Made by a program: the position numbers and the translations under genes. DNA of 64,000 nt from an uncultured Planctomycetaceae bacterium (GTDB lineage Bacteria; Planctomycetota; Planctomycetia; Planctomycetales; Planctomycetaceae): NCBI GenBank assembly GCA_963976765.1, contig CAXBME010000001.1, forward strand, positions 372,001 to 436,000. The letters run 5' to 3'. Shown here in pieces: positions 1 through 64,000 of this stretch (within the stretch, counting starts at the first letter, position 1; each line of letters starts with the position of its first letter). Below the pieces are notes generated by a model, which had not been told where the DNA came from, did not search any database, and worked only from the letters and a program-made list of their open reading frames with translations.

Positions 1-2
1 AA

Positions 3-590
3 ACCCGCCCGCTCGCCGAACGGTTTCTTGATATCTTCGCCGAGTACGAGTACGTCGTGTGCCCATCGGGAAGCTGTACGGCGATGGTGACTCACCACTA
101 CGAAAACTACCTGGAAGGCCGAGACGGTTTCGAAGCCTTGAAGAAGAAGACTTTCGAGCTGACTGAATTTCTCGTCGACATTCTGAAGGTCGGCAAAGTT
201 GAAGGCAGCTTCCCTCACAAAGTTGGCCTGCATCAGAGCTGCCACGGCCTGAGAGAACTTCGTCTGGGCAGCTCGTCAGAACTCGTCGGCCTGACCTTTA
301 ACAAGGCTCGCTGGCTGCTGGAATCTCTGGAAGGAATCCAGATCAGCGAACTGACCCGCCCCGATGAATGCTGTGGCTTCGGCGGAACCTTTGCGATCGG
401 CGAAGAAGCCGTTTCCGTGATGATGGGCAAAGACCGGATCGCTGATCACGAATCAGCCGGCACCGAGATACTTACCGCCAACGACATGTCCTGCCTGATG
501 CACATGGACGGTCTGATCCGACGGGAAAAGAAACCGATCCGAGTCATGCACATTGCTGAGATCCTCAGCGAAGCCGGGTGTCGTTCATAG
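3..590 (+). CDS. lutA: (Fe-S)-binding CCG-domain protein, LutA/YkgE family (lactate utilisation); 5' end outside window
   Basis: Frame open from the window edge; motifs VCPSGSC, HQSCHGLR, ECCGFGGTF and DMSCLMHM. Confidence 0.8.
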   Translation, partial: TRPLAERFLDIFAEYEYVVCPSGSCTAMVTHHYENYLEGRDGFEALKKKTFELTEFLVDILKVGKVEGSFPHKVGLHQSCHGLRELRLGSSSELVGLTFNKARWLLESLEGIQISELTRPDECCGFGGTFAIGEEAVSVMMGKDRIADHESAGTEILTANDMSCLMHMDGLIRREKKPIRVMHIAEILSEAGCRS

Positions 591-678
591 CTCGTCTGGT
601 TCGAGAAAGGCTCAGCCTCTCTCAGGCAAACGGCTTCGGCGCAAGGTCCGTGTGGTGGAAAACAGACTTCAGCGACGA

Positions 679-2376
679 TCATTCGCGTAACCGAGTCTCA
701 AAGCGAACTCGCTTCTGGCCGAGAAATTTCAGCTCAGTCAGCTTCCAGAATCCGTCCGCGTCTTTGACGGAGAGCCTGCCAACATATTCGTTCTCACGAG
801 TGTGGATGTGCCCCCAGTGTTCAACTTCTCCTGACACTCTCCAGCAAAGATCGACCTGAAATTCACCGAGCGACGGTGCTCCGGTCACGATGCCTGACAC
901 TGGTTGTACTTCCAGGACTCGCGACCGTGAACCACCCTGCTCAGCCATCAGAAGCGAACGTCGAATCTGCAAGTACAACGAACGAAGCAATGGTCCGTCA
1001 ACGAATGCACTGAGGGCATCGTAAGTCTCCCTCTCACCTTGAAAGTCGAACGCGCGATAGACATTTCGAATCAGCAAGTGAGCTATCTGCTCGGCCCGGT
1101 CCGAAGAAGGGGCGGAATCGGTCGAGGATATTGCTTTGACCGCAGGCTCTGACTGCTGATCAGAATTCGTGCCGGCCCAGTCAAAGACCACATCGCCAGG
1201 GCGAAAAAAGTGTTCGCGCGATGGGTTATTGAATTCATAGATGACCGACTTCAGAAACGGAGCAAACCTGTTGAATGTCTCCCATTCTGCGTGAATCTTC
1301 GACGGGATTTTCTCCGATGGGTAGCTCAGCATGATGCCGACTCTTGCCTGCGCGACGCTCACACGGCGAGGCTCGGCATTCATGGCAAAGTCTCGAATGT
1401 CCAGACCGAAGAAATTCACGCGAGCGACAATTGGTTTCACAACCGAACCGTTGATCGAAACCGGATTGCCCTTTCGAAAAAAGTCCGCGACCTGCGATGC
1501 TGCCGCTTTCTGCTCGTCAACTTCCAGAAATGCTTCGTCGTTCCGTTTGACAGTGATCCACTCGTCGATTGTCAGCAGCGGGATCAGAATTTCGTGCCGC
1601 ACTTCGTGAGGCGTGATATAGAAAAACGAGTACAGCCCACTGTAGCTGGCAATGCCCAACTGCTGCTTCAGTCGCTCGCTTCGCTGCTCTTTGAGTTCCC
1701 GCCAGTTCTTCGGCGGTGTTGGCGGCTTCGTCCAGTCGAACCTCGTCGTCAGAGACTGACCGCTCAGTAAAGGTTGCGAAATATCCAGCACGACGCCCTG
1801 CTGTTTGACCTGGCAATCCATCATCGCGGGCAGGGTTGCCTTCTCGCCGCCGAAAGATTGGGAAACCGTCAGAAAGTCCGGCTTCGCATTTGTTGAATAT
1901 TGCAGTGAGTAGGTAACGGAAAATTGTTTGATTTCGGTGAGCGCGACTCCTTTATCCACAATGTTTGACGAGTTCACGGAGGTGACTTTGCCAGATAATA
2001 GTTTTCCGTTTTCGTCGAGCAGTCTCAGGCCGTCCAGCACAAATTTGTGATGGGACTGTGCTGCGTGGCGGAGAGAATCGGCAGGGTAAATGTCATCCTC
2101 GTTGGCACTGACCGGGTAGTACAACACGAGGTCTTCCACGAGAACTTTCAACTCGACATCAACTCGATCCTGCTGAACATCAACCACCGCTTCAGTCAGC
2201 GAGATCGGGTGAGCGACAGCGGGCGATTCGGTGACCAGAATGGTGACCAGAATACTGCAGAACAGAAGGGGCAATATCTTCAAGTATTTGAGCCGCGGAA
2301 CACATGGAATTACATGGAACGAAAGCCCCTGCTTTCGCGTAAGTCCCTGTCTTCTGTGGCTTTCTCTCTTCTGCAT
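679..2376 (-). CDS. Secreted hypothetical protein; mature N-terminus likely His, C-terminal HWGHIH motif
   Basis: 565-aa ORF with hydrophobic signal ending AVA|HPISL and C-terminal WRVSGEVEHWGHIHTRENEY; exact start uncertain. Confidence 0.7.
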   Translation of the reverse strand: MQKRESHRRQGLTRKQGLSFHVIPCVPRLKYLKILPLLFCSILVTILVTESPAVAHPISLTEAVVDVQQDRVDVELKVLVEDLVLYYPVSANEDDIYPADSLRHAAQSHHKFVLDGLRLLDENGKLLSGKVTSVNSSNIVDKGVALTEIKQFSVTYSLQYSTNAKPDFLTVSQSFGGEKATLPAMMDCQVKQQGVVLDISQPLLSGQSLTTRFDWTKPPTPPKNWRELKEQRSERLKQQLGIASYSGLYSFFYITPHEVRHEILIPLLTIDEWITVKRNDEAFLEVDEQKAAASQVADFFRKGNPVSINGSVVKPIVARVNFFGLDIRDFAMNAEPRRVSVAQARVGIMLSYPSEKIPSKIHAEWETFNRFAPFLKSVIYEFNNPSREHFFRPGDVVFDWAGTNSDQQSEPAVKAISSTDSAPSSDRAEQIAHLLIRNVYRAFDFQGERETYDALSAFVDGPLLRSLYLQIRRSLLMAEQGGSRSRVLEVQPVSGIVTGAPSLGEFQVDLCWRVSGEVEHWGHIHTRENEYVGRLSVKDADGFWKLTELKFLGQKRVRFETRLRE

Positions 2377-2389
2377 GATCCGGGAAGCC

Positions 2390-4300
2390 TCAGTCTTCGA
2401 TTCGGATGACAGCGTCAGCCCAGCTGAGAAAGTGCATGCCGTCAGAATCGATGTCAGCTGTCACGACGAACGTCGCTGGCGGGGTGGCTGACCTCTTGAC
2501 AGAGACCCTGACTGGAACCGATCCAGACTGTCGCGGCTGAAGTGCGATCTCTGTCGGCTTGCTCAGAATGTCGATTCCTCGTGATTCTCGTGGAGTCACT
2601 TTGAATGTTCGAGCGATTGGTGAGTGATTCAGAATGCGGACCTGTAAATCGATTGGCGTTCCCGCCTTTGCCGAAGCGCCGCGTGGATAAAAAGTCGCCC
2701 ACTGTTCGTCGATGCCGTAGTTGATGTCGTCCCAGGGGAGCAGTTCGTCAAGGATTTCTTTGCGTTGCTGAAGATTCGTTTCAAGGTAGTCGAGTTCCTT
2801 CTCGGAGAACCGAAAGACGTACGGGATGTGTTCATTGATCAGCCAATAATCCGAGTCCAGCTCGCGAATCTTCTTCAGACAGAATGGATACCCGGTGTCG
2901 TCGTGCAGCAGATTTCGGTTGAGCAGGCAGTAGTCGTCCATGCCAGACGGTGAGAACGCATCGCCGACAAAGTAGTAAGGCGTGCCGCCATTTCGTCGGA
3001 CCAGGATAGCGCCGTGATAAAGTGCCTGACCGGGATAAAACTGGAACTCGATCTCGAACTCTTTCCACTTCATCTTGTGACCGTTTTTAAGTCCGGTCAC
3101 GTCTTTCATCGCATTGTCAGTCGTCGCCGGCATGTGATATGCGCCGGGGTGTTCGAGGATGTCTTCGTACTCAAGCGTTGCGTAAATCGGGCAGCCAAAT
3201 TCTTCAGAAGCCGCCTGCACCATGTTCGTGTGATCGTCGTGGTAATGTGTCACAAAGATGCCATCGACCTTCTTGACGAGGCCGTCTTTCATCAGCTGCC
3301 TGACCCCGTCAATGACTCGCTGATAACCACAGTCGAGCAGAAATCCGTGCCCGTCGTCCGAGATCAGCAGGCGACTGGTCGAATTCTCCCAAATCCAGTC
3401 CGGGGTCTTCTCGTGCACGGATAACGGCATGAGTTTGACTTCAGCATCTTCACCGAGAACACGCCGTCCCTTGGTCGTCATTCGCTCCTCTTTGAAGTAC
3501 CAGTTAAGGGCGTTTGTTGAGAGGTAGTTACGGTAGTACGCCTCGACGCGACCAATCAGTCGGGCGATGGCTTCCTGCGGATTGCGGATTACCGGTCCGC
3601 GAGCAGGAATGATCAGGTCTGGTTTCTGGGCGGCTATTTTTCTGAGGCTGGGAATGAGTAACGCGAGTCGCGACGCATGACCGTGATAGCCGCCAATTTT
3701 CGCTTCAGGAATTGCATCCTGAAAGCTGTAGAGGTCGAACAGTTGCCCGTTTCCGTAAATCAGATCTCCGGTGAAGGCGACTCGTTTTCCGTCGATGTCG
3801 GCAACATACGATACGGCTCCACGTGTGAATCCCGGAGTGTCCAGTACGCGGAAGCTGGCTCCGCCGGCATTGAATGTGTCGCCTTCTTTCACCCAGCGAC
3901 CGATGTTGACAGGCTCGGCCAGAATCTTCGTTGACTGCTGAGCGTAGTCATGAAATCGCTTCGTCCAGAATCCATCCCAGAACGCGTTCGGCGTTTCGAT
4001 CAGTTCTTTTTCAGACTCGGGAGCGACCACGTGAACTCCCGCAGCAACACCACCTGCGGCAGCGGCAACAACATCTCGACGATGATGCGTCAGCAGAATT
4101 GCTACGGGCTTGTCGGTTGACGATGCCGGCCGCGAATAAACGGCCACTTGCTTTGAGCCTTCTCCGATCAAAACGCCGTTGACCGGACCTCGTTCGAAGG
4201 TCAGACGCGGCAACAATTGCTCGGCTCGAACCGTCCTGGCGTTCAACTGGCACGTAACAAAAACGGCGGCAGCAACGACAACAGCGCGGAAAATTCGCAT
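2390..4300 (-). CDS. Secreted tandem metallo-beta-lactamase-fold hydrolase
   Basis: Signal peptide; two MBL units (THHRRD...TPGFT...FTGD and THYHDDH...PGQALYH...FVGD); C-terminal beta-rich domain. Confidence 0.8.
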   Translation of the reverse strand: MRIFRAVVVAAAVFVTCQLNARTVRAEQLLPRLTFERGPVNGVLIGEGSKQVAVYSRPASSTDKPVAILLTHHRRDVVAAAAGGVAAGVHVVAPESEKELIETPNAFWDGFWTKRFHDYAQQSTKILAEPVNIGRWVKEGDTFNAGGASFRVLDTPGFTRGAVSYVADIDGKRVAFTGDLIYGNGQLFDLYSFQDAIPEAKIGGYHGHASRLALLIPSLRKIAAQKPDLIIPARGPVIRNPQEAIARLIGRVEAYYRNYLSTNALNWYFKEERMTTKGRRVLGEDAEVKLMPLSVHEKTPDWIWENSTSRLLISDDGHGFLLDCGYQRVIDGVRQLMKDGLVKKVDGIFVTHYHDDHTNMVQAASEEFGCPIYATLEYEDILEHPGAYHMPATTDNAMKDVTGLKNGHKMKWKEFEIEFQFYPGQALYHGAILVRRNGGTPYYFVGDAFSPSGMDDYCLLNRNLLHDDTGYPFCLKKIRELDSDYWLINEHIPYVFRFSEKELDYLETNLQQRKEILDELLPWDDINYGIDEQWATFYPRGASAKAGTPIDLQVRILNHSPIARTFKVTPRESRGIDILSKPTEIALQPRQSGSVPVRVSVKRSATPPATFVVTADIDSDGMHFLSWADAVIRIED

Positions 4301-4396
4301 CTGGCAAACCCTTCAGTTGAGAATCAGCAGGAGCGGCGACAAGCTTTGAGACATCGTTGCGATCATCGTTAAAAGTCCTGCGGAATAGTCAACTCA

Positions 4397-5116
4397 ATGC
4401 TCGAAATCGACGACCTCGAATTTCGTTATGAACGTGAAGGTTTCGGGCTGCGCGTTTCGAGCCTTCGCATTGCGTCGGGCGAGTCCGTCGCGTTGGTTGG
4501 TCCCAGCGGTTGCGGCAAGACAACGCTGCTCAATCTGGTTGCAGGGATTGTTGTTCCGTCGGACGGCAACGTTCGATTCGAAGGACGCGAACTCACGCGA
4601 CTCGACGATGCCGGTCGGCGTGCATTCAGAATCTCTTCGGTCGGCATGGTGTTTCAGGAATTCGAACTGCTTGAGTACCTCAATGTTGAAGAGAATATCC
4701 TGCTGCCGTTCCTGTTGAACTCGTCTCAGCGATTGAGACCTGAATCGCGAACGGCGGCTGGTGAACTCGCGGAGTCGCTTGGTTTGAATCCGCTCCTGCA
4801 TCGACGCATCGACCTGCTTTCGCACGGTGAACGTCAGCGTGTCGCAATCGCGCGAGCATTGATCACGAACCCGCAACTCCTGCTTACTGACGAGCCGACA
4901 GGGAATCTTGATCCCGCCACACGCGACCGCATTGTTGACCTGTTGTTTAAGCAGGCAGCCACTCGACAGGCGACGTTATTTATGGCAACTCACGATCACA
5001 GTCTGGTTCACCGGTTTGACCGGGTGATCGACTTTTCGACGCCCGCCGACTCGGGCATCGAGTTACTGCGGAACAAGCCGGTTGATTTGACAGTGCACGG
5101 GGAGAAAGATTCATGA
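4397..5116 (+). CDS. ABC transporter ATP-binding protein (LolD/MacB-like)
   Basis: Walker A GPSGCGKT, signature LSHGERQR, DEPTGNLD, H-loop ATHD. Confidence 0.93.
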   Translation: MLEIDDLEFRYEREGFGLRVSSLRIASGESVALVGPSGCGKTTLLNLVAGIVVPSDGNVRFEGRELTRLDDAGRRAFRISSVGMVFQEFELLEYLNVEENILLPFLLNSSQRLRPESRTAAGELAESLGLNPLLHRRIDLLSHGERQRVAIARALITNPQLLLTDEPTGNLDPATRDRIVDLLFKQAATRQATLFMATHDHSLVHRFDRVIDFSTPADSGIELLRNKPVDLTVHGEKDS

Positions 5117-6297
5117 ATGGAACTTTTCTTCTTGCCCGTCGCTATCTGTGGCATCACCGGGTGCGATCAGCCGTGCTGGTCGGCTGCCTGACGCTGATGT
5201 TTCTATTGCCGATTGGTTTGCAGTTTTTTTCGACTCATTTGGAAGCCCGTCTAACGGAACGAGCCAGCGCAACGCCTCTTGTCGTCGGCTCAGCCGGAAG
5301 CGAACTGGAACTGGCGCTGCACGCACTCTACTTCCGCGGTCAGCCGTCACGAGAAACGACGGTGGCTGAATCGAATCGGATCTCGGAAAGTGACCTCGCG
5401 AAATCAATTCCGATGCTCGTCCGATTCAAGGCCGAAGGCTGGCCCATTGTCGGTACCAGTTCTGACTACCTTCGTTTTCGGAATCTGAAAGTGGCGAAGG
5501 GGCACTCGTGGAACCGTCGTGGAGATTGCCTGCTCGGGGCAACTGTGGCGAAACAATTGAGCCTTGACCTGGACGACGGACTAATGACCGAACCGGAAAA
5601 TGTCTTTGAGCTGGATGGTTCGTTTCCATTGCGAATGCGAGTCGTCGGCCTTCTGGCAGAAACAGGTTCACCCGACGATAACGCGGTGTTTGTCGAACTG
5701 GAAACGGCGTGGATTATTGCTGGAATAGGGCACGGCCATGCGTCATCCCGAAAAAACAGATTGCCGGACGTCTCTTCCAACGGCAAGACATTCGGCAAAA
5801 CTGACGTTCCTGAGCACGATGCAGCGTTGATCGAGTTCACTGAGATTACGGAAGAGAACGCCAGCTCATTTCATTTTCACGGCGATCGCAACAATTTTCC
5901 GCTGACAGCGATCCTGGCAATTCCGCACGACGAAGAATCAGAGACACTCCTGCTGGGACGCTACCTGGCTGACGATGATCCCGCTCAGGTAATTCGACCA
6001 GTCGAGGTTATCGGTGAACTTCTCGCCATCGTGATGCGAATCCGACAACTCTTTGAACTGGCCTTTGCCGCAATGGCCATCGTCACCGCCGCGATGCTTA
6101 TTTTGTTCGTCGTCCTGGCCGTCCAGATTCGGCAGCGGGAATTCGCGACGATGTTTCGAATCGGGTGCGGTCGGTTCATGATCTTTCGACTGGTTGGAGC
6201 GGAGTTACTGATCCTTTTTACGATCAGCGGTCTGGTCACCGTGCTGATTACCGGTGCTTTCATCTGCGTTGCTCCACGTCTTAGCCTTTTGGCCTGA
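5113..6297 (+). CDS. ABC transporter permease, FtsX/MacB-like, with His-rich periplasmic loop
   Basis: ATGA overlap with the ATPase; N-terminal TM, large soluble domain, C-terminal TMs with RQREFATMFRIG; GHGH and FHFH motifs. Confidence 0.85.
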   Translation: MNGTFLLARRYLWHHRVRSAVLVGCLTLMFLLPIGLQFFSTHLEARLTERASATPLVVGSAGSELELALHALYFRGQPSRETTVAESNRISESDLAKSIPMLVRFKAEGWPIVGTSSDYLRFRNLKVAKGHSWNRRGDCLLGATVAKQLSLDLDDGLMTEPENVFELDGSFPLRMRVVGLLAETGSPDDNAVFVELETAWIIAGIGHGHASSRKNRLPDVSSNGKTFGKTDVPEHDAALIEFTEITEENASSFHFHGDRNNFPLTAILAIPHDEESETLLLGRYLADDDPAQVIRPVEVIGELLAIVMRIRQLFELAFAAMAIVTAAMLILFVVLAVQIRQREFATMFRIGCGRFMIFRLVGAELLILFTISGLVTVLITGAFICVAPRLSLLA

Positions 6298-6388
6298 CCG
6301 CAGTTCTCGCTGCGCTGGTTCATTGCCGACCTTGCAGGGATCCGGTAACAAGTTGGATGTCTGATTGTTTCGAACCTGGAGTTTTCGA

Positions 6389-7693
6389 ATGTTCACTCGC
6401 TGCATACCGGTTGTCGTTGCGTCGTTGTTCTGTCTGCTGACGTCGTTGGTTTCTGCTGAGAACTGGCCGGGGTGGCGAGGGCCGCGCGGTGACGGAACAA
6501 GTCTCGAAAAGAACGTCCCGGTTTCGTGGGACGGTGCTGAAGGGAATAACGTTGCCTGGAAAGTGGAGATTCCTGGCGAAGGCCACGCGTCGCCGACAGT
6601 CTGGGGTGATCGCGTTTTTCTCGTCAGTTGCCTGCCCGACTCGAAAGAGCGGGTGCTGATTTCGCTTGACCGACACACCGGCAACCAACTCTGGCAGAAG
6701 ACGGTGGTCGAAAGTCCGCTTGAGTCGAAACATTCGCTCAACAGTTTCGCGTCGAGCACGCCGACAACCGATGGCAAACTGGTTTATGTGGCGTTCCTGA
6801 AAGTTGATGGCCACACCGTCCCCGCGCCGAATGTTGGGAAACCGCGACCGATTACTCCGGGCGAGATGGTCGTAGCCGCGTACGATTTCGAGGGGAATCA
6901 GCGTTGGATGACGAAGCCCGGAGAATTCATCAGCGCTCACGGTTTCTGCAGTTGCCCGGTGATCTTTGAAGACCTGCTGATCGTCAACGGCGACCACGAT
7001 GGCGATTCGTACGTCGTCGCGCTGAATCGAGCAACCGGCGATATGGTGTGGAAGACGCCTCGCCGGCATAAGACCCGCAGCTATGTGACGCCGATCATTC
7101 GCGAAATCGACGGCAAGCAGCAGATGGTTTTTTCGGGGAGCAAGTGCATCGTCAGCATGGATCCTTACACCGGCAAGATGCTGTGGAACGTCGAGGGGCC
7201 AACCGAGCAGTACGTCGCCTCGATGGTCTACGACAACGAAAAATTTTACATGGCCGCCGGTTTTCCCACTCACCATGTGATGGCCGTTCGACCGGACGGG
7301 CAGGGCGACGTCACGGAATCGCACGTCGTCTGGCACACGCAGGAAGTGAAGTGCTACGTCCCGTCTCCGGTTCTGGTCGATAAATATCTGATCGTCGCCG
7401 ATGATCGTGGAACGGCTAACTGCTTTGAAACGACGAAGGGCGAACGACTCTGGCAGGGACGCATGGGCAGTCACTTCAGCGCGTCGCTGGTGACCGCCGG
7501 AGGGCTCGTTTACTTCCAGGCTGACGATGGAACGACTCGAGTTGTCAAACCCGGGCCCGACATGGAGATCGTTTCCGAAAACGAACTCGGCGAACGGTCT
7601 TATGCCTCACCTGCAATCTCAAACGGCCAACTTTTCATCCGAGGCGAGAAGCACCTCTTCTGCATCGGTGCTACGCAGACTGCCAGTCGATGA
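6389..7693 (+). CDS. PQQ-binding-like beta-propeller protein (BamB-like planctomycete family)
   Basis: GGAG RBS before ATG 6389; signal peptide then ENWPGWRGP; repeated GxxxW blades; C-terminal SPAISNGQLFIR. Confidence 0.88.
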   Translation: MFTRCIPVVVASLFCLLTSLVSAENWPGWRGPRGDGTSLEKNVPVSWDGAEGNNVAWKVEIPGEGHASPTVWGDRVFLVSCLPDSKERVLISLDRHTGNQLWQKTVVESPLESKHSLNSFASSTPTTDGKLVYVAFLKVDGHTVPAPNVGKPRPITPGEMVVAAYDFEGNQRWMTKPGEFISAHGFCSCPVIFEDLLIVNGDHDGDSYVVALNRATGDMVWKTPRRHKTRSYVTPIIREIDGKQQMVFSGSKCIVSMDPYTGKMLWNVEGPTEQYVASMVYDNEKFYMAAGFPTHHVMAVRPDGQGDVTESHVVWHTQEVKCYVPSPVLVDKYLIVADDRGTANCFETTKGERLWQGRMGSHFSASLVTAGGLVYFQADDGTTRVVKPGPDMEIVSENELGERSYASPAISNGQLFIRGEKHLFCIGATQTASR

Positions 7694-7769
7694 GCTGACC
7701 GCCTGACGAATTGCCCAGGTTGCAAAGCAGCTTCGCAAACTTTCGACGGATTCCGCGTTGTACAATTTC

Positions 7770-8651
7770 TTAAACGGTGCGGCTTCGTGGCGAGTCGATG
7801 CAGGCGATGCGGTGGAAGTGGAGTTCGACGACGCGGTCGACGACGCGGCGCAAGCCTTCCACCAGACACGCGGGTTCGTTGTCTTCCTCGCCCATCCGTT
7901 TGACCTCTTCGAGAGGCGTGCCGGGATAAACGGTGAACGAACTCTGGTTGATGATCTGATTTCCGGCGTCGAGTTCGGGCACGATGAAGTGAGCCGTCGC
8001 TCCGTACGTCAGCATGTGATGGCTGTAAGCGTCTTCGTAGGGGCGAGGGCCGGGGAATGACGGCAGAATTCCGTGGTGCAGATTGATGATTCGCCCGCCC
8101 GCGTATCGCCAGCATGTACTCGCCGGAATCATCCGCATGTATCGAGCCAGTACGACGTAATCGACATCGTACTCGTCGAACAGTTCGACCATGCGGTCGT
8201 TGTCCGGTGCTCCCTTTTCATCGCCAATGTTGTGCCAGTCGACGCCAAACTGCTCGGCCACGCCTCGGCAGGATGGGCGGTTTCCGATCATCACGGCAGC
8301 CTCGGCGTTGAGACGCTTGTCGCGGATCGCTCGCAGAACTGCCAGGGCGGGTTCTGGTCGGTATGTCGTGCAGATGGCGACTCGCGGCAAACGGTCGGAC
8401 GCGTCGCGCGACCAGGTGCGGATCTCCAGACCGGTTTCCTGGCCGATTCGATTCATCTCGCCGCGCAGTTCGCCGATCGAAGCTTTTTCGCCGGGCCATT
8501 CGATGCGGAGCAGCATTGCGAAGACGCGTTCGTAATCGCGGTCGTACATCTGAATTTCGTGAATGTTCGCACCACGCGACGTCACAAAATGAACGATCGG
8601 ATCGGCGAGACCTCGGTTGTCTGGACCGACGGCCGTGATGGTGACCTGCAT
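7770..8651 (-). CDS. purU: Formyltetrahydrofolate deformylase
   Basis: N-terminal ACT domain (GPDNRGL); VLARYMR, INLHHGILPSF, GATAHF; AGGGAG RBS before ATG 8651. Confidence 0.85.
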   Translation of the reverse strand: MQVTITAVGPDNRGLADPIVHFVTSRGANIHEIQMYDRDYERVFAMLLRIEWPGEKASIGELRGEMNRIGQETGLEIRTWSRDASDRLPRVAICTTYRPEPALAVLRAIRDKRLNAEAAVMIGNRPSCRGVAEQFGVDWHNIGDEKGAPDNDRMVELFDEYDVDYVVLARYMRMIPASTCWRYAGGRIINLHHGILPSFPGPRPYEDAYSHHMLTYGATAHFIVPELDAGNQIINQSSFTVYPGTPLEEVKRMGEEDNEPACLVEGLRRVVDRVVELHFHRIACIDSPRSRTV

Positions 8652-9170
8652 TTCTGTTAGCTCCCTGTTCCGCGTTTTCTGCGCGACGTCTGCTCTGGAT
8701 CCAGCCTGCTGGTTGGCAATCGGAATGAACTCTGACATCCTGGCCTGTTTATCGCGACGTGTCAGGACGGTTCAACCCGTCTTTCACCACTTATCGGAAC
8801 TTGAATTCCGGCCTTGCCGCCCAGGCGTATCGATTCGGCTGGCAACCGTCATCGGGCCTCTACCGTTTTCAACGGTTAAGCCGTCGGTCTCGCCTCGTCC
8901 GAACCTCATTGAACACTGGCAATGACGCGCTTTGTCGTCCGCCTGTCGCAAGCCAGATTCTGATATTGACCGGTTTCCGGGGACCAGGCATAGTCCGGCT
9001 CCTCTTCTCAGGGCGTCCTGCCCACTATGCACGACGAGTACGACTCGGTTAACACCGGCAGCAGCTCGTCGGTCCCCCCACTACGACAATTCAAAACCCA
9101 TTTCAGCTGTCTCCAGCTGCGCACGGATACTCGTTATTCGGACTCCGAGTTCATTTGAAAGGAACTCAAT

Positions 9171-10016
9171 ATGAGCGTGCATCGATTCCTGATAACCGTT
9201 GTGAGCGGTCTCGCTCTGACATCAGTCGTTGCCTCCTCGAGTCAACTGCTCGGCGCCGAATTGCCGGACAGAATCAGCAGCGGCCAGGTGCCGGTCGCAA
9301 TTCACAACCTGCCGAGTCATACAACGGCAGAGTGGTTGCGCGGCATGAATCGAAGTCAACTTGCTGGCGACGCGCAGAACATCAGGAACGTCGCGCCTGC
9401 GATTTCCGACGTCGCCCTCGACAAACATGGTTACTTGAACGGAACGATCGTGGACAACCTCGGTCTGCCTCAAGCCGGAGTTCTTGTCGTCGCACGGCAA
9501 GGGAAGGAAACGCCTCTCACAGCGCGAACTGATGTCAAAGGCGCTTTCAAGCTCGCCAGCATGAAAGGTGGAAACTGGAGTGTGACTGCCGGATCGGAAA
9601 CGTCGTGGGTAAGAACCTGGAATGCTGATCTGGCTCCACCAGCGGCGAAGTCAAATTTTCTGGTTGTCAGCAAAGCCCCGGTGATTCGAGGGCAGTCCGG
9701 TGACGGAGGTCTGTTAGCAGCGTTCGACACGGGCACGCTGTTTTCCGTCGGAGCTGGAATCACGGGAGTTACGCTGGGGGTAATCGGGATCTCAGAAGCG
9801 TCCGAAGCCAATGACGAGGCTGATTCAGCTCAAGCCTCGGCAAACCAGGCCAACGATGAAGCCGCTGCTTTGCGGGACCAGTTGAACACTCTCAGTATGA
9901 CTGTCAGCGACCAGGGGACGCAGTTGAACTCGCTCAGCACGACCGTCAGTAACCAGGCCACTCAATTGAACGCCCTTCAGATACGGGTCGACGAACTCGA
10001 AGCGACATTGAACTGA
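9171..10016 (+). CDS. Exported protein: carboxypeptidase-regulatory-like beta domain, Gly-rich hydrophobic segment and C-terminal coiled coil
   Basis: AAGGA RBS; signal peptide; GTIVD...ARTDVKGAF beta-sandwich pattern; VIRGQS; heptad tail. Confidence 0.7.
   Translation: MSVHRFLITVVSGLALTSVVASSSQLLGAELPDRISSGQVPVAIHNLPSHTTAEWLRGMNRSQLAGDAQNIRNVAPAISDVALDKHGYLNGTIVDNLGLPQAGVLVVARQGKETPLTARTDVKGAFKLASMKGGNWSVTAGSETSWVRTWNADLAPPAAKSNFLVVSKAPVIRGQSGDGGLLAAFDTGTLFSVGAGITGVTLGVIGISEASEANDEADSAQASANQANDEAAALRDQLNTLSMTVSDQGTQLNSLSTTVSNQATQLNALQIRVDELEATLN
9807..9980 (+). repeat. Intragenic 42-bp (14-aa) degenerate tandem repeats
   Basis: CAGTTGAAC/CAATTGAAC at 9879, 9921 and 9963; ANDEA codons at 9807 and 9849. 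Confidence 0.75.
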
Positions 10017-10526
10017 GCGTGGCCTTTCGACCGACGTCACGATAGCGCCAACGTCACTTTGGCAGACCGTGATTACGAGAGTGTGCCTGTGCCGCTTGTA
10101 TCGACGTTGGCAGATGATTCTGCACGGGCAACGTTAGTGGCTCACGCTGAACCGGTGAGTTTGTCAATTTCAACAGCTTCCTGATGGCTGCTCAAAGCAG
10201 GGCTGCGGACTCAACAATCCGAACCCCGAACGCTTCAGGAACGGCGAGAAGCCGCCGAATTTCAGCGAGCAGGAATAGCGAATCGAAACTTGCATCCCGA
10301 TTGTTGCTTTGGTCGTTATCGTAGACCCGCTGTCATCCCGATTCAGAAATATGGCTACTCGCCCCTGGTGATTTCGAAGGGTTTGTGCGAGCGAGCCGCC
10401 AGAGTTGAGGGAGCCAGCAGCGGCGACTTGCAAGCCAGGGGGCACACCGTCCAACATTCACGCAGTATTTTTTGATAGGCTGTTCTCACACGGCAAAGAA
10501 GTCGCCCCCCTGAAGAAAGAGGCAAC

Positions 10527-11465
10527 GTGTCCGAGACAAATCCGCTGGTTGAGAAACTTGCAAAGAATATCGAAGCCGCCGTCATCGGAAAGCCGGAGGC
10601 CGTGCGGCTGGCTCTGGTCGCGTTGATTGGCGAAGGGCATCTGCTGATTGAAGACGCGCCGGGAGTTGGCAAGACATCGCTGGCTAAGGCGATCGCTAAA
10701 AGTCTCAACAGTCGTTTCACGAGGCTGCAGTTCACGCCGGACATGCTGCCCAGCGATATTCTCGGGTCGAGCGTGTTTCTGCCGAATCAGGGCGAGTTCG
10801 AATTCCGTCGTGGGCCGATTTTCACCAACGTGCTGCTTGCCGACGAAATTAACCGAACGACGCCGCGAACTCAAAGTGCCCTACTGGAAGCTATGAACGA
10901 GGGGCAGGTTTCGATTGAAGGAACAACTCACCAGCTCGCGCCGCCATTCTTTGTGCTGGCGACTCAGAACCCGTTTGAATTCGAAGGGACGTTTCCTCTG
11001 CCTGAGAACCAGCTCGACCGATTCATGCTTTGCATTTCGATCGGCTATCCAGAGCTGGGCGTCGAACGCGACATTCTCAAACTGCACCGAAATGGTGAGC
11101 CGGTCGACCAGCTTCAGCCGGTGCTGGAACCATCGCAGCTCGAAAGCCTTCAGCAAGCCGCTCGCGACGTGAGCGTTGACGATTCGATCAACGACTACCT
11201 GCTCGCCATCGTGACGGCGACGCGAACGCACCCTGAGCTGACGCTCGGAGTCAGTACGCGGGGAGCCCTCACGCTGTACCGAGCCGCTCAGGCTCAGGCG
11301 GTGATCGACAACCGGGATTTCGTGACGCCCGACGATGTCAAGCAGTTGGCGATCCCTGTTCTGGCTCATCGAGTCGCCTGCAAAGGTCTGGTCAGAGAAG
11401 GGCAGCGCGAACGAGCTCGCAGTGTCATCCGTCAGATTCTCGACAACACCCGCATTCCGTCCTGA
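10527..11465 (+). CDS. moxR: MoxR family AAA+ ATPase
   Basis: EDAPGVGKT, QFTPDMLPSD, LADEINR, ATQNP, LPENQLDRF. Confidence 0.93.
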   Translation: MSETNPLVEKLAKNIEAAVIGKPEAVRLALVALIGEGHLLIEDAPGVGKTSLAKAIAKSLNSRFTRLQFTPDMLPSDILGSSVFLPNQGEFEFRRGPIFTNVLLADEINRTTPRTQSALLEAMNEGQVSIEGTTHQLAPPFFVLATQNPFEFEGTFPLPENQLDRFMLCISIGYPELGVERDILKLHRNGEPVDQLQPVLEPSQLESLQQAARDVSVDDSINDYLLAIVTATRTHPELTLGVSTRGALTLYRAAQAQAVIDNRDFVTPDDVKQLAIPVLAHRVACKGLVREGQRERARSVIRQILDNTRIPS

Positions 11466-11678
11466 ATCGAGCCACCAGAATTCCGAATCGGCTGCAACTT
11501 CCCGCGACGATGTCGGGTAAGGCTGGCTGAATGCGGGAACGCGGGAATCGTGCCGGGGTGGTCTTTCTTTGGCCGGTGGCGCTACAATCGCCCGCTGGAT
11601 TTCGAGTAATGGTTCTCGGACTCCGATTTTTGCTTGCAGACACCTGACTCACAAACTCAACCGGTGCCTTTCAGACCG

Positions 11679-12653
11679 ATGACCGATCCGAGAATCGATT
11701 TACGAAACCCTGGGCTGGCAGCGCTGCTGGCGTTCCTGTTTCCTGGAGCCGGGCATGCATACCAGCGACGGTATTTTAAAGCCGCGATTTACAGCGTCTG
11801 CGTGCTGGGGATCTATTTCTGGGGATGCTCGCTCGGCGAAGCCAAGGCGGTGCATTTCCGGTGGGACGAGCATGCCGAAGATGGACAGTCGCGGCAAAGG
11901 ACGTTTGGCTATCTGGCTCAGGTGGGAGTGGGGCTTCCTGCTCTGCCAGCGGTTGCTCAACAGCTTCGACACGCGGCACAGTTTGAGGCCGAAAACTCTG
12001 ACCGGAAACCGGGCGAAGTTCTGGAAGAAATCGATGCCGAGTTCACTGGCCGACTGAACCACGTTGAGCTTGGGCATCCGGAAATCACCGGGCAGATTAC
12101 TGGAGTTGTCCGCGTTGGCGGCTACGGATTTGACACCGAATTTGAAGGCACTTTTGTCGGGCAGACTGCTGATGGAAACCCCGTCCAGTTTGAACTGCTC
12201 GGAACCCGAAAATCCGGGTCGCTGCAACTCGGCGATCGAGTCACCGGTCTCGATGATGTAACGATGAACGAACTGGTGCTCGAAACTCAGGAACTGGACT
12301 TTTCGGGCGAACGGCGACGTTTCTTTGTTCGAGTTGTCGACAAGACGGCTGACCTGGGCATGATTGAAGGCACCATTCCCAGACCGTTTTACAATCACTA
12401 CCTGGCGCCGCTGGACGACGAATCTCTGCAATATCTGAACGGTAAGCTCGGCAAGCGATACGAGCTGGCTCTGGTTTATACGTGGATTGCCGGTCTGTTG
12501 AATATTCTCGCCGTCTGGGACGCGTTTCAGGGGCCGGCCTACGGATACGGTGACGAGGAACCGGAGCCCGACGAGAAATCATCCGACGAAACAGCCAGCG
12601 AAAGTCAAGACAATTCGAAACCTGTCGCCGCAGAAGCAGGAGCCAGTTCATGA
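11679..12653 (+). CDS. Planctomycete membrane protein (DUF6677-like)
   Basis: NPGLAALLAFLFPGAGHAY at the N-terminus and YTWIAGLLNILAVWDA at the C-terminus, with an inserted soluble domain. Confidence 0.7.
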   Translation: MTDPRIDLRNPGLAALLAFLFPGAGHAYQRRYFKAAIYSVCVLGIYFWGCSLGEAKAVHFRWDEHAEDGQSRQRTFGYLAQVGVGLPALPAVAQQLRHAAQFEAENSDRKPGEVLEEIDAEFTGRLNHVELGHPEITGQITGVVRVGGYGFDTEFEGTFVGQTADGNPVQFELLGTRKSGSLQLGDRVTGLDDVTMNELVLETQELDFSGERRRFFVRVVDKTADLGMIEGTIPRPFYNHYLAPLDDESLQYLNGKLGKRYELALVYTWIAGLLNILAVWDAFQGPAYGYGDEEPEPDEKSSDETASESQDNSKPVAAEAGASS

Positions 12654-12859
12654 CGACGTCCTTCCTGCTGCTGGCCGTCGGGCATAACACAACGTGGTAT
12701 GTGCTTCCGCTGGCCGGGGCCATCAGCCTTGTCTACAGCGCCAGCCGCTATGAACTGACCGAGCGGATCCTCAGACGAGCTGCCCGACTGTTTCTCACAA
12801 TTACCGGCTTCATGCTTGCTGTGTTTGTGATGCTGTGGCTGCTGTCGGCGAATCTTTGA
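12650..12859 (+). CDS. Small membrane protein (2 TM)
   Basis: ATGA overlap with the upstream gene; AISLVYSASRYE followed by a hydrophobic helix. Confidence 0.7.
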   Translation: MTTSFLLLAVGHNTTWYVLPLAGAISLVYSASRYELTERILRRAARLFLTITGFMLAVFVMLWLLSANL

Positions 12860-12875
12860 TTGCAGTCGGTAGACC

Positions 12876-12930
12876 GTAGGGGCGCCTTGACGCACCAGCA
12901 CTCACAACGGTGCGTCGAGATGCACCCTGC
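12876..12930. repeat. REP-like (GTAG-type) inverted-repeat element, copy 1
   Basis: GTAGGGGCGCCTTGACGCACC ... GGTGCGTCGAGATGCACCCTGC. Confidence 0.75.
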
Positions 12931-12967
12931 TTCGATTTCTGCCTGGTCAATGGATTGGTGCTTCATC

Positions 12968-14203
12968 ATGGAAAGCGTGCTTGATCGATTCCTGCGTTAC
13001 GTCAAAGTCGACACGCAGTCGGACGAAAATTCGGATACTTACCCGAGCACGGCGAAGCAGCTTGACTTGTCTCGCATGCTGGCGGACGAGTGCCGCGCCA
13101 TCAGTCTTGTCGACGTTTCATTGACCGAATTCGGCATCGTCACGGCGACGATTCCGTCGACGGTTGAGCATGATGCGCCAGCCATTGCGTGGATCGCTCA
13201 CGTCGATACGTCGCCTGAATTTTCAGGCACCAACGTGAAACCGGTTCTCCACGAAAACTACAAGGGTAACGACATTGTTCTTCCCGGTGATCCTTTGCGG
13301 ATTATCCGAGTCGAAGAAAACCCCACTCTGAAATCACTGATCGGTGCGACCATTGTGACGACCGACGGAACAACGCTTCTCGGAGCGGACGACAAAGCCG
13401 GCGTGGCCGCGATCATGGCAGCTGCCGACTGGCTGATGAATCATCCGGAGATTCCGCACGGACCGATCCGACTGTGCTTTACGTGCGACGAAGAAATCGG
13501 TCGCGGCATTGACAAGCTGGACATCGCCGGGCTGAACTCCGTTTGCGGATACACGCTCGACGGGGAAGGCCGAGGGATGATCGACTTCGAAACATTCTCA
13601 GCCGACGGAGCGACGATCACCGTCGAAGGAGTCAACACTCACCCTTCCGAAGGCAAAGGGAAGATGGTCAACTCGCTGCGGATCCTTTCGCATTTTCTGG
13701 CGAGACTTCCCGAAGACCGTCTCAGCCCGGAAACCACCGACGGTCGTGACGGATTCATTCATCCGTACGTTCTGGAAGGTGGCGTCGCGAAGGCTCACGC
13801 GAAGATCATTCTGCGAGACTTCGACACTTCAAAGCTCTCAGAACAGGCGGCTCTGCTGGAGTCGATCGCCGAAGAACTGCGAGCTGCTTATCCCAAAGCG
13901 ACGATCACGGTCGACGTTCGGCAGCAGTACCGAAACCTGGCCGACGGCCTGAAGTCTGAACCGCGAGCGCTGCCCAAGGCCGAACAGGCCATGACAGCCG
14001 CCGGGCTGGAGCCAAAGCTGACAATCATCCGTGGCGGTACCGATGGGTCAATCCTCACCGAGCGAGGACTTCCCACTCCCAACCTCTCGACCGGCGAACA
14101 CAACCCTCATTCGCCCCTCGAATGGACGAGCAAAGAAGAACTTGAAACTGCCGTCAACGTCCTGATCGAACTGGCAAAAGCCTGGGGTAGCGAAAACGCT
14201 TAA
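12968..14203 (+). CDS. pepT: Peptidase T (M20B tripeptidase)
   Basis: RFLRYVKVDTQS, AHVDTS, LLGADDKAG, DEEIGRG, IRGGTDG, HNPHS. Confidence 0.93.
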   Translation: MESVLDRFLRYVKVDTQSDENSDTYPSTAKQLDLSRMLADECRAISLVDVSLTEFGIVTATIPSTVEHDAPAIAWIAHVDTSPEFSGTNVKPVLHENYKGNDIVLPGDPLRIIRVEENPTLKSLIGATIVTTDGTTLLGADDKAGVAAIMAAADWLMNHPEIPHGPIRLCFTCDEEIGRGIDKLDIAGLNSVCGYTLDGEGRGMIDFETFSADGATITVEGVNTHPSEGKGKMVNSLRILSHFLARLPEDRLSPETTDGRDGFIHPYVLEGGVAKAHAKIILRDFDTSKLSEQAALLESIAEELRAAYPKATITVDVRQQYRNLADGLKSEPRALPKAEQAMTAAGLEPKLTIIRGGTDGSILTERGLPTPNLSTGEHNPHSPLEWTSKEELETAVNVLIELAKAWGSENA

Positions 14204-14206
14204 GGC

Positions 14207-14272
14207 TGCAGGGGGCGTCTCGACGCACCGCATCGATCAGGCGGGCATTGGTGCGTCAAGACGCACCCTGCA
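14207..14272. repeat. REP-like inverted-repeat element, copy 2 (same family as 12876)
   Basis: TGCAGGGGGCGTCTCGACGCACC ... GGTGCGTCAAGACGCACCCTGCA. Confidence 0.8.
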
Positions 14273-14289
14273 ACTGCTGTTGAAAGAAC

Positions 14290-14354
14290 AAAACGCCGTG
14301 GCCGTGGATTCTCGCTGAGGTTACAGAGAACTCTTCGCGGTCTCTGCGTTTTTT
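14290..14354. repeat. Degenerate palindromic repeat or possible terminator
   Basis: AAAACGCCGTGGCCGTGGA imperfectly pairs with TCTTCGCGGTCTCTGCGTTTT, ending in a T-run. Confidence 0.45.
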
Positions 14355-14406
14355 CCTTTCCGGTCTGAAGAGTAACTCGGCGGATCACTGCTGAACCTTT
14401 CGAAAC

Positions 14407-15453
14407 TCATTTCGTTTTCAACCGGTTAATCAGTCGAATTGTACGTTCTTTCGCGGCGGCTCGGGCTTTCTTCTTCGCCTCTTCATACTCGGTAATTGGA
14501 CCGCCGAAGGATTTTTCGAACTGGATGCCGAGTTCGGTGACGTCCCAGGCGGTCTGCACGCACTTATCCATGTCCCACGAGCCGATCCAGATGATGTACT
14601 GGCCGTTGTCTTTCTGGCGTTCGCGGCTGGCGTATTCTCCCTGGACGTAATTCAGCAGGCCGGTTGTGTGCGAGACAAAAGTTTTTCGGGAATCGGCGAC
14701 CAGGTCTCGTAGTTTTTCCGGATATCGCTTTTCGACAAGTTCCAGTGCACGGGTTCTGGTGAAGTCGTCTTTCGGGAGTGACGAGCCTGCCGATCGAATG
14801 GCGGACAGATCTTTCCGCCATTGCACAACGGCTGCTGAGTACTCGCGAACGAATCGAGGAATCGCCTCGCTGAGCGTCTTCAGCGATTCTGTTGTCAGCG
14901 GACCGCTCTTTGCCTGAATGGCCTTCGGAAGTTTGTCGTACCGGTTACCAATCTCGACATAGAGAGCCCCTAACTTCTGCGACGCCGATCGAGACGATGA
15001 ATCTGAACGGTTCGTCGAGATGCCGGAAAATGGCGAACGACTTCGCGAGCTTGACGACCTTGGTCGAATGGTCGACGAGCTGGACCTCAATGACGAGAGT
15101 TTTGACGACGTGCTTGAACGAGTTGTCGAACGCGGTTTTGCTGGCGAACCACCGGTTTGGGTTGTCCTGCTGCGGATTTCTGAACTGATCGTTGCCAGTC
15201 GTTTCGAAACATCTCGACGTTGCTCCGTCGTCGCGTCGCCAGCCTTCAGGAATCGACTGCGAAAGTCGCTGACTTTCCGCGCGTAACTATCAGCTCCCGT
15301 CGGCCCCATCGCGGATACGGAATTGACTTCTTTTTCCAACGCTGACAACTCGGCAAGCATCGAACTCGCCGTCGCGGCGGTCGCCACGTTTGAGCTCAGC
15401 ACGGAAATCGTTAGCGCAAGAAAAGTGGAGGCAGATCGAGTCCGAAATCTCAT
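14407..15453 (-). CDS. Secreted helical hypothetical protein with Ser/Arg-rich linker
   Basis: Signal peptide (ATA|ATA); low-complexity SSTSSKLSSLRSSSS...; helical C-terminal part. Confidence 0.65.
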   Translation of the reverse strand: MRFRTRSASTFLALTISVLSSNVATAATASSMLAELSALEKEVNSVSAMGPTGADSYARKVSDFRSRFLKAGDATTEQRRDVSKRLATISSEIRSRTTQTGGSPAKPRSTTRSSTSSKLSSLRSSSSTIRPRSSSSRSRSPFSGISTNRSDSSSRSASQKLGALYVEIGNRYDKLPKAIQAKSGPLTTESLKTLSEAIPRFVREYSAAVVQWRKDLSAIRSAGSSLPKDDFTRTRALELVEKRYPEKLRDLVADSRKTFVSHTTGLLNYVQGEYASRERQKDNGQYIIWIGSWDMDKCVQTAWDVTELGIQFEKSFGGPITEYEEAKKKARAAAKERTIRLINRLKTK

Positions 15454-15838
15454 GGCTAACATCCCGTGATTTCATCGTTTTGGCGAGAGTGGCGGAGTCC
15501 GCGATGGGCAGACTCCTCAGTTGACTCTAACCTGGTCAGTTGATTCGACCGGGATCGGCGGAAAAGTCGCTCGATTTGTCCTGAAATCTCGTCGGTTTCG
15601 GTGAGGTTGTCACTTCTGACAGAACGTCCGAGCAGGGCCTGGGTCAAGACTCCTGACTGATCTTGCAGGACATGGTTGCACTTTGCGGGACAACCTGGAG
15701 TGAGGTTTCCCATACTCGGGAACCGGTTTTCGGCGAAGGTAGCATCGCTACCAATTCCATTCAGCCTCGATAAACTTCGCGCCGAACATGGTGTTCAATG
15801 CGTTGTCGTGATTACTTTTGCAGGGATCTTTGGCTGCT

Positions 15839-17188
15839 ATGAAGCGGATCAATAAAGGGCTCGACGTCCCGATCGCTAATCCGCCGGAGCAAAAGATTTA
15901 CGACGGGCCGGAGATCCGAACCGTCGCCGTGGTCGGCACGGATTATATTGGCCTGAAGCCGACGATGGCTGTCGCAGAAGGCGACACGGTCAAACGCGGA
16001 ACGCTCCTGTTTACCGATAAGAAGAATCCCGGCGTTAAGTTTACATCTCCGGCTGCGGGCACGATCCAGTCGGTTAATCGAGGCGACAAACGAGCCTTCC
16101 AGTCGATCATTATTGATGTGGAAGGCGACGACGCTGAGCGGTTTAAAACCGCAGGCAAAACAGACGTTTCGGCGCTCAGTCGCGAAGAAGTCGTTGAAAA
16201 CCTTGTCGACTCAGGTCTGTGGGCATCGCTGCGGCAACGACCGTACAGCAAGGTTCCCGCCGTCGATTCGAAGCCGAATTCGATCTTCATCACGGCGACC
16301 GACACAAATCCGCTTTGTGCAAAGCCAGAAGTAATCATCGCCGAGCGTGAGCAGGACTTCCGATTCGGCGTTCAGATCATCCGCCGCCTGACTGATGGGA
16401 AAGTTTTCCTTGTCAGTTGTCCAGGGGTCACTCTCCCTGGTGAAGAGTTGGCCGACGTCGACGACGTGGAATTTGAAGGGCCGCACCCGGCTGGCCTTGT
16501 TGGAACTCACATTCACTTTCTCGACCCGGTCAATCGGAACAAGAAAGTCTGGCATATCAACTACCAGGATGTCATGGCGATTGGCCACCTCTTCCTGACG
16601 GGCGAACTTGATGTGCGGCGAGTTGTCTCGCTGGCGGGTCCGGCTGTTTACAAGCCTCGGCTGGTACGGACTCGCCTCGGCGCCTGTATCAAAGAACTGA
16701 CTCGCGGTGAGCTTTCGGATGGAGACGTGCGAGTTGTTTCCGGCTCGGTCCTTTCAGGCCGTGCGGTCACCGACGGCCCATTCGGGTTTCTCTCGCGGTA
16801 TCATTTGCAGGTTTCGGCGCTGCTCGAAGGTCGTGAACGGGAGTTTCTCGGCTGGCAGAAGCCGGGGCTTGATAAGTTCTCGCTTCGAAAGATCTTCGCT
16901 TCTGCGTTTCTGCGACCGAATCAAAAATTCAAATTTACGACAGCAACCGGCGGCAGCAAACGAGCGATGGTTCCAATCGGCATGTACGAAGACGTCGTGC
17001 CTCTGGACATCATTCCAACCTTCCTGCTCCGTTCTTTGATTATTGGCGACACTGACCAGGCAACCGCTTTGGGGGCTCTGGAACTTGATGAGGAAGACCT
17101 GGCCCTTTGCACTTTTGTGTGTCCGGGCAAGTACGAATACGGAACGATGTTGCGGAAAAGCCTTTCGCTCATCGAACGAGAAGGATAG
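15839..17188 (+). CDS. nqrA: Na+-translocating NADH:quinone reductase subunit A
   Basis: [22 protein letters not shown]-like [26 protein letters not shown]. Confidence 0.96.
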
Positions 17189-17318
17189 TCCTTCAGCAGG
17201 GAACGCCACGAGTCAGCGTTGACAGTTTACCGTCGTCGCTGCCAGCGTTCTGAAAGACACGGCTGGAAATCAACGCTGGCCAGTCTGACCAACGACGTTT
17301 GTATTGTGAAAGACAGAC

Positions 17319-18536
17319 ATGAAGCCGCTCAGACGGTTACTCGACGCCGTTGAACCGCACTTCTCGAAAGAGGGGAAACTGCGGATGGCGTACCCGTTGT
17401 ACGAAGCGTTAGACACGTTTCTGTACACGCCGGGGCAGGTCACGTCGGGACCTTCACACATTCGCGACGGCATCGACCTGAAGCGGATGATGTCGACAGT
17501 CGTCGTCGCTCTGCTGCCCTGCATTGTCATGGCCATGTGGAATACTGGCTACCAGGCAAATCAGGCCATCGCCGCTCTTGGCATCACGCCTGATGCTGCC
17601 GCTAACTGGCGATACGGAGTGATTAATTCGCTGGACATCGGCTACGACTCAGCCAGCCTGATCGCCAATCTTCTCCACGGGGCGCTCTATTTTGTTCCGG
17701 CTTACCTGGTCACCAACATCGTCGGCGGAACATGGGAAGTCATCTTCTCGACCATCCGCAAGCACGAGGTTAACGAAGGTTTTCTGGTGACCGGTTTTCT
17801 GTTCCCGCTTACGCTTCCGCCGAGTATTCCTTTGTGGCAGGTTGCGGTTGGCATCAGTTTTGGAGTTGTCATCGGCAAAGAAGTCTTCGGTGGGACCGGG
17901 CGGAACTTCCTGAACCCGGCACTGACCGCGCGAGCGTTTCTCTACTTCGCCTACCCGACGGCGATTGTGGGTGACGCCGTCTGGACGGCTTGCGATGGAT
18001 TCACCGGTGCGACCCCTCTGGGAGCACTTGCCACTGCCGATATGGCTGTTGGCATGGGAGCGATTTCCGAAACCCTTGAGCAAGCGTTCCTCGGGACGAT
18101 GCAGGGGTCTATGGGGGAGACGTCGACACTGGCCTGTTTGATCGGAGCCTTTATTCTGATCGCTACTCGAATTGGTTCCTGGCGGATCATGGCGGGAGTT
18201 GTCTTCGGAGCCGTCGCCTTTTCGATCTTCCTGACGTCCATCGGTAGCGAAACCAACCCGATGTTCGCGATGCCGTGGTACTGGCACCTGAGCGTTGGTG
18301 GCTTCGCGTTTGGAACCGTCTTCATGGCGACTGACCCGGTTTCAGCAGCCATGACCGAACGCGGCAAATGGGTCTACGGAGCGTTGATTGGTGCTTTGAC
18401 TATCCTGATTCGAGTCATCAATCCGGCGTATCCGGAAGGCATCATGCTGGCAATTCTGTTTGGCAACGTCTTTGCTCCGGTGATCGACTATGTCGTCGTT
18501 CAGGGCAACATCAAACGGAGGCTCGCCCGCAAATGA
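17319..18536 (+). CDS. nqrB: Na+-NQR subunit B
   Basis: [23 protein letters not shown] site TGATPL, MATDPVS. Confidence 0.96.
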
Positions 18537-19399
18537 CCGCTGAATCTCCTAAACAGACAATGGTCGTCGCAACCTGCCTGTGCCTTGTGTGCTCGGTGCT
18601 GGTCTCGACAGCGGCTGTCGTCCTCAGACCAACTCAGCAGATTCAAAAGACGCTCGACATTCAGAAGAACATTCTGAAAGTTGCCGGCATCTACGATGGA
18701 ACCCGCTCTGTCGATTCTCAATTCAAAGTTGTTGAACCGGTGCTGATCGAACTTGCCGGCAAGCGACCTCGGATCAGCGATCCAGCCGAAGAGGGCATCG
18801 ATCTCAAGACTTACGACCCGAAGAAAGCAGCGAAAAAAGAACACGACAGTGTTGATGTTTCTCCGCCGGGGGCTCTGCCTCAGATTGCTCGACGAGAGAT
18901 TTACACGATCGCCTACGAAATCCGAAAAGACGATGGTCATCTCGATCAGGTGATCCTGCCGATTTATGGCAAAGGTTTGTGGTCGACACTTTATGGATTC
19001 ATAGCAGTCGATGCCGACGGGCAAACGATCCGAGGCATTACGTTCTACGAGCATGGCGAGACTCCCGGACTGGGCGGCGAGGTCGAAAACCCTGCGTGGA
19101 AGGCTCTCTGGCCAGGGAAGAGTGCTTTTTCAGCCGAGGAAATCAAAGGCTCATCGCTGGATCACTTACCAACTCCGATCATTCAGGTCGCGAAAGGTCA
19201 GGTGACTTCCGAGACTGTTCAAGCCGAGCACAAAGTCGATGGACTGAGCGGCGCAACTATCACCTCGAACGGTGTCACGGCTCTGGTCCGATACTGGCTT
19301 GGTCCAGACGGATTCGGCTCTTACCTGCATCAGCTTCGCTCCGAACGTGCGGCGTCCATCCCAACGTCCGCTGCGGCTGAGGGAGAAACCAATGGCTGA
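18533..19399 (+). CDS. nqrC: Na+-NQR subunit C
   Basis: N-terminal [19 protein letters not shown] site SGATIT; ATGA overlap with nqrB. Confidence 0.95.
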
Positions 19400-20021
19400 A
19401 CCGACAACCAAAGACGTTCTGCTTGACCCGGTCATCAAGAATAACCCAATCGCTTTGCAGATTCTTGGGATCTGTTCGGCGCTGGCTGTCACGACAAAAC
19501 TGGAAACTGCGATCGCGATGTCTGTTGCTGTGACGCTGGTCACCGGTTGCTCAAGCGCTGCGATTTCGATGATTCGTACCTACATCCCGAACAGCATCAG
19601 AATCATCGTCCAGATGACGATCATCGCGATGCTGGTCATCCTGGTGGACCAGTTTCTGAAGGCATACTTCTTTGGGATCAGCAAGCAGATGTCGGTCTTC
19701 GTTGGGCTGATTATTACAAACTGCATTGTGATGGGGCGTGCCGAAGCCTACGCCATGAAGAATACTCCCTCGATGAGTTTCTTTGACGGTGTCGGCAATG
19801 GGCTTGGTTACAGCTTCATCCTGATTGTCGTTGCCACCTTCCGGGAACTACTTGGCAAAGGTGAGCTTCTTGGATACTCAATTCTCGGTCCGGACGGTTT
19901 GATTGCTCCTGGCTATGTTTCAAACGGATTGATGTTGCTGCCACCGAGCGCCTTCTTCCTGATTGGCCTGATCATCTGGACGATTCGGACATTCAAGAAA
20001 GACCAGGTCGAGCCGGCCTGA
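19392..20021 (+). CDS. nqrD: Na+-NQR subunit D
   Basis: [33 protein letters not shown]. Confidence 0.96.
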
Positions 20022-20094
20022 TTCATCAGACTTTCGACCTGCCGAATTCAAAATTTCACGCGATTTCCACTCACTGTTTTTCGAGGACAATCAG

Positions 20095-20709
20095 ATGGAA
20101 CACTATCTGAGCCTCTTTATGAAAGCCTGCTTTGTCGAGAATCTGGCGCTGGCCTTTTTCCTCGGCATGTGCACCTTTCTGGCGGTTTCCAAGAACGTCA
20201 AAACGGCGTTCATGCTCGGCATTGCGGTGATCGTCATTCAGACAATCACCGTCCCGATGAACAATCTCATCTTCCAGAAACTGCTCAAAGAAGGTGGACT
20301 GGCCTGGGTGTCGACAAGCCTTGGCGGAGTCGACCTGACCTTCGTTGGCCTGATCAGCTACATCGGTACCATCGCGGCGATGGTGCAGATTCTTGAGATG
20401 ACACTCGATCGTTACTTCCCTGCACTTTACAACTCGCTTGGGATTTTCCTGCCGCTGATCACCGTGAACTGTGCCATCCTTGGAGGCACCCTGTTCATGG
20501 TCGAACGCGACTACAACTTCCCGGAAAGCGTTGTGTTCGGTGTCGGTTCTGGAGTTGGCTGGGCATTGGCCATCACAGCACTCGCCGGTATTCGCGAGAA
20601 AATGAAATACAGCGACGTCCCCGAAGGCCTGCGTGGGCTGGGGATTACATTCATTACTGTCGGATTGATGGCGATGGCCTTTATGGCTCTCGGCGGAATC
20701 CAACTCTGA
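20095..20709 (+). CDS. nqrE: Na+-NQR subunit E
   Basis: [29 protein letters not shown]. Confidence 0.96.
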
Positions 20710-20796
20710 TTTCGAACAGCTTCTGAATGTTCCGTCAAGTTGATTGATTGGTAGCAGCGGAAGTTGAGCCTTTACTGAAAAGCACGCGGACGAACG

Positions 20797-22017
20797 ATGG
20801 AAATCTTTCTCGGCGTTTTCATGTTTACCGGAATTGTCCTGGCACTCGTTTGGGTGATCCTGCAGGCACGCAGTATTCTTGTGCCCAGCGGTAATGTGAA
20901 GATTATCGTCAACGACCAGAAAACTCTGGAAGTTCCTGCGGGAGGAAAACTGCTGACGGCCCTGTCGTCGCAGGGTATTTTCGTGTCCTCTGCCTGCGGT
21001 GGAGGCGGAACCTGCGCTCAGTGCAAAGTCAATGTCCTTGAAGGCGGCGGTGAAATTCTGGCGACCGAAACCGGTCACATCAGCAAGAAGGATGCTCGCG
21101 AGGGCTGTCGACTGTCCTGCCAGGTCGCTATCAAGCAGGACATGAAGATCGAAGTGCCTCCGGAAGTCTTCGAAACGAAAAAGTGGCGTTGCAAAGTCAA
21201 ATCGAACAGAAACGTCGCAACCTTCATTAAAGAGTTCGTTCTTGAACTTCCTGAAGGCGAACAGGTTGACTTCAAGGCTGGAGGCTACATCCAGATCGAA
21301 GCACCTCCGCACGAGATTCACTACAAAGACTTCGCGATCGAAGAGAAGTACCACGAAGACTGGGACCGGTTCAACATCTGGCAGTACGTTTCGAAAGTCG
21401 ACGAGCCGGTCGTTCGAGCTTACTCGATGGCCAACTACCCCGGTGAAAAGGGCATCATCATGCTCAATGTCCGGGTCGCTTCGCCTCCGCCCCGATCTCC
21501 GGAAGGAACTCCACCAGGAAAGATGTCATCGTACATCTTCAGCCTGAAGCCTGGTGACGAAGTCACAATCTCGGGCCCTTACGGTGAGTTCTTCATTAAT
21601 GACAGCGACGCCGAGATGATCTACATCGGTGGTGGTGCCGGCATGGCTCCGTTGCGTAGTCACATTTTCGAACTGTTCAAGAATCTCAAAACCGATCGAA
21701 AAGTCACTTACTGGTACGGTGGTCGCAGTTTGCGTGAGTTGTTCTACGTTGACCACTTCCGCGAGATCGAGAAAGAGTTCCCGAACTTCAAGTTCAACAT
21801 CGCTCTTTCCGACCCGCTGCCGGAAGACAACTGGACGGGCTACACGGGTTTCATTCATCAGGTTGTCTACGAAAACGCTTTGAAGAATCACCCGGCCCCC
21901 GAGGACATCGAGTATTACCTCTGTGGCCCTCCGATGATGAATTCAGCCGTCTTCAAAATGCTGGATGATCTGGGCGTCGAGCCTGAGAACATTCGCTTCG
22001 ACGACTTCGGCGGCTGA
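20797..22017 (+). CDS. nqrF: Na+-NQR subunit F
   Basis: 2Fe-2S motif [12 protein letters not shown]...[31 protein letters not shown]. Confidence 0.97.
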
Positions 22018-22149
22018 TTTATCGTCTCGTCTTTCATCCTCGTCTCGTGACGTCAGGGTGCCTACACTGCACGCTCGCTGGACCTCTGCAGAAGGCTGAG
22101 GTTTCTTACCTGAGCAGGGCTACAGGCCTTCCGCAGTGACGAGTCTCCC

Positions 22150-24282
22150 ATGCAGGATCAAACATCAAGTCCGCTGTCGTCTGAAGATGCAGACCAGTTG
22201 CTGCTTAAAGATCTGAACGAGCAGCAGAAGGTAGCGGCATCGCATGGATCTGGTCCGTTGCTCATTGTTGCCGGAGCTGGCACTGGCAAAACAACGACAC
22301 TCACGCACCGGGTCGCCTGGCTGATCCACAAAGGTACGGATCCACGGCGAATTCTCCTGCTGACTTTTACTCGGCGATCAGCGGCTGAGATGTTGTCCCG
22401 TGTTTCGAGCTGCCTGCAACGAATGAAGCGTCAGGCGACGGCATCCGGCTCGCAGGGCGGCGGAGCATTTTCTAATGCGATCTGGGGCGGAACGTTCCAT
22501 GCGATGGCGGCGAGACTCTTGCGTCAGCATGGGAAGCTGATTGGTCTGGAACCTGACTTTACCGTGCTCGACAGAAGCGACTCCGAAGACCTGCTCGACG
22601 TTGTGCGCGCAGAGTTGAAGCTTTCGACCGAGCGTCGACGATTTCCGCTGAAGCAGACTTGCCTGAGCATTTACAGCCGCTGCATCAACTCGCGAGCGAA
22701 ACTACAGATCGTTCTCGAAGAAGTCTTTCCTTGGTGTGTCGACTTTGAAGAAGAACTGAAGCAGCTCTTCAAAGGCTATGTTGAGCGCAAAGATCGCTTG
22801 AACTGCCTGGACTATGACGATCTGCTGATGTTCTGGAATGCTCTGGTTTCTGACGAATCCGGGGCACGGGCGATCCGGAAACAGTTCGACTGCGTCCTCG
22901 TCGACGAATATCAGGACACCAATCTGCTGCAGTCTGAGATCCTTGAACACCTCTGTCCTGATGGAACAGGTCTGACAGTCGTCGGTGACGACGCGCAGTC
23001 TATCTACTCATTCCGGGCGGCGACGGTTCGTAATATCCTGGATTTTCCAAAACAGTTTCCTGGCACGAAGACCGTGCTGCTGGAAGAAAATTACCGTAGC
23101 ACTCAGCCGGTTCTCGACGCTGCCAATTCAGTTATCGACGAAGCCAAAGAGCGGCACCACAAAGAACTCTGGACGGCTCGTTCCACCGGAACGCGGCCAC
23201 AGGTGGTGAGCTGTCGCGACGAAGACGAGCAGTCTGATTTTGTGATTCGCGAGCTGCTTCACCATCGCGATAAGGGGATTCCGCTGAAGCATCAGGCGGT
23301 GCTGTTTCGAGCGTCGCATCACAGTTTAAACCTCGAATTGCTGCTGGCTGAGCAGAACATTCCGTTTCACAAATTCGGCGGGTTGAAGTTCGTCGAAGCG
23401 GCACACATCAAAGACTTCCTGGCATTTCTACGGCTGGCTGATAACCCGTTCGACATGGTATCGGCTCTGCGAATTCTGATGCTCCTGCCAGGGATTGGTC
23501 GCAAGCGAGCGATGGATCTGACTGATGGTCTTTATGAAGCGGACGGTAACTTTGAAAAGTGGGCCTCGTGGTCAACGCCGTCAGCGACTAAAGAAGTCTG
23601 GCCGCAATTCGTCGGATTGCTCAGACACCTGGCCACGCTGAAGGTCAGCCGAAAAGGTGAGTCGTCGGTCCCAACCGAACTCGACGCAGTCCGCAAGTTC
23701 TTCGCGCCGATCGTGGAAGAAAAATATCCCAACGCGAGGGAACGCCTGCTCGATCTGGAGCAGGTTGTTCACATTTCAGCGAGGTATCCCAATCGGACAG
23801 ACTTCCTGACAGCCATCACGCTCGATCCGCCGTCATCAACGCAGGATCTCGCGGCTGATCCGGTAATCGATGAGGACTATCTGATTCTCAGCACGATCCA
23901 TTCGGCCAAGGGGCTGGAGTGGGATTCGGTTTTCGTGCTGCACGCTGCTGACGGTAACATCCCGTCCGACCTGTCGACAAAAGATGAACAACAGATCGAA
24001 GAAGAACGTCGGCTGTTTTACGTGGCGTTGTCGCGAGCAAAAGAGCATCTTTATGTTTGTCATCCTCAGCGATCCTACCGAACCGAACGACAATCTTACC
24101 GCGACGACTACAGCTTCTCGCAGCTCACTCGGTTTCTGACGCCCAAAGCGAGAGCGTGTTTTGACTGGCGACTTCCGGACAGCGACGACGTGATTTCAAC
24201 GTTGCCGGCAGAAGGCCCCGTCCGGCCGCAGGTCAAGCCTCTGTTCAACGCTCGCGATCAGGCGAAGTCAATGTGGGACTGA
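22150..24282 (+). CDS. ATP-dependent DNA helicase, UvrD/Rep/PcrA superfamily 1
   Basis: AGAGTGKT, LTFT, VDEYQD, VGDDAQSIYSFR, LEENYRS, STIHSAKGLEW, EERRLFYVALSRA. Confidence 0.93.
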   Translation: MQDQTSSPLSSEDADQLLLKDLNEQQKVAASHGSGPLLIVAGAGTGKTTTLTHRVAWLIHKGTDPRRILLLTFTRRSAAEMLSRVSSCLQRMKRQATASGSQGGGAFSNAIWGGTFHAMAARLLRQHGKLIGLEPDFTVLDRSDSEDLLDVVRAELKLSTERRRFPLKQTCLSIYSRCINSRAKLQIVLEEVFPWCVDFEEELKQLFKGYVERKDRLNCLDYDDLLMFWNALVSDESGARAIRKQFDCVLVDEYQDTNLLQSEILEHLCPDGTGLTVVGDDAQSIYSFRAATVRNILDFPKQFPGTKTVLLEENYRSTQPVLDAANSVIDEAKERHHKELWTARSTGTRPQVVSCRDEDEQSDFVIRELLHHRDKGIPLKHQAVLFRASHHSLNLELLLAEQNIPFHKFGGLKFVEAAHIKDFLAFLRLADNPFDMVSALRILMLLPGIGRKRAMDLTDGLYEADGNFEKWASWSTPSATKEVWPQFVGLLRHLATLKVSRKGESSVPTELDAVRKFFAPIVEEKYPNARERLLDLEQVVHISARYPNRTDFLTAITLDPPSSTQDLAADPVIDEDYLILSTIHSAKGLEWDSVFVLHAADGNIPSDLSTKDEQQIEEERRLFYVALSRAKEHLYVCHPQRSYRTERQSYRDDYSFSQLTRFLTPKARACFDWRLPDSDDVISTLPAEGPVRPQVKPLFNARDQAKSMWD

Positions 24283-24411
24283 TCCAGATTGCCGTCACAG
24301 TCGCAGAGTGGGCTGTGTCCGCCAAAGATTCAAACGCTTGATTTCGTAAGTGTCGCTGCTGTGAATCCCGTAACTGGTAGCGAGCGTAGTTTTCCCGCAG
24401 GCCGGAACAAA

Positions 24412-25284
24412 TCACTGGAGCATGGCCCTGGCGTCGAGCGGGGCATCGCGACCGACAATCGCTTCGTCCGGGTTCCAGTTCAGAGTGTCGAAAGAGTCAT
24501 TACCGGGCAATTCCTCGAAGGGGATCCCCTGCTCATCGAGTCGGTCTGCGATCCCGTCAAACGGGTTTCGGGTTAGCTCTCCGGGAAACAGCCTGATCAG
24601 ATCTTCCGAGTGCTCCAGCACCAGCTGGACGTTTTTTTCGGGGACTGAAAGCAGCCGGCGTGCACGATCAAGCCGGGTGATCCAGGCGGCTTCGTGTAGA
24701 ACATTGTGCATGGCTTCGGGCGAAAGTGAGTTGAAGGGTTCGCGCCTCGCACGCAACTTCGACACGACATTCTCACCTTTCGCAACGATGCTGGCGAGGT
24801 CCTGATTTTCACGCACTGTGCTCTTCGAAAGTGCGGCACCGATGGCAAGTGTCAGACCGACAAACTGCTCGCGAGTCATTCGTTTGCGAAGCAGCCATCG
24901 ATCCAGTGTCCGACTGTGAGGAATTGCGTCGATCAGCTGATCGGTGCCCCATCTTTCAGCGAGAGATAACTGTTCGGCGTCGACCAGATCACTGATCGGC
25001 AGAGTTCGTTCGGCGTTCCAGTTCGGCAGCGGCAGATAGAGTTCCGGAAATGCCGGAAGCCTTTGTTCTGGCAGGTGATCGACAATTTCAAAGAAGGCTC
25101 GCAGTTCGCTCGGTGTGACTTCTTCGCTGACGCGTTTGACTTCGGTGAACGTAACCGTGGGATCTTCACACCCCGATAGAATGGTGACCATTGTCAGTAC
25201 GGCCACCAGCACAATTCTTGATGTCGAGGATTCTGCTATCACGTCAGACTTTCGGAAACGCACCGCAAACTGAATTTCTGACAC
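24412..25284 (-). CDS. Putative lipoprotein, hypothetical
   Basis: Hydrophobic stretch ending in lipobox LSGC; start uncertain. Confidence 0.65.
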   Translation of the reverse strand: MSEIQFAVRFRKSDVIAESSTSRIVLVAVLTMVTILSGCEDPTVTFTEVKRVSEEVTPSELRAFFEIVDHLPEQRLPAFPELYLPLPNWNAERTLPISDLVDAEQLSLAERWGTDQLIDAIPHSRTLDRWLLRKRMTREQFVGLTLAIGAALSKSTVRENQDLASIVAKGENVVSKLRARREPFNSLSPEAMHNVLHEAAWITRLDRARRLLSVPEKNVQLVLEHSEDLIRLFPGELTRNPFDGIADRLDEQGIPFEELPGNDSFDTLNWNPDEAIVGRDAPLDARAMLQ

Positions 25285-25638
25285 TCTACTTCACAGCGTT
25301 GAAATGCTTCCGCAAATTGCAGCGTCGCGGCGGCGAGACGGAGCGATTTTCAACACTTTCTTCGTCCACATGGCGGAATTCGCGCCACCGTGCGTCATCG
25401 TCGGAGGGAAAACCTCCAGACGTGGAGAGATCTACCGCCTGAGCCAGAATATGAGCCAGTCGATTCAACTGAACATGACTCGGACAGATCAGCAAACACG
25501 TGATCCGGGATGAATCATGAATTACATGAAACATGCGAAATGAGCAGGCTTGAATGAATCGCCAGGTTTCCGAGTCCAGTCGTTTCGTCCGTGGTTCAGA
25601 GTCGCGTCTCACAGAGCGTACGTCACCCGATCTCGCCG

Positions 25639-28600
25639 CTATGGTGATGGCTCTGGCGCAAACGTCAGCCTGATCGACCGACGAGCCATCCGGATTGAGA
25701 ATCGATTCTGATCGGCGTGAGGCTCGAACGTGAAATCGAACGCCGAGCTGGCTCCGCGCCGAGTCAGTATGTCTTCGCCTGTTGCGCGGTTGATGATGTG
25801 AAGCACTGAATCCGTTGCCTCGTCGTCTGGACTTCTCGACCGGCGATAGCTGAGGACGAGGCAGGGAGCGTTCTTTGGCTGATCGAGCTGAAACTGAATC
25901 CGGTCGACAGGACGTTGCCACTTGAGCCGGGCTGTCGCCGAGTCGATCGCTACCAGTTGCCCAGTGACGGACGGATTTCTCTCTCGACTGCCTGCCGAGC
26001 GCCCGTTGAGAAATCCGGATTCTGCCATGTTTGAAACGGCGATCACCTGCGTCGATGGACCTGAAGAAACATGGATGGCTTTAATCTGCTCGGGCCGTTT
26101 CACGGTCATCGTCGACGTTTCTTCGCCGGTGCTGGCATTGATGATCTGCAACTGGCCGTTCACATGCAGAATTCCGACGCGGTCAGAACCAGCGGCAAAA
26201 ACGGTCGACTCAGGATCGACGTTGGAGTTCCACTCGACTTTTGCCAACGACAGACTGACAGAGGCCAGCCTGGAAATACTCAGCGCGTCGGGGTGGTTGG
26301 CTGAGTCTCTTGATCGTTCCGCCACAAGTATGCGACTACCAGATGCCTGCAGAATAGTTCCAGCAAACCCGACCGCGTCCGACAATCGAAACTTCGAGAC
26401 CGTTGCTCCGTCCACAACTCGCAGGACAGTTACCTGATCTTCGTCAGGCTGAATCAGATAAACGCTCTGACCGTCGCCGGTGCAGGTTGCCTGCCTGGGC
26501 AGCTCATACCGTTGCCATAATCGCTGCCCGCTGGAAGTGTCGATGCAGACGAGCTTGCCTCGAGTCTGGAAGCAAAGATAACCCGCTCGAACCGGGCCGA
26601 CCTTAACGATCGGTCGACCGAAGGCGTCGAGCATCGTCAGTCGTTCCTCAGCAAAGCCGGGCATTGCGGGGGTGTATTCGTGATCTTCCTGTCGATTTTC
26701 GTTGGCCATGTCCAACGACCAAAGCCGTTGCACGCGAGGCTCGCCGCTGCCGTCGAAGGGAGAAATACCGAACAGCTCGGCCCCCAGCTGAAGTACCAGG
26801 ACGTGGGCGATTCCCCATCCACGATACAAGCGACCGACAGACTTCAGGGGAGAGTCTGAAGTTGACAGCACGGTTTGCCACGAGCCTGAAAATCCGTCGC
26901 CATAGAATCGAAGAATCGTGTCGTTGCGCGACGATCGAGGATTGATCGCCACGTTGAGCCGATCAAACAGGCTTCCGGGAGAACACTCCACGGGAACAGG
27001 GATGAAGGTGGTGTCGAGGTTCTGCTCGGCGTGTTCAGAGATCGTTACCGGTCCGCTGTTCCAGGGGGAGCCTGCCGATTTTATTTCTGCAATTGAGTCA
27101 GCATCAAAGCCCTGCCGCTGGAGTGTGAGTCGGACGGCCTCTGCATCGCGATCGTAACTCCGCGATTTGTAAAGCTCGATCAGCTTGCGTGACGCATTTA
27201 ACGAAACATCTCGCACAGACGATTCCTGCAGAGCCAGCAGGGCGAGCTGATTCTGAACATACCTCATGCCGATTCGGGATCGATCATCAAGGTGAAACGG
27301 CTCGACAATCGGCAGGGACATCCATTGGTGCGTGAAACGCTGCAACGCAAACGGGTCACGACTGGCGGAAGCGGCGTCTGCAAGTACAAGCAGCTCGTGC
27401 GTCAGTTGCCTGACAATTTCGTCGTTCTGGCTGTTGAACAGGTCGAGAACTTCGCCCTGTATCAGCCGGTCGTGGCGAACGCTGCGCAAGGGTTCGGGTT
27501 TCAGGAATCGCGGTTCGCCAGATGGATTGAGCGATTGCAGATTGGCATAAAACTTCAACGAGGCCACCGGATCACCGACCTGTGCCGCCACTTGAGCTGC
27601 CGCATGCCGAAGCTCGATCAGGTCCGCCACCGAAGAATCTCCAACGAGCGTTTCCGCTTCCGTGACCACTTCAGAAATTCTTTCCGGCGAAAGCGTTCCC
27701 GACCTGATCCATGCAAGCAGCGACTTTCCGAGTTCGCGTTTCGCCTGTGACGAGTCATTCAGTTTTCGCAGCCGAGTTGTCGCTTCCGCAAACGATCCAC
27801 ATGCCCGTTCGAAGACTGCCTGCTCGATGGCACGGTCAATGCCAGCGTCGATGAGATCTACTTCTCCGGCAGTCTTCGATGGCGCATCGTCGATTGAACG
27901 TCGGTCCGGAATGGTCGACAACATTGGCCATGTGCTGAGCCGATCCGCATTCAACGAGACGATGCGATCTCCCGCAGCGATCAGACAACCGGATAGAGCC
28001 CCCAGCGAGTCGACACTTTCAAGCATCGAACCGTCGACGCAATTCACGGCGACCAGTGATCCGCCCCGCACGGGGAAAACGTGAAACGTTGCGGTCGTGG
28101 CCTTTTCCGCAAGATCAGGAATGTTGAGTGTGTAACCCGTTCCGACCGGTTCGCGGCACGGAACTTTCCAGAGCACGTTGCCGGACCTCGCTTCCAAAGC
28201 CGAAACGGAATGTCGACCAATGATGACGATACGGCGCTGATCCGTAATCACATCTACCGGAGACTCGACGTTCAGTGACCACAGCCGGTCTCCCGTTCGC
28301 GGGTCGAACGCGTTCACACCTTCGGCGTCCGGGCCGGTGACAATCAGGATGGAATTGTCGATGGACGATGAGTTGTTCTGATTAGCTCTGGTCGATCGAT
28401 CTGCCGGAACACTGAGCAGCTTGTTGTCTCGCCAGCCTTGCCACCACGGTCGCTGCGGACGCGCTGGCGCGAAGGGCAGTCTGGTTACTTCCAGCGGCGA
28501 GTCGGCTCGCGAATATCGACGACTCCAGATCGCCGTGCGGGTTCCAAGGTCGACTCCGATCAGCAGTCCAGCTCCGGTCGGGCAAACAAGCACCCCGTCG

Positions 28601-30195
28601 ATCAGCGAGACTCGGCAATCCAGAGATCGCCAATCGGCATCTGCTGGCGACAGACGCGGTACCTCGGCAATGTCGAGAGTCCAGTCGAGTTGGCCGGTCA
28701 GGCGGTGTGCCGCATAAAGACGCAGTGTATCGTCGACCTGAACGAGACCAACAACATTCTGGTCAACCGGAACGGGCAAACCGCAGAAGTAGACGTCCTT
28801 GATGTTGCCATTATTCGCAGCGCGGTGAGCGGCCTTGGGCTGCGTGGCGGAGATTGACCCTGCCGTCAGGCTCCACTCAACTTTTCCCGACTGAAGATGG
28901 CGGGCTACGATTCGGTTCTGTGTGTGATTCTGAAAGTTTGAACCACGCAGCACTCCGGATCGAGACAGGAGTGGATCGGGCATCGCCGCTGATCCAGACT
29001 CGATGGTGAAGACGCGTTCGCCATCACTCGACAACCGCGATTGCAACGAATCGACCTGCAATCCTCGCGTCAACTTTTGAGCCATCAACTCCTGCAGCGA
29101 CAGATTCATGGACAATCGCGAAGCACTTTGCCCAGCTTCAGAGACGGACTCGTTCGACCAGAGAAGTCGTCCTGTGGCAAGTTCGTGAGCCGCTACCTGA
29201 GTCAGCGATCGCTGGACAACAACGCCATTATTCACCAGCGGCTGAGCACGTGGCAGAATCGGAATCGACTGTTCGAAGTGCTCGTGCAGGGCGTGTCGAG
29301 TGAGCATTGCAGTTTCGTCATCCAGCCCGGAATCGACCTGCCAGTCAGGATGGGTCATGGACGGAAACAGGTTCGCCCGGATCGGCAATCCAGACGCGGC
29401 GTTTCGTGGAGCCGTGTTCTGAATCGACCCCTGCACCTTGACTGTGTTTTCGACAGCCTGCTCGCCGAACGCCTCATCATTGCGACGCTTTCGAGAATTG
29501 GTCGCACACAATTCGATGATGCGATTTGCCACTTCGAGGTCCGACGGCGAAAGATCGGGCATTCCAGCCAAACGTCTGGCTATCGCATCAGCCGCCTCGA
29601 ATTCCTGCCGATCAAGATGCCAGGCCGCGAGAATCCGCAACGCATGGCGAGCTGTCCCTGTCATCGGAAAGTGGGAGGGCAACGTGCGGAGCGTTTGGAA
29701 ATCCGAGTCGCGCTGCGCTCTGAGAAATTGACTTCGAGCCAGCGGCTCGGTTTGACGACGGTACGAGTTCAAAGCGTCGGCGGGGAGCGATTGCAGAAGG
29801 GATTCGATGATCGAATTGCCGTCACGAAACGCCTGCCAGTGGCCGAAGACCTCGTCGACCAGAATCTGCAAACCTGCTTCGCTCGCAGAAGCTGCCCGAA
29901 TTTCCGCGATTGCTGAAGCAAATTCCCGGCGCGCGATCATGGCCTCGGCACGCCGCAAACGGTCTTGAAGAATACGGTCGCGTCGCGGGGCGGCGGAGTG
30001 ACTCAACATCGAGTCGTCGGTGTTTGATTTTTCCAATTCTTCAGTGGAATCACCATCCGGGACAGGCTGCCAGGCAAAACATGACGAGGTCATCGTCGCG
30101 GCAAACACGCCTGTGGCGACAATGCAAAGTGTCGTCACTCGAAAGGAGAGCCAGCAACGAGAGTCATTGATTAGGTTTTCTGGTTGCTTCGGCAT
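25639..30195 (-). CDS. Large exported multi-beta-propeller (PQQ-like) protein with TPR-like helical segments
   Basis: ~1500-aa ORF; signal-like N-terminus; many D/xxGxxxW blade ends (TGRLLW, SGKVEW, TGQLDW, TGDRLW, SGQRLW); alternative start at 30228. Confidence 0.78.
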   Translation of the reverse strand: MPKQPENLINDSRCWLSFRVTTLCIVATGVFAATMTSSCFAWQPVPDGDSTEELEKSNTDDSMLSHSAAPRRDRILQDRLRRAEAMIARREFASAIAEIRAASASEAGLQILVDEVFGHWQAFRDGNSIIESLLQSLPADALNSYRRQTEPLARSQFLRAQRDSDFQTLRTLPSHFPMTGTARHALRILAAWHLDRQEFEAADAIARRLAGMPDLSPSDLEVANRIIELCATNSRKRRNDEAFGEQAVENTVKVQGSIQNTAPRNAASGLPIRANLFPSMTHPDWQVDSGLDDETAMLTRHALHEHFEQSIPILPRAQPLVNNGVVVQRSLTQVAAHELATGRLLWSNESVSEAGQSASRLSMNLSLQELMAQKLTRGLQVDSLQSRLSSDGERVFTIESGSAAMPDPLLSRSGVLRGSNFQNHTQNRIVARHLQSGKVEWSLTAGSISATQPKAAHRAANNGNIKDVYFCGLPVPVDQNVVGLVQVDDTLRLYAAHRLTGQLDWTLDIAEVPRLSPADADWRSLDCRVSLIDGVLVCPTGAGLLIGVDLGTRTAIWSRRYSRADSPLEVTRLPFAPARPQRPWWQGWRDNKLLSVPADRSTRANQNNSSSIDNSILIVTGPDAEGVNAFDPRTGDRLWSLNVESPVDVITDQRRIVIIGRHSVSALEARSGNVLWKVPCREPVGTGYTLNIPDLAEKATTATFHVFPVRGGSLVAVNCVDGSMLESVDSLGALSGCLIAAGDRIVSLNADRLSTWPMLSTIPDRRSIDDAPSKTAGEVDLIDAGIDRAIEQAVFERACGSFAEATTRLRKLNDSSQAKRELGKSLLAWIRSGTLSPERISEVVTEAETLVGDSSVADLIELRHAAAQVAAQVGDPVASLKFYANLQSLNPSGEPRFLKPEPLRSVRHDRLIQGEVLDLFNSQNDEIVRQLTHELLVLADAASASRDPFALQRFTHQWMSLPIVEPFHLDDRSRIGMRYVQNQLALLALQESSVRDVSLNASRKLIELYKSRSYDRDAEAVRLTLQRQGFDADSIAEIKSAGSPWNSGPVTISEHAEQNLDTTFIPVPVECSPGSLFDRLNVAINPRSSRNDTILRFYGDGFSGSWQTVLSTSDSPLKSVGRLYRGWGIAHVLVLQLGAELFGISPFDGSGEPRVQRLWSLDMANENRQEDHEYTPAMPGFAEERLTMLDAFGRPIVKVGPVRAGYLCFQTRGKLVCIDTSSGQRLWQRYELPRQATCTGDGQSVYLIQPDEDQVTVLRVVDGATVSKFRLSDAVGFAGTILQASGSRILVAERSRDSANHPDALSISRLASVSLSLAKVEWNSNVDPESTVFAAGSDRVGILHVNGQLQIINASTGEETSTMTVKRPEQIKAIHVSSGPSTQVIAVSNMAESGFLNGRSAGSRERNPSVTGQLVAIDSATARLKWQRPVDRIQFQLDQPKNAPCLVLSYRRSRSPDDEATDSVLHIINRATGEDILTRRGASSAFDFTFEPHADQNRFSIRMARRSIRLTFAPEPSP

Positions 30196-30523
30196 TAACT
30201 TCAGCCAGAGTTTGCAGTGAATCATCATGTTGCAACCGGCCAGGCATTATGGTCAGTGTTGCCTTGAATCGGACAAGCTAATTTATCGAGACTGGCCCGC
30301 GAGGCACAGGTACGAGCCGGTTGAAGAGCTGACAGGGAAGGGCAATTCACACCGTTGACTTCGTCAGGCGGAGTCTGGTCTACCACGGAGAATTCAGTTC
30401 AAAACGGATCTGATCTTCCCGGACGCATCATTCTTGCGGTACGTTTTGTCGAGAATTTCTCCGGAATTGTTCAGCCTCCGACGGCGATGATTTGATCCGA
30501 TTCTGGACTCCTGCACGGCACGG

Positions 30524-32065
30524 ATGCTCATGCCACTCGACTTACACATTCGACAGCGACTGTTTCAACGTGCGGCGTCCGCCGGAGAAAATCACGCTGG
30601 CGTGACGCCAGTACCGGTAGAGATTCATCTCGTTGGTGCGGGCGGAGCAGGGATGACTGCGCTTTCCGAATTTCTGCTGGACATGGGGTGTGCGCTGACC
30701 GGTTCTGACCTGAGCGTTGACCAGACGTCGCTGCGTCAAGCTCAGCCGTCAGTATTGCCCGATCGCATTCTTCGGATTCATCAGGGGCATGATTCGGCAC
30801 ATCTGCCGACGACGGCTGATCTGGTCGTTTTCAGCCCGGCGATTTCAGAGGACAACCCGGAACGAGTTGCCGCGCAACGTCTGGGGATTCCCGCCGTTTC
30901 GTACGTTGAATTTCTTGGCGAACTGCTGGCTCAAAATACGGGGGTTTGCATCGCTGGTACGCACGGAAAAACGACGACCTCGGCGATGACGGCATCGATT
31001 CTGCGTGAAGCGGGCGTTGCCGGATCCGCAGTGATCGGTGGCGAAGTTATTCAGTACGGACGCAGCGGCTGGGGACGCGTGAATGATTCTGCTGTTGCCG
31101 ACGCGGATGCCAGATCATTGTTTGTGATCGAGGCCTGCGAATACCGGCGACACTTTCTGCAATTCCATCCTCAGATTGCAGCCATCCTGAACATCGAAGC
31201 CGACCACTTTGATTGCTACAGAACGCTTGATGACGTTTACCAGGTATTCGCCGAATTCGCGGCTCAGATTCAGGCAGCTGGCAAACTCATCATTCGCGCC
31301 GACTGCCCGCTGCTGTCACGACTTAAGGATGGATGTGCGGCTGATGTTGAAACGTTCCTTCCCGTCAGCAATGTGTCCGGGCTGGGGCGTAGCGCCGCTG
31401 CTCATGCCGACTGGGCGATCTCAAGCCTGCGGGAAGAAACGAGTCAGACTGCGTTTGACGTCATGCGGCAGGGACGCACGTTTGGAACTGTCGAGTTGTC
31501 ACTCCCCGGTCGGCATAACGTCGAAAACGCGCTGGCGGCGATCGCGTTGGCGCACGCTGCTGGAGTTTCTCCCGAGTTGGCCTGTGAATCGGTGAGCCGG
31601 TTTCGGGGCGTTCGGCGACGTTTCGAAGAAATCGGTACCTGGAACGGCGTTACGCTGGTCGACGATTACGCGCATCATCCCACCGCTGTGCGGGCGACGT
31701 TGGCTGCGGCTCGCAGAAAGTATCCGGGACGGCGGCTTGTCGTCGCTTTTCAGCCTCACCAGGTTTCACGGACACTGCAACTGATGAAAGAGTTTGCGGC
31801 CTCATTTGGCGATGCGGACAGAGTTCTGCTCGTCCCGATTTTTGCCGCCCGAGAAAACATGGAACTGGCCGAGACGACACTGGCCAGACTTGCCGAATGC
31901 ATGAATCTGGCGGGAAGTTCCGTCAGCGTGCTGGCCTCGCTTGACCAGCTTCGAGCAACTTTGGAGGATTCGGCTCAACCGGGGGACGTCTGGCTGACCC
32001 TGGGCGCTGGAAATATCAATCGGATCCCACATGAGTTTGCTCGAACAGTTCAGCGAAATTACTGA
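30524..32065 (+). CDS. murC: UDP-N-acetylmuramate--L-alanine ligase
   Basis: HLVGAGGAGM, AGTHGKTTT, IEACEY, DDYAHHP, FQPH. Confidence 0.93.
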   Translation: MLMPLDLHIRQRLFQRAASAGENHAGVTPVPVEIHLVGAGGAGMTALSEFLLDMGCALTGSDLSVDQTSLRQAQPSVLPDRILRIHQGHDSAHLPTTADLVVFSPAISEDNPERVAAQRLGIPAVSYVEFLGELLAQNTGVCIAGTHGKTTTSAMTASILREAGVAGSAVIGGEVIQYGRSGWGRVNDSAVADADARSLFVIEACEYRRHFLQFHPQIAAILNIEADHFDCYRTLDDVYQVFAEFAAQIQAAGKLIIRADCPLLSRLKDGCAADVETFLPVSNVSGLGRSAAAHADWAISSLREETSQTAFDVMRQGRTFGTVELSLPGRHNVENALAAIALAHAAGVSPELACESVSRFRGVRRRFEEIGTWNGVTLVDDYAHHPTAVRATLAAARRKYPGRRLVVAFQPHQVSRTLQLMKEFAASFGDADRVLLVPIFAARENMELAETTLARLAECMNLAGSSVSVLASLDQLRATLEDSAQPGDVWLTLGAGNINRIPHEFARTVQRNY

Positions 32066-32909
32066 GGTCGACCAGCCTCTCGCTCCACTAACGTGGATGA
32101 AAACCGGTGGCGTGGCGCAGTACATCGTCACGCCGCGAAATCGGGACGAGCTGCTGGCTGTCGTCATCTGGTGCCACGAAAATGAGACCCCCATTCATGT
32201 TCTGGGTGGTGGCTCAAACGTGCTGGTTCGCGACGATGGCGTCAGCGGGGTCGTCCTTCGCCTGGCGGACTCGGCATTTGGAAGTGTCGAGGTGGACGGC
32301 ACGATCGTACGAGCCGGAGCGACCGCCCTTCTTTCGCACGTGATTTCCGAATCCGTAATGGCCGGGTTGGCCGGACTGGAATCTCTGGTCGGAATTCCAG
32401 GCACAATCGGTGGAGCATTGCGGGGCAATGCTGGTGGCAAGAACGGAGACATCGGGCAGTTCGTTTCTGCGGTGACGGTTTTGACCGCCAAGGGCGAACT
32501 GTTCACGCGACGCGAAGACGAGCTTTCCTTCACCTACCGAAACAGCAGCCTCAACGAACTGGTCATCCTCGAAGGCGAGTTTCAGCTGCACGAGGATTCG
32601 GCGGAAGAAATCACTCGTCGAATGAAAAAACTGTGGATCATGAAAAAGGCCACACAGCCGCTGGCGTCACAATCGGCCGGCTGTATTTTTCGAAATCCAC
32701 GAGGGCTCAGCTCGGGAGCATTGATCGAACAGGCCGGGCTGAAGGGAACGCGAGTTGGCGGTGCAGAAGTCAGCGACCGACATGCCAACTTTATCGTCAC
32801 CCATCCAGAGGCAACTTCCGCAGACGTGCTGAGGCTGATCGATCTGATTCAGTCAAAAGTTTCAGAGCAGTTCGGTGTGGAGCTGGAACTGGAGATCCAA
32901 GTCTGGTAA
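32031..32909 (+). CDS. murB: UDP-N-acetylmuramate dehydrogenase
   Basis: LGGGSNVL, GIPGTIGG, NAG, SAGCIFRNP, HANF, LELEI. Confidence 0.95.
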   Translation: MSLLEQFSEITEVDQPLAPLTWMKTGGVAQYIVTPRNRDELLAVVIWCHENETPIHVLGGGSNVLVRDDGVSGVVLRLADSAFGSVEVDGTIVRAGATALLSHVISESVMAGLAGLESLVGIPGTIGGALRGNAGGKNGDIGQFVSAVTVLTAKGELFTRREDELSFTYRNSSLNELVILEGEFQLHEDSAEEITRRMKKLWIMKKATQPLASQSAGCIFRNPRGLSSGALIEQAGLKGTRVGGAEVSDRHANFIVTHPEATSADVLRLIDLIQSKVSEQFGVELELEIQVW

Positions 32910-32976
32910 TTAGTCACTTCCTCTGAAACATCCGGGCGAGCGATGTTCACGGCTGAACGACGCCCCGTTTCGAACA

Positions 32977-33963
32977 ATGGATTGGAAGTCCGCCATGGAC
33001 GGCATTCTTCATTCTCCGCTGGCCCCGCTGCGTGTCGCCGTTCTTGCTGGCGGCGATTCTGCCGAGCGGTCGATCAGCGTGAAAAGCGGTTCCGCTGTCG
33101 CAACCGCTTTGACTGAACGAGGCCACAAGGTCACCGTCATCGACCCTGCCGAGATATCGCTCGACACTTACGACTGGAGCAGCGTTGATATTGTCTTCCT
33201 CGCGCTGCACGGTACGTTCGGCGAAGACGGCGGTGTTCAGCAGATTCTTGAAGCTCGCAACGTGCTCTTTACCGGCAGCGATTCGGAAGCCTCAAGACTC
33301 GCGTTCAGCAAGTCGGCCGCGAAAGAACGATTCACTCTTTCGGGGATAAAAACGCCGGAATACGCCCTCGTTCACAGAAACGACTCCCTGGACCGCATCA
33401 CCAGGCAGGCGGCAGAAATTGGTTATCCGCTGGTCGTTAAGCCGGACTGCCAGGGATCAAGTCTTGGAGTGGTCATCGTCAATGATCAGTCAGCGCTGGC
33501 CGACGCCGTCGCGCAGAGTTTTGTGCTCGACAACTTCTGTCTGCTGGAACGGACGATCGTCGGAGCCGAGTGGACGCTGGGAGCAATCGACGATGATCCG
33601 CTGCCACTGATCAGAATCGGCACAGATCACCAGTTCTTCGACTTCGAAGCTAAATACAACGACGATGGCACCGAGTACCACTTTGACGAATCGATTCCGG
33701 ACGATTTTCGAAAGCAACTGACCGAAATCGGCGTCGCCGCGTGCCGAACGCTCGGTACAAAAGGTGTTGCACGAGTCGACATCATGGTCGATCGCGCCGG
33801 GCAGCCATGGGTTCTGGAAGTTAACACAATCCCCGGCCTGACCGATCACAGCCTGGTCCCCAAAGCCGCCGCGCGAATCGGCCTGGACATGGGTCAGTTC
33901 TGCGAAGTTGTGATCAAGCGAGCGTTGCAGGTCGGCAAGAAAAAACTCCGCCACGCGTCCTGA
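32977..33963 (+). CDS. ddl: D-alanine--D-alanine ligase
   Basis: GGDSAERSIS, LHGTFGEDG, GSSLG, FDFEAKY, LEVNTIPG. Confidence 0.95.
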   Translation: MDWKSAMDGILHSPLAPLRVAVLAGGDSAERSISVKSGSAVATALTERGHKVTVIDPAEISLDTYDWSSVDIVFLALHGTFGEDGGVQQILEARNVLFTGSDSEASRLAFSKSAAKERFTLSGIKTPEYALVHRNDSLDRITRQAAEIGYPLVVKPDCQGSSLGVVIVNDQSALADAVAQSFVLDNFCLLERTIVGAEWTLGAIDDDPLPLIRIGTDHQFFDFEAKYNDDGTEYHFDESIPDDFRKQLTEIGVAACRTLGTKGVARVDIMVDRAGQPWVLEVNTIPGLTDHSLVPKAAARIGLDMGQFCEVVIKRALQVGKKKLRHAS

Positions 33964-34092
33964 ATCCGTTGCGAGGGACTCACTCGGCGCTGGCGAAACG
34001 CCGTCCGTCACCTCACTCCTGCCCGCACGACTGAGTAGCCGCATGAATCATGCGTCAGATGGTGCCGGGCGAACGCGCTTACTGCCGCATTC

Positions 34093-34398
34093 TCACAGCA
34101 TGTCGAGAAACGCTCGCATTTCGGCTTCGGCGTGAGAGTTGCCGACTCGTTGCGCGGCGGCGATTCCCGTTAACAGGGCTTCGCGAGCTTCGTCAGTTTC
34201 ATCGAGTCGGTTCAAAATCTGCCCGCGCTGGAACCAGGCGGAAACGTGATCCGGGTTTGCACTGCAAAGTGCCTTCAGACGTTCAGCTGCCTCTTCCTCG
34301 TTCCCCTCGCTCGCGCAGGCCATCGCGACGGAATACTGCAGGAACTCGTCCGAGGGGCTGGCATCAAGCATCGTCTGGAGTTGTTCGCGAGTGGGCAT
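34093..34398 (-). CDS. Small tetratricopeptide-repeat protein
   Basis: PSDEFLQYSVAM, PDHVSAWFQRGQ and GIAAA...HAEAEM helical-repeat pattern. Confidence 0.78.
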   Translation of the reverse strand: MPTREQLQTMLDASPSDEFLQYSVAMACASEGNEEEAAERLKALCSANPDHVSAWFQRGQILNRLDETDEAREALLTGIAAAQRVGNSHAEAEMRAFLDML

Positions 34399-34836
34399 CC
34401 AGGCAACTTCTACCGGTTATCCGGGGTGGCTTTCGAAAACTTGCTGCTTCAGTCGAATTTCGGTCGCGTCGAAAAAAGACGGACGCCGTTCGAGACGTCC
34501 CCGGATTTTGACGGCAACCTGAACCAGTGCAAGCGCATCAGGCACTTGAATGTCACGGCGAGACCGGCCACTCACTGACTTCTTGAATGGAGTCGGTCGG
34601 TTGTTCTGAAAATCTCACAGTCCGCATCGCCTGACCGTTACAGACCGTCTCGAACCGAGCGAGGGTCCGCTCAGGCCGGTTGTACGCATCAGCTTGCGAG
34701 GCTTCAAGCATCAGCACGTGAATGGCCGATCCAGGAGATCGCTGAGGAGGAAACGGAGATCGCGGCTGGCCCCGGTGAAGGATCACCATTTCCGGGTCGG
34801 AGTCCGAGCATCGCCCTGCAACCGATACGCCATCAT

Positions 34837-36204
34837 ATGATCAACCGCATTTTTCAACTCGGTCTCTGTGCCATTGTCCTTACGCTTTCGACCGTACCCG
34901 CCCAGGCGGAGTCGGTACGCGAAACGGCGGTGGTTAAAGCGATTCGTCGCGCTCAGTCCGCCGTGGCCAACATCCACAGCGAGAAAACTGCCGACGATTC
35001 TGGCTCTCTGTTCTCATCGAGTCAGGGACGCAAGATTAACGGAATGGGCACGGGAGTCATTATTGACGAACGAGGCTACATCGTCACCAACCATCATGTC
35101 GTCGAAGGTGTTGACTCATTGCGGGTCACCACGTTTGATGGCTCGGCCTATACCGCTCAGGTTGTTTCTTTCGATCGGAAGCACGACCTGGCGATTATCA
35201 AGATCAACCCAACCCGTTCACTGAACGTGATGCCGCTGGGAACGTCTTCCGATCTGATGCTGGGTGAGTCGGTGATCGCCGTCGGCAACGCTTATGGATA
35301 CGAGAACACAATGACGACGGGCATCATCAGCCAGTTGTCACGTGATGTCGAAGTCAATGAGAAACAGTCTTACCGAAATCTCATCCAGACGGATGCCAGC
35401 ATCAATCCGGGAAACAGTGGCGGACCGCTGATCAATCTCGACGGCGAAGTCATTGGTATTAACGTTGCCATTCGGGCTGGTGCTCAACGAATCGGATTTG
35501 CGATTCCAATCGACGACGCTCGAAAGATTATCGCCGAGTTGCTCAATGTCGAAAAGCTGAGCCAGACATGGCACGGCCTGGTGGGCACCGACATTAAGTC
35601 AGCCAGCGACCAGAAGCTGATTGTTGAAAACCTCATTCCCGACAGCCCCGCTGCCAAAGCTGGTCTGAAGCCCGGTGATGTCATCGTGGCAGCGGGTTCG
35701 ACCAAAGTGGCGGATGCCGCTGACTTTGAACGAGCGTGCCTGGGTAAAAAACCAGGTGAGTCGTTGAAACTCTCTGTTCAGCGAGCCGGCAAGAAGCAGG
35801 AACTGGCGCTCAATGTCGGAAGTGCAGCTGACCGCCCGGCTTCTGCCTACGGAACGATCGTCCGGGCCAACAACAGCTCTGACGACGGAACCAACGATAC
35901 TCTTTACCGAATGTTCGGCATCCGTCTGAGCCAGCTTGCTTCGAACGAGCGATCGCTTGTCGGTCCTCGTTATCGAGGCGGCATGCGAGTGATTCAGGTT
36001 CGCGATGGCGGACCAGCCGCTCTGAACGGCATCCAGCAGGGTGACATCCTGGTCGGTCTGCACCTTTGGGAATCGATCACTTTTGAAAACGTGAAATACG
36101 TGATCGAGCATCCGCAATTGAACACGTTCTCGCCACTGAAGTTTTACGTGCTGCGAGGTGAAGAAACGCTGTGGGGACATCTACCTGTCGGAAGCTTCCG
36201 ATAA
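34837..36204 (+). CDS. Trypsin-like serine protease with two PDZ domains (HtrA/DegP family)
   Basis: Signal peptide; TNHHV (His), DLA (Asp), INPGNSGG (Ser); two PDZ-like units. Confidence 0.93.
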   Translation: MINRIFQLGLCAIVLTLSTVPAQAESVRETAVVKAIRRAQSAVANIHSEKTADDSGSLFSSSQGRKINGMGTGVIIDERGYIVTNHHVVEGVDSLRVTTFDGSAYTAQVVSFDRKHDLAIIKINPTRSLNVMPLGTSSDLMLGESVIAVGNAYGYENTMTTGIISQLSRDVEVNEKQSYRNLIQTDASINPGNSGGPLINLDGEVIGINVAIRAGAQRIGFAIPIDDARKIIAELLNVEKLSQTWHGLVGTDIKSASDQKLIVENLIPDSPAAKAGLKPGDVIVAAGSTKVADAADFERACLGKKPGESLKLSVQRAGKKQELALNVGSAADRPASAYGTIVRANNSSDDGTNDTLYRMFGIRLSQLASNERSLVGPRYRGGMRVIQVRDGGPAALNGIQQGDILVGLHLWESITFENVKYVIEHPQLNTFSPLKFYVLRGEETLWGHLPVGSFR

Positions 36205-36236
36205 ATGCTCGGCGTCAGCAGGCAATTTGAAGAACA

Positions 36237-36307
36237 AATATCCAACAAGGAATGTCGAGAGCCGAAGTCTTCCCGACTTCGAGTTTCGACATTCCTTGTT
36301 GCATGTT
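36237..36307. repeat. Long palindromic intergenic element between convergent genes
   Basis: AATATCCAACAAGGAATGTCGAGAGCCGAAGTC pairs imperfectly with GACTTCGAGTTTCGACATTCCTTGTTGCATGTT around a 5-nt loop. Confidence 0.8.
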
Positions 36308-36336
36308 CGACATTCCAGCTTCCGAATTCGACCGGC

Positions 36337-37356
36337 CTACTCAGTAGCAATGCTCAACCGACATTCAACCGGCAGGTGATCGGAGTATCCGTTGCCGAAA
36401 AATCGCGGGCCGAGATAACTCCGCGATGGCTTTGGGATAGTGCCTGGTGACTTCGAGACGAACATCTGATAGTCAGCTTTGACTCGGCGCGTCGAATCCG
36501 TCACCCAGTTGACGTCTTGCCCGTCCAGCATGCCGGGTGAAAGAATGATGTGGTCGAGCACGTCCCACTTGTTCTGATAGACGTAGGTGCCAGCGTTGCC
36601 CTGCTGATGAAACTTCCACATCGAGTTGAACAGGACTCCCGGTCGCAGTTCTTCCGCGTTTCCCCATGTCCGAAGCGACTTGCTGACCGACGGGTCAGCG
36701 GGGGTGTCATTCAGGTCGCCAATGACCGCGAAGTCGACCGCTGGATTACTCATCAGAAGCTGGTCGATCCGTCGCCGCAGGACCGACGCCACTTCGATCC
36801 GGTTGGCGTCCGGATTTCTCCGGGAAGGCCAGTGATTCACAAAGACGAAAAACGGCTTTCCGCCGCTGGTGAAGCGTGCTTCCAGAATGTCGCGAGTCGG
36901 AAATTTTTCGATGCGATGAGTCCGTGACCGATCGAGCTTTGTTGTCTTTGCATCGTAAAGCAGCGCACAGTCAATCCCTCGGTAACTCGGCGAATCTTCA
37001 TGCACGATTCTGTAGTCGCGGCCGGTCTTCTTTAAAGCGTCAACCAGCATTTCCATCACGGCTCGGTTTTCGATTTCGCACAGGCCCAGCACGTCCGGTC
37101 CGCGTCCTGAATTCATGTCGCCAATCACGCGAGCCAGATTCGTCAACTTCAGTTCGAGCCGAGTCGCTGTCCATCCTTTGGGGTCGCCAGGTGTAAACTC
37201 CTCATCGCCTTCGGTCTTCGGGTCGTCGACCGTGTCGAAGAGGTTCTCGACATTCCAGAACGCGAGGCCAAGTTCTTCAGCATCGACCGGCCCAGGCTCG
37301 TACAGCAGACTGACCAGTGCGAATGAAAGAGCCGTTTTGAGAAGCAGAGAGCGCAT
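36337..37356 (-). CDS. Secreted endonuclease/exonuclease/phosphatase-family protein
   Basis: WNVENLFD, GLCEIEN, NHWPSR, GDLND, YSDHLPV; signal peptide. Confidence 0.9.
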   Translation of the reverse strand: MRSLLLKTALSFALVSLLYEPGPVDAEELGLAFWNVENLFDTVDDPKTEGDEEFTPGDPKGWTATRLELKLTNLARVIGDMNSGRGPDVLGLCEIENRAVMEMLVDALKKTGRDYRIVHEDSPSYRGIDCALLYDAKTTKLDRSRTHRIEKFPTRDILEARFTSGGKPFFVFVNHWPSRRNPDANRIEVASVLRRRIDQLLMSNPAVDFAVIGDLNDTPADPSVSKSLRTWGNAEELRPGVLFNSMWKFHQQGNAGTYVYQNKWDVLDHIILSPGMLDGQDVNWVTDSTRRVKADYQMFVSKSPGTIPKPSRSYLGPRFFGNGYSDHLPVECRLSIATE

Positions 37357-37404
37357 CAGGTGAACCTTAGAGGTTGGCGTTGAGAGAATGCTTGACCCAT
37401 GAAA

Positions 37405-37429
37405 CGCCCCGGACACCGAATCCGGGGCG
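37405..37429 (-). terminator. Probable intrinsic terminator downstream of the PVC heme protein
   Basis: CGCCCCGGA-7nt-TCCGGGGCG stem followed by TTT on the minus strand (short U-tract). Confidence 0.45.
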
Positions 37430-37457
37430 AAGATCGCAACCACAGAAACGCAGCCAA

Positions 37458-40400
37458 CTACTTGAAGACCTTGTGTTCAGGGTTACCTTTTGCATCGATG
37501 TAGGCAATCAGGTCGAGAACCTCTTCCAGCGTCATGGTGTTAAGCAGTTTGGCTGGCATCAGTGAAATTGGCGATGGTTGTATGATGTCGATTTCGTCCT
37601 TGCTGATGACGATGGGTTCGCAGTTTTCGATACCCAGCGGATTCGGCATCAAGGTGACGGACTTGTCGTCTTCGGAAACTTTCATCCCCGTGAACTGTTT
37701 TCCTGCGTCGGTTACGACAACCCATCCCTGGAACTTCTTGTCGATCTCTTTCGACGGATCGATGATCGACTGCAGAACGTGCAGCCGATCTTTTTTCGCT
37801 TCGAGCTTTGCCAGGTCGGGGCCAACTCGGCCGCCCACTTCCTTCATCTGGTGGCAGGCGAAACAGGCAACCGTCGTGAAGAGTTTCTTTCCGTTGGAAA
37901 ACGACCGGCCTTTCATGCTGGCGACCTGCTCGGAGAGTTCTTCAAATTTCCAGTCGCGTACGAACGGTCGAACTTCACCGATTTCGGTTGGTTCTGCAAT
38001 CGGGTTCTTTGCGAGGTAAGCATCGACGTCGGCGACAACGTGCATGACGCCAGCCATCGTTCGCCAGTGGCCGGGGAATGTGCAGACGTACGGATAATCG
38101 CCAGCCTGACTTGGAGCGACGATCACCAGACGTTCTGTCTCTCCAGATTGCAGAAGCTTTGTTGTATGAAGAATCTCTTTGGAATCGGGTACGAAGCCCT
38201 TCGCGAACGCGTCCGGCGACGTGGCCATTCGCTCGGCTGCCTGAGCGACTTCCATCATCCTGCCCGGCGTCGTGATCAGCAGGTTGTGCGGCATGATGTC
38301 GGTATTTTCGAGCACCAGCTCAAACGGCTTACCCGCCTGAACCACGATTTCGGGGCGGTCGTACCTCATGCGATGTGGAACTGTCCGAATCGTGATCATG
38401 CGGACGCCAAGGTCTCCGATTTCAGCTTTGATCATCTTTGCCCTGTCTGCCGGCAGCAGAACAGCGAGGTCATTGGCCAGTTGCAGAGACGTCCTGACGA
38501 CAATGGTTGCTCGTTCTGTGGCGTCGACGCTTTTGACGTAAGTCACCAGCGAATCAACCAGCGGTGCGACGACGTCTTCATCCTTTACCCATCGCGACCG
38601 AGGAATCCGCTGAATCCCTCGCGCGGCGGCGACTCTTGATACGCCCTTCTGGAGAAATCCAGCGAGAGTTCTGAATGTTTCAGAATCGTGACCCGGCACA
38701 TAGGTAATCGCGTTAATCGCCGCCCGCTGTATAAGCTCTGCCGAGTTCGCCCCCAGCTCGAATGTGGCGACCTCTTTCGGCGCAGGATTGTCTCTGGATT
38801 GAAAAACGGGATTCCTTGAGGAGTCCAAAGCTGTCAACCAGAAGCCGCTTAGTCGGTCAACGAAGCTTCCGTTATTCTCGCTCCGAGTCCAGACACGAAT
38901 GGTCTCGACGGAAACTTCTCGCCCCAGGTCGACTTCCCACCATGGATCGCGGGAGTTGCCTTTGGTGTGAGTCTGCCCGCCCTTTGCAAAGGCACCATCC
39001 ATATTTCCATCAATGGCTCGCTGAGCAACTCCACCGAAGTCGGTGCTGGACTGCTTCGCCTTGCCGCGGCGAGCGACGTTTTGCCCACCGCTGAATACCT
39101 CAACTTCAGCCAGCGTGAGAACGCGTCCCGACCCAGGTAAGGCAATTCGAATATACCGAGCGGTGGTGCCTTTCTCTTTCTCAGCCGCCGTGGCAAGACT
39201 TTCCGGCAGACCGTGAAGCAGCGGCTCGATTCGGGAATACAACGAGGCGCGAAGCTGTGAATCAGGAATAATCTGCACCGCATCCAGGAAGTCTCGCAGC
39301 GACCGAGTCGATTGTTCTGCAAGTGCCCACGCCTGATCAACCGACTGGTCAGCCGCGACAAGGGCGACATAGCCAATCCGTCTGGTGATCGGTCGTTTGG
39401 CCGAACGGGTCCACCTTTCAAATCTGGCACGTTCGCGGACCAGTTCTGAAGGTTCACGACGACTGAGCATCAGCACCAGGTCAAAGATCACCTGATTTGC
39501 TCCGGCAATATCGTTGGCGTCGACGTACTCGATTGCGCCGGTCAGCTCTGCCAGTTCGTTCGAGTTCTTTGTTGCTGCCAGTCCAGCGAGGGCTTCTGCA
39601 CGCTTCTGCTCACGAATTCCGGGCCGAGTGAGCATGGCCATATAAACGGGAGCAGACTTTGGCAGCTTGCTGAGATCTTCAGTCGGAATGCTGCCGAGGA
39701 TGTAGTCGATCCCTGCGGGATTGCCCGCCGCGAATGTTTCACCAGCGTTAATCGCCGACTTCCAGACAGGCTCCAGACCTCGGATTACCTCTTCCAGCGC
39801 GTAATTAATGTAGTAATCACGTTCGTGTTTGACGGCCTGTAACGCGACTTCGGCTGCCGCTGCAGTGTTCACCCACGAAGCGGCTCGGACGGCTTCCAGG
39901 CGAACGCGGGGATGCTCATCGTTCGCGGCTTTGTGCAACCAAGCGATGACTTCTTCCTGCGGGAAAAGATCGCGCCAGTGTGAGAGCACCCGGACGGCGG
40001 CGGCGCGAGCACGCCCGTCTTCTGAAGAAAGGACGCCTTCGAGGAGTGACCGGCTGAACTCGCGAATCTGCCCATCGTTACTGGCCGGCGTGTTATGGTG
40101 CTGGCAGATCCAAAGTGCTTCCAGCAGGTTGTGTGCGTAGTCTTTGCTGGCTGAATTCAGTCCCTTAACCCATGTCACCAAAGCTGCGGCGACTTTGTTT
40201 GCAGGGAATTCCCGCAGTTGAATACGAGTTCGATGTCGAACTCGATCTTCCGGAGACTTCAGTTGTTCCAGCAGCTCCGGGATCGACAGCTTCGTCAGAT
40301 CCTGATTCTTCAGCAGCGGACGACCGGGGTACGTGATTCTCCAGATGCGACCGTGAGTGTGGTCGCGGTTGGGATCTCGAAGGTTGTGCTGCATGTGGCC

Positions 40401-42452
40401 GACCAGAGGGTTAAACCAGTCGACGATGTAAAGCGCGCCGTCGGGGCCGAACTGGAGGTCGGTCGGTCGGAAGTTGCGGTCTGACGAGAACAGGATCGGG
40501 TCGATTTCTTTCCCTTCGAAACCCGAGCCCGCTTCATTGACAGTGTGCTGAAGAACGCCCTGGAAACCGATGCAGTTATTGAGCAGGTAGTTGCCCTGAG
40601 CTTCCGGTGGGAAGTGTCGGCTGGAAACGATTTCGCAGCCGGCGGTCGGTCGCACTCGTTTTTTGAAGAACTGTTCCATCTGCTTGCGATAGACGAACTT
40701 GAACGGTCCAAAGTCATCCTGGCCGGCGTAGTTCTGAGTTCGCATCGAGAACGCTGTACCGAAGTAGTTGGCTCCACCCGACGCATCCGCCACAAAGTTC
40801 TGGCCCCACGCGTCCCAGCAGTGTCCCCAGGGATTGGCGAAGTTGTACGACACGAATGTTTCGAGCTTCTGCCGGGTCGGATCGAAACGGTAGACCGCTC
40901 CGTGAGCATTGCGGGTCGGGCCGTAGGGAGTTTCCACCTGAGTAACGTGGAACGTTCCTTCGTGCATGTAAACGCCGCCGCCCGGTCCCCAGACGAATGC
41001 TCCAATCGCGTGATGGCTGTCGCCCGAGTCGAAGCCGCCCATGACGATCTTTTTCTGGTCAGCTTTGCCATCGCCGTTGGTATCAATCAGGTGAACGAGG
41101 TTCGGTTCCTGAGCAACGTACGCGCCGCCGTCGCCGACTTCGAATCCGGTCGGCAGGTGAAGCCCGTCTGCGAAGACAGTCTGCTTATCCGCTTTGCCGT
41201 CTCCGTCGGTGTCTTCGAAGATGAGCAGCTTGTCGTTCGGTTTGTTCGGCGGTTGATACTGCGGATAGCTCGGCATCGTCGCGACCCACAACCGTCCCTG
41301 CGGATCGAACGTGAAGTTGACCGGGTTTTCCAGCTCGGGAAAGTCCACTTCCGAGGCGAACAGGTTGATCTCGTAGCCATCCGCCACGGTGAACTTCTTA
41401 ATCGCTTCTTCAGGCGGCAGGATGTTGACCGGCTCTTTGAAATTCGTCGGAACATCGTAAAGCTGACGAGTCCCGCTGTAGTCGACCGGGCCGGTCATCG
41501 GTTTGCCCTGAGCAGCCGCCCAGATCCGCTTATCAACGACGGCACACATTTCATCGAGCTTGCCGCGTTCATTTTCAAGCACGTACTTGTCCGTGAACGG
41601 CGGATTGCCGTTGTCGCGTTCCGAACGTCCGCCATAAATGTAGAAGCCGTTCACCGCGCGGTAGCGATGGAAATATTGGAAATCCTTCTCAGCAATCTCG
41701 GCCATCATCGCGTCCGAGATCGACGATGGAGCAGCTGACTTCCCGAACACTGCTTTCGCAAACGCAGGAGCGAAGACTTTGTAGCCGTCCTCGCTCAAGT
41801 GAATTCCGTTGAAAGTCAGCGGAGCATCGTTCGCTGCGTAAAGCTCCAGGCTGAGCGAAAAGAGATCGACGAACGGAGTCTTCGTCTCTGCAGCCACTTT
41901 TCTCATTGTCTTTGTGTAAAGCTCGATGTTCGGATTCGAAGCCGAACCGTCCGGCAGGTTTGGGTTCTTCAAATTTTCATGAGCGATCGGCGAGCAGAGC
42001 ACTACCTGCGGAGCACCGTCGCCTGAATAGTTCTGCTTTGCGGTGTGAGCAATGAAGTCTCGCAGTTCCTGTTCGAATATCGCCAGTCCGGCTTCGCCGT
42101 TGAACGATTCGGCAAACCCGAAGAACGCAAAGATGACGTCAGCTCGAACGAGAGTGAGATGCTCGTCCGGGGGGCCGAAGTCCAGCGACCGAGGTCGGAA
42201 GCGAACTTCGTCAGCGGTGAAACCCTGGTTTCGCACGCTTAGATTCAGTTCGGGATGCAGCGTGTGAATCTGAGCTTCGATGTGGCCGAAGTATTGTTCA
42301 CGCTCAGCCAGCGTTCCGCCAATGAAGACGACGTTGTCGCCCTTCTTCAGTTGAACAATTCCGGCAGCATCAGCGGCAGTTGGTGTTCCGTGAAAAATCA
42401 TCGCCGCAAAAGCGATACTCGGCATCAATGATCGGGCGATGAGTCTGGTCAT
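37458..42452 (-). CDS. PVC-type heme-binding CxxCH multidomain protein (SGNH-like, beta-propeller, HEAT, F5/8, cupredoxin, cytochrome c)
   Basis: INLFASE...DTDGDGKAD propeller; HEAT-like VRLEAVRAA; AIDGN...PWWEVDLG; PHNLL...CTFPGH...M; CFACH...GPDL...SLMP. Confidence 0.9.
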   Translation of the reverse strand: MTRLIARSLMPSIAFAAMIFHGTPTAADAAGIVQLKKGDNVVFIGGTLAEREQYFGHIEAQIHTLHPELNLSVRNQGFTADEVRFRPRSLDFGPPDEHLTLVRADVIFAFFGFAESFNGEAGLAIFEQELRDFIAHTAKQNYSGDGAPQVVLCSPIAHENLKNPNLPDGSASNPNIELYTKTMRKVAAETKTPFVDLFSLSLELYAANDAPLTFNGIHLSEDGYKVFAPAFAKAVFGKSAAPSSISDAMMAEIAEKDFQYFHRYRAVNGFYIYGGRSERDNGNPPFTDKYVLENERGKLDEMCAVVDKRIWAAAQGKPMTGPVDYSGTRQLYDVPTNFKEPVNILPPEEAIKKFTVADGYEINLFASEVDFPELENPVNFTFDPQGRLWVATMPSYPQYQPPNKPNDKLLIFEDTDGDGKADKQTVFADGLHLPTGFEVGDGGAYVAQEPNLVHLIDTNGDGKADQKKIVMGGFDSGDSHHAIGAFVWGPGGGVYMHEGTFHVTQVETPYGPTRNAHGAVYRFDPTRQKLETFVSYNFANPWGHCWDAWGQNFVADASGGANYFGTAFSMRTQNYAGQDDFGPFKFVYRKQMEQFFKKRVRPTAGCEIVSSRHFPPEAQGNYLLNNCIGFQGVLQHTVNEAGSGFEGKEIDPILFSSDRNFRPTDLQFGPDGALYIVDWFNPLVGHMQHNLRDPNRDHTHGRIWRITYPGRPLLKNQDLTKLSIPELLEQLKSPEDRVRHRTRIQLREFPANKVAAALVTWVKGLNSASKDYAHNLLEALWICQHHNTPASNDGQIREFSRSLLEGVLSSEDGRARAAAVRVLSHWRDLFPQEEVIAWLHKAANDEHPRVRLEAVRAASWVNTAAAAEVALQAVKHERDYYINYALEEVIRGLEPVWKSAINAGETFAAGNPAGIDYILGSIPTEDLSKLPKSAPVYMAMLTRPGIREQKRAEALAGLAATKNSNELAELTGAIEYVDANDIAGANQVIFDLVLMLSRREPSELVRERARFERWTRSAKRPITRRIGYVALVAADQSVDQAWALAEQSTRSLRDFLDAVQIIPDSQLRASLYSRIEPLLHGLPESLATAAEKEKGTTARYIRIALPGSGRVLTLAEVEVFSGGQNVARRGKAKQSSTDFGGVAQRAIDGNMDGAFAKGGQTHTKGNSRDPWWEVDLGREVSVETIRVWTRSENNGSFVDRLSGFWLTALDSSRNPVFQSRDNPAPKEVATFELGANSAELIQRAAINAITYVPGHDSETFRTLAGFLQKGVSRVAAARGIQRIPRSRWVKDEDVVAPLVDSLVTYVKSVDATERATIVVRTSLQLANDLAVLLPADRAKMIKAEIGDLGVRMITIRTVPHRMRYDRPEIVVQAGKPFELVLENTDIMPHNLLITTPGRMMEVAQAAERMATSPDAFAKGFVPDSKEILHTTKLLQSGETERLVIVAPSQAGDYPYVCTFPGHWRTMAGVMHVVADVDAYLAKNPIAEPTEIGEVRPFVRDWKFEELSEQVASMKGRSFSNGKKLFTTVACFACHQMKEVGGRVGPDLAKLEAKKDRLHVLQSIIDPSKEIDKKFQGWVVVTDAGKQFTGMKVSEDDKSVTLMPNPLGIENCEPIVISKDEIDIIQPSPISLMPAKLLNTMTLEEVLDLIAYIDAKGNPEHKVFK

Positions 42453-43073
42453 CACAATAACCTTCCTGTTTGTATCGAGCAGAAAATCGCGGCTGTAGAA
42501 TCCAGCCGGACTGATCGGTGGAGGGAGTCCGGGGGGAACCCGAAAAATGGGGAGCGGGCCATGCTAACGCCCCCAACCCACTCGAGACAATCAATGCTGT
42601 CGCCCCTCGCCGGTCGCATGAACGCTGGCTTATCTCAAGCGATTTGGTCACGACGGGAAACCGGCTGATGCAGAGTCGCGACGGCGTAACGGTCGCCGCC
42701 GATCTGTGCGTCTTCGCGTCCAGGCGTGAAGTTCGAAAAGTCGCGCCTGCCTGGCGACGGAAGAGTGCCGGATTCCGGCCGGCCATTTTCGTTAGCCCCA
42801 CGTCGACGCTTCGTTGTCGAGTTTGCCCGTCCGTGACCAGCGAGACATTCGGAACAACCGTCACGCGCGAACCGTCGCGGAGTCTGACCGAATGGCCCGG
42901 CACTTGAGCTGACTTCAACTGTCTATCGGCTTTTCGAAAGTACCGTCGCGGTCACAACTGCAGTTGCGTCGTTGCCAATGTTGGCCGCCCCGGATCGTCG
43001 ACACTGAGTGACGTATCTCCGGCTTCTTCCGCTGAAGCCGGACATCGGCAGTGGACTATCTGACGGCAATGTC

Positions 43074-43913
43074 ATGCCCCCTTGTGCAACCACTACAACT
43101 CGCGCTGGTCGAACACGAGTTGCTCGCAGCCGCGCATTGGTGACGGACATTCTCCGTCTTCATCAGCGTAATCCGACGTTTGCTCATAACCGTGACATGC
43201 CGCTGGCCGAGTTGGCCGAAGCTCGCGACCGCGCCGCCGTTCGCATTTCCTGGTCGGCTTTGTTCATCAAGGCGTGGGGCGACGTCAGCAGCAGACATCC
43301 GATTCTTCGACAGACCTGGCGAACGTTTCCCTGGCCGCACATTTTCCAGCATCAGACTTCCGTAGCGAATCTCGCCGTCAGTCGCGTTCATGATGGAGTC
43401 GACTGGCTCTGCTGGGGACTGATTCGATCGCCCGAGCAGCGATCACTCGCAGAAATCCAGGCGACCATCGACGCCTTCAACAACGAGCCCGTTGACCGGA
43501 AATTTGCTCGACAACTGAAATTCAGCGGGCTGCCGACAATCGCCCGTCGCGCGATCTGGTGGTGGAACCTGAACATCGCGGGTGAGAAACGAGCCACTCG
43601 GCTGGGGACATTTTCTCTGACCACCGTTGCCGGTCGTGGAGTTGCCATCGAGCACCCACCGACTGTCATGACGACCGGTCTGACGTTCGCCCCGCTCGAT
43701 CACAACGGACGGATGAAAGTCACACTGGTCTACGACCACCGCCTGATGGATGGAGCCATTGTCGCGGATCGACTGATCAATCTGGAGCAGCAACTCAACG
43801 GCGCAGTGCTTATTGAACTGCGTGAGCTTTCTCGCCCGGCGCAGTCTCCGACGAGTGCTGAGGAATGTTTGAGTGCCGTACCGGAGCCTGCCCATCGACG
43901 AGACGCTGCGTGA
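43074..43913 (+). CDS. Stand-alone 2-oxoacid-dehydrogenase E2-type acyltransferase catalytic domain (no lipoyl domain)
   Basis: GTFSLT and catalytic YDHRLMDG; about 280 aa with no lipoyl or binding domain. Confidence 0.8.
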   Translation: MPPCATTTTRAGRTRVARSRALVTDILRLHQRNPTFAHNRDMPLAELAEARDRAAVRISWSALFIKAWGDVSSRHPILRQTWRTFPWPHIFQHQTSVANLAVSRVHDGVDWLCWGLIRSPEQRSLAEIQATIDAFNNEPVDRKFARQLKFSGLPTIARRAIWWWNLNIAGEKRATRLGTFSLTTVAGRGVAIEHPPTVMTTGLTFAPLDHNGRMKVTLVYDHRLMDGAIVADRLINLEQQLNGAVLIELRELSRPAQSPTSAEECLSAVPEPAHRRDAA

Positions 43914-43963
43914 TGGAATGCAGACGTTCCGCCACGCCAGATTCTTACTGGATAAGAAATCAA

Positions 43964-44036
43964 GTCACAGAGATCACAGAGGCCACTGAGAAAATTTCTG
44001 TCAGAACAACTCGGTGGCCTCTGTGATCTCCGTGGC
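43964..44036. repeat. Palindromic intergenic element (CACAGAGATCACAGAG type)
   Basis: 27-bp arms GTCACAGAGATCACAGAGGCCACTGAG and CTCGGTGGCCTCTGTGATCTCCGTGGC with 3 non-Watson-Crick positions. Confidence 0.85.
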
Positions 44037-44068
44037 AAAACTCCTTCAATTCAAACGCCCGGTCTTCC

Positions 44069-45514
44069 ATGTCCGCTTTCGAGCCAACAACTCAGACACT
44101 CCCGACGATCACCGGGCGACTGCGTGATTTCTCGGACGACCCGATAGCCTGCATGCGTCGAGTCCAGAGTGAAGCCGGGGATCTCGTTGCGTTGCAGGAA
44201 GGTGACCAGCAGCTTGTCTTTGCGTTCGGGGCCGGACTCAATCGACAGATCCTGAGCCGGGCAGACCGGTTTCATTCTCAATTCTTTGCCATTCGAGGCC
44301 CAAAGAATTCTGCTCAACGCCGTCTGACGTCCGGCCTGCTCAGCATGAATGGGAAAGAGCATTCACAGCAGCGGCGAACGATGAAGGCGGGTTTTGAAAA
44401 GCGGGCGATCCCAGGCTACTCCAGCATGATCGCCCATCATGCGCAGGAGATGCTCAACGACTGGCGGCCTGGCCAGACTCGCGATATTTCCTGCGAGATG
44501 ACCGGACTGATGCTGCGAATTTCCAGCTCAATGCTGTTTGGCATGGAAGAACCCGAACTGGCCTTTGAAATCGGTCGAATGATGGAACGCTGGGTGGAGC
44601 TGAATCAGGAACTGGGGATTGCGGCTCTGATCGCTACCGACGATTTTTATCCTCGCTATCAGCAGATGCTGACCTTTGCCGAGGAACTGGAAGGCCGCAT
44701 TCGAGAACTGATCAGCAGCCGCGCCGCCGACAGGTCAGCATCCGGCCACGACATCATCTCGATGCTTCTGCGTGCTCGGCAGGCCGGTGCTCCGATGACG
44801 GATTCGCAGCTCGTCGGTCAGACGGCGCTCGTGTTCGCCGCTTCGCAAATGACGACGGCCCACACGCTGACCTGGACGCTGTTTCTGCTCGCTCAACATC
44901 CGGAAGTCATGCGAGAACTGCTCGACGAAATCTCCGAAAATGCCGACGCCAGTTTTCGTATCGGCCCGCCGGACTCGGCCACCGGAATCATGCCGACCGG
45001 TTCAACGAGCGTGCTGGACCGGGTGATCCGCGAAAGCATGCGAGTCCTCCCGGCGTCGGCCTATTCGCAACGCGTCACCAACGGCTCGACCGAGTTGAAC
45101 GGTGCGCCACTGAAGCCGAACTCGCTGGTCATCTTCAGCCAGTTCATGACGCATCGCAACGAGCAGTTGTTTGAGTCAGCCAGCGAGTTCCGCCCTGGCC
45201 GCTGGAACACCATCCGCCCGACTGGTTACGAATACCTGCCGTTCGGAGGCGGAGCAAAACTGTGCCTGGGTGCGTCGCTGGCGATGTCGATTCTGAACAT
45301 CGTCCTGCCGATGACTCTTCGCAAAGCCGGCCTGCAGATTGTCCCGCACACGGAAGTGAACGGTCGAGTCATCTCGACCATGTTCTCTCCCGAGTTCCCC
45401 GTTCCCACAATCCTGCTGGCACCAGACACCATCGCCGATACCTCGCCCCTGACCGGCAACATCCACAACCTGGTCACCCTGCCAACCACCCGCGCAGACC
45501 GCGCCGCCGCCTGA
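44069..45514 (+). CDS. Cytochrome P450
   Basis: ExxR (ESMR), FRPGRW meander, heme motif PFGGGAKLCLG; I-helix AASQMTT. Confidence 0.93.
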   Translation: MSAFEPTTQTLPTITGRLRDFSDDPIACMRRVQSEAGDLVALQEGDQQLVFAFGAGLNRQILSRADRFHSQFFAIRGPKNSAQRRLTSGLLSMNGKEHSQQRRTMKAGFEKRAIPGYSSMIAHHAQEMLNDWRPGQTRDISCEMTGLMLRISSSMLFGMEEPELAFEIGRMMERWVELNQELGIAALIATDDFYPRYQQMLTFAEELEGRIRELISSRAADRSASGHDIISMLLRARQAGAPMTDSQLVGQTALVFAASQMTTAHTLTWTLFLLAQHPEVMRELLDEISENADASFRIGPPDSATGIMPTGSTSVLDRVIRESMRVLPASAYSQRVTNGSTELNGAPLKPNSLVIFSQFMTHRNEQLFESASEFRPGRWNTIRPTGYEYLPFGGGAKLCLGASLAMSILNIVLPMTLRKAGLQIVPHTEVNGRVISTMFSPEFPVPTILLAPDTIADTSPLTGNIHNLVTLPTTRADRAAA

Positions 45515-45529
45515 CGTCGACACCTCGAT

Positions 45530-45608
45530 GTGTGCCACTGGCTCTGCCAGTGTGGAATTATCGGTAGACGCCGAGTTCGGAAAGGTACTGGCAAAGCCAG
45601 TGGCAGAC
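45530..45608. repeat. REP-like element (CACTGGC-GCCAGTG family), copy 1
   Basis: GTGTGCCACTGGCTCTGCCAGTGT ... GTACTGGCAAAGCCAGTGGCAGAC. Confidence 0.8.
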
Positions 45609-45799
45609 CTTTTCGATTGAGAGTTGTAGAGACTCTTCACGGCCTGCCACTGATGGAAAACGACCGTCGTAAGCTCACTTGAGATGGGCGATCAGAAACG
45701 TGGCGGTGCGTGAGGTTGTTCGGTGGAAAATCGAGGCGGAGTCAGGGAACCTGTGTCGACACCCGTTCCGACGCACACCGTCTCCTCAGGATACCGCCC

Positions 45800-48700
45800 A
45801 TGCCGGCACCACAGTTTGAATCCAAAGAAGCCGAAGTCGCCTACCGGAAAGCCGAACAACGCATCGCCGAAGCGGCCCGCGAGAAGGAAGCTATTCTTGC
45901 TCTGAGTGGCCTCGGCCTGACGAGCGTTCCGCCGGAGATCGGCCAGCTCACCAGCCTCACCGTGCTGTACCTTCACGACAACCAACTGACTAGCGTTCCG
46001 CCGGAGATCGGCCAGCTTGTCAGCCTCGCCTCGCTGCGTCTTGACAGCAACAAGCTGACGAGCGTTCCGCCGGAGATCGGCCAGCTCACCAGCCTCACCA
46101 CGCTGCGCCTCGACCACAACCAGCTGACGTCACTGCCGCCGAAGATCGGTCAGCTTGCCAGCCTTACCATGCTGCACTTTCAGTACAACCAATTGACGAG
46201 CGTGCCGGCGGAGATTGGCCAGCTTGCCAGCCTCACCACGCTGTTCCTCGACAACAACCAGCTGACGAGCGTTCCGGCGGAGATCGGCCAGCTCACCAGC
46301 CTCACCACGCTGAGCCTTTACAACAACCAACTGACGAGCGTGCCGCCAGCGATCGGCCAGCTCGCCAGCCTCACCAAGTTGCACCTCGACGATAACCAAC
46401 TGACGAGCGTTCCGGCGGAGATCGGCCAGCTCACCAGCCTCACCACGCTGAGCCTTTACAACAACCAACTGACGAGCGTGCCGCCAGCGATCGGCCAGCT
46501 CACGAGTCTCACCGCACTGCGTCTTGACAGCAACAAGCTGACGAGCGTGCCGGTGGAGATTGGCCAGCTTGCCAGCGTCGCCATGCTGAGTCTCGACAAC
46601 AACCAACTGACGAGCGTGCCGCTGGAGATCGGCCAGCTCACCAGTCTCACCACGCTGTACCTCGACGATAACCAACTGCAAACGCTGCCCGAGGAACTGC
46701 GTCGGCTATCGAAGCTCAAGGTATTATTTCTCCACGGCAACCCGCGCCTGAAACTGCCGGCCTCCTTGCTGGGCGTCGAATATGGCGATTGGGACCGCAA
46801 AGTCGAGACAGCGCCCAAGGCGGGGCCGATTCTGGATTATTACTTCGGCACGGTCCTCGCCAATGAACGGCGACCGTTGAATGAAGCCAAGCTGATTCTG
46901 GTCGGACGAGGCGAAGCGGGAAAAACGTCGCTTGTGAAGCGGCTGGTTGAGAACAGGTTCTCGCGTCGGGAAGACACGACGCAGGGGATCCGCATTCAAC
47001 AGTGGCCGATCACCGTCGGGCGGAAGAAGGACGAAGTCCGACTGAATGTCTGGGACTTTGGCGGGCAGGAAATCATGCACGCCACGCATCAGTTCTTCCT
47101 GACCGACCGCAGTCTGTACCTGCTGGTGCTCGACGGTCGCGCCGGACAGCAGGAGGCCGAAGCCGATTACTGGCTGCGACTGATTTCCGGCTTCGCGCCC
47201 GAGTCGCCGGTGCTGGTCGTGCTGAACAAAATCAAAAAAGACCACTTCACGCTCAACCGAGACGCTTTGCGGCAGAAGTACCCGCAGATTCAGGATTTTA
47301 TCGAAACCGACTGCGACAACCCCGGCTCGAACAAGAAGCCCGGCCAGAACGGTCATGGCATCGACAAACTTCGCAAAGCCATTGCGAAACACGTCAACAA
47401 ACTGCCCGACGTGCGAATGGCATTTCCGAAGAGCTGGTTCGCCGTCAAGGAGAAACTGTCGAAAAGCCAGACGTCACGCCGAACGTCGGCATCGCGACAG
47501 AAGAACTTTCTGACGCTCGACGAGTTCCGCGACGAATGCGAAGAGCTCGGCGAAACTGATCCCGGTAAACAGGAAAGTCTGAGCGCCATTCTGCACCGCT
47601 TGGGGATCGCGCTGAATTTCAGCGACGACCGGCGGCTGAACGATCGCCACGTGCTGAATCCTCACTGGCTGACGACCGGCATCTACACGCTGCTGAATTC
47701 CAAGACGCTTGCTTCCCGCAAGGGAGAGCTGCGTCCGAAAGATCTCACCAAAGAACTCGACGTACGCCACTACCCCGCCGACATGCACCCGTTCCTGATC
47801 CACCTGATGGAGAAGTTCGAGCTGTGCTTTGGCTTCAACGATGCGTCGGAGACAGGGAAGAGTCGAAGGAAGTCAAAATCGAAAGGTGCTGAGCAACTGC
47901 TCGATCGATACCTCATTCCCGAACTGCTCGACCCCGAACAGCCTTCCGCCGCACGATCCTTCGACGAGCAGAAGTGCCTCAACTTCCAGTACGACTACCC
48001 GGTTTTGCCACCGGGCCTGCTGCCACGTTTCATCGTCCGAACTCACGTACTGAGCGAGACGCATCGCTGGAAGACGGGTGTAATTCTCTCGTTCGAGGGC
48101 AACACGGCTCTGGTCAAAGCGGACCCGCAGGAGCAAATCATCCGCGTCCTGATCAACGGCCCTGCCGCCGGACGCCCGCGCATGCTGGCCGTCATTCGCG
48201 AAGACTTCGACGTCATTCACCGCGACATCCCACACATGAAGCCGCAGGAACTGATCTCGTTCCCGGACCATCCTTCGATCACCGTGCCGTATCAGGAAAT
48301 TGAAGTGCTGTACGACGCCAGCCCCGAGACCCCGGTTGTTCGCGTCAAGGATGGCGAGGTCGTGTCTCACACCGCTGGTGAACTGCTGCTCGGTGTCGAG
48401 TTCGGCATGACGGCTGAAACCGGACGGCGGCGAGCTGTTCGCCCGGGTGTCCGAAAGTCCGATCGCCAGTCTCGACAACCGGATGCGTTCGTCGCTTTGT
48501 CGGGCGACCAACCGTTGCGGGTTTTCTACAGCTACTCACGGCTCGATGCCAAACAGCGGCTGAAGCTTGCCAAACACCTGTCCCCGCTGGAGCGGATTGG
48601 CCTGATTCACACCTGGCACGACAACGAGATTCTGCCGGGCGCCGAGTTCAACCCGGAAATTGCCGAAAAGCTGAATGAGTCCGACATCATCCTGCTGCTG

Positions 48701-48991
48701 ATCAGCCCGAACTTCACAGCGTCGGATTACTGCATGACCATCGAGCTGTCGCGCGCGATGCGGCGCCACCAGTCGGGAGCGGACAACGTCGCGGTGCTGC
48801 CGGTGATCGTCAGTCCGACGACCGGCTGGAAGAAGCAGAAAGCGGAAGGCGTGAAGCTCGGCGATCTGAACGCTCTTCCGGAGGCCGGCAAAGAGATTCC
48901 AAAGTGGAAACCGCAGGACAACGGCTGGGCAAACGTCGCCGCCGGAGTAGAACGCGCTGCGGAAGCCCTGCGGAAGAAACGTGGATTGTGA
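45800..48991 (+). CDS. Roco protein: LRR - Roc GTPase - COR - TIR
   Basis: 11+ LRRs; P-loop GRGEAGKTS, G2 TTQGI, G3 WDFGGQ, HATHQFFL; COR VLNPHWL...LMEKFELCF...YLIP; TIR VFYSYS...TWHD...LLISPNF...YCMTIEL. Confidence 0.93.
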   Translation: MPAPQFESKEAEVAYRKAEQRIAEAAREKEAILALSGLGLTSVPPEIGQLTSLTVLYLHDNQLTSVPPEIGQLVSLASLRLDSNKLTSVPPEIGQLTSLTTLRLDHNQLTSLPPKIGQLASLTMLHFQYNQLTSVPAEIGQLASLTTLFLDNNQLTSVPAEIGQLTSLTTLSLYNNQLTSVPPAIGQLASLTKLHLDDNQLTSVPAEIGQLTSLTTLSLYNNQLTSVPPAIGQLTSLTALRLDSNKLTSVPVEIGQLASVAMLSLDNNQLTSVPLEIGQLTSLTTLYLDDNQLQTLPEELRRLSKLKVLFLHGNPRLKLPASLLGVEYGDWDRKVETAPKAGPILDYYFGTVLANERRPLNEAKLILVGRGEAGKTSLVKRLVENRFSRREDTTQGIRIQQWPITVGRKKDEVRLNVWDFGGQEIMHATHQFFLTDRSLYLLVLDGRAGQQEAEADYWLRLISGFAPESPVLVVLNKIKKDHFTLNRDALRQKYPQIQDFIETDCDNPGSNKKPGQNGHGIDKLRKAIAKHVNKLPDVRMAFPKSWFAVKEKLSKSQTSRRTSASRQKNFLTLDEFRDECEELGETDPGKQESLSAILHRLGIALNFSDDRRLNDRHVLNPHWLTTGIYTLLNSKTLASRKGELRPKDLTKELDVRHYPADMHPFLIHLMEKFELCFGFNDASETGKSRRKSKSKGAEQLLDRYLIPELLDPEQPSAARSFDEQKCLNFQYDYPVLPPGLLPRFIVRTHVLSETHRWKTGVILSFEGNTALVKADPQEQIIRVLINGPAAGRPRMLAVIREDFDVIHRDIPHMKPQELISFPDHPSITVPYQEIEVLYDASPETPVVRVKDGEVVSHTAGELLLGVEFGMTAETGRRRAVRPGVRKSDRQSRQPDAFVALSGDQPLRVFYSYSRLDAKQRLKLAKHLSPLERIGLIHTWHDNEILPGAEFNPEIAEKLNESDIILLLISPNFTASDYCMTIELSRAMRRHQSGADNVAVLPVIVSPTTGWKKQKAEGVKLGDLNALPEAGKEIPKWKPQDNGWANVAAGVERAAEALRKKRGL
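45917..46705 (+). repeat. Tandem 69-bp LRR-coding repeat array (about 11.4 units)
   Basis: Unit consensus LxSLTxLxLxxNQLTSVPxEIGQ; unit starts at 45947 + 69n. Confidence 0.95.
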
Positions 48992-49013
48992 CCGCCAACT
49001 GTCGTAGTTGAAG

Positions 49014-49057
49014 TCGTGGGGCCGGTTCCCAACGACCGGTAGGAACCGGCCCTACGA
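49014..49057. repeat. GTAG-type REP hairpin between convergent genes
   Basis: TCGTGGGGCCGGTTCCC ... AGGAACCGGCCCTACGA. Confidence 0.75.
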
Positions 49058-49070
49058 TAATTGCTGGCGA

Positions 49071-50345
49071 TTACTTGCGGATGTCGTAGCAGAGCAGGGC
49101 GTTCTGGTCGCGGGCGTAGAGGAGTCCGTCGACGATGACGGGGTGTGGCCAGCTTTTGCCATTCTTCGTCGCGAGCTTGAACGAGCTTTTCAGGCGGTAC
49201 TCTTCCGGCGTTGCTTCGATCAGGGCCATCGTGCCGTCTTCGTAGCGAAAGTAGAGATGTCCGTCCGCCAGAAGAATTGCCGCTGAACCGCTGCCGGGAC
49301 CACGACCGCCGGACCAGACTTCTTTGCCGGTTGAAAAATTAATACACAACGGGAAACCGTTGTTGTGACCATGTCCGCAGTAGATGTGGTCGCCGTAGAC
49401 AATCATTCCACCGTGGTGGTTCTGCATGTCTTTGGCGTCGAGAAAGTACTTTTCTTCTGCCACCAGGCGATTGCCTTCTTTTCTGATCTGAAGGAGGGCG
49501 GCTCCAGTTCCGTAACCGGTTGAGCAGAAGACGAAGTCGCCTTTGACAAGCGGTGTGGGAATGTTAGCCGTGCCGTTGGCGATGCGGTTGTAAGACCAAA
49601 GCTGTTTGCCATTTTCTGCGTCAATCGAGATGACTCCGCGACCGGTCAACTGAACGTACTGTTTCACTCCAGCGGCGTGGCTGATCACGATTGATGAGTA
49701 TCCGGCTCCGTCTTTGCCTCGACCGCCGATGTCGTCCGGCATGGTTGACTTCCAGATTGTCTCGCCGGTCTTCTTGTTGAGTGCCACCACGACGGCGTCT
49801 TTCGCGCCGGGTGTGCAGACCAGTCGGTCGCCATCGAGCAGAGGCGATTCACTGTAGCCCCAGCCGGACATCATGCTTCCACCGAAGTCCTTCGGGAAAT
49901 CTTTCTGCCAGGCAATTTTCCCGGTCACGACATCAGCGGCGACCAGGTGTCCGTCCCGCCCCAGTGCATAAACCAGCCCGCCGTCGACAGTCGGCGTGCA
50001 GTTGGGATTCCCACCTTTGGTGGGAGTCGCCCATAACTCATGCCCACCATCAAGTTCGAGAGCGATCAGTTCGCAGCCATTCTTACGGCTGCCCATCGTG
50101 AAGATGCGACCGTCTGAAATAGCGATTGATGAGTAGCCACGTCCGATGCCATCAATCTGCCACTTGAGTTTCGGGCCGTCGTCTGCCCATTCAGGCTGAA
50201 GTCCGGTTTCGTCCACAGCAATGCCGTCGCGATGTGGGCCCCGCCAGGACGGCCAGTCATTGGCCGATGCCGTTTGCAATTGCTGAGCGAATATGAGCAA
50301 CCCAATACCGAAGAGCATTAATGAGCGGAATTCTGCCTGGAGCAT
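49071..50345 (-). CDS. PQQ-binding-like beta-propeller protein
   Basis: Signal peptide, NDWPSWRGP, GYSESP, WPHPVIVDGLLYAR. Confidence 0.88.
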   Translation of the reverse strand: MLQAEFRSLMLFGIGLLIFAQQLQTASANDWPSWRGPHRDGIAVDETGLQPEWADDGPKLKWQIDGIGRGYSSIAISDGRIFTMGSRKNGCELIALELDGGHELWATPTKGGNPNCTPTVDGGLVYALGRDGHLVAADVVTGKIAWQKDFPKDFGGSMMSGWGYSESPLLDGDRLVCTPGAKDAVVVALNKKTGETIWKSTMPDDIGGRGKDGAGYSSIVISHAAGVKQYVQLTGRGVISIDAENGKQLWSYNRIANGTANIPTPLVKGDFVFCSTGYGTGAALLQIRKEGNRLVAEEKYFLDAKDMQNHHGGMIVYGDHIYCGHGHNNGFPLCINFSTGKEVWSGGRGPGSGSAAILLADGHLYFRYEDGTMALIEATPEEYRLKSSFKLATKNGKSWPHPVIVDGLLYARDQNALLCYDIRK

Positions 50346-50678
50346 TGGTTCGAAACCTGTGGTCAAGAGGCGGGAAGAACTGCCGAATCCGGCAGCAGGG
50401 AATGTGGGAGCAAAGTGAAAGAAGTCGATCGAACTGCCGAAGAGTCGACTGATCGCGCGCGGCCTGAATATAGTCTGACTCGCCGTCGCCAACAATTCGT
50501 ATCGAGTCCGTCGTTGCCGCCGGTTTGTGCAGGGCAGGTTCTGCCGGACGAACTTCAACGTGTGCAATGCCGATATTCAGTACCGAACTCCGTCAGGCAG
50601 AACCTGACCTGTGACAACTCAATCAATTCTGAGAACCCCTTCGCCGCCATCATTCAGATTCACCAGAGGTCGCCGAAC

Positions 50679-52241
50679 ATGTTCAGATCGGACGCGTCAG
50701 TCAACCTGAGATTTAAAGCAACGTCACCGTCCCCCGGTATCGCGACCGCGATGACGGTTGGGGCGTTATTGGTCTTACTGACCATGCCCTGTCAAACCGC
50801 CGTTGCGGAAACTCTGCTGGCAGGCGTGGCCAAAGTTGACATCACCGATCGCGATGCCGGTCCGGTCAACGATCCTCTGTATGTGAAAGCGCTCGTTCTG
50901 AAGTCCGGCTCGACGACGACGGCCATCGTTACGGTTGATGCGGTTGCCATCGGCGGAATCGGGCATATCAAAGACGACTACCTGGGCAAGGTACGCGGCA
51001 CCGTTGAAAAGGAACTCGGCATCCCGCCGACAAACGTGATTGCGAACGCCAGCCACTGCCACGGCATCGTCTGCAAAGATGTTGACGACCGGACGGTCCA
51101 AGCGATCAGACAGGCGGCTGGCAATCTGGTGCCGGTCAAAGTCGGAGTCGGGATTGGCCACGAAGACCGCATTATGGAAAACCGTCGTCTGAAGATGAAA
51201 GACGGTCGCACGATCGACGTCCGACACGCTTATTCCATCCCGCCTGACGAAGAGATCGCTTCCGTCGGGCCGGTCGATACCGAGATCGGCGTCCTCCGAC
51301 TCGATCGTCTCGACGGCACCACGCTGGCTGTTGTTTACAACTTCGCCTGCCACCCCATTCAGAACGTACCCAGCCGTGGCAACAGTGCAGACATTACCGG
51401 CTTCGCGTCGCAGGTCATTGAAGACAATCTCAGCGAAGGGACCGTTGCGCTGTTCGTGCAGGGCTGCGGCGGCGACATCAACCCGATTCGTTACAAAGAC
51501 GTTGACTATCCGCGAGACGCCGAACCGCTCGGCAATATGCTTGGACTGAGCACGCTGAAGGCCGTCCGTAAAATCGAGACGACAAAAGACGATCGATTGA
51601 TCGTGCTGAGCGAAGTCATCGCGCTCCCGCGAGCCAACACGGCTGAACGCATGGCCGAAATGGAGTCCGAGCAAACCAGGCTGATGCAGTCACTGGGCGG
51701 AACATCGCTCAATTTCAAGACGTTCATCCCACTTTTCGTCAAGTACAACGCGTCGGAAGAATTTCCTGCCAACTACCCGTACCGGTATCTGCACGACCGG
51801 GCGATGGGGCGAAAAGATCTCGACATCCTTGATGCGGAAAACCGAGCGAACATGGAGCGGTACATTCGCAACATCCACACGATGGAAAAACTGACCCGTC
51901 TCAATACAAACCTTAGACTGCTGAAAAAACATCATGCGGAAGGGATCGTGGCCGGCAAGAGGACCATCGACGTCGAGCTGACCGGACTGCGCATCGGCGA
52001 CTTTGTCCTGACGACATTTCCTGGCGAACTGACGGTGCAGATTGGCCTGAACCTGAAAGGGAAGTCGCCTCACAAGCCAACGTTCGTTGCTGGTTACACC
52101 AACGGCTACATCTACTACGCCCCGACGACCGAGCAGTTGCTCAACGTCGGTGGCGCTCAGGAAGACAGCGACTGCGTCCTCGGCCCAGACTGGCAGAAAA
52201 TCTACGAAGACAAAGCTGTCGAAATTCTCAACAAGCTTTGA
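50679..52241 (+). CDS. Neutral/alkaline ceramidase-like amidohydrolase, secreted
   Basis: LLAGVAKVDIT, DPLYVKAL, ASHCH, NFACHP, QGCGGDINP, FPGEL, GYTNGY; alternative start at 50751. Confidence 0.75.
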   Translation: MFRSDASVNLRFKATSPSPGIATAMTVGALLVLLTMPCQTAVAETLLAGVAKVDITDRDAGPVNDPLYVKALVLKSGSTTTAIVTVDAVAIGGIGHIKDDYLGKVRGTVEKELGIPPTNVIANASHCHGIVCKDVDDRTVQAIRQAAGNLVPVKVGVGIGHEDRIMENRRLKMKDGRTIDVRHAYSIPPDEEIASVGPVDTEIGVLRLDRLDGTTLAVVYNFACHPIQNVPSRGNSADITGFASQVIEDNLSEGTVALFVQGCGGDINPIRYKDVDYPRDAEPLGNMLGLSTLKAVRKIETTKDDRLIVLSEVIALPRANTAERMAEMESEQTRLMQSLGGTSLNFKTFIPLFVKYNASEEFPANYPYRYLHDRAMGRKDLDILDAENRANMERYIRNIHTMEKLTRLNTNLRLLKKHHAEGIVAGKRTIDVELTGLRIGDFVLTTFPGELTVQIGLNLKGKSPHKPTFVAGYTNGYIYYAPTTEQLLNVGGAQEDSDCVLGPDWQKIYEDKAVEILNKL

Positions 52242-52327
52242 CTGGCTACGCTTCAAACTGTTTCCACTGCATGACACCCGCAAACGCACGCCACTTTCAA
52301 ACCGGATAACGATCCAGAGAAGGTATC

Positions 52328-53380
52328 ATGGCCGAAACAGACGAACTCAAACCCAACACTTTCTTTATTGAAGTGTCCGGAGCCGGGCTTCCTGAAGTTG
52401 ACGGACTCTTCGTTCCTTCAGTAGCACCGCCGACCGAATCGGAATCGGGAACCGTATCAAGTCTTGGCTATTGGAACGGCAGGATGGCGTGGGACCGTGC
52501 CGACGGAAAATCAGCCAGAAGCCCGGCGCTGTCCTACTCGAACAGCTACAAGTCCTGGAGAATCTGTCGTCTCGATGGTCATCTCGCTTACGATGCGACA
52601 TGCGACGATAAGCTGCCGCCGACTGACAGAGAGTGGCACGTTTATAAAAAGGGAGTCGCCCCTGCACCAAAGGTCGTGCTCCATCACTGCGATCCGAGAC
52701 TGCCGTGTCCCGCTCCCAACGTCGTCTTCGTGATCGGTGGCCCCGGCAGCGGAAAAGGAACGATGTGCGAGCTGGCTGAGTCTCAACTTGGCTGGACTCA
52801 CTTATCGACTGGCGATCTTCTTCGCGCCGAGCGCGAAACCGGCGGTCCGACTGCCGCGACCATCGAAGAATTCATCACGGCTGGCAGGCTGGTCCCCAAT
52901 GAAATCGTGGTGACTCTGCTCAGGAACGCGATGGAGACAGTTACCAGAACGACAGGCAGGACCAACTTTCTGCTGGATGGATTTCCCCGCTCGATGTCGA
53001 ACCTCGACGTGTGGAACGAAGTTTCTGGCGAGGAAGTCGAACTCCCGAAAATGCTCTACTTCGAGTGTCCGTACGAGGTACTTGAAAAACGCATCCTGGG
53101 ACGAGCAAAGTACACCGGCAGAAGTGATGACAATGTCGAGAGCGTGAAACTGAGATTCGACACGTTCAAGGCGGAGACGCTGCCCATCGTGGAATTCTTC
53201 AAGAGCAAAAATAAATGCGTCGACGTCGACACCAGCCAGACGCGACAGGCCGTTTACGATGTCGTCGCCAGGAACCTCTCGGAATACACCGACAAATATC
53301 TTGCGGCCAGGCCGCTTACTGAAAGAGCAGAAATGCTCCTTGGCCTGAGGCCGTACCCCGACCAGAAGAAGAACACATAG
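52328..53380 (+). CDS. UMP-CMP/adenylate kinase-family protein with an extra ~125-aa N-terminal domain
   Basis: VVFVIGGPGSGKGT, HLSTGDLLRAE, FLLDGFPR, short LID GRSDDN. Confidence 0.88.
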   Translation: MAETDELKPNTFFIEVSGAGLPEVDGLFVPSVAPPTESESGTVSSLGYWNGRMAWDRADGKSARSPALSYSNSYKSWRICRLDGHLAYDATCDDKLPPTDREWHVYKKGVAPAPKVVLHHCDPRLPCPAPNVVFVIGGPGSGKGTMCELAESQLGWTHLSTGDLLRAERETGGPTAATIEEFITAGRLVPNEIVVTLLRNAMETVTRTTGRTNFLLDGFPRSMSNLDVWNEVSGEEVELPKMLYFECPYEVLEKRILGRAKYTGRSDDNVESVKLRFDTFKAETLPIVEFFKSKNKCVDVDTSQTRQAVYDVVARNLSEYTDKYLAARPLTERAEMLLGLRPYPDQKKNT

Positions 53381-53437
53381 AGTGATGGCTGTTGCGCGGG
53401 GTGCCGACTTCATCAAATTCACGAGATTCATCAGGCG

Positions 53438-53478
53438 AAAAAAGAGCCTTCCAGCGAGTAATCGCCGGAAGGCTCTTT
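53438..53478. terminator. Intrinsic terminator between convergent kinase and gap (possibly bidirectional)
   Basis: AAAGAGCCTTCC-AGCGAGTAATCGCC-GGAAGGCTCTTT; A-run gives a U-tract on the minus strand. Confidence 0.85.
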
Positions 53479-53527
53479 GAGTTTTCAGTGTTGATTCTCA
53501 TCAGCGGTCAGCCGATGAGGTGATCAA

Positions 53528-54796
<1,269 letters not shown>

Positions 54797-55063
54797 TCAT
54801 CCGCCGAAATTCCACTCGCAAATACGGCGTTGCCGTGTTGTTCTTTTTCCAGTCGCGAGATTTGAGCCGGCTGGTTACAAGCCATTACCGACTCAAGGGT
54901 TGCGAAGTTTATCCGCTGCTGGATGCTTTTCAACTCGCCTCGTCCAGCCGCAGCAGCTTTGCTGGGTTGCCGTGGCTTAAGTGACGACATTGCAATCAGT
55001 TACGCAATGTCTGGGAAAACGTAAAGCATCCGCAAACCGGGCCCGTACGCATCCGCGACTCCG

Positions 55064-56971
55064 CTACCGGGTGCTGGCCAGAGTGGTGCCGGCAGTGTTC
55101 AGGCGGCGAGGCTTCTGGAAGAACCACCATTCGACCAGCAGAAAGCCGAACGCCAGAAACGTTAGTGTCGACCAGAGCGGTTGATCACTCGCCAGTATTT
55201 CATCAGACGAGGCGATCGTCTGCTCGTCGAATTCGATCGAGTCGACCGATGCCAGCGTCGTTTCTGTGGAGCTCAGCAGGTTGGCTGACACGATCAGCGA
55301 TTCTTCGCTTCCGCCGCTGATGCGGTACTGACCGGCGAGATTAGCAGTAGCCCCTCGCAGTTGGCCAGCCTTGTCAGCAACGACTTGCTGTGTCGAACCA
55401 TTTGGTCCGTGAATCGCGTACGCGCCTCCGGGGCTGAGTTCGATCGCTGGTAGTACGCCTGTCTGAACAGCAGTGACGTTGCCGACGGACGCTTCCTGAC
55501 GGGCCAGCTGAACGAGGTTGGCGACAAGGACAGGAAACGCAACTCGGTACTCAAGCGTCGAGCGGCCAGTGTGGAACAACGTGTGAAAGGTGAGTCGAGA
55601 AGCTGATCGACGGCGCAGGATCAGCGGACCATCTGTGCCGGAAGCAAGAACCGAATAGCCAGCGTCTTCGAAACTGCCGACGTCAACGCCGGCGACTGTC
55701 TGAACGGCATCCGCGATCTCGACATCGCGCAACTGCGTGTGACGAAGTAGCGGCGTCGTGCGGTCCCAATCGAGAAACTTTGACAACGCCGCAGTCGGTT
55801 CGACGAGTGACTTCACATCGTCGGGCGTTACTCCAACGAGCAGGCAGACGGCGGCAATCAGTTCTTCGTCATCTTCCCGGTCGCTGACGACCAGGTCGTA
55901 CGGAACAGATCGCTGTTCCGGTTGTCCGGGCTTTGGAAAGAGGTCGACTCCCGGAGTTGATTCCAGCGCCCGCCGAAAGCTGTTGAGATCAGGCGACGCA
56001 TAAACCCGCAGCGGTCGTGCCGGCGGAAGGTCGAGCCGTGCGACGTTGTCAGCGGCCAGCGAGTCGAATTCCGCGACCCCTGAAATGAGGCGAGCTTCCA
56101 GCTTCGTTGAGCCTTGCGAGCTGATTTGAAAGGCGAGCCGTTGAGACTCGCCTTTTCCCAGGACGAACGGCTGCTCGCCGATTGGCTGGCCGTCCTGCTG
56201 AAGAACGACATGACCGGATGAGTCAGCGGACGCTTCCACTCGCAGGAAGATGTCCCAGTCCTGCGACGATGACAGCCGAGCGTTGAACGCAGTAATGCCG
56301 ACATTCGGACCGCCGGTTGGAAGTTGCTGATAGTTGACGCTGAAAGGCAATGCGAAGCGGATTTTCCTGGGAATGTTTCCGTCGGAAATAAAAACAGCTG
56401 ATTCGACGGGGACGGTTTTTGCCTGCGCCTGAGTCAGTCGGAAGGCGTCTTCAAGCCGGCTCGGAACATCTCGGACTTCAAGACTTGCCAGAACGCCGTG
56501 CAGAATTCTGCGGTTGCCGGTGAACTCCGTCAGACGATCTGCCGACGAGTGGACCGCGATCAACGAAATTTGCTGCTCTGAACTCAGGTTGTCGATGATT
56601 GTCGTGACTCGCTCTTTGGCGATGTCGATTCGGGATTTTCCCGTGACCGGATCCGTGGCCGCCATACTCGCCGAGCAGTCGATCAGTACCGGCAGATACG
56701 CCGCCGGCTCGGCAGTGCCTCGAACGAACGGCTGCATCGCGGCCAGAACCAGCAGAATCAGAACGGCGATCTGCAACCACAGCAGAATGTGACGACGAAA
56801 CTTCTGGAATGGCGAATTGACTCGTTGATCGTTGACGACAGACTGCCAGAGTACGATCGAGGGAATTTCGATTCGTGGCCGCTTGAGCTTCAGAAAGTAG
56901 AAAACGAGCAACGGAACAAGCAGAAGCAGCCACCAGGCGTTAGCGATGGCCGAGAACCCTGGCCAGTTCAT
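55064..56971 (-). CDS. BatA N-terminal / vWA-domain membrane protein
   Basis: LLVFYFLKLKR...PS..LW, LQIAVL, MIDAS-like DCSASM and SDG; C-terminal TM ending LVEWW. Confidence 0.85.
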   Translation of the reverse strand: MNWPGFSAIANAWWLLLLVPLLVFYFLKLKRPRIEIPSIVLWQSVVNDQRVNSPFQKFRRHILLWLQIAVLILLVLAAMQPFVRGTAEPAAYLPVLIDCSASMAATDPVTGKSRIDIAKERVTTIIDNLSSEQQISLIAVHSSADRLTEFTGNRRILHGVLASLEVRDVPSRLEDAFRLTQAQAKTVPVESAVFISDGNIPRKIRFALPFSVNYQQLPTGGPNVGITAFNARLSSSQDWDIFLRVEASADSSGHVVLQQDGQPIGEQPFVLGKGESQRLAFQISSQGSTKLEARLISGVAEFDSLAADNVARLDLPPARPLRVYASPDLNSFRRALESTPGVDLFPKPGQPEQRSVPYDLVVSDREDDEELIAAVCLLVGVTPDDVKSLVEPTAALSKFLDWDRTTPLLRHTQLRDVEIADAVQTVAGVDVGSFEDAGYSVLASGTDGPLILRRRSASRLTFHTLFHTGRSTLEYRVAFPVLVANLVQLARQEASVGNVTAVQTGVLPAIELSPGGAYAIHGPNGSTQQVVADKAGQLRGATANLAGQYRISGGSEESLIVSANLLSSTETTLASVDSIEFDEQTIASSDEILASDQPLWSTLTFLAFGFLLVEWWFFQKPRRLNTAGTTLASTR

Positions 56972-57873
56972 CGGATCCATCCTCGCCGCAGAAGTTTCTC
57001 AAAGAGGACAGCCTCGATCGTTTCGGCAGAACTGATAGATTCAAAGCGGCCGTTGCGGCGTCGGCATTGGGATGCCAGGTACGCCTGCTGCGCGACGCGA
57101 TGCTCGTGGTAAAGATCGAGTAAATCACGCGCTGAAGTCACATCGAGCGAGCCACCGGTTTCGCAGTCGACCAGTCGAACGTCACCGGTGAGATCCGGTT
57201 CGACTTCGCTGGGGCCGAGAATCTGCACGGCAAAAATTTCCAGGCCGGCACTGTGAAGCAAATTGAAACTGCGCGAGATGTCGCCAGCAGTCAGAAAGTC
57301 AGACAGGATAATGGCGACGCCTCGACCGCGGTGAATGCGAATTGCCGATGCGATCAGGTCGTCGACCGTTGCGCTGCCATGTATTTCGCAGGCTTTCAGA
57401 AACTCAAAGACCTTGTGGGTGGCTGGTCGGCCCGAGCAGTTTTGCAGGATCGCCGGGTTGCCTGAAGAATCGCCGCCAGCAAACAGACTAACTCGCTCGG
57501 TACCGCGAAGAGCCATCGTGGAGAACGCCGCCGCCAGTTGTCGCGCGCGTTCGAATTTTTCTTCCGACTGCATCGACAGTGACGAGTCGAGCAGGACCGC
57601 GACGTGCAGCTCTTCCTCGTGCGAGTACAACTTAAGATATGGTCTTTGCAGGCGAGCAAAGATGTTCCAGTCGACGTAACGAATGTCGTCGCCGGCGACG
57701 TAATCCCGGTAGTCAGCGAAGTCGATGCTCGCTCCTCCGGTTCCGACTGAATGTTCGCCCCGAGTTCGGTTGGTGAGTCGTCGATTCGGACGAAGCCTCA
57801 TCCGTTCTACTCGAGCGAGGGTTTCGTTCGAGAGGAGCGGTGTAAGTTGCGGCTTTGTGACGACGTCGGGCAT
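56968..57873 (-). CDS. DUF58 domain protein
   Basis: FADYRDYVAGDDIRYVDWN, LDSSLSM, ILSDF, LVDCETG. Confidence 0.9.
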   Translation of the reverse strand: MPDVVTKPQLTPLLSNETLARVERMRLRPNRRLTNRTRGEHSVGTGGASIDFADYRDYVAGDDIRYVDWNIFARLQRPYLKLYSHEEELHVAVLLDSSLSMQSEEKFERARQLAAAFSTMALRGTERVSLFAGGDSSGNPAILQNCSGRPATHKVFEFLKACEIHGSATVDDLIASAIRIHRGRGVAIILSDFLTAGDISRSFNLLHSAGLEIFAVQILGPSEVEPDLTGDVRLVDCETGGSLDVTSARDLLDLYHEHRVAQQAYLASQCRRRNGRFESISSAETIEAVLFEKLLRRGWIR

Positions 57874-57973
57874 GTAATGCAGCCAGCGAGTGTTTCGTGA
57901 AAGGACCGGATTTCCTGGAAGTTCTGGCGTCGGGGGATTTTCTCGCATCGCTACAGATCGGAAAGTGCCTTAT

Positions 57974-59437
57974 TTATTTGAGCACCTGATCGATCCACGA
58001 ACGGATTCGGGGATGACTGAGATACTCATCGTCGTTCGCCTGGCCGTAGGCGAGCAGTCGTTCGGTCATCCAGCGAGACTTCTCTTTGTGCGCAGGCTGT
58101 CCGAAAAGATTCGTCAGCTCGTTGGGATCGTTCTTCAGGTCGATCAGCCACGGCTCTTCGTTCGTCGAGTAGACCAGTTTGAATTGCTCGGTGATGGCTG
58201 AGATCCAGGCGTCTCCAGACCGACCAGGTCGCCCTGTGCTTCGCACAAAAGCGATGTCTTCCCAGTCTTTCACGGAGGCTTCCGTAAACAGTGCGGCAGC
58301 GTTTCGCCCGTCGACTTTGTGCGGCACTGGTGAATCCATCAGGCTCAGGACCGTCGGGAGGAAGTCGACCGTCCCTAACGCCGCGTTGACGACAGTGTTG
58401 CCTTCGATTTTTCCCGGGCAGTGAATCAGGAACGGAATACGAGCCGATCCCTCATAGGGGACGCCTTTGTTGAGACGGCCATGTTCGCCGCAGAGGTCTC
58501 CGTGATCAGACGTGAAGACGATGATCGTTCGGTTGAGCAATTTTCTTTCTCGCAGTGTGTCGAGCATCTGTCCGACGTTGTCGTCGATGCACTTCACCAT
58601 TCCGTAGTAGCTGCGCATCAGGTTCTGAAGTTGAGCCGGTTTTACTCCCGCCGGTTTGCCCCAGGCGGGAATCTGCTCGGGCTTCCTCACCAGTGACACG
58701 GGAATCGGAACGGCGGCGTCCTTGTACATGGTGTCGTAAGGAGCCCGCACGGTGTTTGGCCCGTGGGGGTCGGGCAGGCTCACCATGTAGCAGAAGGGCC
58801 GGTCAGCATTCTCGCTGATAAAGTCCATCGCCCGGTCGCAAAGCCAGTCGGTCGAGAATGTTTTCTCATCAGCTCCGTCGACGCCGTAACCTGGGTTCCC
58901 TTTCTTGTCGACGGCTCCGACCTTCGGCCCGTCGTCGGTCAGGATAAGCTTCTTCCAATGGCCACGGTTGAACATGTAGCGGTTGTCTTCGAATCCGAAT
59001 TTGCGTTCGGGAGCCCACTGCGGTTTTCCGGTTCCGTCAAGATGCCACTTGCCTGCATAGCCCGTCGCGTACCCTCGCCGCCGCAGAATCTCGGCGAAGG
59101 TGACGATCGAATCGTCGAGCGGGACGTCATTGGTCGTGACCGGAGTTTTCTGTGGATACAGCCCCGAAACCAGCGAGGCTCTGGACGGAGAGCACACCGG
59201 CGTCGTCGCATAAAAACTCGTGCAGCGCGCGCCGTTCTTCGCGATCCAGTCAATGTTGGGAGTCTCGACTGCCGTGCCGCCATAACAGCCCAGCGTGTTG
59301 AAGTGGTGCTCGTCCGTCGAAATTATCAGCAGGTTCATCGGAGTATCAGCGGCCAGGACGACGTCGATATGCCGAGTGGCAATGGCCAGAAACAGGGCCA
59401 TCAACGGAAGCCGACGAACGAAATCAGCAGGCATCAT
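57974..59437 (-). CDS. Sulfatase (formylglycine-dependent, Cys type)
   Basis: CSPSR, GYATGYAGKWHL, DPH, SDHGD; signal peptide. Confidence 0.93.
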   Translation of the reverse strand: MMPADFVRRLPLMALFLAIATRHIDVVLAADTPMNLLIISTDEHHFNTLGCYGGTAVETPNIDWIAKNGARCTSFYATTPVCSPSRASLVSGLYPQKTPVTTNDVPLDDSIVTFAEILRRRGYATGYAGKWHLDGTGKPQWAPERKFGFEDNRYMFNRGHWKKLILTDDGPKVGAVDKKGNPGYGVDGADEKTFSTDWLCDRAMDFISENADRPFCYMVSLPDPHGPNTVRAPYDTMYKDAAVPIPVSLVRKPEQIPAWGKPAGVKPAQLQNLMRSYYGMVKCIDDNVGQMLDTLRERKLLNRTIIVFTSDHGDLCGEHGRLNKGVPYEGSARIPFLIHCPGKIEGNTVVNAALGTVDFLPTVLSLMDSPVPHKVDGRNAAALFTEASVKDWEDIAFVRSTGRPGRSGDAWISAITEQFKLVYSTNEEPWLIDLKNDPNELTNLFGQPAHKEKSRWMTERLLAYGQANDDEYLSHPRIRSWIDQVLK

Positions 59438-59800
59438 GTTTCTCCGGTGCTGAAAGCTGCAGCGTGAACGACGGCACGACGCTCACTGTTTTGTTAGCCA
59501 GAATTGTCATCCAGAATGAAGTCAGGAGACGATAACGTCATCAGACCTGTCACGCACCAATTCGAGAGTTTCAGGAGAAACTCAGGAAACGTTGCCACAG
59601 AATGTCGCGACGGGGTAAGGAGCGATCCGCAGAAAACTTGCTGATGGAATTCAGGAGTCTACGTCCTGCACTCGACGGAGGTTTCGTGATTGCAGCCCTG
59701 TCTCGACGATTCGTATCATCTTCGAACTGACGCTCTCCGTTCCTGGCTCTCCCGGGAACATCCATCCCGCCATCTCCTTCCTGTTTGAAGTGAGCCTGCC

Positions 59801-61174
59801 ATGTTCCGAATTAACGCCGGAAAAACGTCGCCCTATTGTGATGGTCACAGCCGCCGAAGCTTTCTGCAGGTCGGCATGGCGGGCCTTGGAAGCCTCAGCG
59901 TGCCAGCCTTGCTTCAGGCGAAGGAGGCAACTGCCGCTGTCGATCGAAAAGACACTTCGGTAATTCTGATCTGGCTGGATGGGGGGCCGAGCCAGCACGA
60001 CACGTACGATCCAAAACCTGAGGCTCCGCCGGAGTATTCCGGTTTCTGGAGTCCCATTCACACCAGTGTGCCGGGCATGGACATCACCGAGATGTTCCCG
60101 TTGCAGGCAAAGCTGGCCGATCGTTTTTCGTTGATTCGATCGATGCATCACAATACGGGCGACCATTTCACGGGCGGCCACTGGATGCTGACTGGTTATG
60201 GCGGAGTCAGCGGCGCGATGAATGCAGGGAAGTCTCCGTTCTTCGGAGCCATCGCGACTTGCATGACCGGTCCGCGACACCCGGGCATGCCGGCAAACGT
60301 TGGAATTCCTTACCCCATGAGCATCGGACTGCGTCCGGGGTATTTCGGCGCGAACTATGTCGGCAAGCAATACGACCCGTTCGATGTTGGCAGCGATCCA
60401 AACTCTGCCGCGTACAAGGTGCAGAACCTGAACCTCGCGAAGGATCTGACAATCAACCGACTGGACGATCGTCGCAGCCTGCTTGAGCAGTTCGACAAGC
60501 TGCGTCGGGAAGCGGATCAGTCGGGCATGATCGACGCGATGGACCGCTTTGAACGACAGGCGTACGACCTGGTGGCGGGATCCCGTGCAAGGGCGGCGTT
60601 CGATATTTCAACAGAAGAACCGCGACTGAGAGACCGTTACGGCCGCAACACCTGGGGACAAAGCACGTTGCTGGCTCGCCGTCTGGTTGAGGCCGGTTCG
60701 ACGTTCGTCACCTGTCACTTCGGCGGTTGGGACAGCCACTGGAATCATCAGGGGACAATGGAACGGCACCTGCCACGCGTCGACATGGCAGTCAGCTCGC
60801 TTTTCGAGGACCTCGAAAACCGGGGCATGCTCGACACGACTCTGGTCATGGTGATGGGTGAGTTTGGTCGCACGCCGCGAATCAACGACGGAGGAAATGG
60901 CGGACCTCCACTCAGTAAAGGCACGCCCGGTCGCGACCACTGGGGCAATGTCATGTCCGTGCTGATCGGTGGTGGCGGAGTCAAAGGCGGACAGGTCGTT
61001 GGCTCAAGCAATCGCCTGGGTGAAGTCCCGCAGGATCGGCCGCTTCGCCCCGGCGATCTGCACCACACTGTCTTCAAGGTGCTCGGAGTCGACCCGAACA
61101 TCTCGTTCAACAACCACGCCGGTCGCCCGATTCCTGCCATCGATCACGGCGCCGTCATCAGTGAGCTGATCTGA
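59801..61174 (+). CDS. DUF1501 domain protein
   Basis: Tat-like SRRSFL, WLDGGPSQHDTYDPKP, LLARRLVEAG, GWDSH, GEFGRTP, GRDHW. Confidence 0.92.
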   Translation: MFRINAGKTSPYCDGHSRRSFLQVGMAGLGSLSVPALLQAKEATAAVDRKDTSVILIWLDGGPSQHDTYDPKPEAPPEYSGFWSPIHTSVPGMDITEMFPLQAKLADRFSLIRSMHHNTGDHFTGGHWMLTGYGGVSGAMNAGKSPFFGAIATCMTGPRHPGMPANVGIPYPMSIGLRPGYFGANYVGKQYDPFDVGSDPNSAAYKVQNLNLAKDLTINRLDDRRSLLEQFDKLRREADQSGMIDAMDRFERQAYDLVAGSRARAAFDISTEEPRLRDRYGRNTWGQSTLLARRLVEAGSTFVTCHFGGWDSHWNHQGTMERHLPRVDMAVSSLFEDLENRGMLDTTLVMVMGEFGRTPRINDGGNGGPPLSKGTPGRDHWGNVMSVLIGGGGVKGGQVVGSSNRLGEVPQDRPLRPGDLHHTVFKVLGVDPNISFNNHAGRPIPAIDHGAVISELI

Positions 61175-61221
61175 CATTCAGATTCTGTGAGAACCTGCCT
61201 GAAGTTGCGGCGCTGATCATC

Positions 61222-62106
61222 ATGAATGCTCAACCAGAGAAAAACGAACCGCCGGAACCTGAATGTGACTTCATGAAAATCGACGAGACCGATTTCTCCA
61301 CGATGAGTCGGCCCGAGCAGATTCGATATTTCGAGGTCGAAGGCTACGTGGTTCTACCGAGTATTCTGACTCCGGAAGTCATTGCGAAACTGAAAGAGGA
61401 ACTGGCCGGCGCGGAGATGTCGCACACGAGTTACAGTACCGCTCAGACACGGGCCAACATTCAGCCGCAGTGGATCAGCCGAACCGCCGCCAAACTGATT
61501 GGCTACCCGCCGATGATCGAATTCCTCAGCGATCTGCTCGGGCCGGACATCGTCTTTACGCGAGGTTTCTTTCAGCGGACGCTGCATGGTTCGCCGGGAA
61601 TTTCGCTGCACACCGACGGGCAGCCGCATGGCTCGAACCTGTTTGGGTACGAAGGCAGTTGCCCTCGGCTGTTGCGGGTTCTCTACTACCTGGACGACCT
61701 GACGCCCGAACGCGCTCCGTTCCGACTGATTCCGCGTTCGCACCTTTCCTTCCACGCTGATGCGAGCCCGTATGCGAGGTACAAATCTCATCCCGAAGAG
61801 ATCACGCTGGTCGTCCCGGCTGGTTCGGCCGTGGTGATTCCGTCGCTGACGTTGCACGGCAGCCATCCCAATCTCGACGAACGCCCGCGCGAACTTCTCC
61901 AAATGGGATATCGTCCTGCGTGGGCGGGTCCCATCCAGCCGGTCGAAGAATGGGAGGCAGAACACGTCGCGAACGCGCCGTCGATCGCCCGGCCATTCCT
62001 GCAAAGCCTCAACACCACCGGCGCCGAGTGGGAACAGGAACACAAACCCGCCGGCATGAAAACCGCAGCCCCCGGCATCAACCCCAGCCGCTGGGGCGAC
62101 TGCTGA
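61222..62106 (+). CDS. Phytanoyl-CoA dioxygenase-family Fe(II)/2OG enzyme
   Basis: EGYVVL, HxD (LHTD), YLDDL...IPRSH, distal His (LHGS). Confidence 0.85.
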   Translation: MNAQPEKNEPPEPECDFMKIDETDFSTMSRPEQIRYFEVEGYVVLPSILTPEVIAKLKEELAGAEMSHTSYSTAQTRANIQPQWISRTAAKLIGYPPMIEFLSDLLGPDIVFTRGFFQRTLHGSPGISLHTDGQPHGSNLFGYEGSCPRLLRVLYYLDDLTPERAPFRLIPRSHLSFHADASPYARYKSHPEEITLVVPAGSAVVIPSLTLHGSHPNLDERPRELLQMGYRPAWAGPIQPVEEWEAEHVANAPSIARPFLQSLNTTGAEWEQEHKPAGMKTAAPGINPSRWGDC

Positions 62107-62206
62107 TGCGCTGGTTGCTGCTGGACGCGGTCAGTTGCCTCGCCGTTTACAGCCTGGTGAATAGCACCCAGCAGCCTGTCGAATAACATCGCCCCCTCAG
62201 TTCAAC

Positions 62207-62284
62207 GTGTGCTGCTGGCCCTGCCTGTGCGGAATGTCCTGCAAACGCCGAACACAAACAGCACTGGCCGAGCCAGTGGCACAC
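62207..62284. repeat. REP-like element (CACTGGC-GCCAGTG family), copy 2
   Basis: Degenerate left arm GTGTGCTGCTGGCCCTGCCTGTGC; right arm GCACTGGCCGAGCCAGTGGCACAC. Confidence 0.7.
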
Positions 62285-62387
62285 TTTTTCAACAGGCCGT
62301 TCAGCCATCATTACAGGACACGACTGGATTGTAAGTTCCTATGGAGCGACTCTCGGCCAGCTTTTATACAGGAGCCTTTCGCTGATC

Positions 62388-64000
62388 ATGACTCAACAAA
62401 AATCGGTCTGCCTGATTCTTCTGCTTTCCATTTGCCTGGCAACAAAACTGGTCCGAGGTGCAGGGCCGAAAGATGACGCGGCTGCAACGAAGGCCTTTCA
62501 CCAGTTGCTCGACAACGAGTGGCAGTGGACTCTGCATGATGATCCGGAGTTTGCGTCGTGGCTGGGGGATCATCGGTACGACAACCGATGGCAGAATGTC
62601 AGCCTGGAGGCTATCGGCAGGCGGCATGAATACCGGCAGTCGGTGCTGGATGATCTGGCGAAGATCGACTTGACGCTGTTGTCGAAGCAGGATCGCATCA
62701 GCTACGAGCTGTTTCGTGGTCAATATCAGAACGAGATTGACGCCTTCAGGTTTGGCTGGCATCTGGTGCCGCTGACTCAGCGCGGCGGCATTCAGGATTC
62801 CAGTTCGCTGGCCTCGTCGCTGCGGTTTGAGACGGTCGAGGATTACGAGGCGTGGAATCAGCGGCTCTTCAGTTTTCCAGAATTCATGGATCAGACGCTG
62901 GCTCTGATGCAGGAAGGTGTTGACCGGAAGATTGTTCACTCGCGAGCTGTGATGACTCGTTTGCCGGCTCAGATTCGGCAGCAGATTGTCGAGGATCCGA
63001 CGAGAAGCCTGTTCTACAAACCGTTTCGCCATATACCGAAGTCGATTCCGGTCGAGAAGCAGGATGAGCTGAAGTCTGGTGCCGAGCTGTTTATTAAAAC
63101 TCGCGTCGTGCCTGCTTATGAAAAAATGCTTCGGTTCTTCGAAGACGTTTATCTTCCGGCGTGTTTCGAACAAGAAGGTGTGTGGCAGATTCCGAATGGC
63201 AAAGAGTTTTACGCCTTGCGGGCTCGGCAGTTCACGACGACGGATTTGACGCCGCAGCAGATTCACGACATCGGGCAGCGCGAGGTGAAGCGAATCCGCG
63301 GCGAGATGGAAGGCGTCATGCGGGAAGTCGGCTTCGAAGGGACGTTTCCGGAGTTTCTGGAGCATCTCCGCAGCGACCCGAAGTTTTACTACAACGATCC
63401 GAACAAGCTTCTCGCCGAGTACAAAGCGATCTGCCGCCGCATTGATCCCAAGTTGCCGAAAATGTTCGGTCGGCTTCCGCGACGACCGTATCAGCTGGAG
63501 CCGATTCCGGAACACCTCGCCCCCGACACGACAACCGCTTACTACCGCCCGCCTTCGGCCGATGGGGGCCGCGACGGAACGTACTTTGTGAATCTCTACC
63601 GCCCGGAAACGCGACCGAAGTACGAGATGGAGGTTCTGTCAGTTCACGAGGCCGTGCCGGGGCATCATCTTCAGATCGCGATTGCTCAGGAGCTGGAAGG
63701 AATCCCGGAGTTTCGCCGGTACGGTGGCTACACCGCCTTTATCGAAGGCTGGGGACTTTATTCCGAGAGGCTTGGTTACGAGCTGGGCCTTTACAAGGAT
63801 CCGTACTCACGATTCGGGCAATTGACGTACGACATGTGGCGAGCGGTTCGCCTGGTCGTTGATACCGGAATTCATGACCAGGGCTGGTCCCGGCAACAGG
63901 CGATCGACTTCTTCGCCGCCAACGCTGCGAAATCGATGCACGACATCGAGAACGAAATCGATCGCTACATCGCGTGGCCGGGTCAGGCACTGGCTTACAA
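62388..64000 (+). CDS. DUF885 family secreted protein, runs off window end (absent from the ORF track)
   Basis: Hand-translated: AGGAG, then MTQQKSVCLILLLSICLA...DPEFASWLGDHRYD; later HEAVPGHHLQ, FIEGWGLYSE, RAVRLVVDTGIH, WPGQALAY. Confidence 0.9.
   Translation, partial: MTQQKSVCLILLLSICLATKLVRGAGPKDDAAATKAFHQLLDNEWQWTLHDDPEFASWLGDHRYDNRWQNVSLEAIGRRHEYRQSVLDDLAKIDLTLLSKQDRISYELFRGQYQNEIDAFRFGWHLVPLTQRGGIQDSSSLASSLRFETVEDYEAWNQRLFSFPEFMDQTLALMQEGVDRKIVHSRAVMTRLPAQIRQQIVEDPTRSLFYKPFRHIPKSIPVEKQDELKSGAELFIKTRVVPAYEKMLRFFEDVYLPACFEQEGVWQIPNGKEFYALRARQFTTTDLTPQQIHDIGQREVKRIRGEMEGVMREVGFEGTFPEFLEHLRSDPKFYYNDPNKLLAEYKAICRRIDPKLPKMFGRLPRRPYQLEPIPEHLAPDTTTAYYRPPSADGGRDGTYFVNLYRPETRPKYEMEVLSVHEAVPGHHLQIAIAQELEGIPEFRRYGGYTAFIEGWGLYSERLGYELGLYKDPYSRFGQLTYDMWRAVRLVVDTGIHDQGWSRQQAIDFFAANAAKSMHDIENEIDRYIAWPGQALAY

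Follow-up and report, generated by a model that had tools for sequence, protein, structure and literature searches.

Receptors that combine sensor, switch and effector in one chain are known among the Avs and bNACHT STAND proteins of bacteria and the plant TIR-NLRs RPP1, Roq1, L6 and RUN1. STAND proteins oligomerise when ATP-loaded, whereas the Chlorobium Roco protein (CtRoco) monomerises when GTP-loaded. According to the available text of PMC5714945, CtRoco is monomeric with GTP bound and dimeric when nucleotide-free or GDP-loaded, and the monomer-dimer cycle is also treated in PMC11052575, again as far as its available text goes. Roco proteins bind nucleotides with micromolar affinity and exchange them fast (PMC6337361). 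Bacterial members of the family serve as the chief structural models of LRRK2, and no paper showing their cellular function was found in the literature searched.

A role in immunity has been predicted computationally. Kaur, Iyer, Burroughs and Aravind (Kaur 2021, eLife; PMC8195603, Fig. 6D) described "AP-GTPase counter-invader systems"; in the accessible parts of the article and its supplement, "LRR+AP-GTPase+COR+TIR" is listed 368 times, at least 24 variable C-terminal effectors are recognised, TIR, caspase-like and EAD domains among them, the LRRs are described as evolving rapidly, examples from Planctomycetaceae are given, and some organisms are said to carry, in a single genome, several paralogues that differ in their effectors. 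The literature searched, two TIR surveys included and subscription journals mostly outside its scope, held no experimental test of a Roco protein in defence, in agreement with the preliminary description of the present locus, which knew of no demonstrated defence role for this architecture.

Gene and domain architecture

The window analysed is a stretch of 64,000 nucleotides from contig CAXBME010000001.1 of an uncultured Planctomycetaceae bacterium. It contains the following gene and gene segments.

45800..48991, + strand: LRR-Roc-COR-TIR gene, 1063 aa (ORF listing, Pfam)
45917..46744, + strand: 12 LRR units of 23 aa (69 bp) each (Pfam, AF2 model, repeat alignment)
46889..47410, + strand: Roc nucleotide-binding domain (Pfam, alignments, AF2 model)
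47225..47236, + strand: G4 motif NKIK; Lys479 replaces the guanine-reading Asp (NKID in CtRoco and MbRoco2)
47306..47314, + strand: G5 motif TDC; Asp504 replaces Ser (ISC in CtRoco and MbRoco2); clade marker
47426..48316, + strand: COR dimerisation module, COR-A at 47426-47929 and COR-B at 47972-48316 (Pfam, alignment, Foldseek)
48410..48502, + strand: basic disordered linker from COR to TIR, residues 871-901 (AF2, pLDDT <50)
48512..48982, + strand: TIR domain with Glu982 (48743-48745) at the catalytic position (Pfam, alignments, fold search)

The ORF has zero internal stops and begins with an ATG at 45800, just 3' of an AGGA; a start at the in-frame GTG at 45710 would instead lengthen the protein by 30 aa. 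No promoter or terminator was found in a scan of the upstream DNA. An identical protein is present in a public collection. Every Pfam domain scored above its cut-off, namely the LRRs, Roc (residues 364-478, E 1e-29), COR-A (543-710, 6e-36), COR-B (725-839, 1e-24) and TIR_2 (908-1007, 2e-12; residue 908 corresponds to position 48521). The AF2 model displayed four folded regions with a mean pLDDT of 85.8, and a disordered linker at residues 871-901. The HMM check thus placed Roc, COR and TIR_2 all above cut-off, and Pfam and the model confirmed the earlier view that a single ORF joins LRR, Roc, COR and TIR. The N-terminus is a charged helix with no signal peptide visible by eye, as had also been noted before.

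The Roc-COR tandem makes this a Roco protein. CtRoco was the top Foldseek match (E 1e-37), and the best matches, CtRoco (6HLU, 3DPU, 8R4B) and Methanosarcina barkeri Roco2 (MbRoco2; 4WNR), share the LRR-Roc-COR order and fold; the match of full-length CtRoco stops at residue 835, without the TIR. Matches in the ESM Atlas were to Roc clusters only. No NB-ARC or NACHT STAND ATPase was matched by Pfam at E 0.1, and the fold is that of Roc-COR. The one-chain logic is therefore shared with the STAND and NLR receptors, and the plant TIRs have a catalytic Glu homologous to Glu982, whereas the switch here is a Ras-like Roc-COR instead of a STAND ATPase and the order is opposite, with the sensor N-terminal and the effector C-terminal.

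With its N-terminal LRRs, AP-GTPase (Roc) and COR in one chain, followed by an effector slot that varies among homologues, the protein has the domain order of the class of Kaur 2021 (PMC8195603), for which the accessible text proposes the same role. The sensor-switch-effector reading offered by the preliminary description is accordingly not new, and the architecture alone is not news. What appears to be newly noted here, from sequence comparison, is a clade of Roc domains with altered G4 and G5 motifs.

A Roc clade with altered G4 and G5 motifs

The motifs GRGEAGKTS and WDFGGQ, on which an intact Roc had been proposed, were both found. The landmarks are the P-loop (46904-46930), Thr394 of switch I, G3 (47051-47068) and Arg447 (47138-47140), so that G1, G2, G3 and the conserved Arg after beta-4 are all present and align with those of CtRoco and MbRoco2. 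Arg447 is invariant in 53 of 53 rows of the alignment and aligns to an Arg of CtRoco, which we take to be the catalytic R543. The claim of an intact Roc holds for these elements and fails at G4 and G5, which read NKIK and TDC here against NKID and ISC in CtRoco and MbRoco2.

Neither the G4 Asp of NKxD nor the G5 Ser of a canonical guanine-specific Roc is found, and this applies to the whole clade. All 121 rows of the close-homologue alignment have the G5 Asp. The G4 Asp is retained in 9 of 122 proteins with a G5 Asp, as compared to 102 of 106 with a G5 Ser (L106, a misaligned row, was left out of the tally). The G4 Lys is kept in 97% of the clade, and Asp dominates its G5 position. Defined by a quick tree and by FastTree without the motif columns, the G5-Asp clade takes in roughly half of the 232 homologues in the analysis and spans multiple phyla.

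Since the guanine-specifying Asp is lost throughout the clade, the statement that the switch is a GTPase rather than an ATPase is unsafe for this protein. The most likely outcome is nevertheless that the G5 Asp has taken over guanine reading and that the protein is still a GTPase. A preference for ATP, or dual use of GTP and ATP, is a smaller though substantial possibility, and an outright loss of nucleotide switching seems improbable. More broadly, and with considerable doubt, a multi-phylum clade in which the G4 Asp disappeared and G5 acquired an Asp may thereby have changed the nucleotide of its Ras-like switch, with ATP replacing GTP or both being used; this would amount to a second origin, on an unrelated fold, of an NLR-like ATP-gated sensor-NADase. 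SpoIVA, a TRAFAC GTPase turned ATPase (PMC7952092), resembles the clade in that its G4 Asp is replaced by K, R, N or H under weak constraint and its G5 Ser position is often Asp followed by Cys. It differs in that the G4 Lys is also lost and the G5 position is variable, and as an unrelated protein it serves as a precedent only. One review remarks that Roc G4-G5 "show some variations". In the literature searched, subscription journals being mostly outside its scope, the clade is not mentioned, and neither it nor the G4/G5 change appears in the accessible parts of Kaur 2021 (PMC8195603).

LRR array

The LRRs are very regular. Variation among units 1-11 falls mostly at the four strand positions of xLxxLxLxxN and at two positions on the convex side, and units 6 and 8 are identical in 69 of 69 bases. 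The number of LRRs differs among 19 close homologues (3-11 by regex count), and a form with 10 LRRs exists (P0002). Identity among close homologues was 41-72% in the LRRs versus 54-68% in the TIR, so that divergence in the LRRs does not exceed that in the TIR. As a sign of variable copy number within the population, a contig of run X1 skips 138 bases, but this skip falls within a 102-base exact repeat and may be an assembly collapse. A 624-base skip in run X3 rests on 35 letters, and neither skip is counted as evidence.

TIR domain

The preliminary description placed the Glu of YCMTIEL at the catalytic position, and this is borne out: Glu982 (GAG, 48743-48745) falls in the same alignment column as the WC-x-EL Glu of Cat1, L6, RUN1 and RPP1. 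Its column is Glu in 118 of 121 rows of the close-homologue alignment and is one of two invariant columns among 28 diverse Roco TIRs. Fold and catalytic Glu are thus those of an enzymatic TIR, a predicted NADase, shared with Thoeris ThsB, Cat1, TIR-SAVED and the TIR-APAZ NADases. The fold searches confirmed the TIR fold and did not discriminate between NADase and signalling TIRs.

Compared with the nearest orthologue, dS reaches 1.09 in the TIR, whereas the other parts of the gene give 0.26-0.55 and the flanking genes 0.42-0.51, and four-fold sites differ at 27 of 53 positions in the TIR versus 41 of 185 elsewhere (Fisher p 1e-4). The elevated divergence recurs in contig 20 of run X3. Apparently, the TIR has been exchanged. 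The dN/dS ratio is 0.11-0.22 everywhere along the gene.

Insertion site and distribution

The gene lies between a P450 and a PQQ-like propeller gene, and its neighbours in the window are metabolic genes. The P450/PQQ-like interval lacks the Roco gene in G001 and G005, where it is empty, and in G003, where it holds an M14 peptidase; in G004 a kinase-TPR gene adjoins the PQQ-like gene and no Roco gene is present at the site. G002 carries a decayed copy with deletions in the LRRs and Roc and a stop before the TIR. Across five congeners, the gene is therefore absent from the site in four and decayed in the fifth. Another genome, G006, has a Roco-TIR gene with an in-frame TAG, making two broken genes in the same genus. 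COR-A was found in 4 of 8 genomes of the genus and COR-B in 11 of 301 genomes of the phylum. Thus, the survey revealed the patchy presence that had been anticipated, and the vertical syntenic conservation of a housekeeping gene, named as evidence to the contrary, was not seen, with an intact copy at the site in 0 of 5 congeners. At 0.759, the GC3 of the gene is matched or exceeded by 0.8% of the genome's 2327 long ORFs, whose median is 0.64. From these sequence data, the gene is judged to be horizontally acquired. A single distant relative (28%) was found on viral contigs.

The genome has one COR-A match (G000) and hence a single LRR-Roc-COR gene, which differs from the multi-paralogue genomes in the accessible text of Kaur 2021 (PMC8195603). 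Besides it, there are two WD40-Roc-like genes, whose tails are TIR or DUF4365.

A palindromic element had been noted on each side of the gene, and both inverted repeats exist.

45530..45608, no strand: dispersed palindromic repeat, 53 loci in the genome; not part of the system
49014..49057, no strand: palindromic repeat associated with the PQQ-like neighbour (3' end); outside the system

They are unrelated genomic repeats (best mutual match 6 nt) and carry no weight. The right one occurs without the Roco gene as well, in G004 and at the empty site of G001, and both were rejected as ends of a mobile element, matching ends that move with the gene not being found.

Effectors and neighbours of homologues

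Among the tails of 77 homologues, 40 were TIR, four EAD1/7, two MCU, one PNP and 30 unassigned, counts that are skewed to TIR because the whole protein was used in the locus search. Twenty-nine hand-picked representatives included four CHAT, three PNP, one cyclase, one OmpA and one TIR+AAA tail. Near-identical Nostoc Roc-CORs end in TIR or non-TIR tails. The proposed survey for swapped C-terminal effectors thus had a positive outcome, with TIR, EAD, MCU, PNP and CHAT all in the effector slot.

The 528 neighbours of 39 TIR loci included no recurrent partner gene, as would suit a self-contained effector; clusters present at more than three loci were generic kinase/TPR and response-regulator proteins only. 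PADLOC at E 1e-8 matched 7 of the 121 nearest neighbours (with crude ORF calls, sequences truncated to 400 aa and no control set), of which three are generic (two ATPases and one desaturase) and none is a validated partner. The earlier remark that the gene sits among unrelated genes agrees with the metabolic neighbours and the lack of a shared partner at homologous loci. No Thoeris, CRISPR, CBASS or Argonaute partner adjoins the gene or recurs beside homologues, and no ThsA-type effector is encoded with the TIR gene. Genome-wide searches for STALD and ThsA_Macro were blank, as were their positive controls, which makes these blanks uninformative about an effector elsewhere in the genome. A defence-island setting is not supported for the gene or its homologues, and genomic context provides no independent support for defence.

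Proposed mechanism and alternatives

We lean towards the view that the gene was acquired horizontally and encodes a stand-alone cytoplasmic conflict receptor in the predicted AP-GTPase (Roco) counter-invader class, whose TIR would destroy NAD+ and stop or kill the cell. Patchy presence, effector swaps, LRR turnover and the conserved TIR Glu favour the sensor-switch-effector reading of the preliminary description, whereas its GTPase switch is unsafe and its NLR-like polarity doubtful. Against the receptor view count the neighbours, which are not defence genes, the regular LRRs, which diverge no more than the TIR, the resemblance of the TIR to ThsB and plant signalling TIRs, and the two broken Roco-TIR genes of the genus. 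An NLR-like switch, oligomeric when NTP-loaded, does not carry over directly. Because the model Roco monomerises on GTP, the equation of the GTP-bound "on" state with an oligomer is probably reversed for Roco proteins. By analogy with Chlorobium Roco, the NTP form would be an open monomer and the nucleotide-free or NDP form a closed dimer. In a growing cell, the NTP-loaded monomer with an idle TIR would be the resting state, since TIR NADases need self-association and Roco proteins exchange nucleotides fast without a GEF. Binding of a ligand to the LRRs, probably an invader protein, or falling NTP could then drive formation of a COR dimer or higher oligomer, and the 30-residue flexible linker would permit TIR pairing and NAD+ cleavage. 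On balance, we prefer the dimer as the active state over TIRs released from a restraining dimer.

The same receptor could instead make a nucleotide signal with its TIR, as in Thoeris or plants, for a separate effector elsewhere. We consider this unlikely, although it has a basis: in PADLOC the TIR is matched best by a Thoeris ThsB1 model (E 8e-40, residues 908-1060), weak ThsB_TIR matches occur in several homologous tails, plant TIRs head the Foldseek list, the closest solved relatives include plant signalling TIRs, and the genome has eight further TIR_2 matches. However, the 39 TIR loci share no common neighbour, a small candidate partner 3' of the gene was seen at one locus only (L043, PDC-M50A), the TIR is interchangeable with direct effectors such as PNP and CHAT, and ThsB structures score Z 10-12, below the Z 13-15.5 of other TIRs. 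A stress or nucleotide-pool sensor that leads to programmed death or dormancy, or some other signalling function in large-genome aggregating bacteria, would suit a gene that is solitary among housekeeping genes, and its oligomer state could track NTP pools without a ligand, since Roco affinity is micromolar and exchange is fast (PMC6337361). Rapid gain, loss and decay, the foreign GC3, LRR-number turnover and effector swaps are, however, typical of conflict systems, and presence in 11 of 301 genomes is too rare for a core programme, so that we give such a sensor a low probability.

Two further explanations are very improbable. The NCBIfam matches to the LRR type III effectors XopAC, XopL and SspH2 could hint at an exported toxin against eukaryotic grazers or rival bacteria, but they score far under cut-off and involve the LRRs alone. 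Nor is a signal peptide visible, secretion and immunity genes neither adjoin the gene nor recur near homologues, and EAD adaptors in the effector slot point to intracellular systems. Likewise, the missing canonical G4 Asp and a nearest orthologue that is a pseudogene would fit a decaying relic with a dead nucleotide switch, yet G1-G3, Arg447 and Glu982 are intact, the low dN/dS extends along the gene, and the G4/G5 change is common to an intact clade across many phyla.

A predicted NADase tail gives a Roco protein a measurable output, so that a Roco-TIR can be used to test both the immune prediction and the active nucleotide and oligomer state. If a conversion from GTP to ATP proves true, the TIR would become the first direct readout of whether the monomer or the dimer of a Roco protein is the "on" state. 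The G4/G5 change itself poses a sharp and cheap GTP-versus-ATP question for about half of the 232 homologues.

Domain architecture and relation to predicted counter-invader systems

The LRR-Roc-COR-TIR (Roco) gene is open throughout its 1,063 residues. The joining of LRRs, Roc, COR and a C-terminal TIR in one ORF, proposed in the preliminary description, was borne out by Pfam and by an AF2 model (mean pLDDT 85.8; 53-row alignment).

Features of the Roco gene and its protein (domains from Pfam, all over cut-off)
Window 45800..48991, + strand: LRR-Roc-COR-TIR ORF
N-terminal to Roc: LRRs
Residues 364-478: Roc
Residues 543-710: COR-A
Residues 725-839: COR-B
Residues 908-1007: TIR_2

The model displays a capped LRR solenoid followed by Roc and COR, then a disordered linker (residues 871-901) and the TIR; its top Foldseek match is the Chlorobium Roco (CtRoco). 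Twelve 69-bp units make up the LRR array, the sixth and eighth being identical. The closest named relatives are from Planctomycetota. Glu982 (48743-48745), the Glu expected at the TIR catalytic position, aligns with the catalytic-position Glu of Cat1, L6, RUN1 and RPP1, and the residue is conserved as Glu in 118 of the 121 closest-homologue rows. Entry 7S2Z is titled as an E100A mutant of RUN1 with NAD bound.

The protein belongs to the AP-GTPase class described by Kaur et al. (2021; PMC8195603), in which LRR, AP-GTPase and COR are combined with at least 24 C-terminal effectors, including TIR, in predicted counter-invader systems. In their Figure 6 source data, 'AP-GTPase+COR+TIR' appears 368 times (occurrences of the string, not proteins), Planctomycetaceae entries included. 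The switch idea is restated in Kaur 2020 and a 2026 preprint, and an immune-receptor role is proposed for the ROCOs of brown algae (PMC11378527). The candidate immune-receptor reading is thus plausible but not novel, having been printed as a prediction by Kaur et al. Literature searches and word searches within two TIR surveys, with bioRxiv supplements and most subscription journals outside their coverage, found neither an experimental test of such a receptor, in agreement with the earlier statement that no demonstrated defence role was known, nor an account of the G4/G5 clade described below. New here are the rebuilt base pocket of that clade, evidence that one locus has exchanged its TIR, and an argument on the likely polarity of the switch. 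Most likely, the protein works like an NLR without being one.

Genomic site and probable replacement of the TIR domain

The site was compared in five of the seven congeners (G001-G005). The interval adjoining the PQQ-like gene at its 3' end (window 45514-49071; loci L021-L025) was variable: the P450 and PQQ-like genes have nothing in between in G001 and G005, an M14 peptidase gene lies between them in G003, and a kinase-TPR gene adjoins the PQQ-like gene in G004, with no P450 match in that stretch. Most LRRs and parts of Roc are missing from the orthologue in G002 (59% complete), whose reading frame meets a stop codon ahead of the TIR. G006 and G007 carry other, distant Roco genes (33-45% identity). 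COR-A is present in four of the eight genomes of the genus, in line with the patchiness suggested as a check, and COR-B in 11 of the 301 phylum genomes that are at least 90% complete. The GC3 of the gene, 0.759, is reached by 0.8% of 2,327 long ORFs in the genome. From the empty or variable site, the distribution of COR-A and COR-B and the high GC3, we conclude that this is an accessory gene, probably of foreign origin.

A palindrome does lie on each side of the gene, as first described, but not as an element boundary. The left one (window 45530-45608) occurs at 53 loci in the source genome; the right one (49014-49057) has few close copies there and recurs among congeners. Element ends were rejected because the two have at most 6 bases in common and the right one stands at the matching position in G001 and G004, both without the Roco gene. 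Two further palindromic repeat families are found at window 43966-44034 (11 loci in the genome) and 50530-50611 (10 loci).

The Roc-COR divergence from G002 (dS 0.26-0.47) is close to that of the flanking genes (0.42-0.51), and Roc-COR was therefore already at the locus in the common ancestor. The TIR showed a dS of 1.09 (dN/dS 0.22), and the four-fold sites gave 27/53 for the TIR versus 41/185 for the rest of the gene (p 1e-4; TIR versus flanks, p 0.003). A contig from sequencing run X3 matched at about 91% over Roc-COR, fell below the 85% threshold across most of the TIR and then returned to the same flank. The simplest reading is that the TIR allele was replaced through recombination.

A Roc clade with altered G4 and G5 motifs

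The Roc GTPase had been called intact, which holds for G1-G3 and the Arg after beta-4 but not for G4 and G5: these are NKIK (Lys479) and TDC (Asp504), in contrast to NKID and ISC in both CtRoco and Methanosarcina barkeri Roco2. We counted 232 Roc-CORs (151 proteins and 81 ORFs from loci, redundancy retained). With Ser in G5, the G4 Asp was present in 102 of 106 and replaced by Glu in 4; with Asp in G5, it was present in 9 of 122, and 15 residue types were seen at that position (one of the 122, L106, is misaligned). Other G5 residues occurred in 4. The entropy at the G4 Asp position was 3.2 bits in the G5-Asp set versus 0.23 bits in the G5-Ser set; conservation is maintained at the Asn and Lys of G4. 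P-loop position 2 also differs (Arg or aromatic in the G5-Asp clade versus Gln).

When 140 representatives were analysed by FastTree with the motif columns removed, the G5-Asp/Glu group fell on one side of a branch (support 100), with 50 G4 changes among its 73 rows versus 2 among 67. A quick tree of 79 rows recovered the same group (support 99), spanning Planctomycetota, Acidobacteriota, Cyanobacteriota, Bacteroidota, Verrucomicrobiota, Nitrospirota, Pseudomonadota, Thermodesulfobacteriota and Bacillota. Given this one origin, the G4/G5 covariation is a single event; the repeated observation is the release of the G4 position.

Two readings of the altered pocket may be considered. In Ras, the G5 Ser adjoins and bonds the G4 Asp, and the G5 Asp could thus read guanine N1/N2 in its place, which the kept G4 Lys and the fixed new Asp fit. 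Consistent with this, NKxD is missing from 43% of solved guanine complexes, and a different Asp or Glu often takes its role (PMC11594714). Alternatively, the switch may have shifted to ATP, as in SpoIVA, where the same pattern, a G4 Asp relaxed to K/H/N/R and a G5 that is often Asp then Cys, accompanies such a shift (PMC7952092).

Effector exchange among homologues

The Roc-COR search gave 5,943 matches among 8,000 candidates scored, and 3,407 clusters at E 1e-30. TIR_2 was found in 118 of the best 120 listed proteins. The anticipated swapping of C-terminal effectors was observed. The 77 tails cut from 80 loci, a sample biased to TIR-bearing genes by the search, comprised TIR (40), EAD1/7 (4), MCU (2), PNP (1) and no match over cut-off (30). 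The tails of 29 representatives, hand-picked out of 150 for long or unexplained tails, included CHAT (4), PNP (3), cyclase (1), OmpA (1), TIR with AAA ATPase (1) and TIR (6). Nostoc Roc-CORs at branch separations of 0.005-0.11 carried either TIR or non-TIR tails.

The gene is solitary among unrelated genes, as previously noted: the 528 genes neighbouring 39 TIR loci included no recurrent partner, so guilt by association is also unavailable. PADLOC matches occurred in 7 of 121 nearest neighbours, a count with no control set alongside.

Proposed switch and output

TIR NADases work as assemblies. CtRoco is mostly dimeric when nucleotide-free or GDP-bound, and monomeric when GTP-bound (PMC5714945). 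The GTP-bound form shows an LRR that has swung outward and a loss of structure at the end of COR-B that mediates dimerisation (PMC11052575). Roco nucleotide affinities are micromolar and exchange is fast (PMC6337361). On the CtRoco data and the assembly of TIR NADases, the likeliest cycle would run from an inactive monomer loaded with NTP to a dimeric or oligomeric active state, with an LRR ligand or NTP loss driving the transition. The opposite polarity is only slightly less likely. As to output, a PADLOC ThsB match would suit a TIR that makes a signal; we favour direct NAD+ depletion, since the gene has no neighbouring partner and the TIR is exchanged with PNP and caspase-like domains.

Related genes and unusual homologues

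Elsewhere in the source genome, a WD40-Roc-like-TIR gene (L114:2652-5873, contig C16; 1,073 aa) repeats the sensor-switch-effector layout, a beta-propeller taking the place of the LRRs, and has no Pfam COR match. Contig C1 (~239-249 kb; L115:3471-12626) holds a small defence-like cluster: a WD40-Roc-like-DUF4365 gene, a further Roc-like-DUF4365 ORF that is partial, may be frameshifted and has a TIR_2 match near C1:248744-249025, and a Shedu SduA_C gene.

In congener G006, one LRR-Roc-COR (L116:1276-5205) has an AAA_15/AAA_21 ATPase tail, and a Roco-TIR gene (L026, contig C678) has a single in-frame TAG between Roc and COR, its Roc having both Asps (NKWD, LDC). Protein P0124 combines TIR with an AAA_15/AAA_21-type ATPase, and the Roc-COR-PNP protein P0168 has an N-terminal TIR and AAA/NACHT-like ATPase in place of LRRs. 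A distant LRR-Roc-COR-TIR (L106, 28%) lies close to the end of a viral contig of 69 kb and may be host DNA. In Acaryochloris, a PADLOC PDC-M50A candidate gene (L043:12761-13216) comes after the Roco-TIR gene in the same orientation. Some 30 tails in L064-L105, many of them cyanobacterial, are 60-200 aa long with no Pfam match and represent unnamed candidate effectors. Finally, two Pyrinomonadaceae Roc-COR proteins have a C-terminal match to Pfam MCU, mitochondrial calcium uniporter (L066:7843-8364, E 8e-19; L068:11924-12484, E 6e-12), a possible channel effector.
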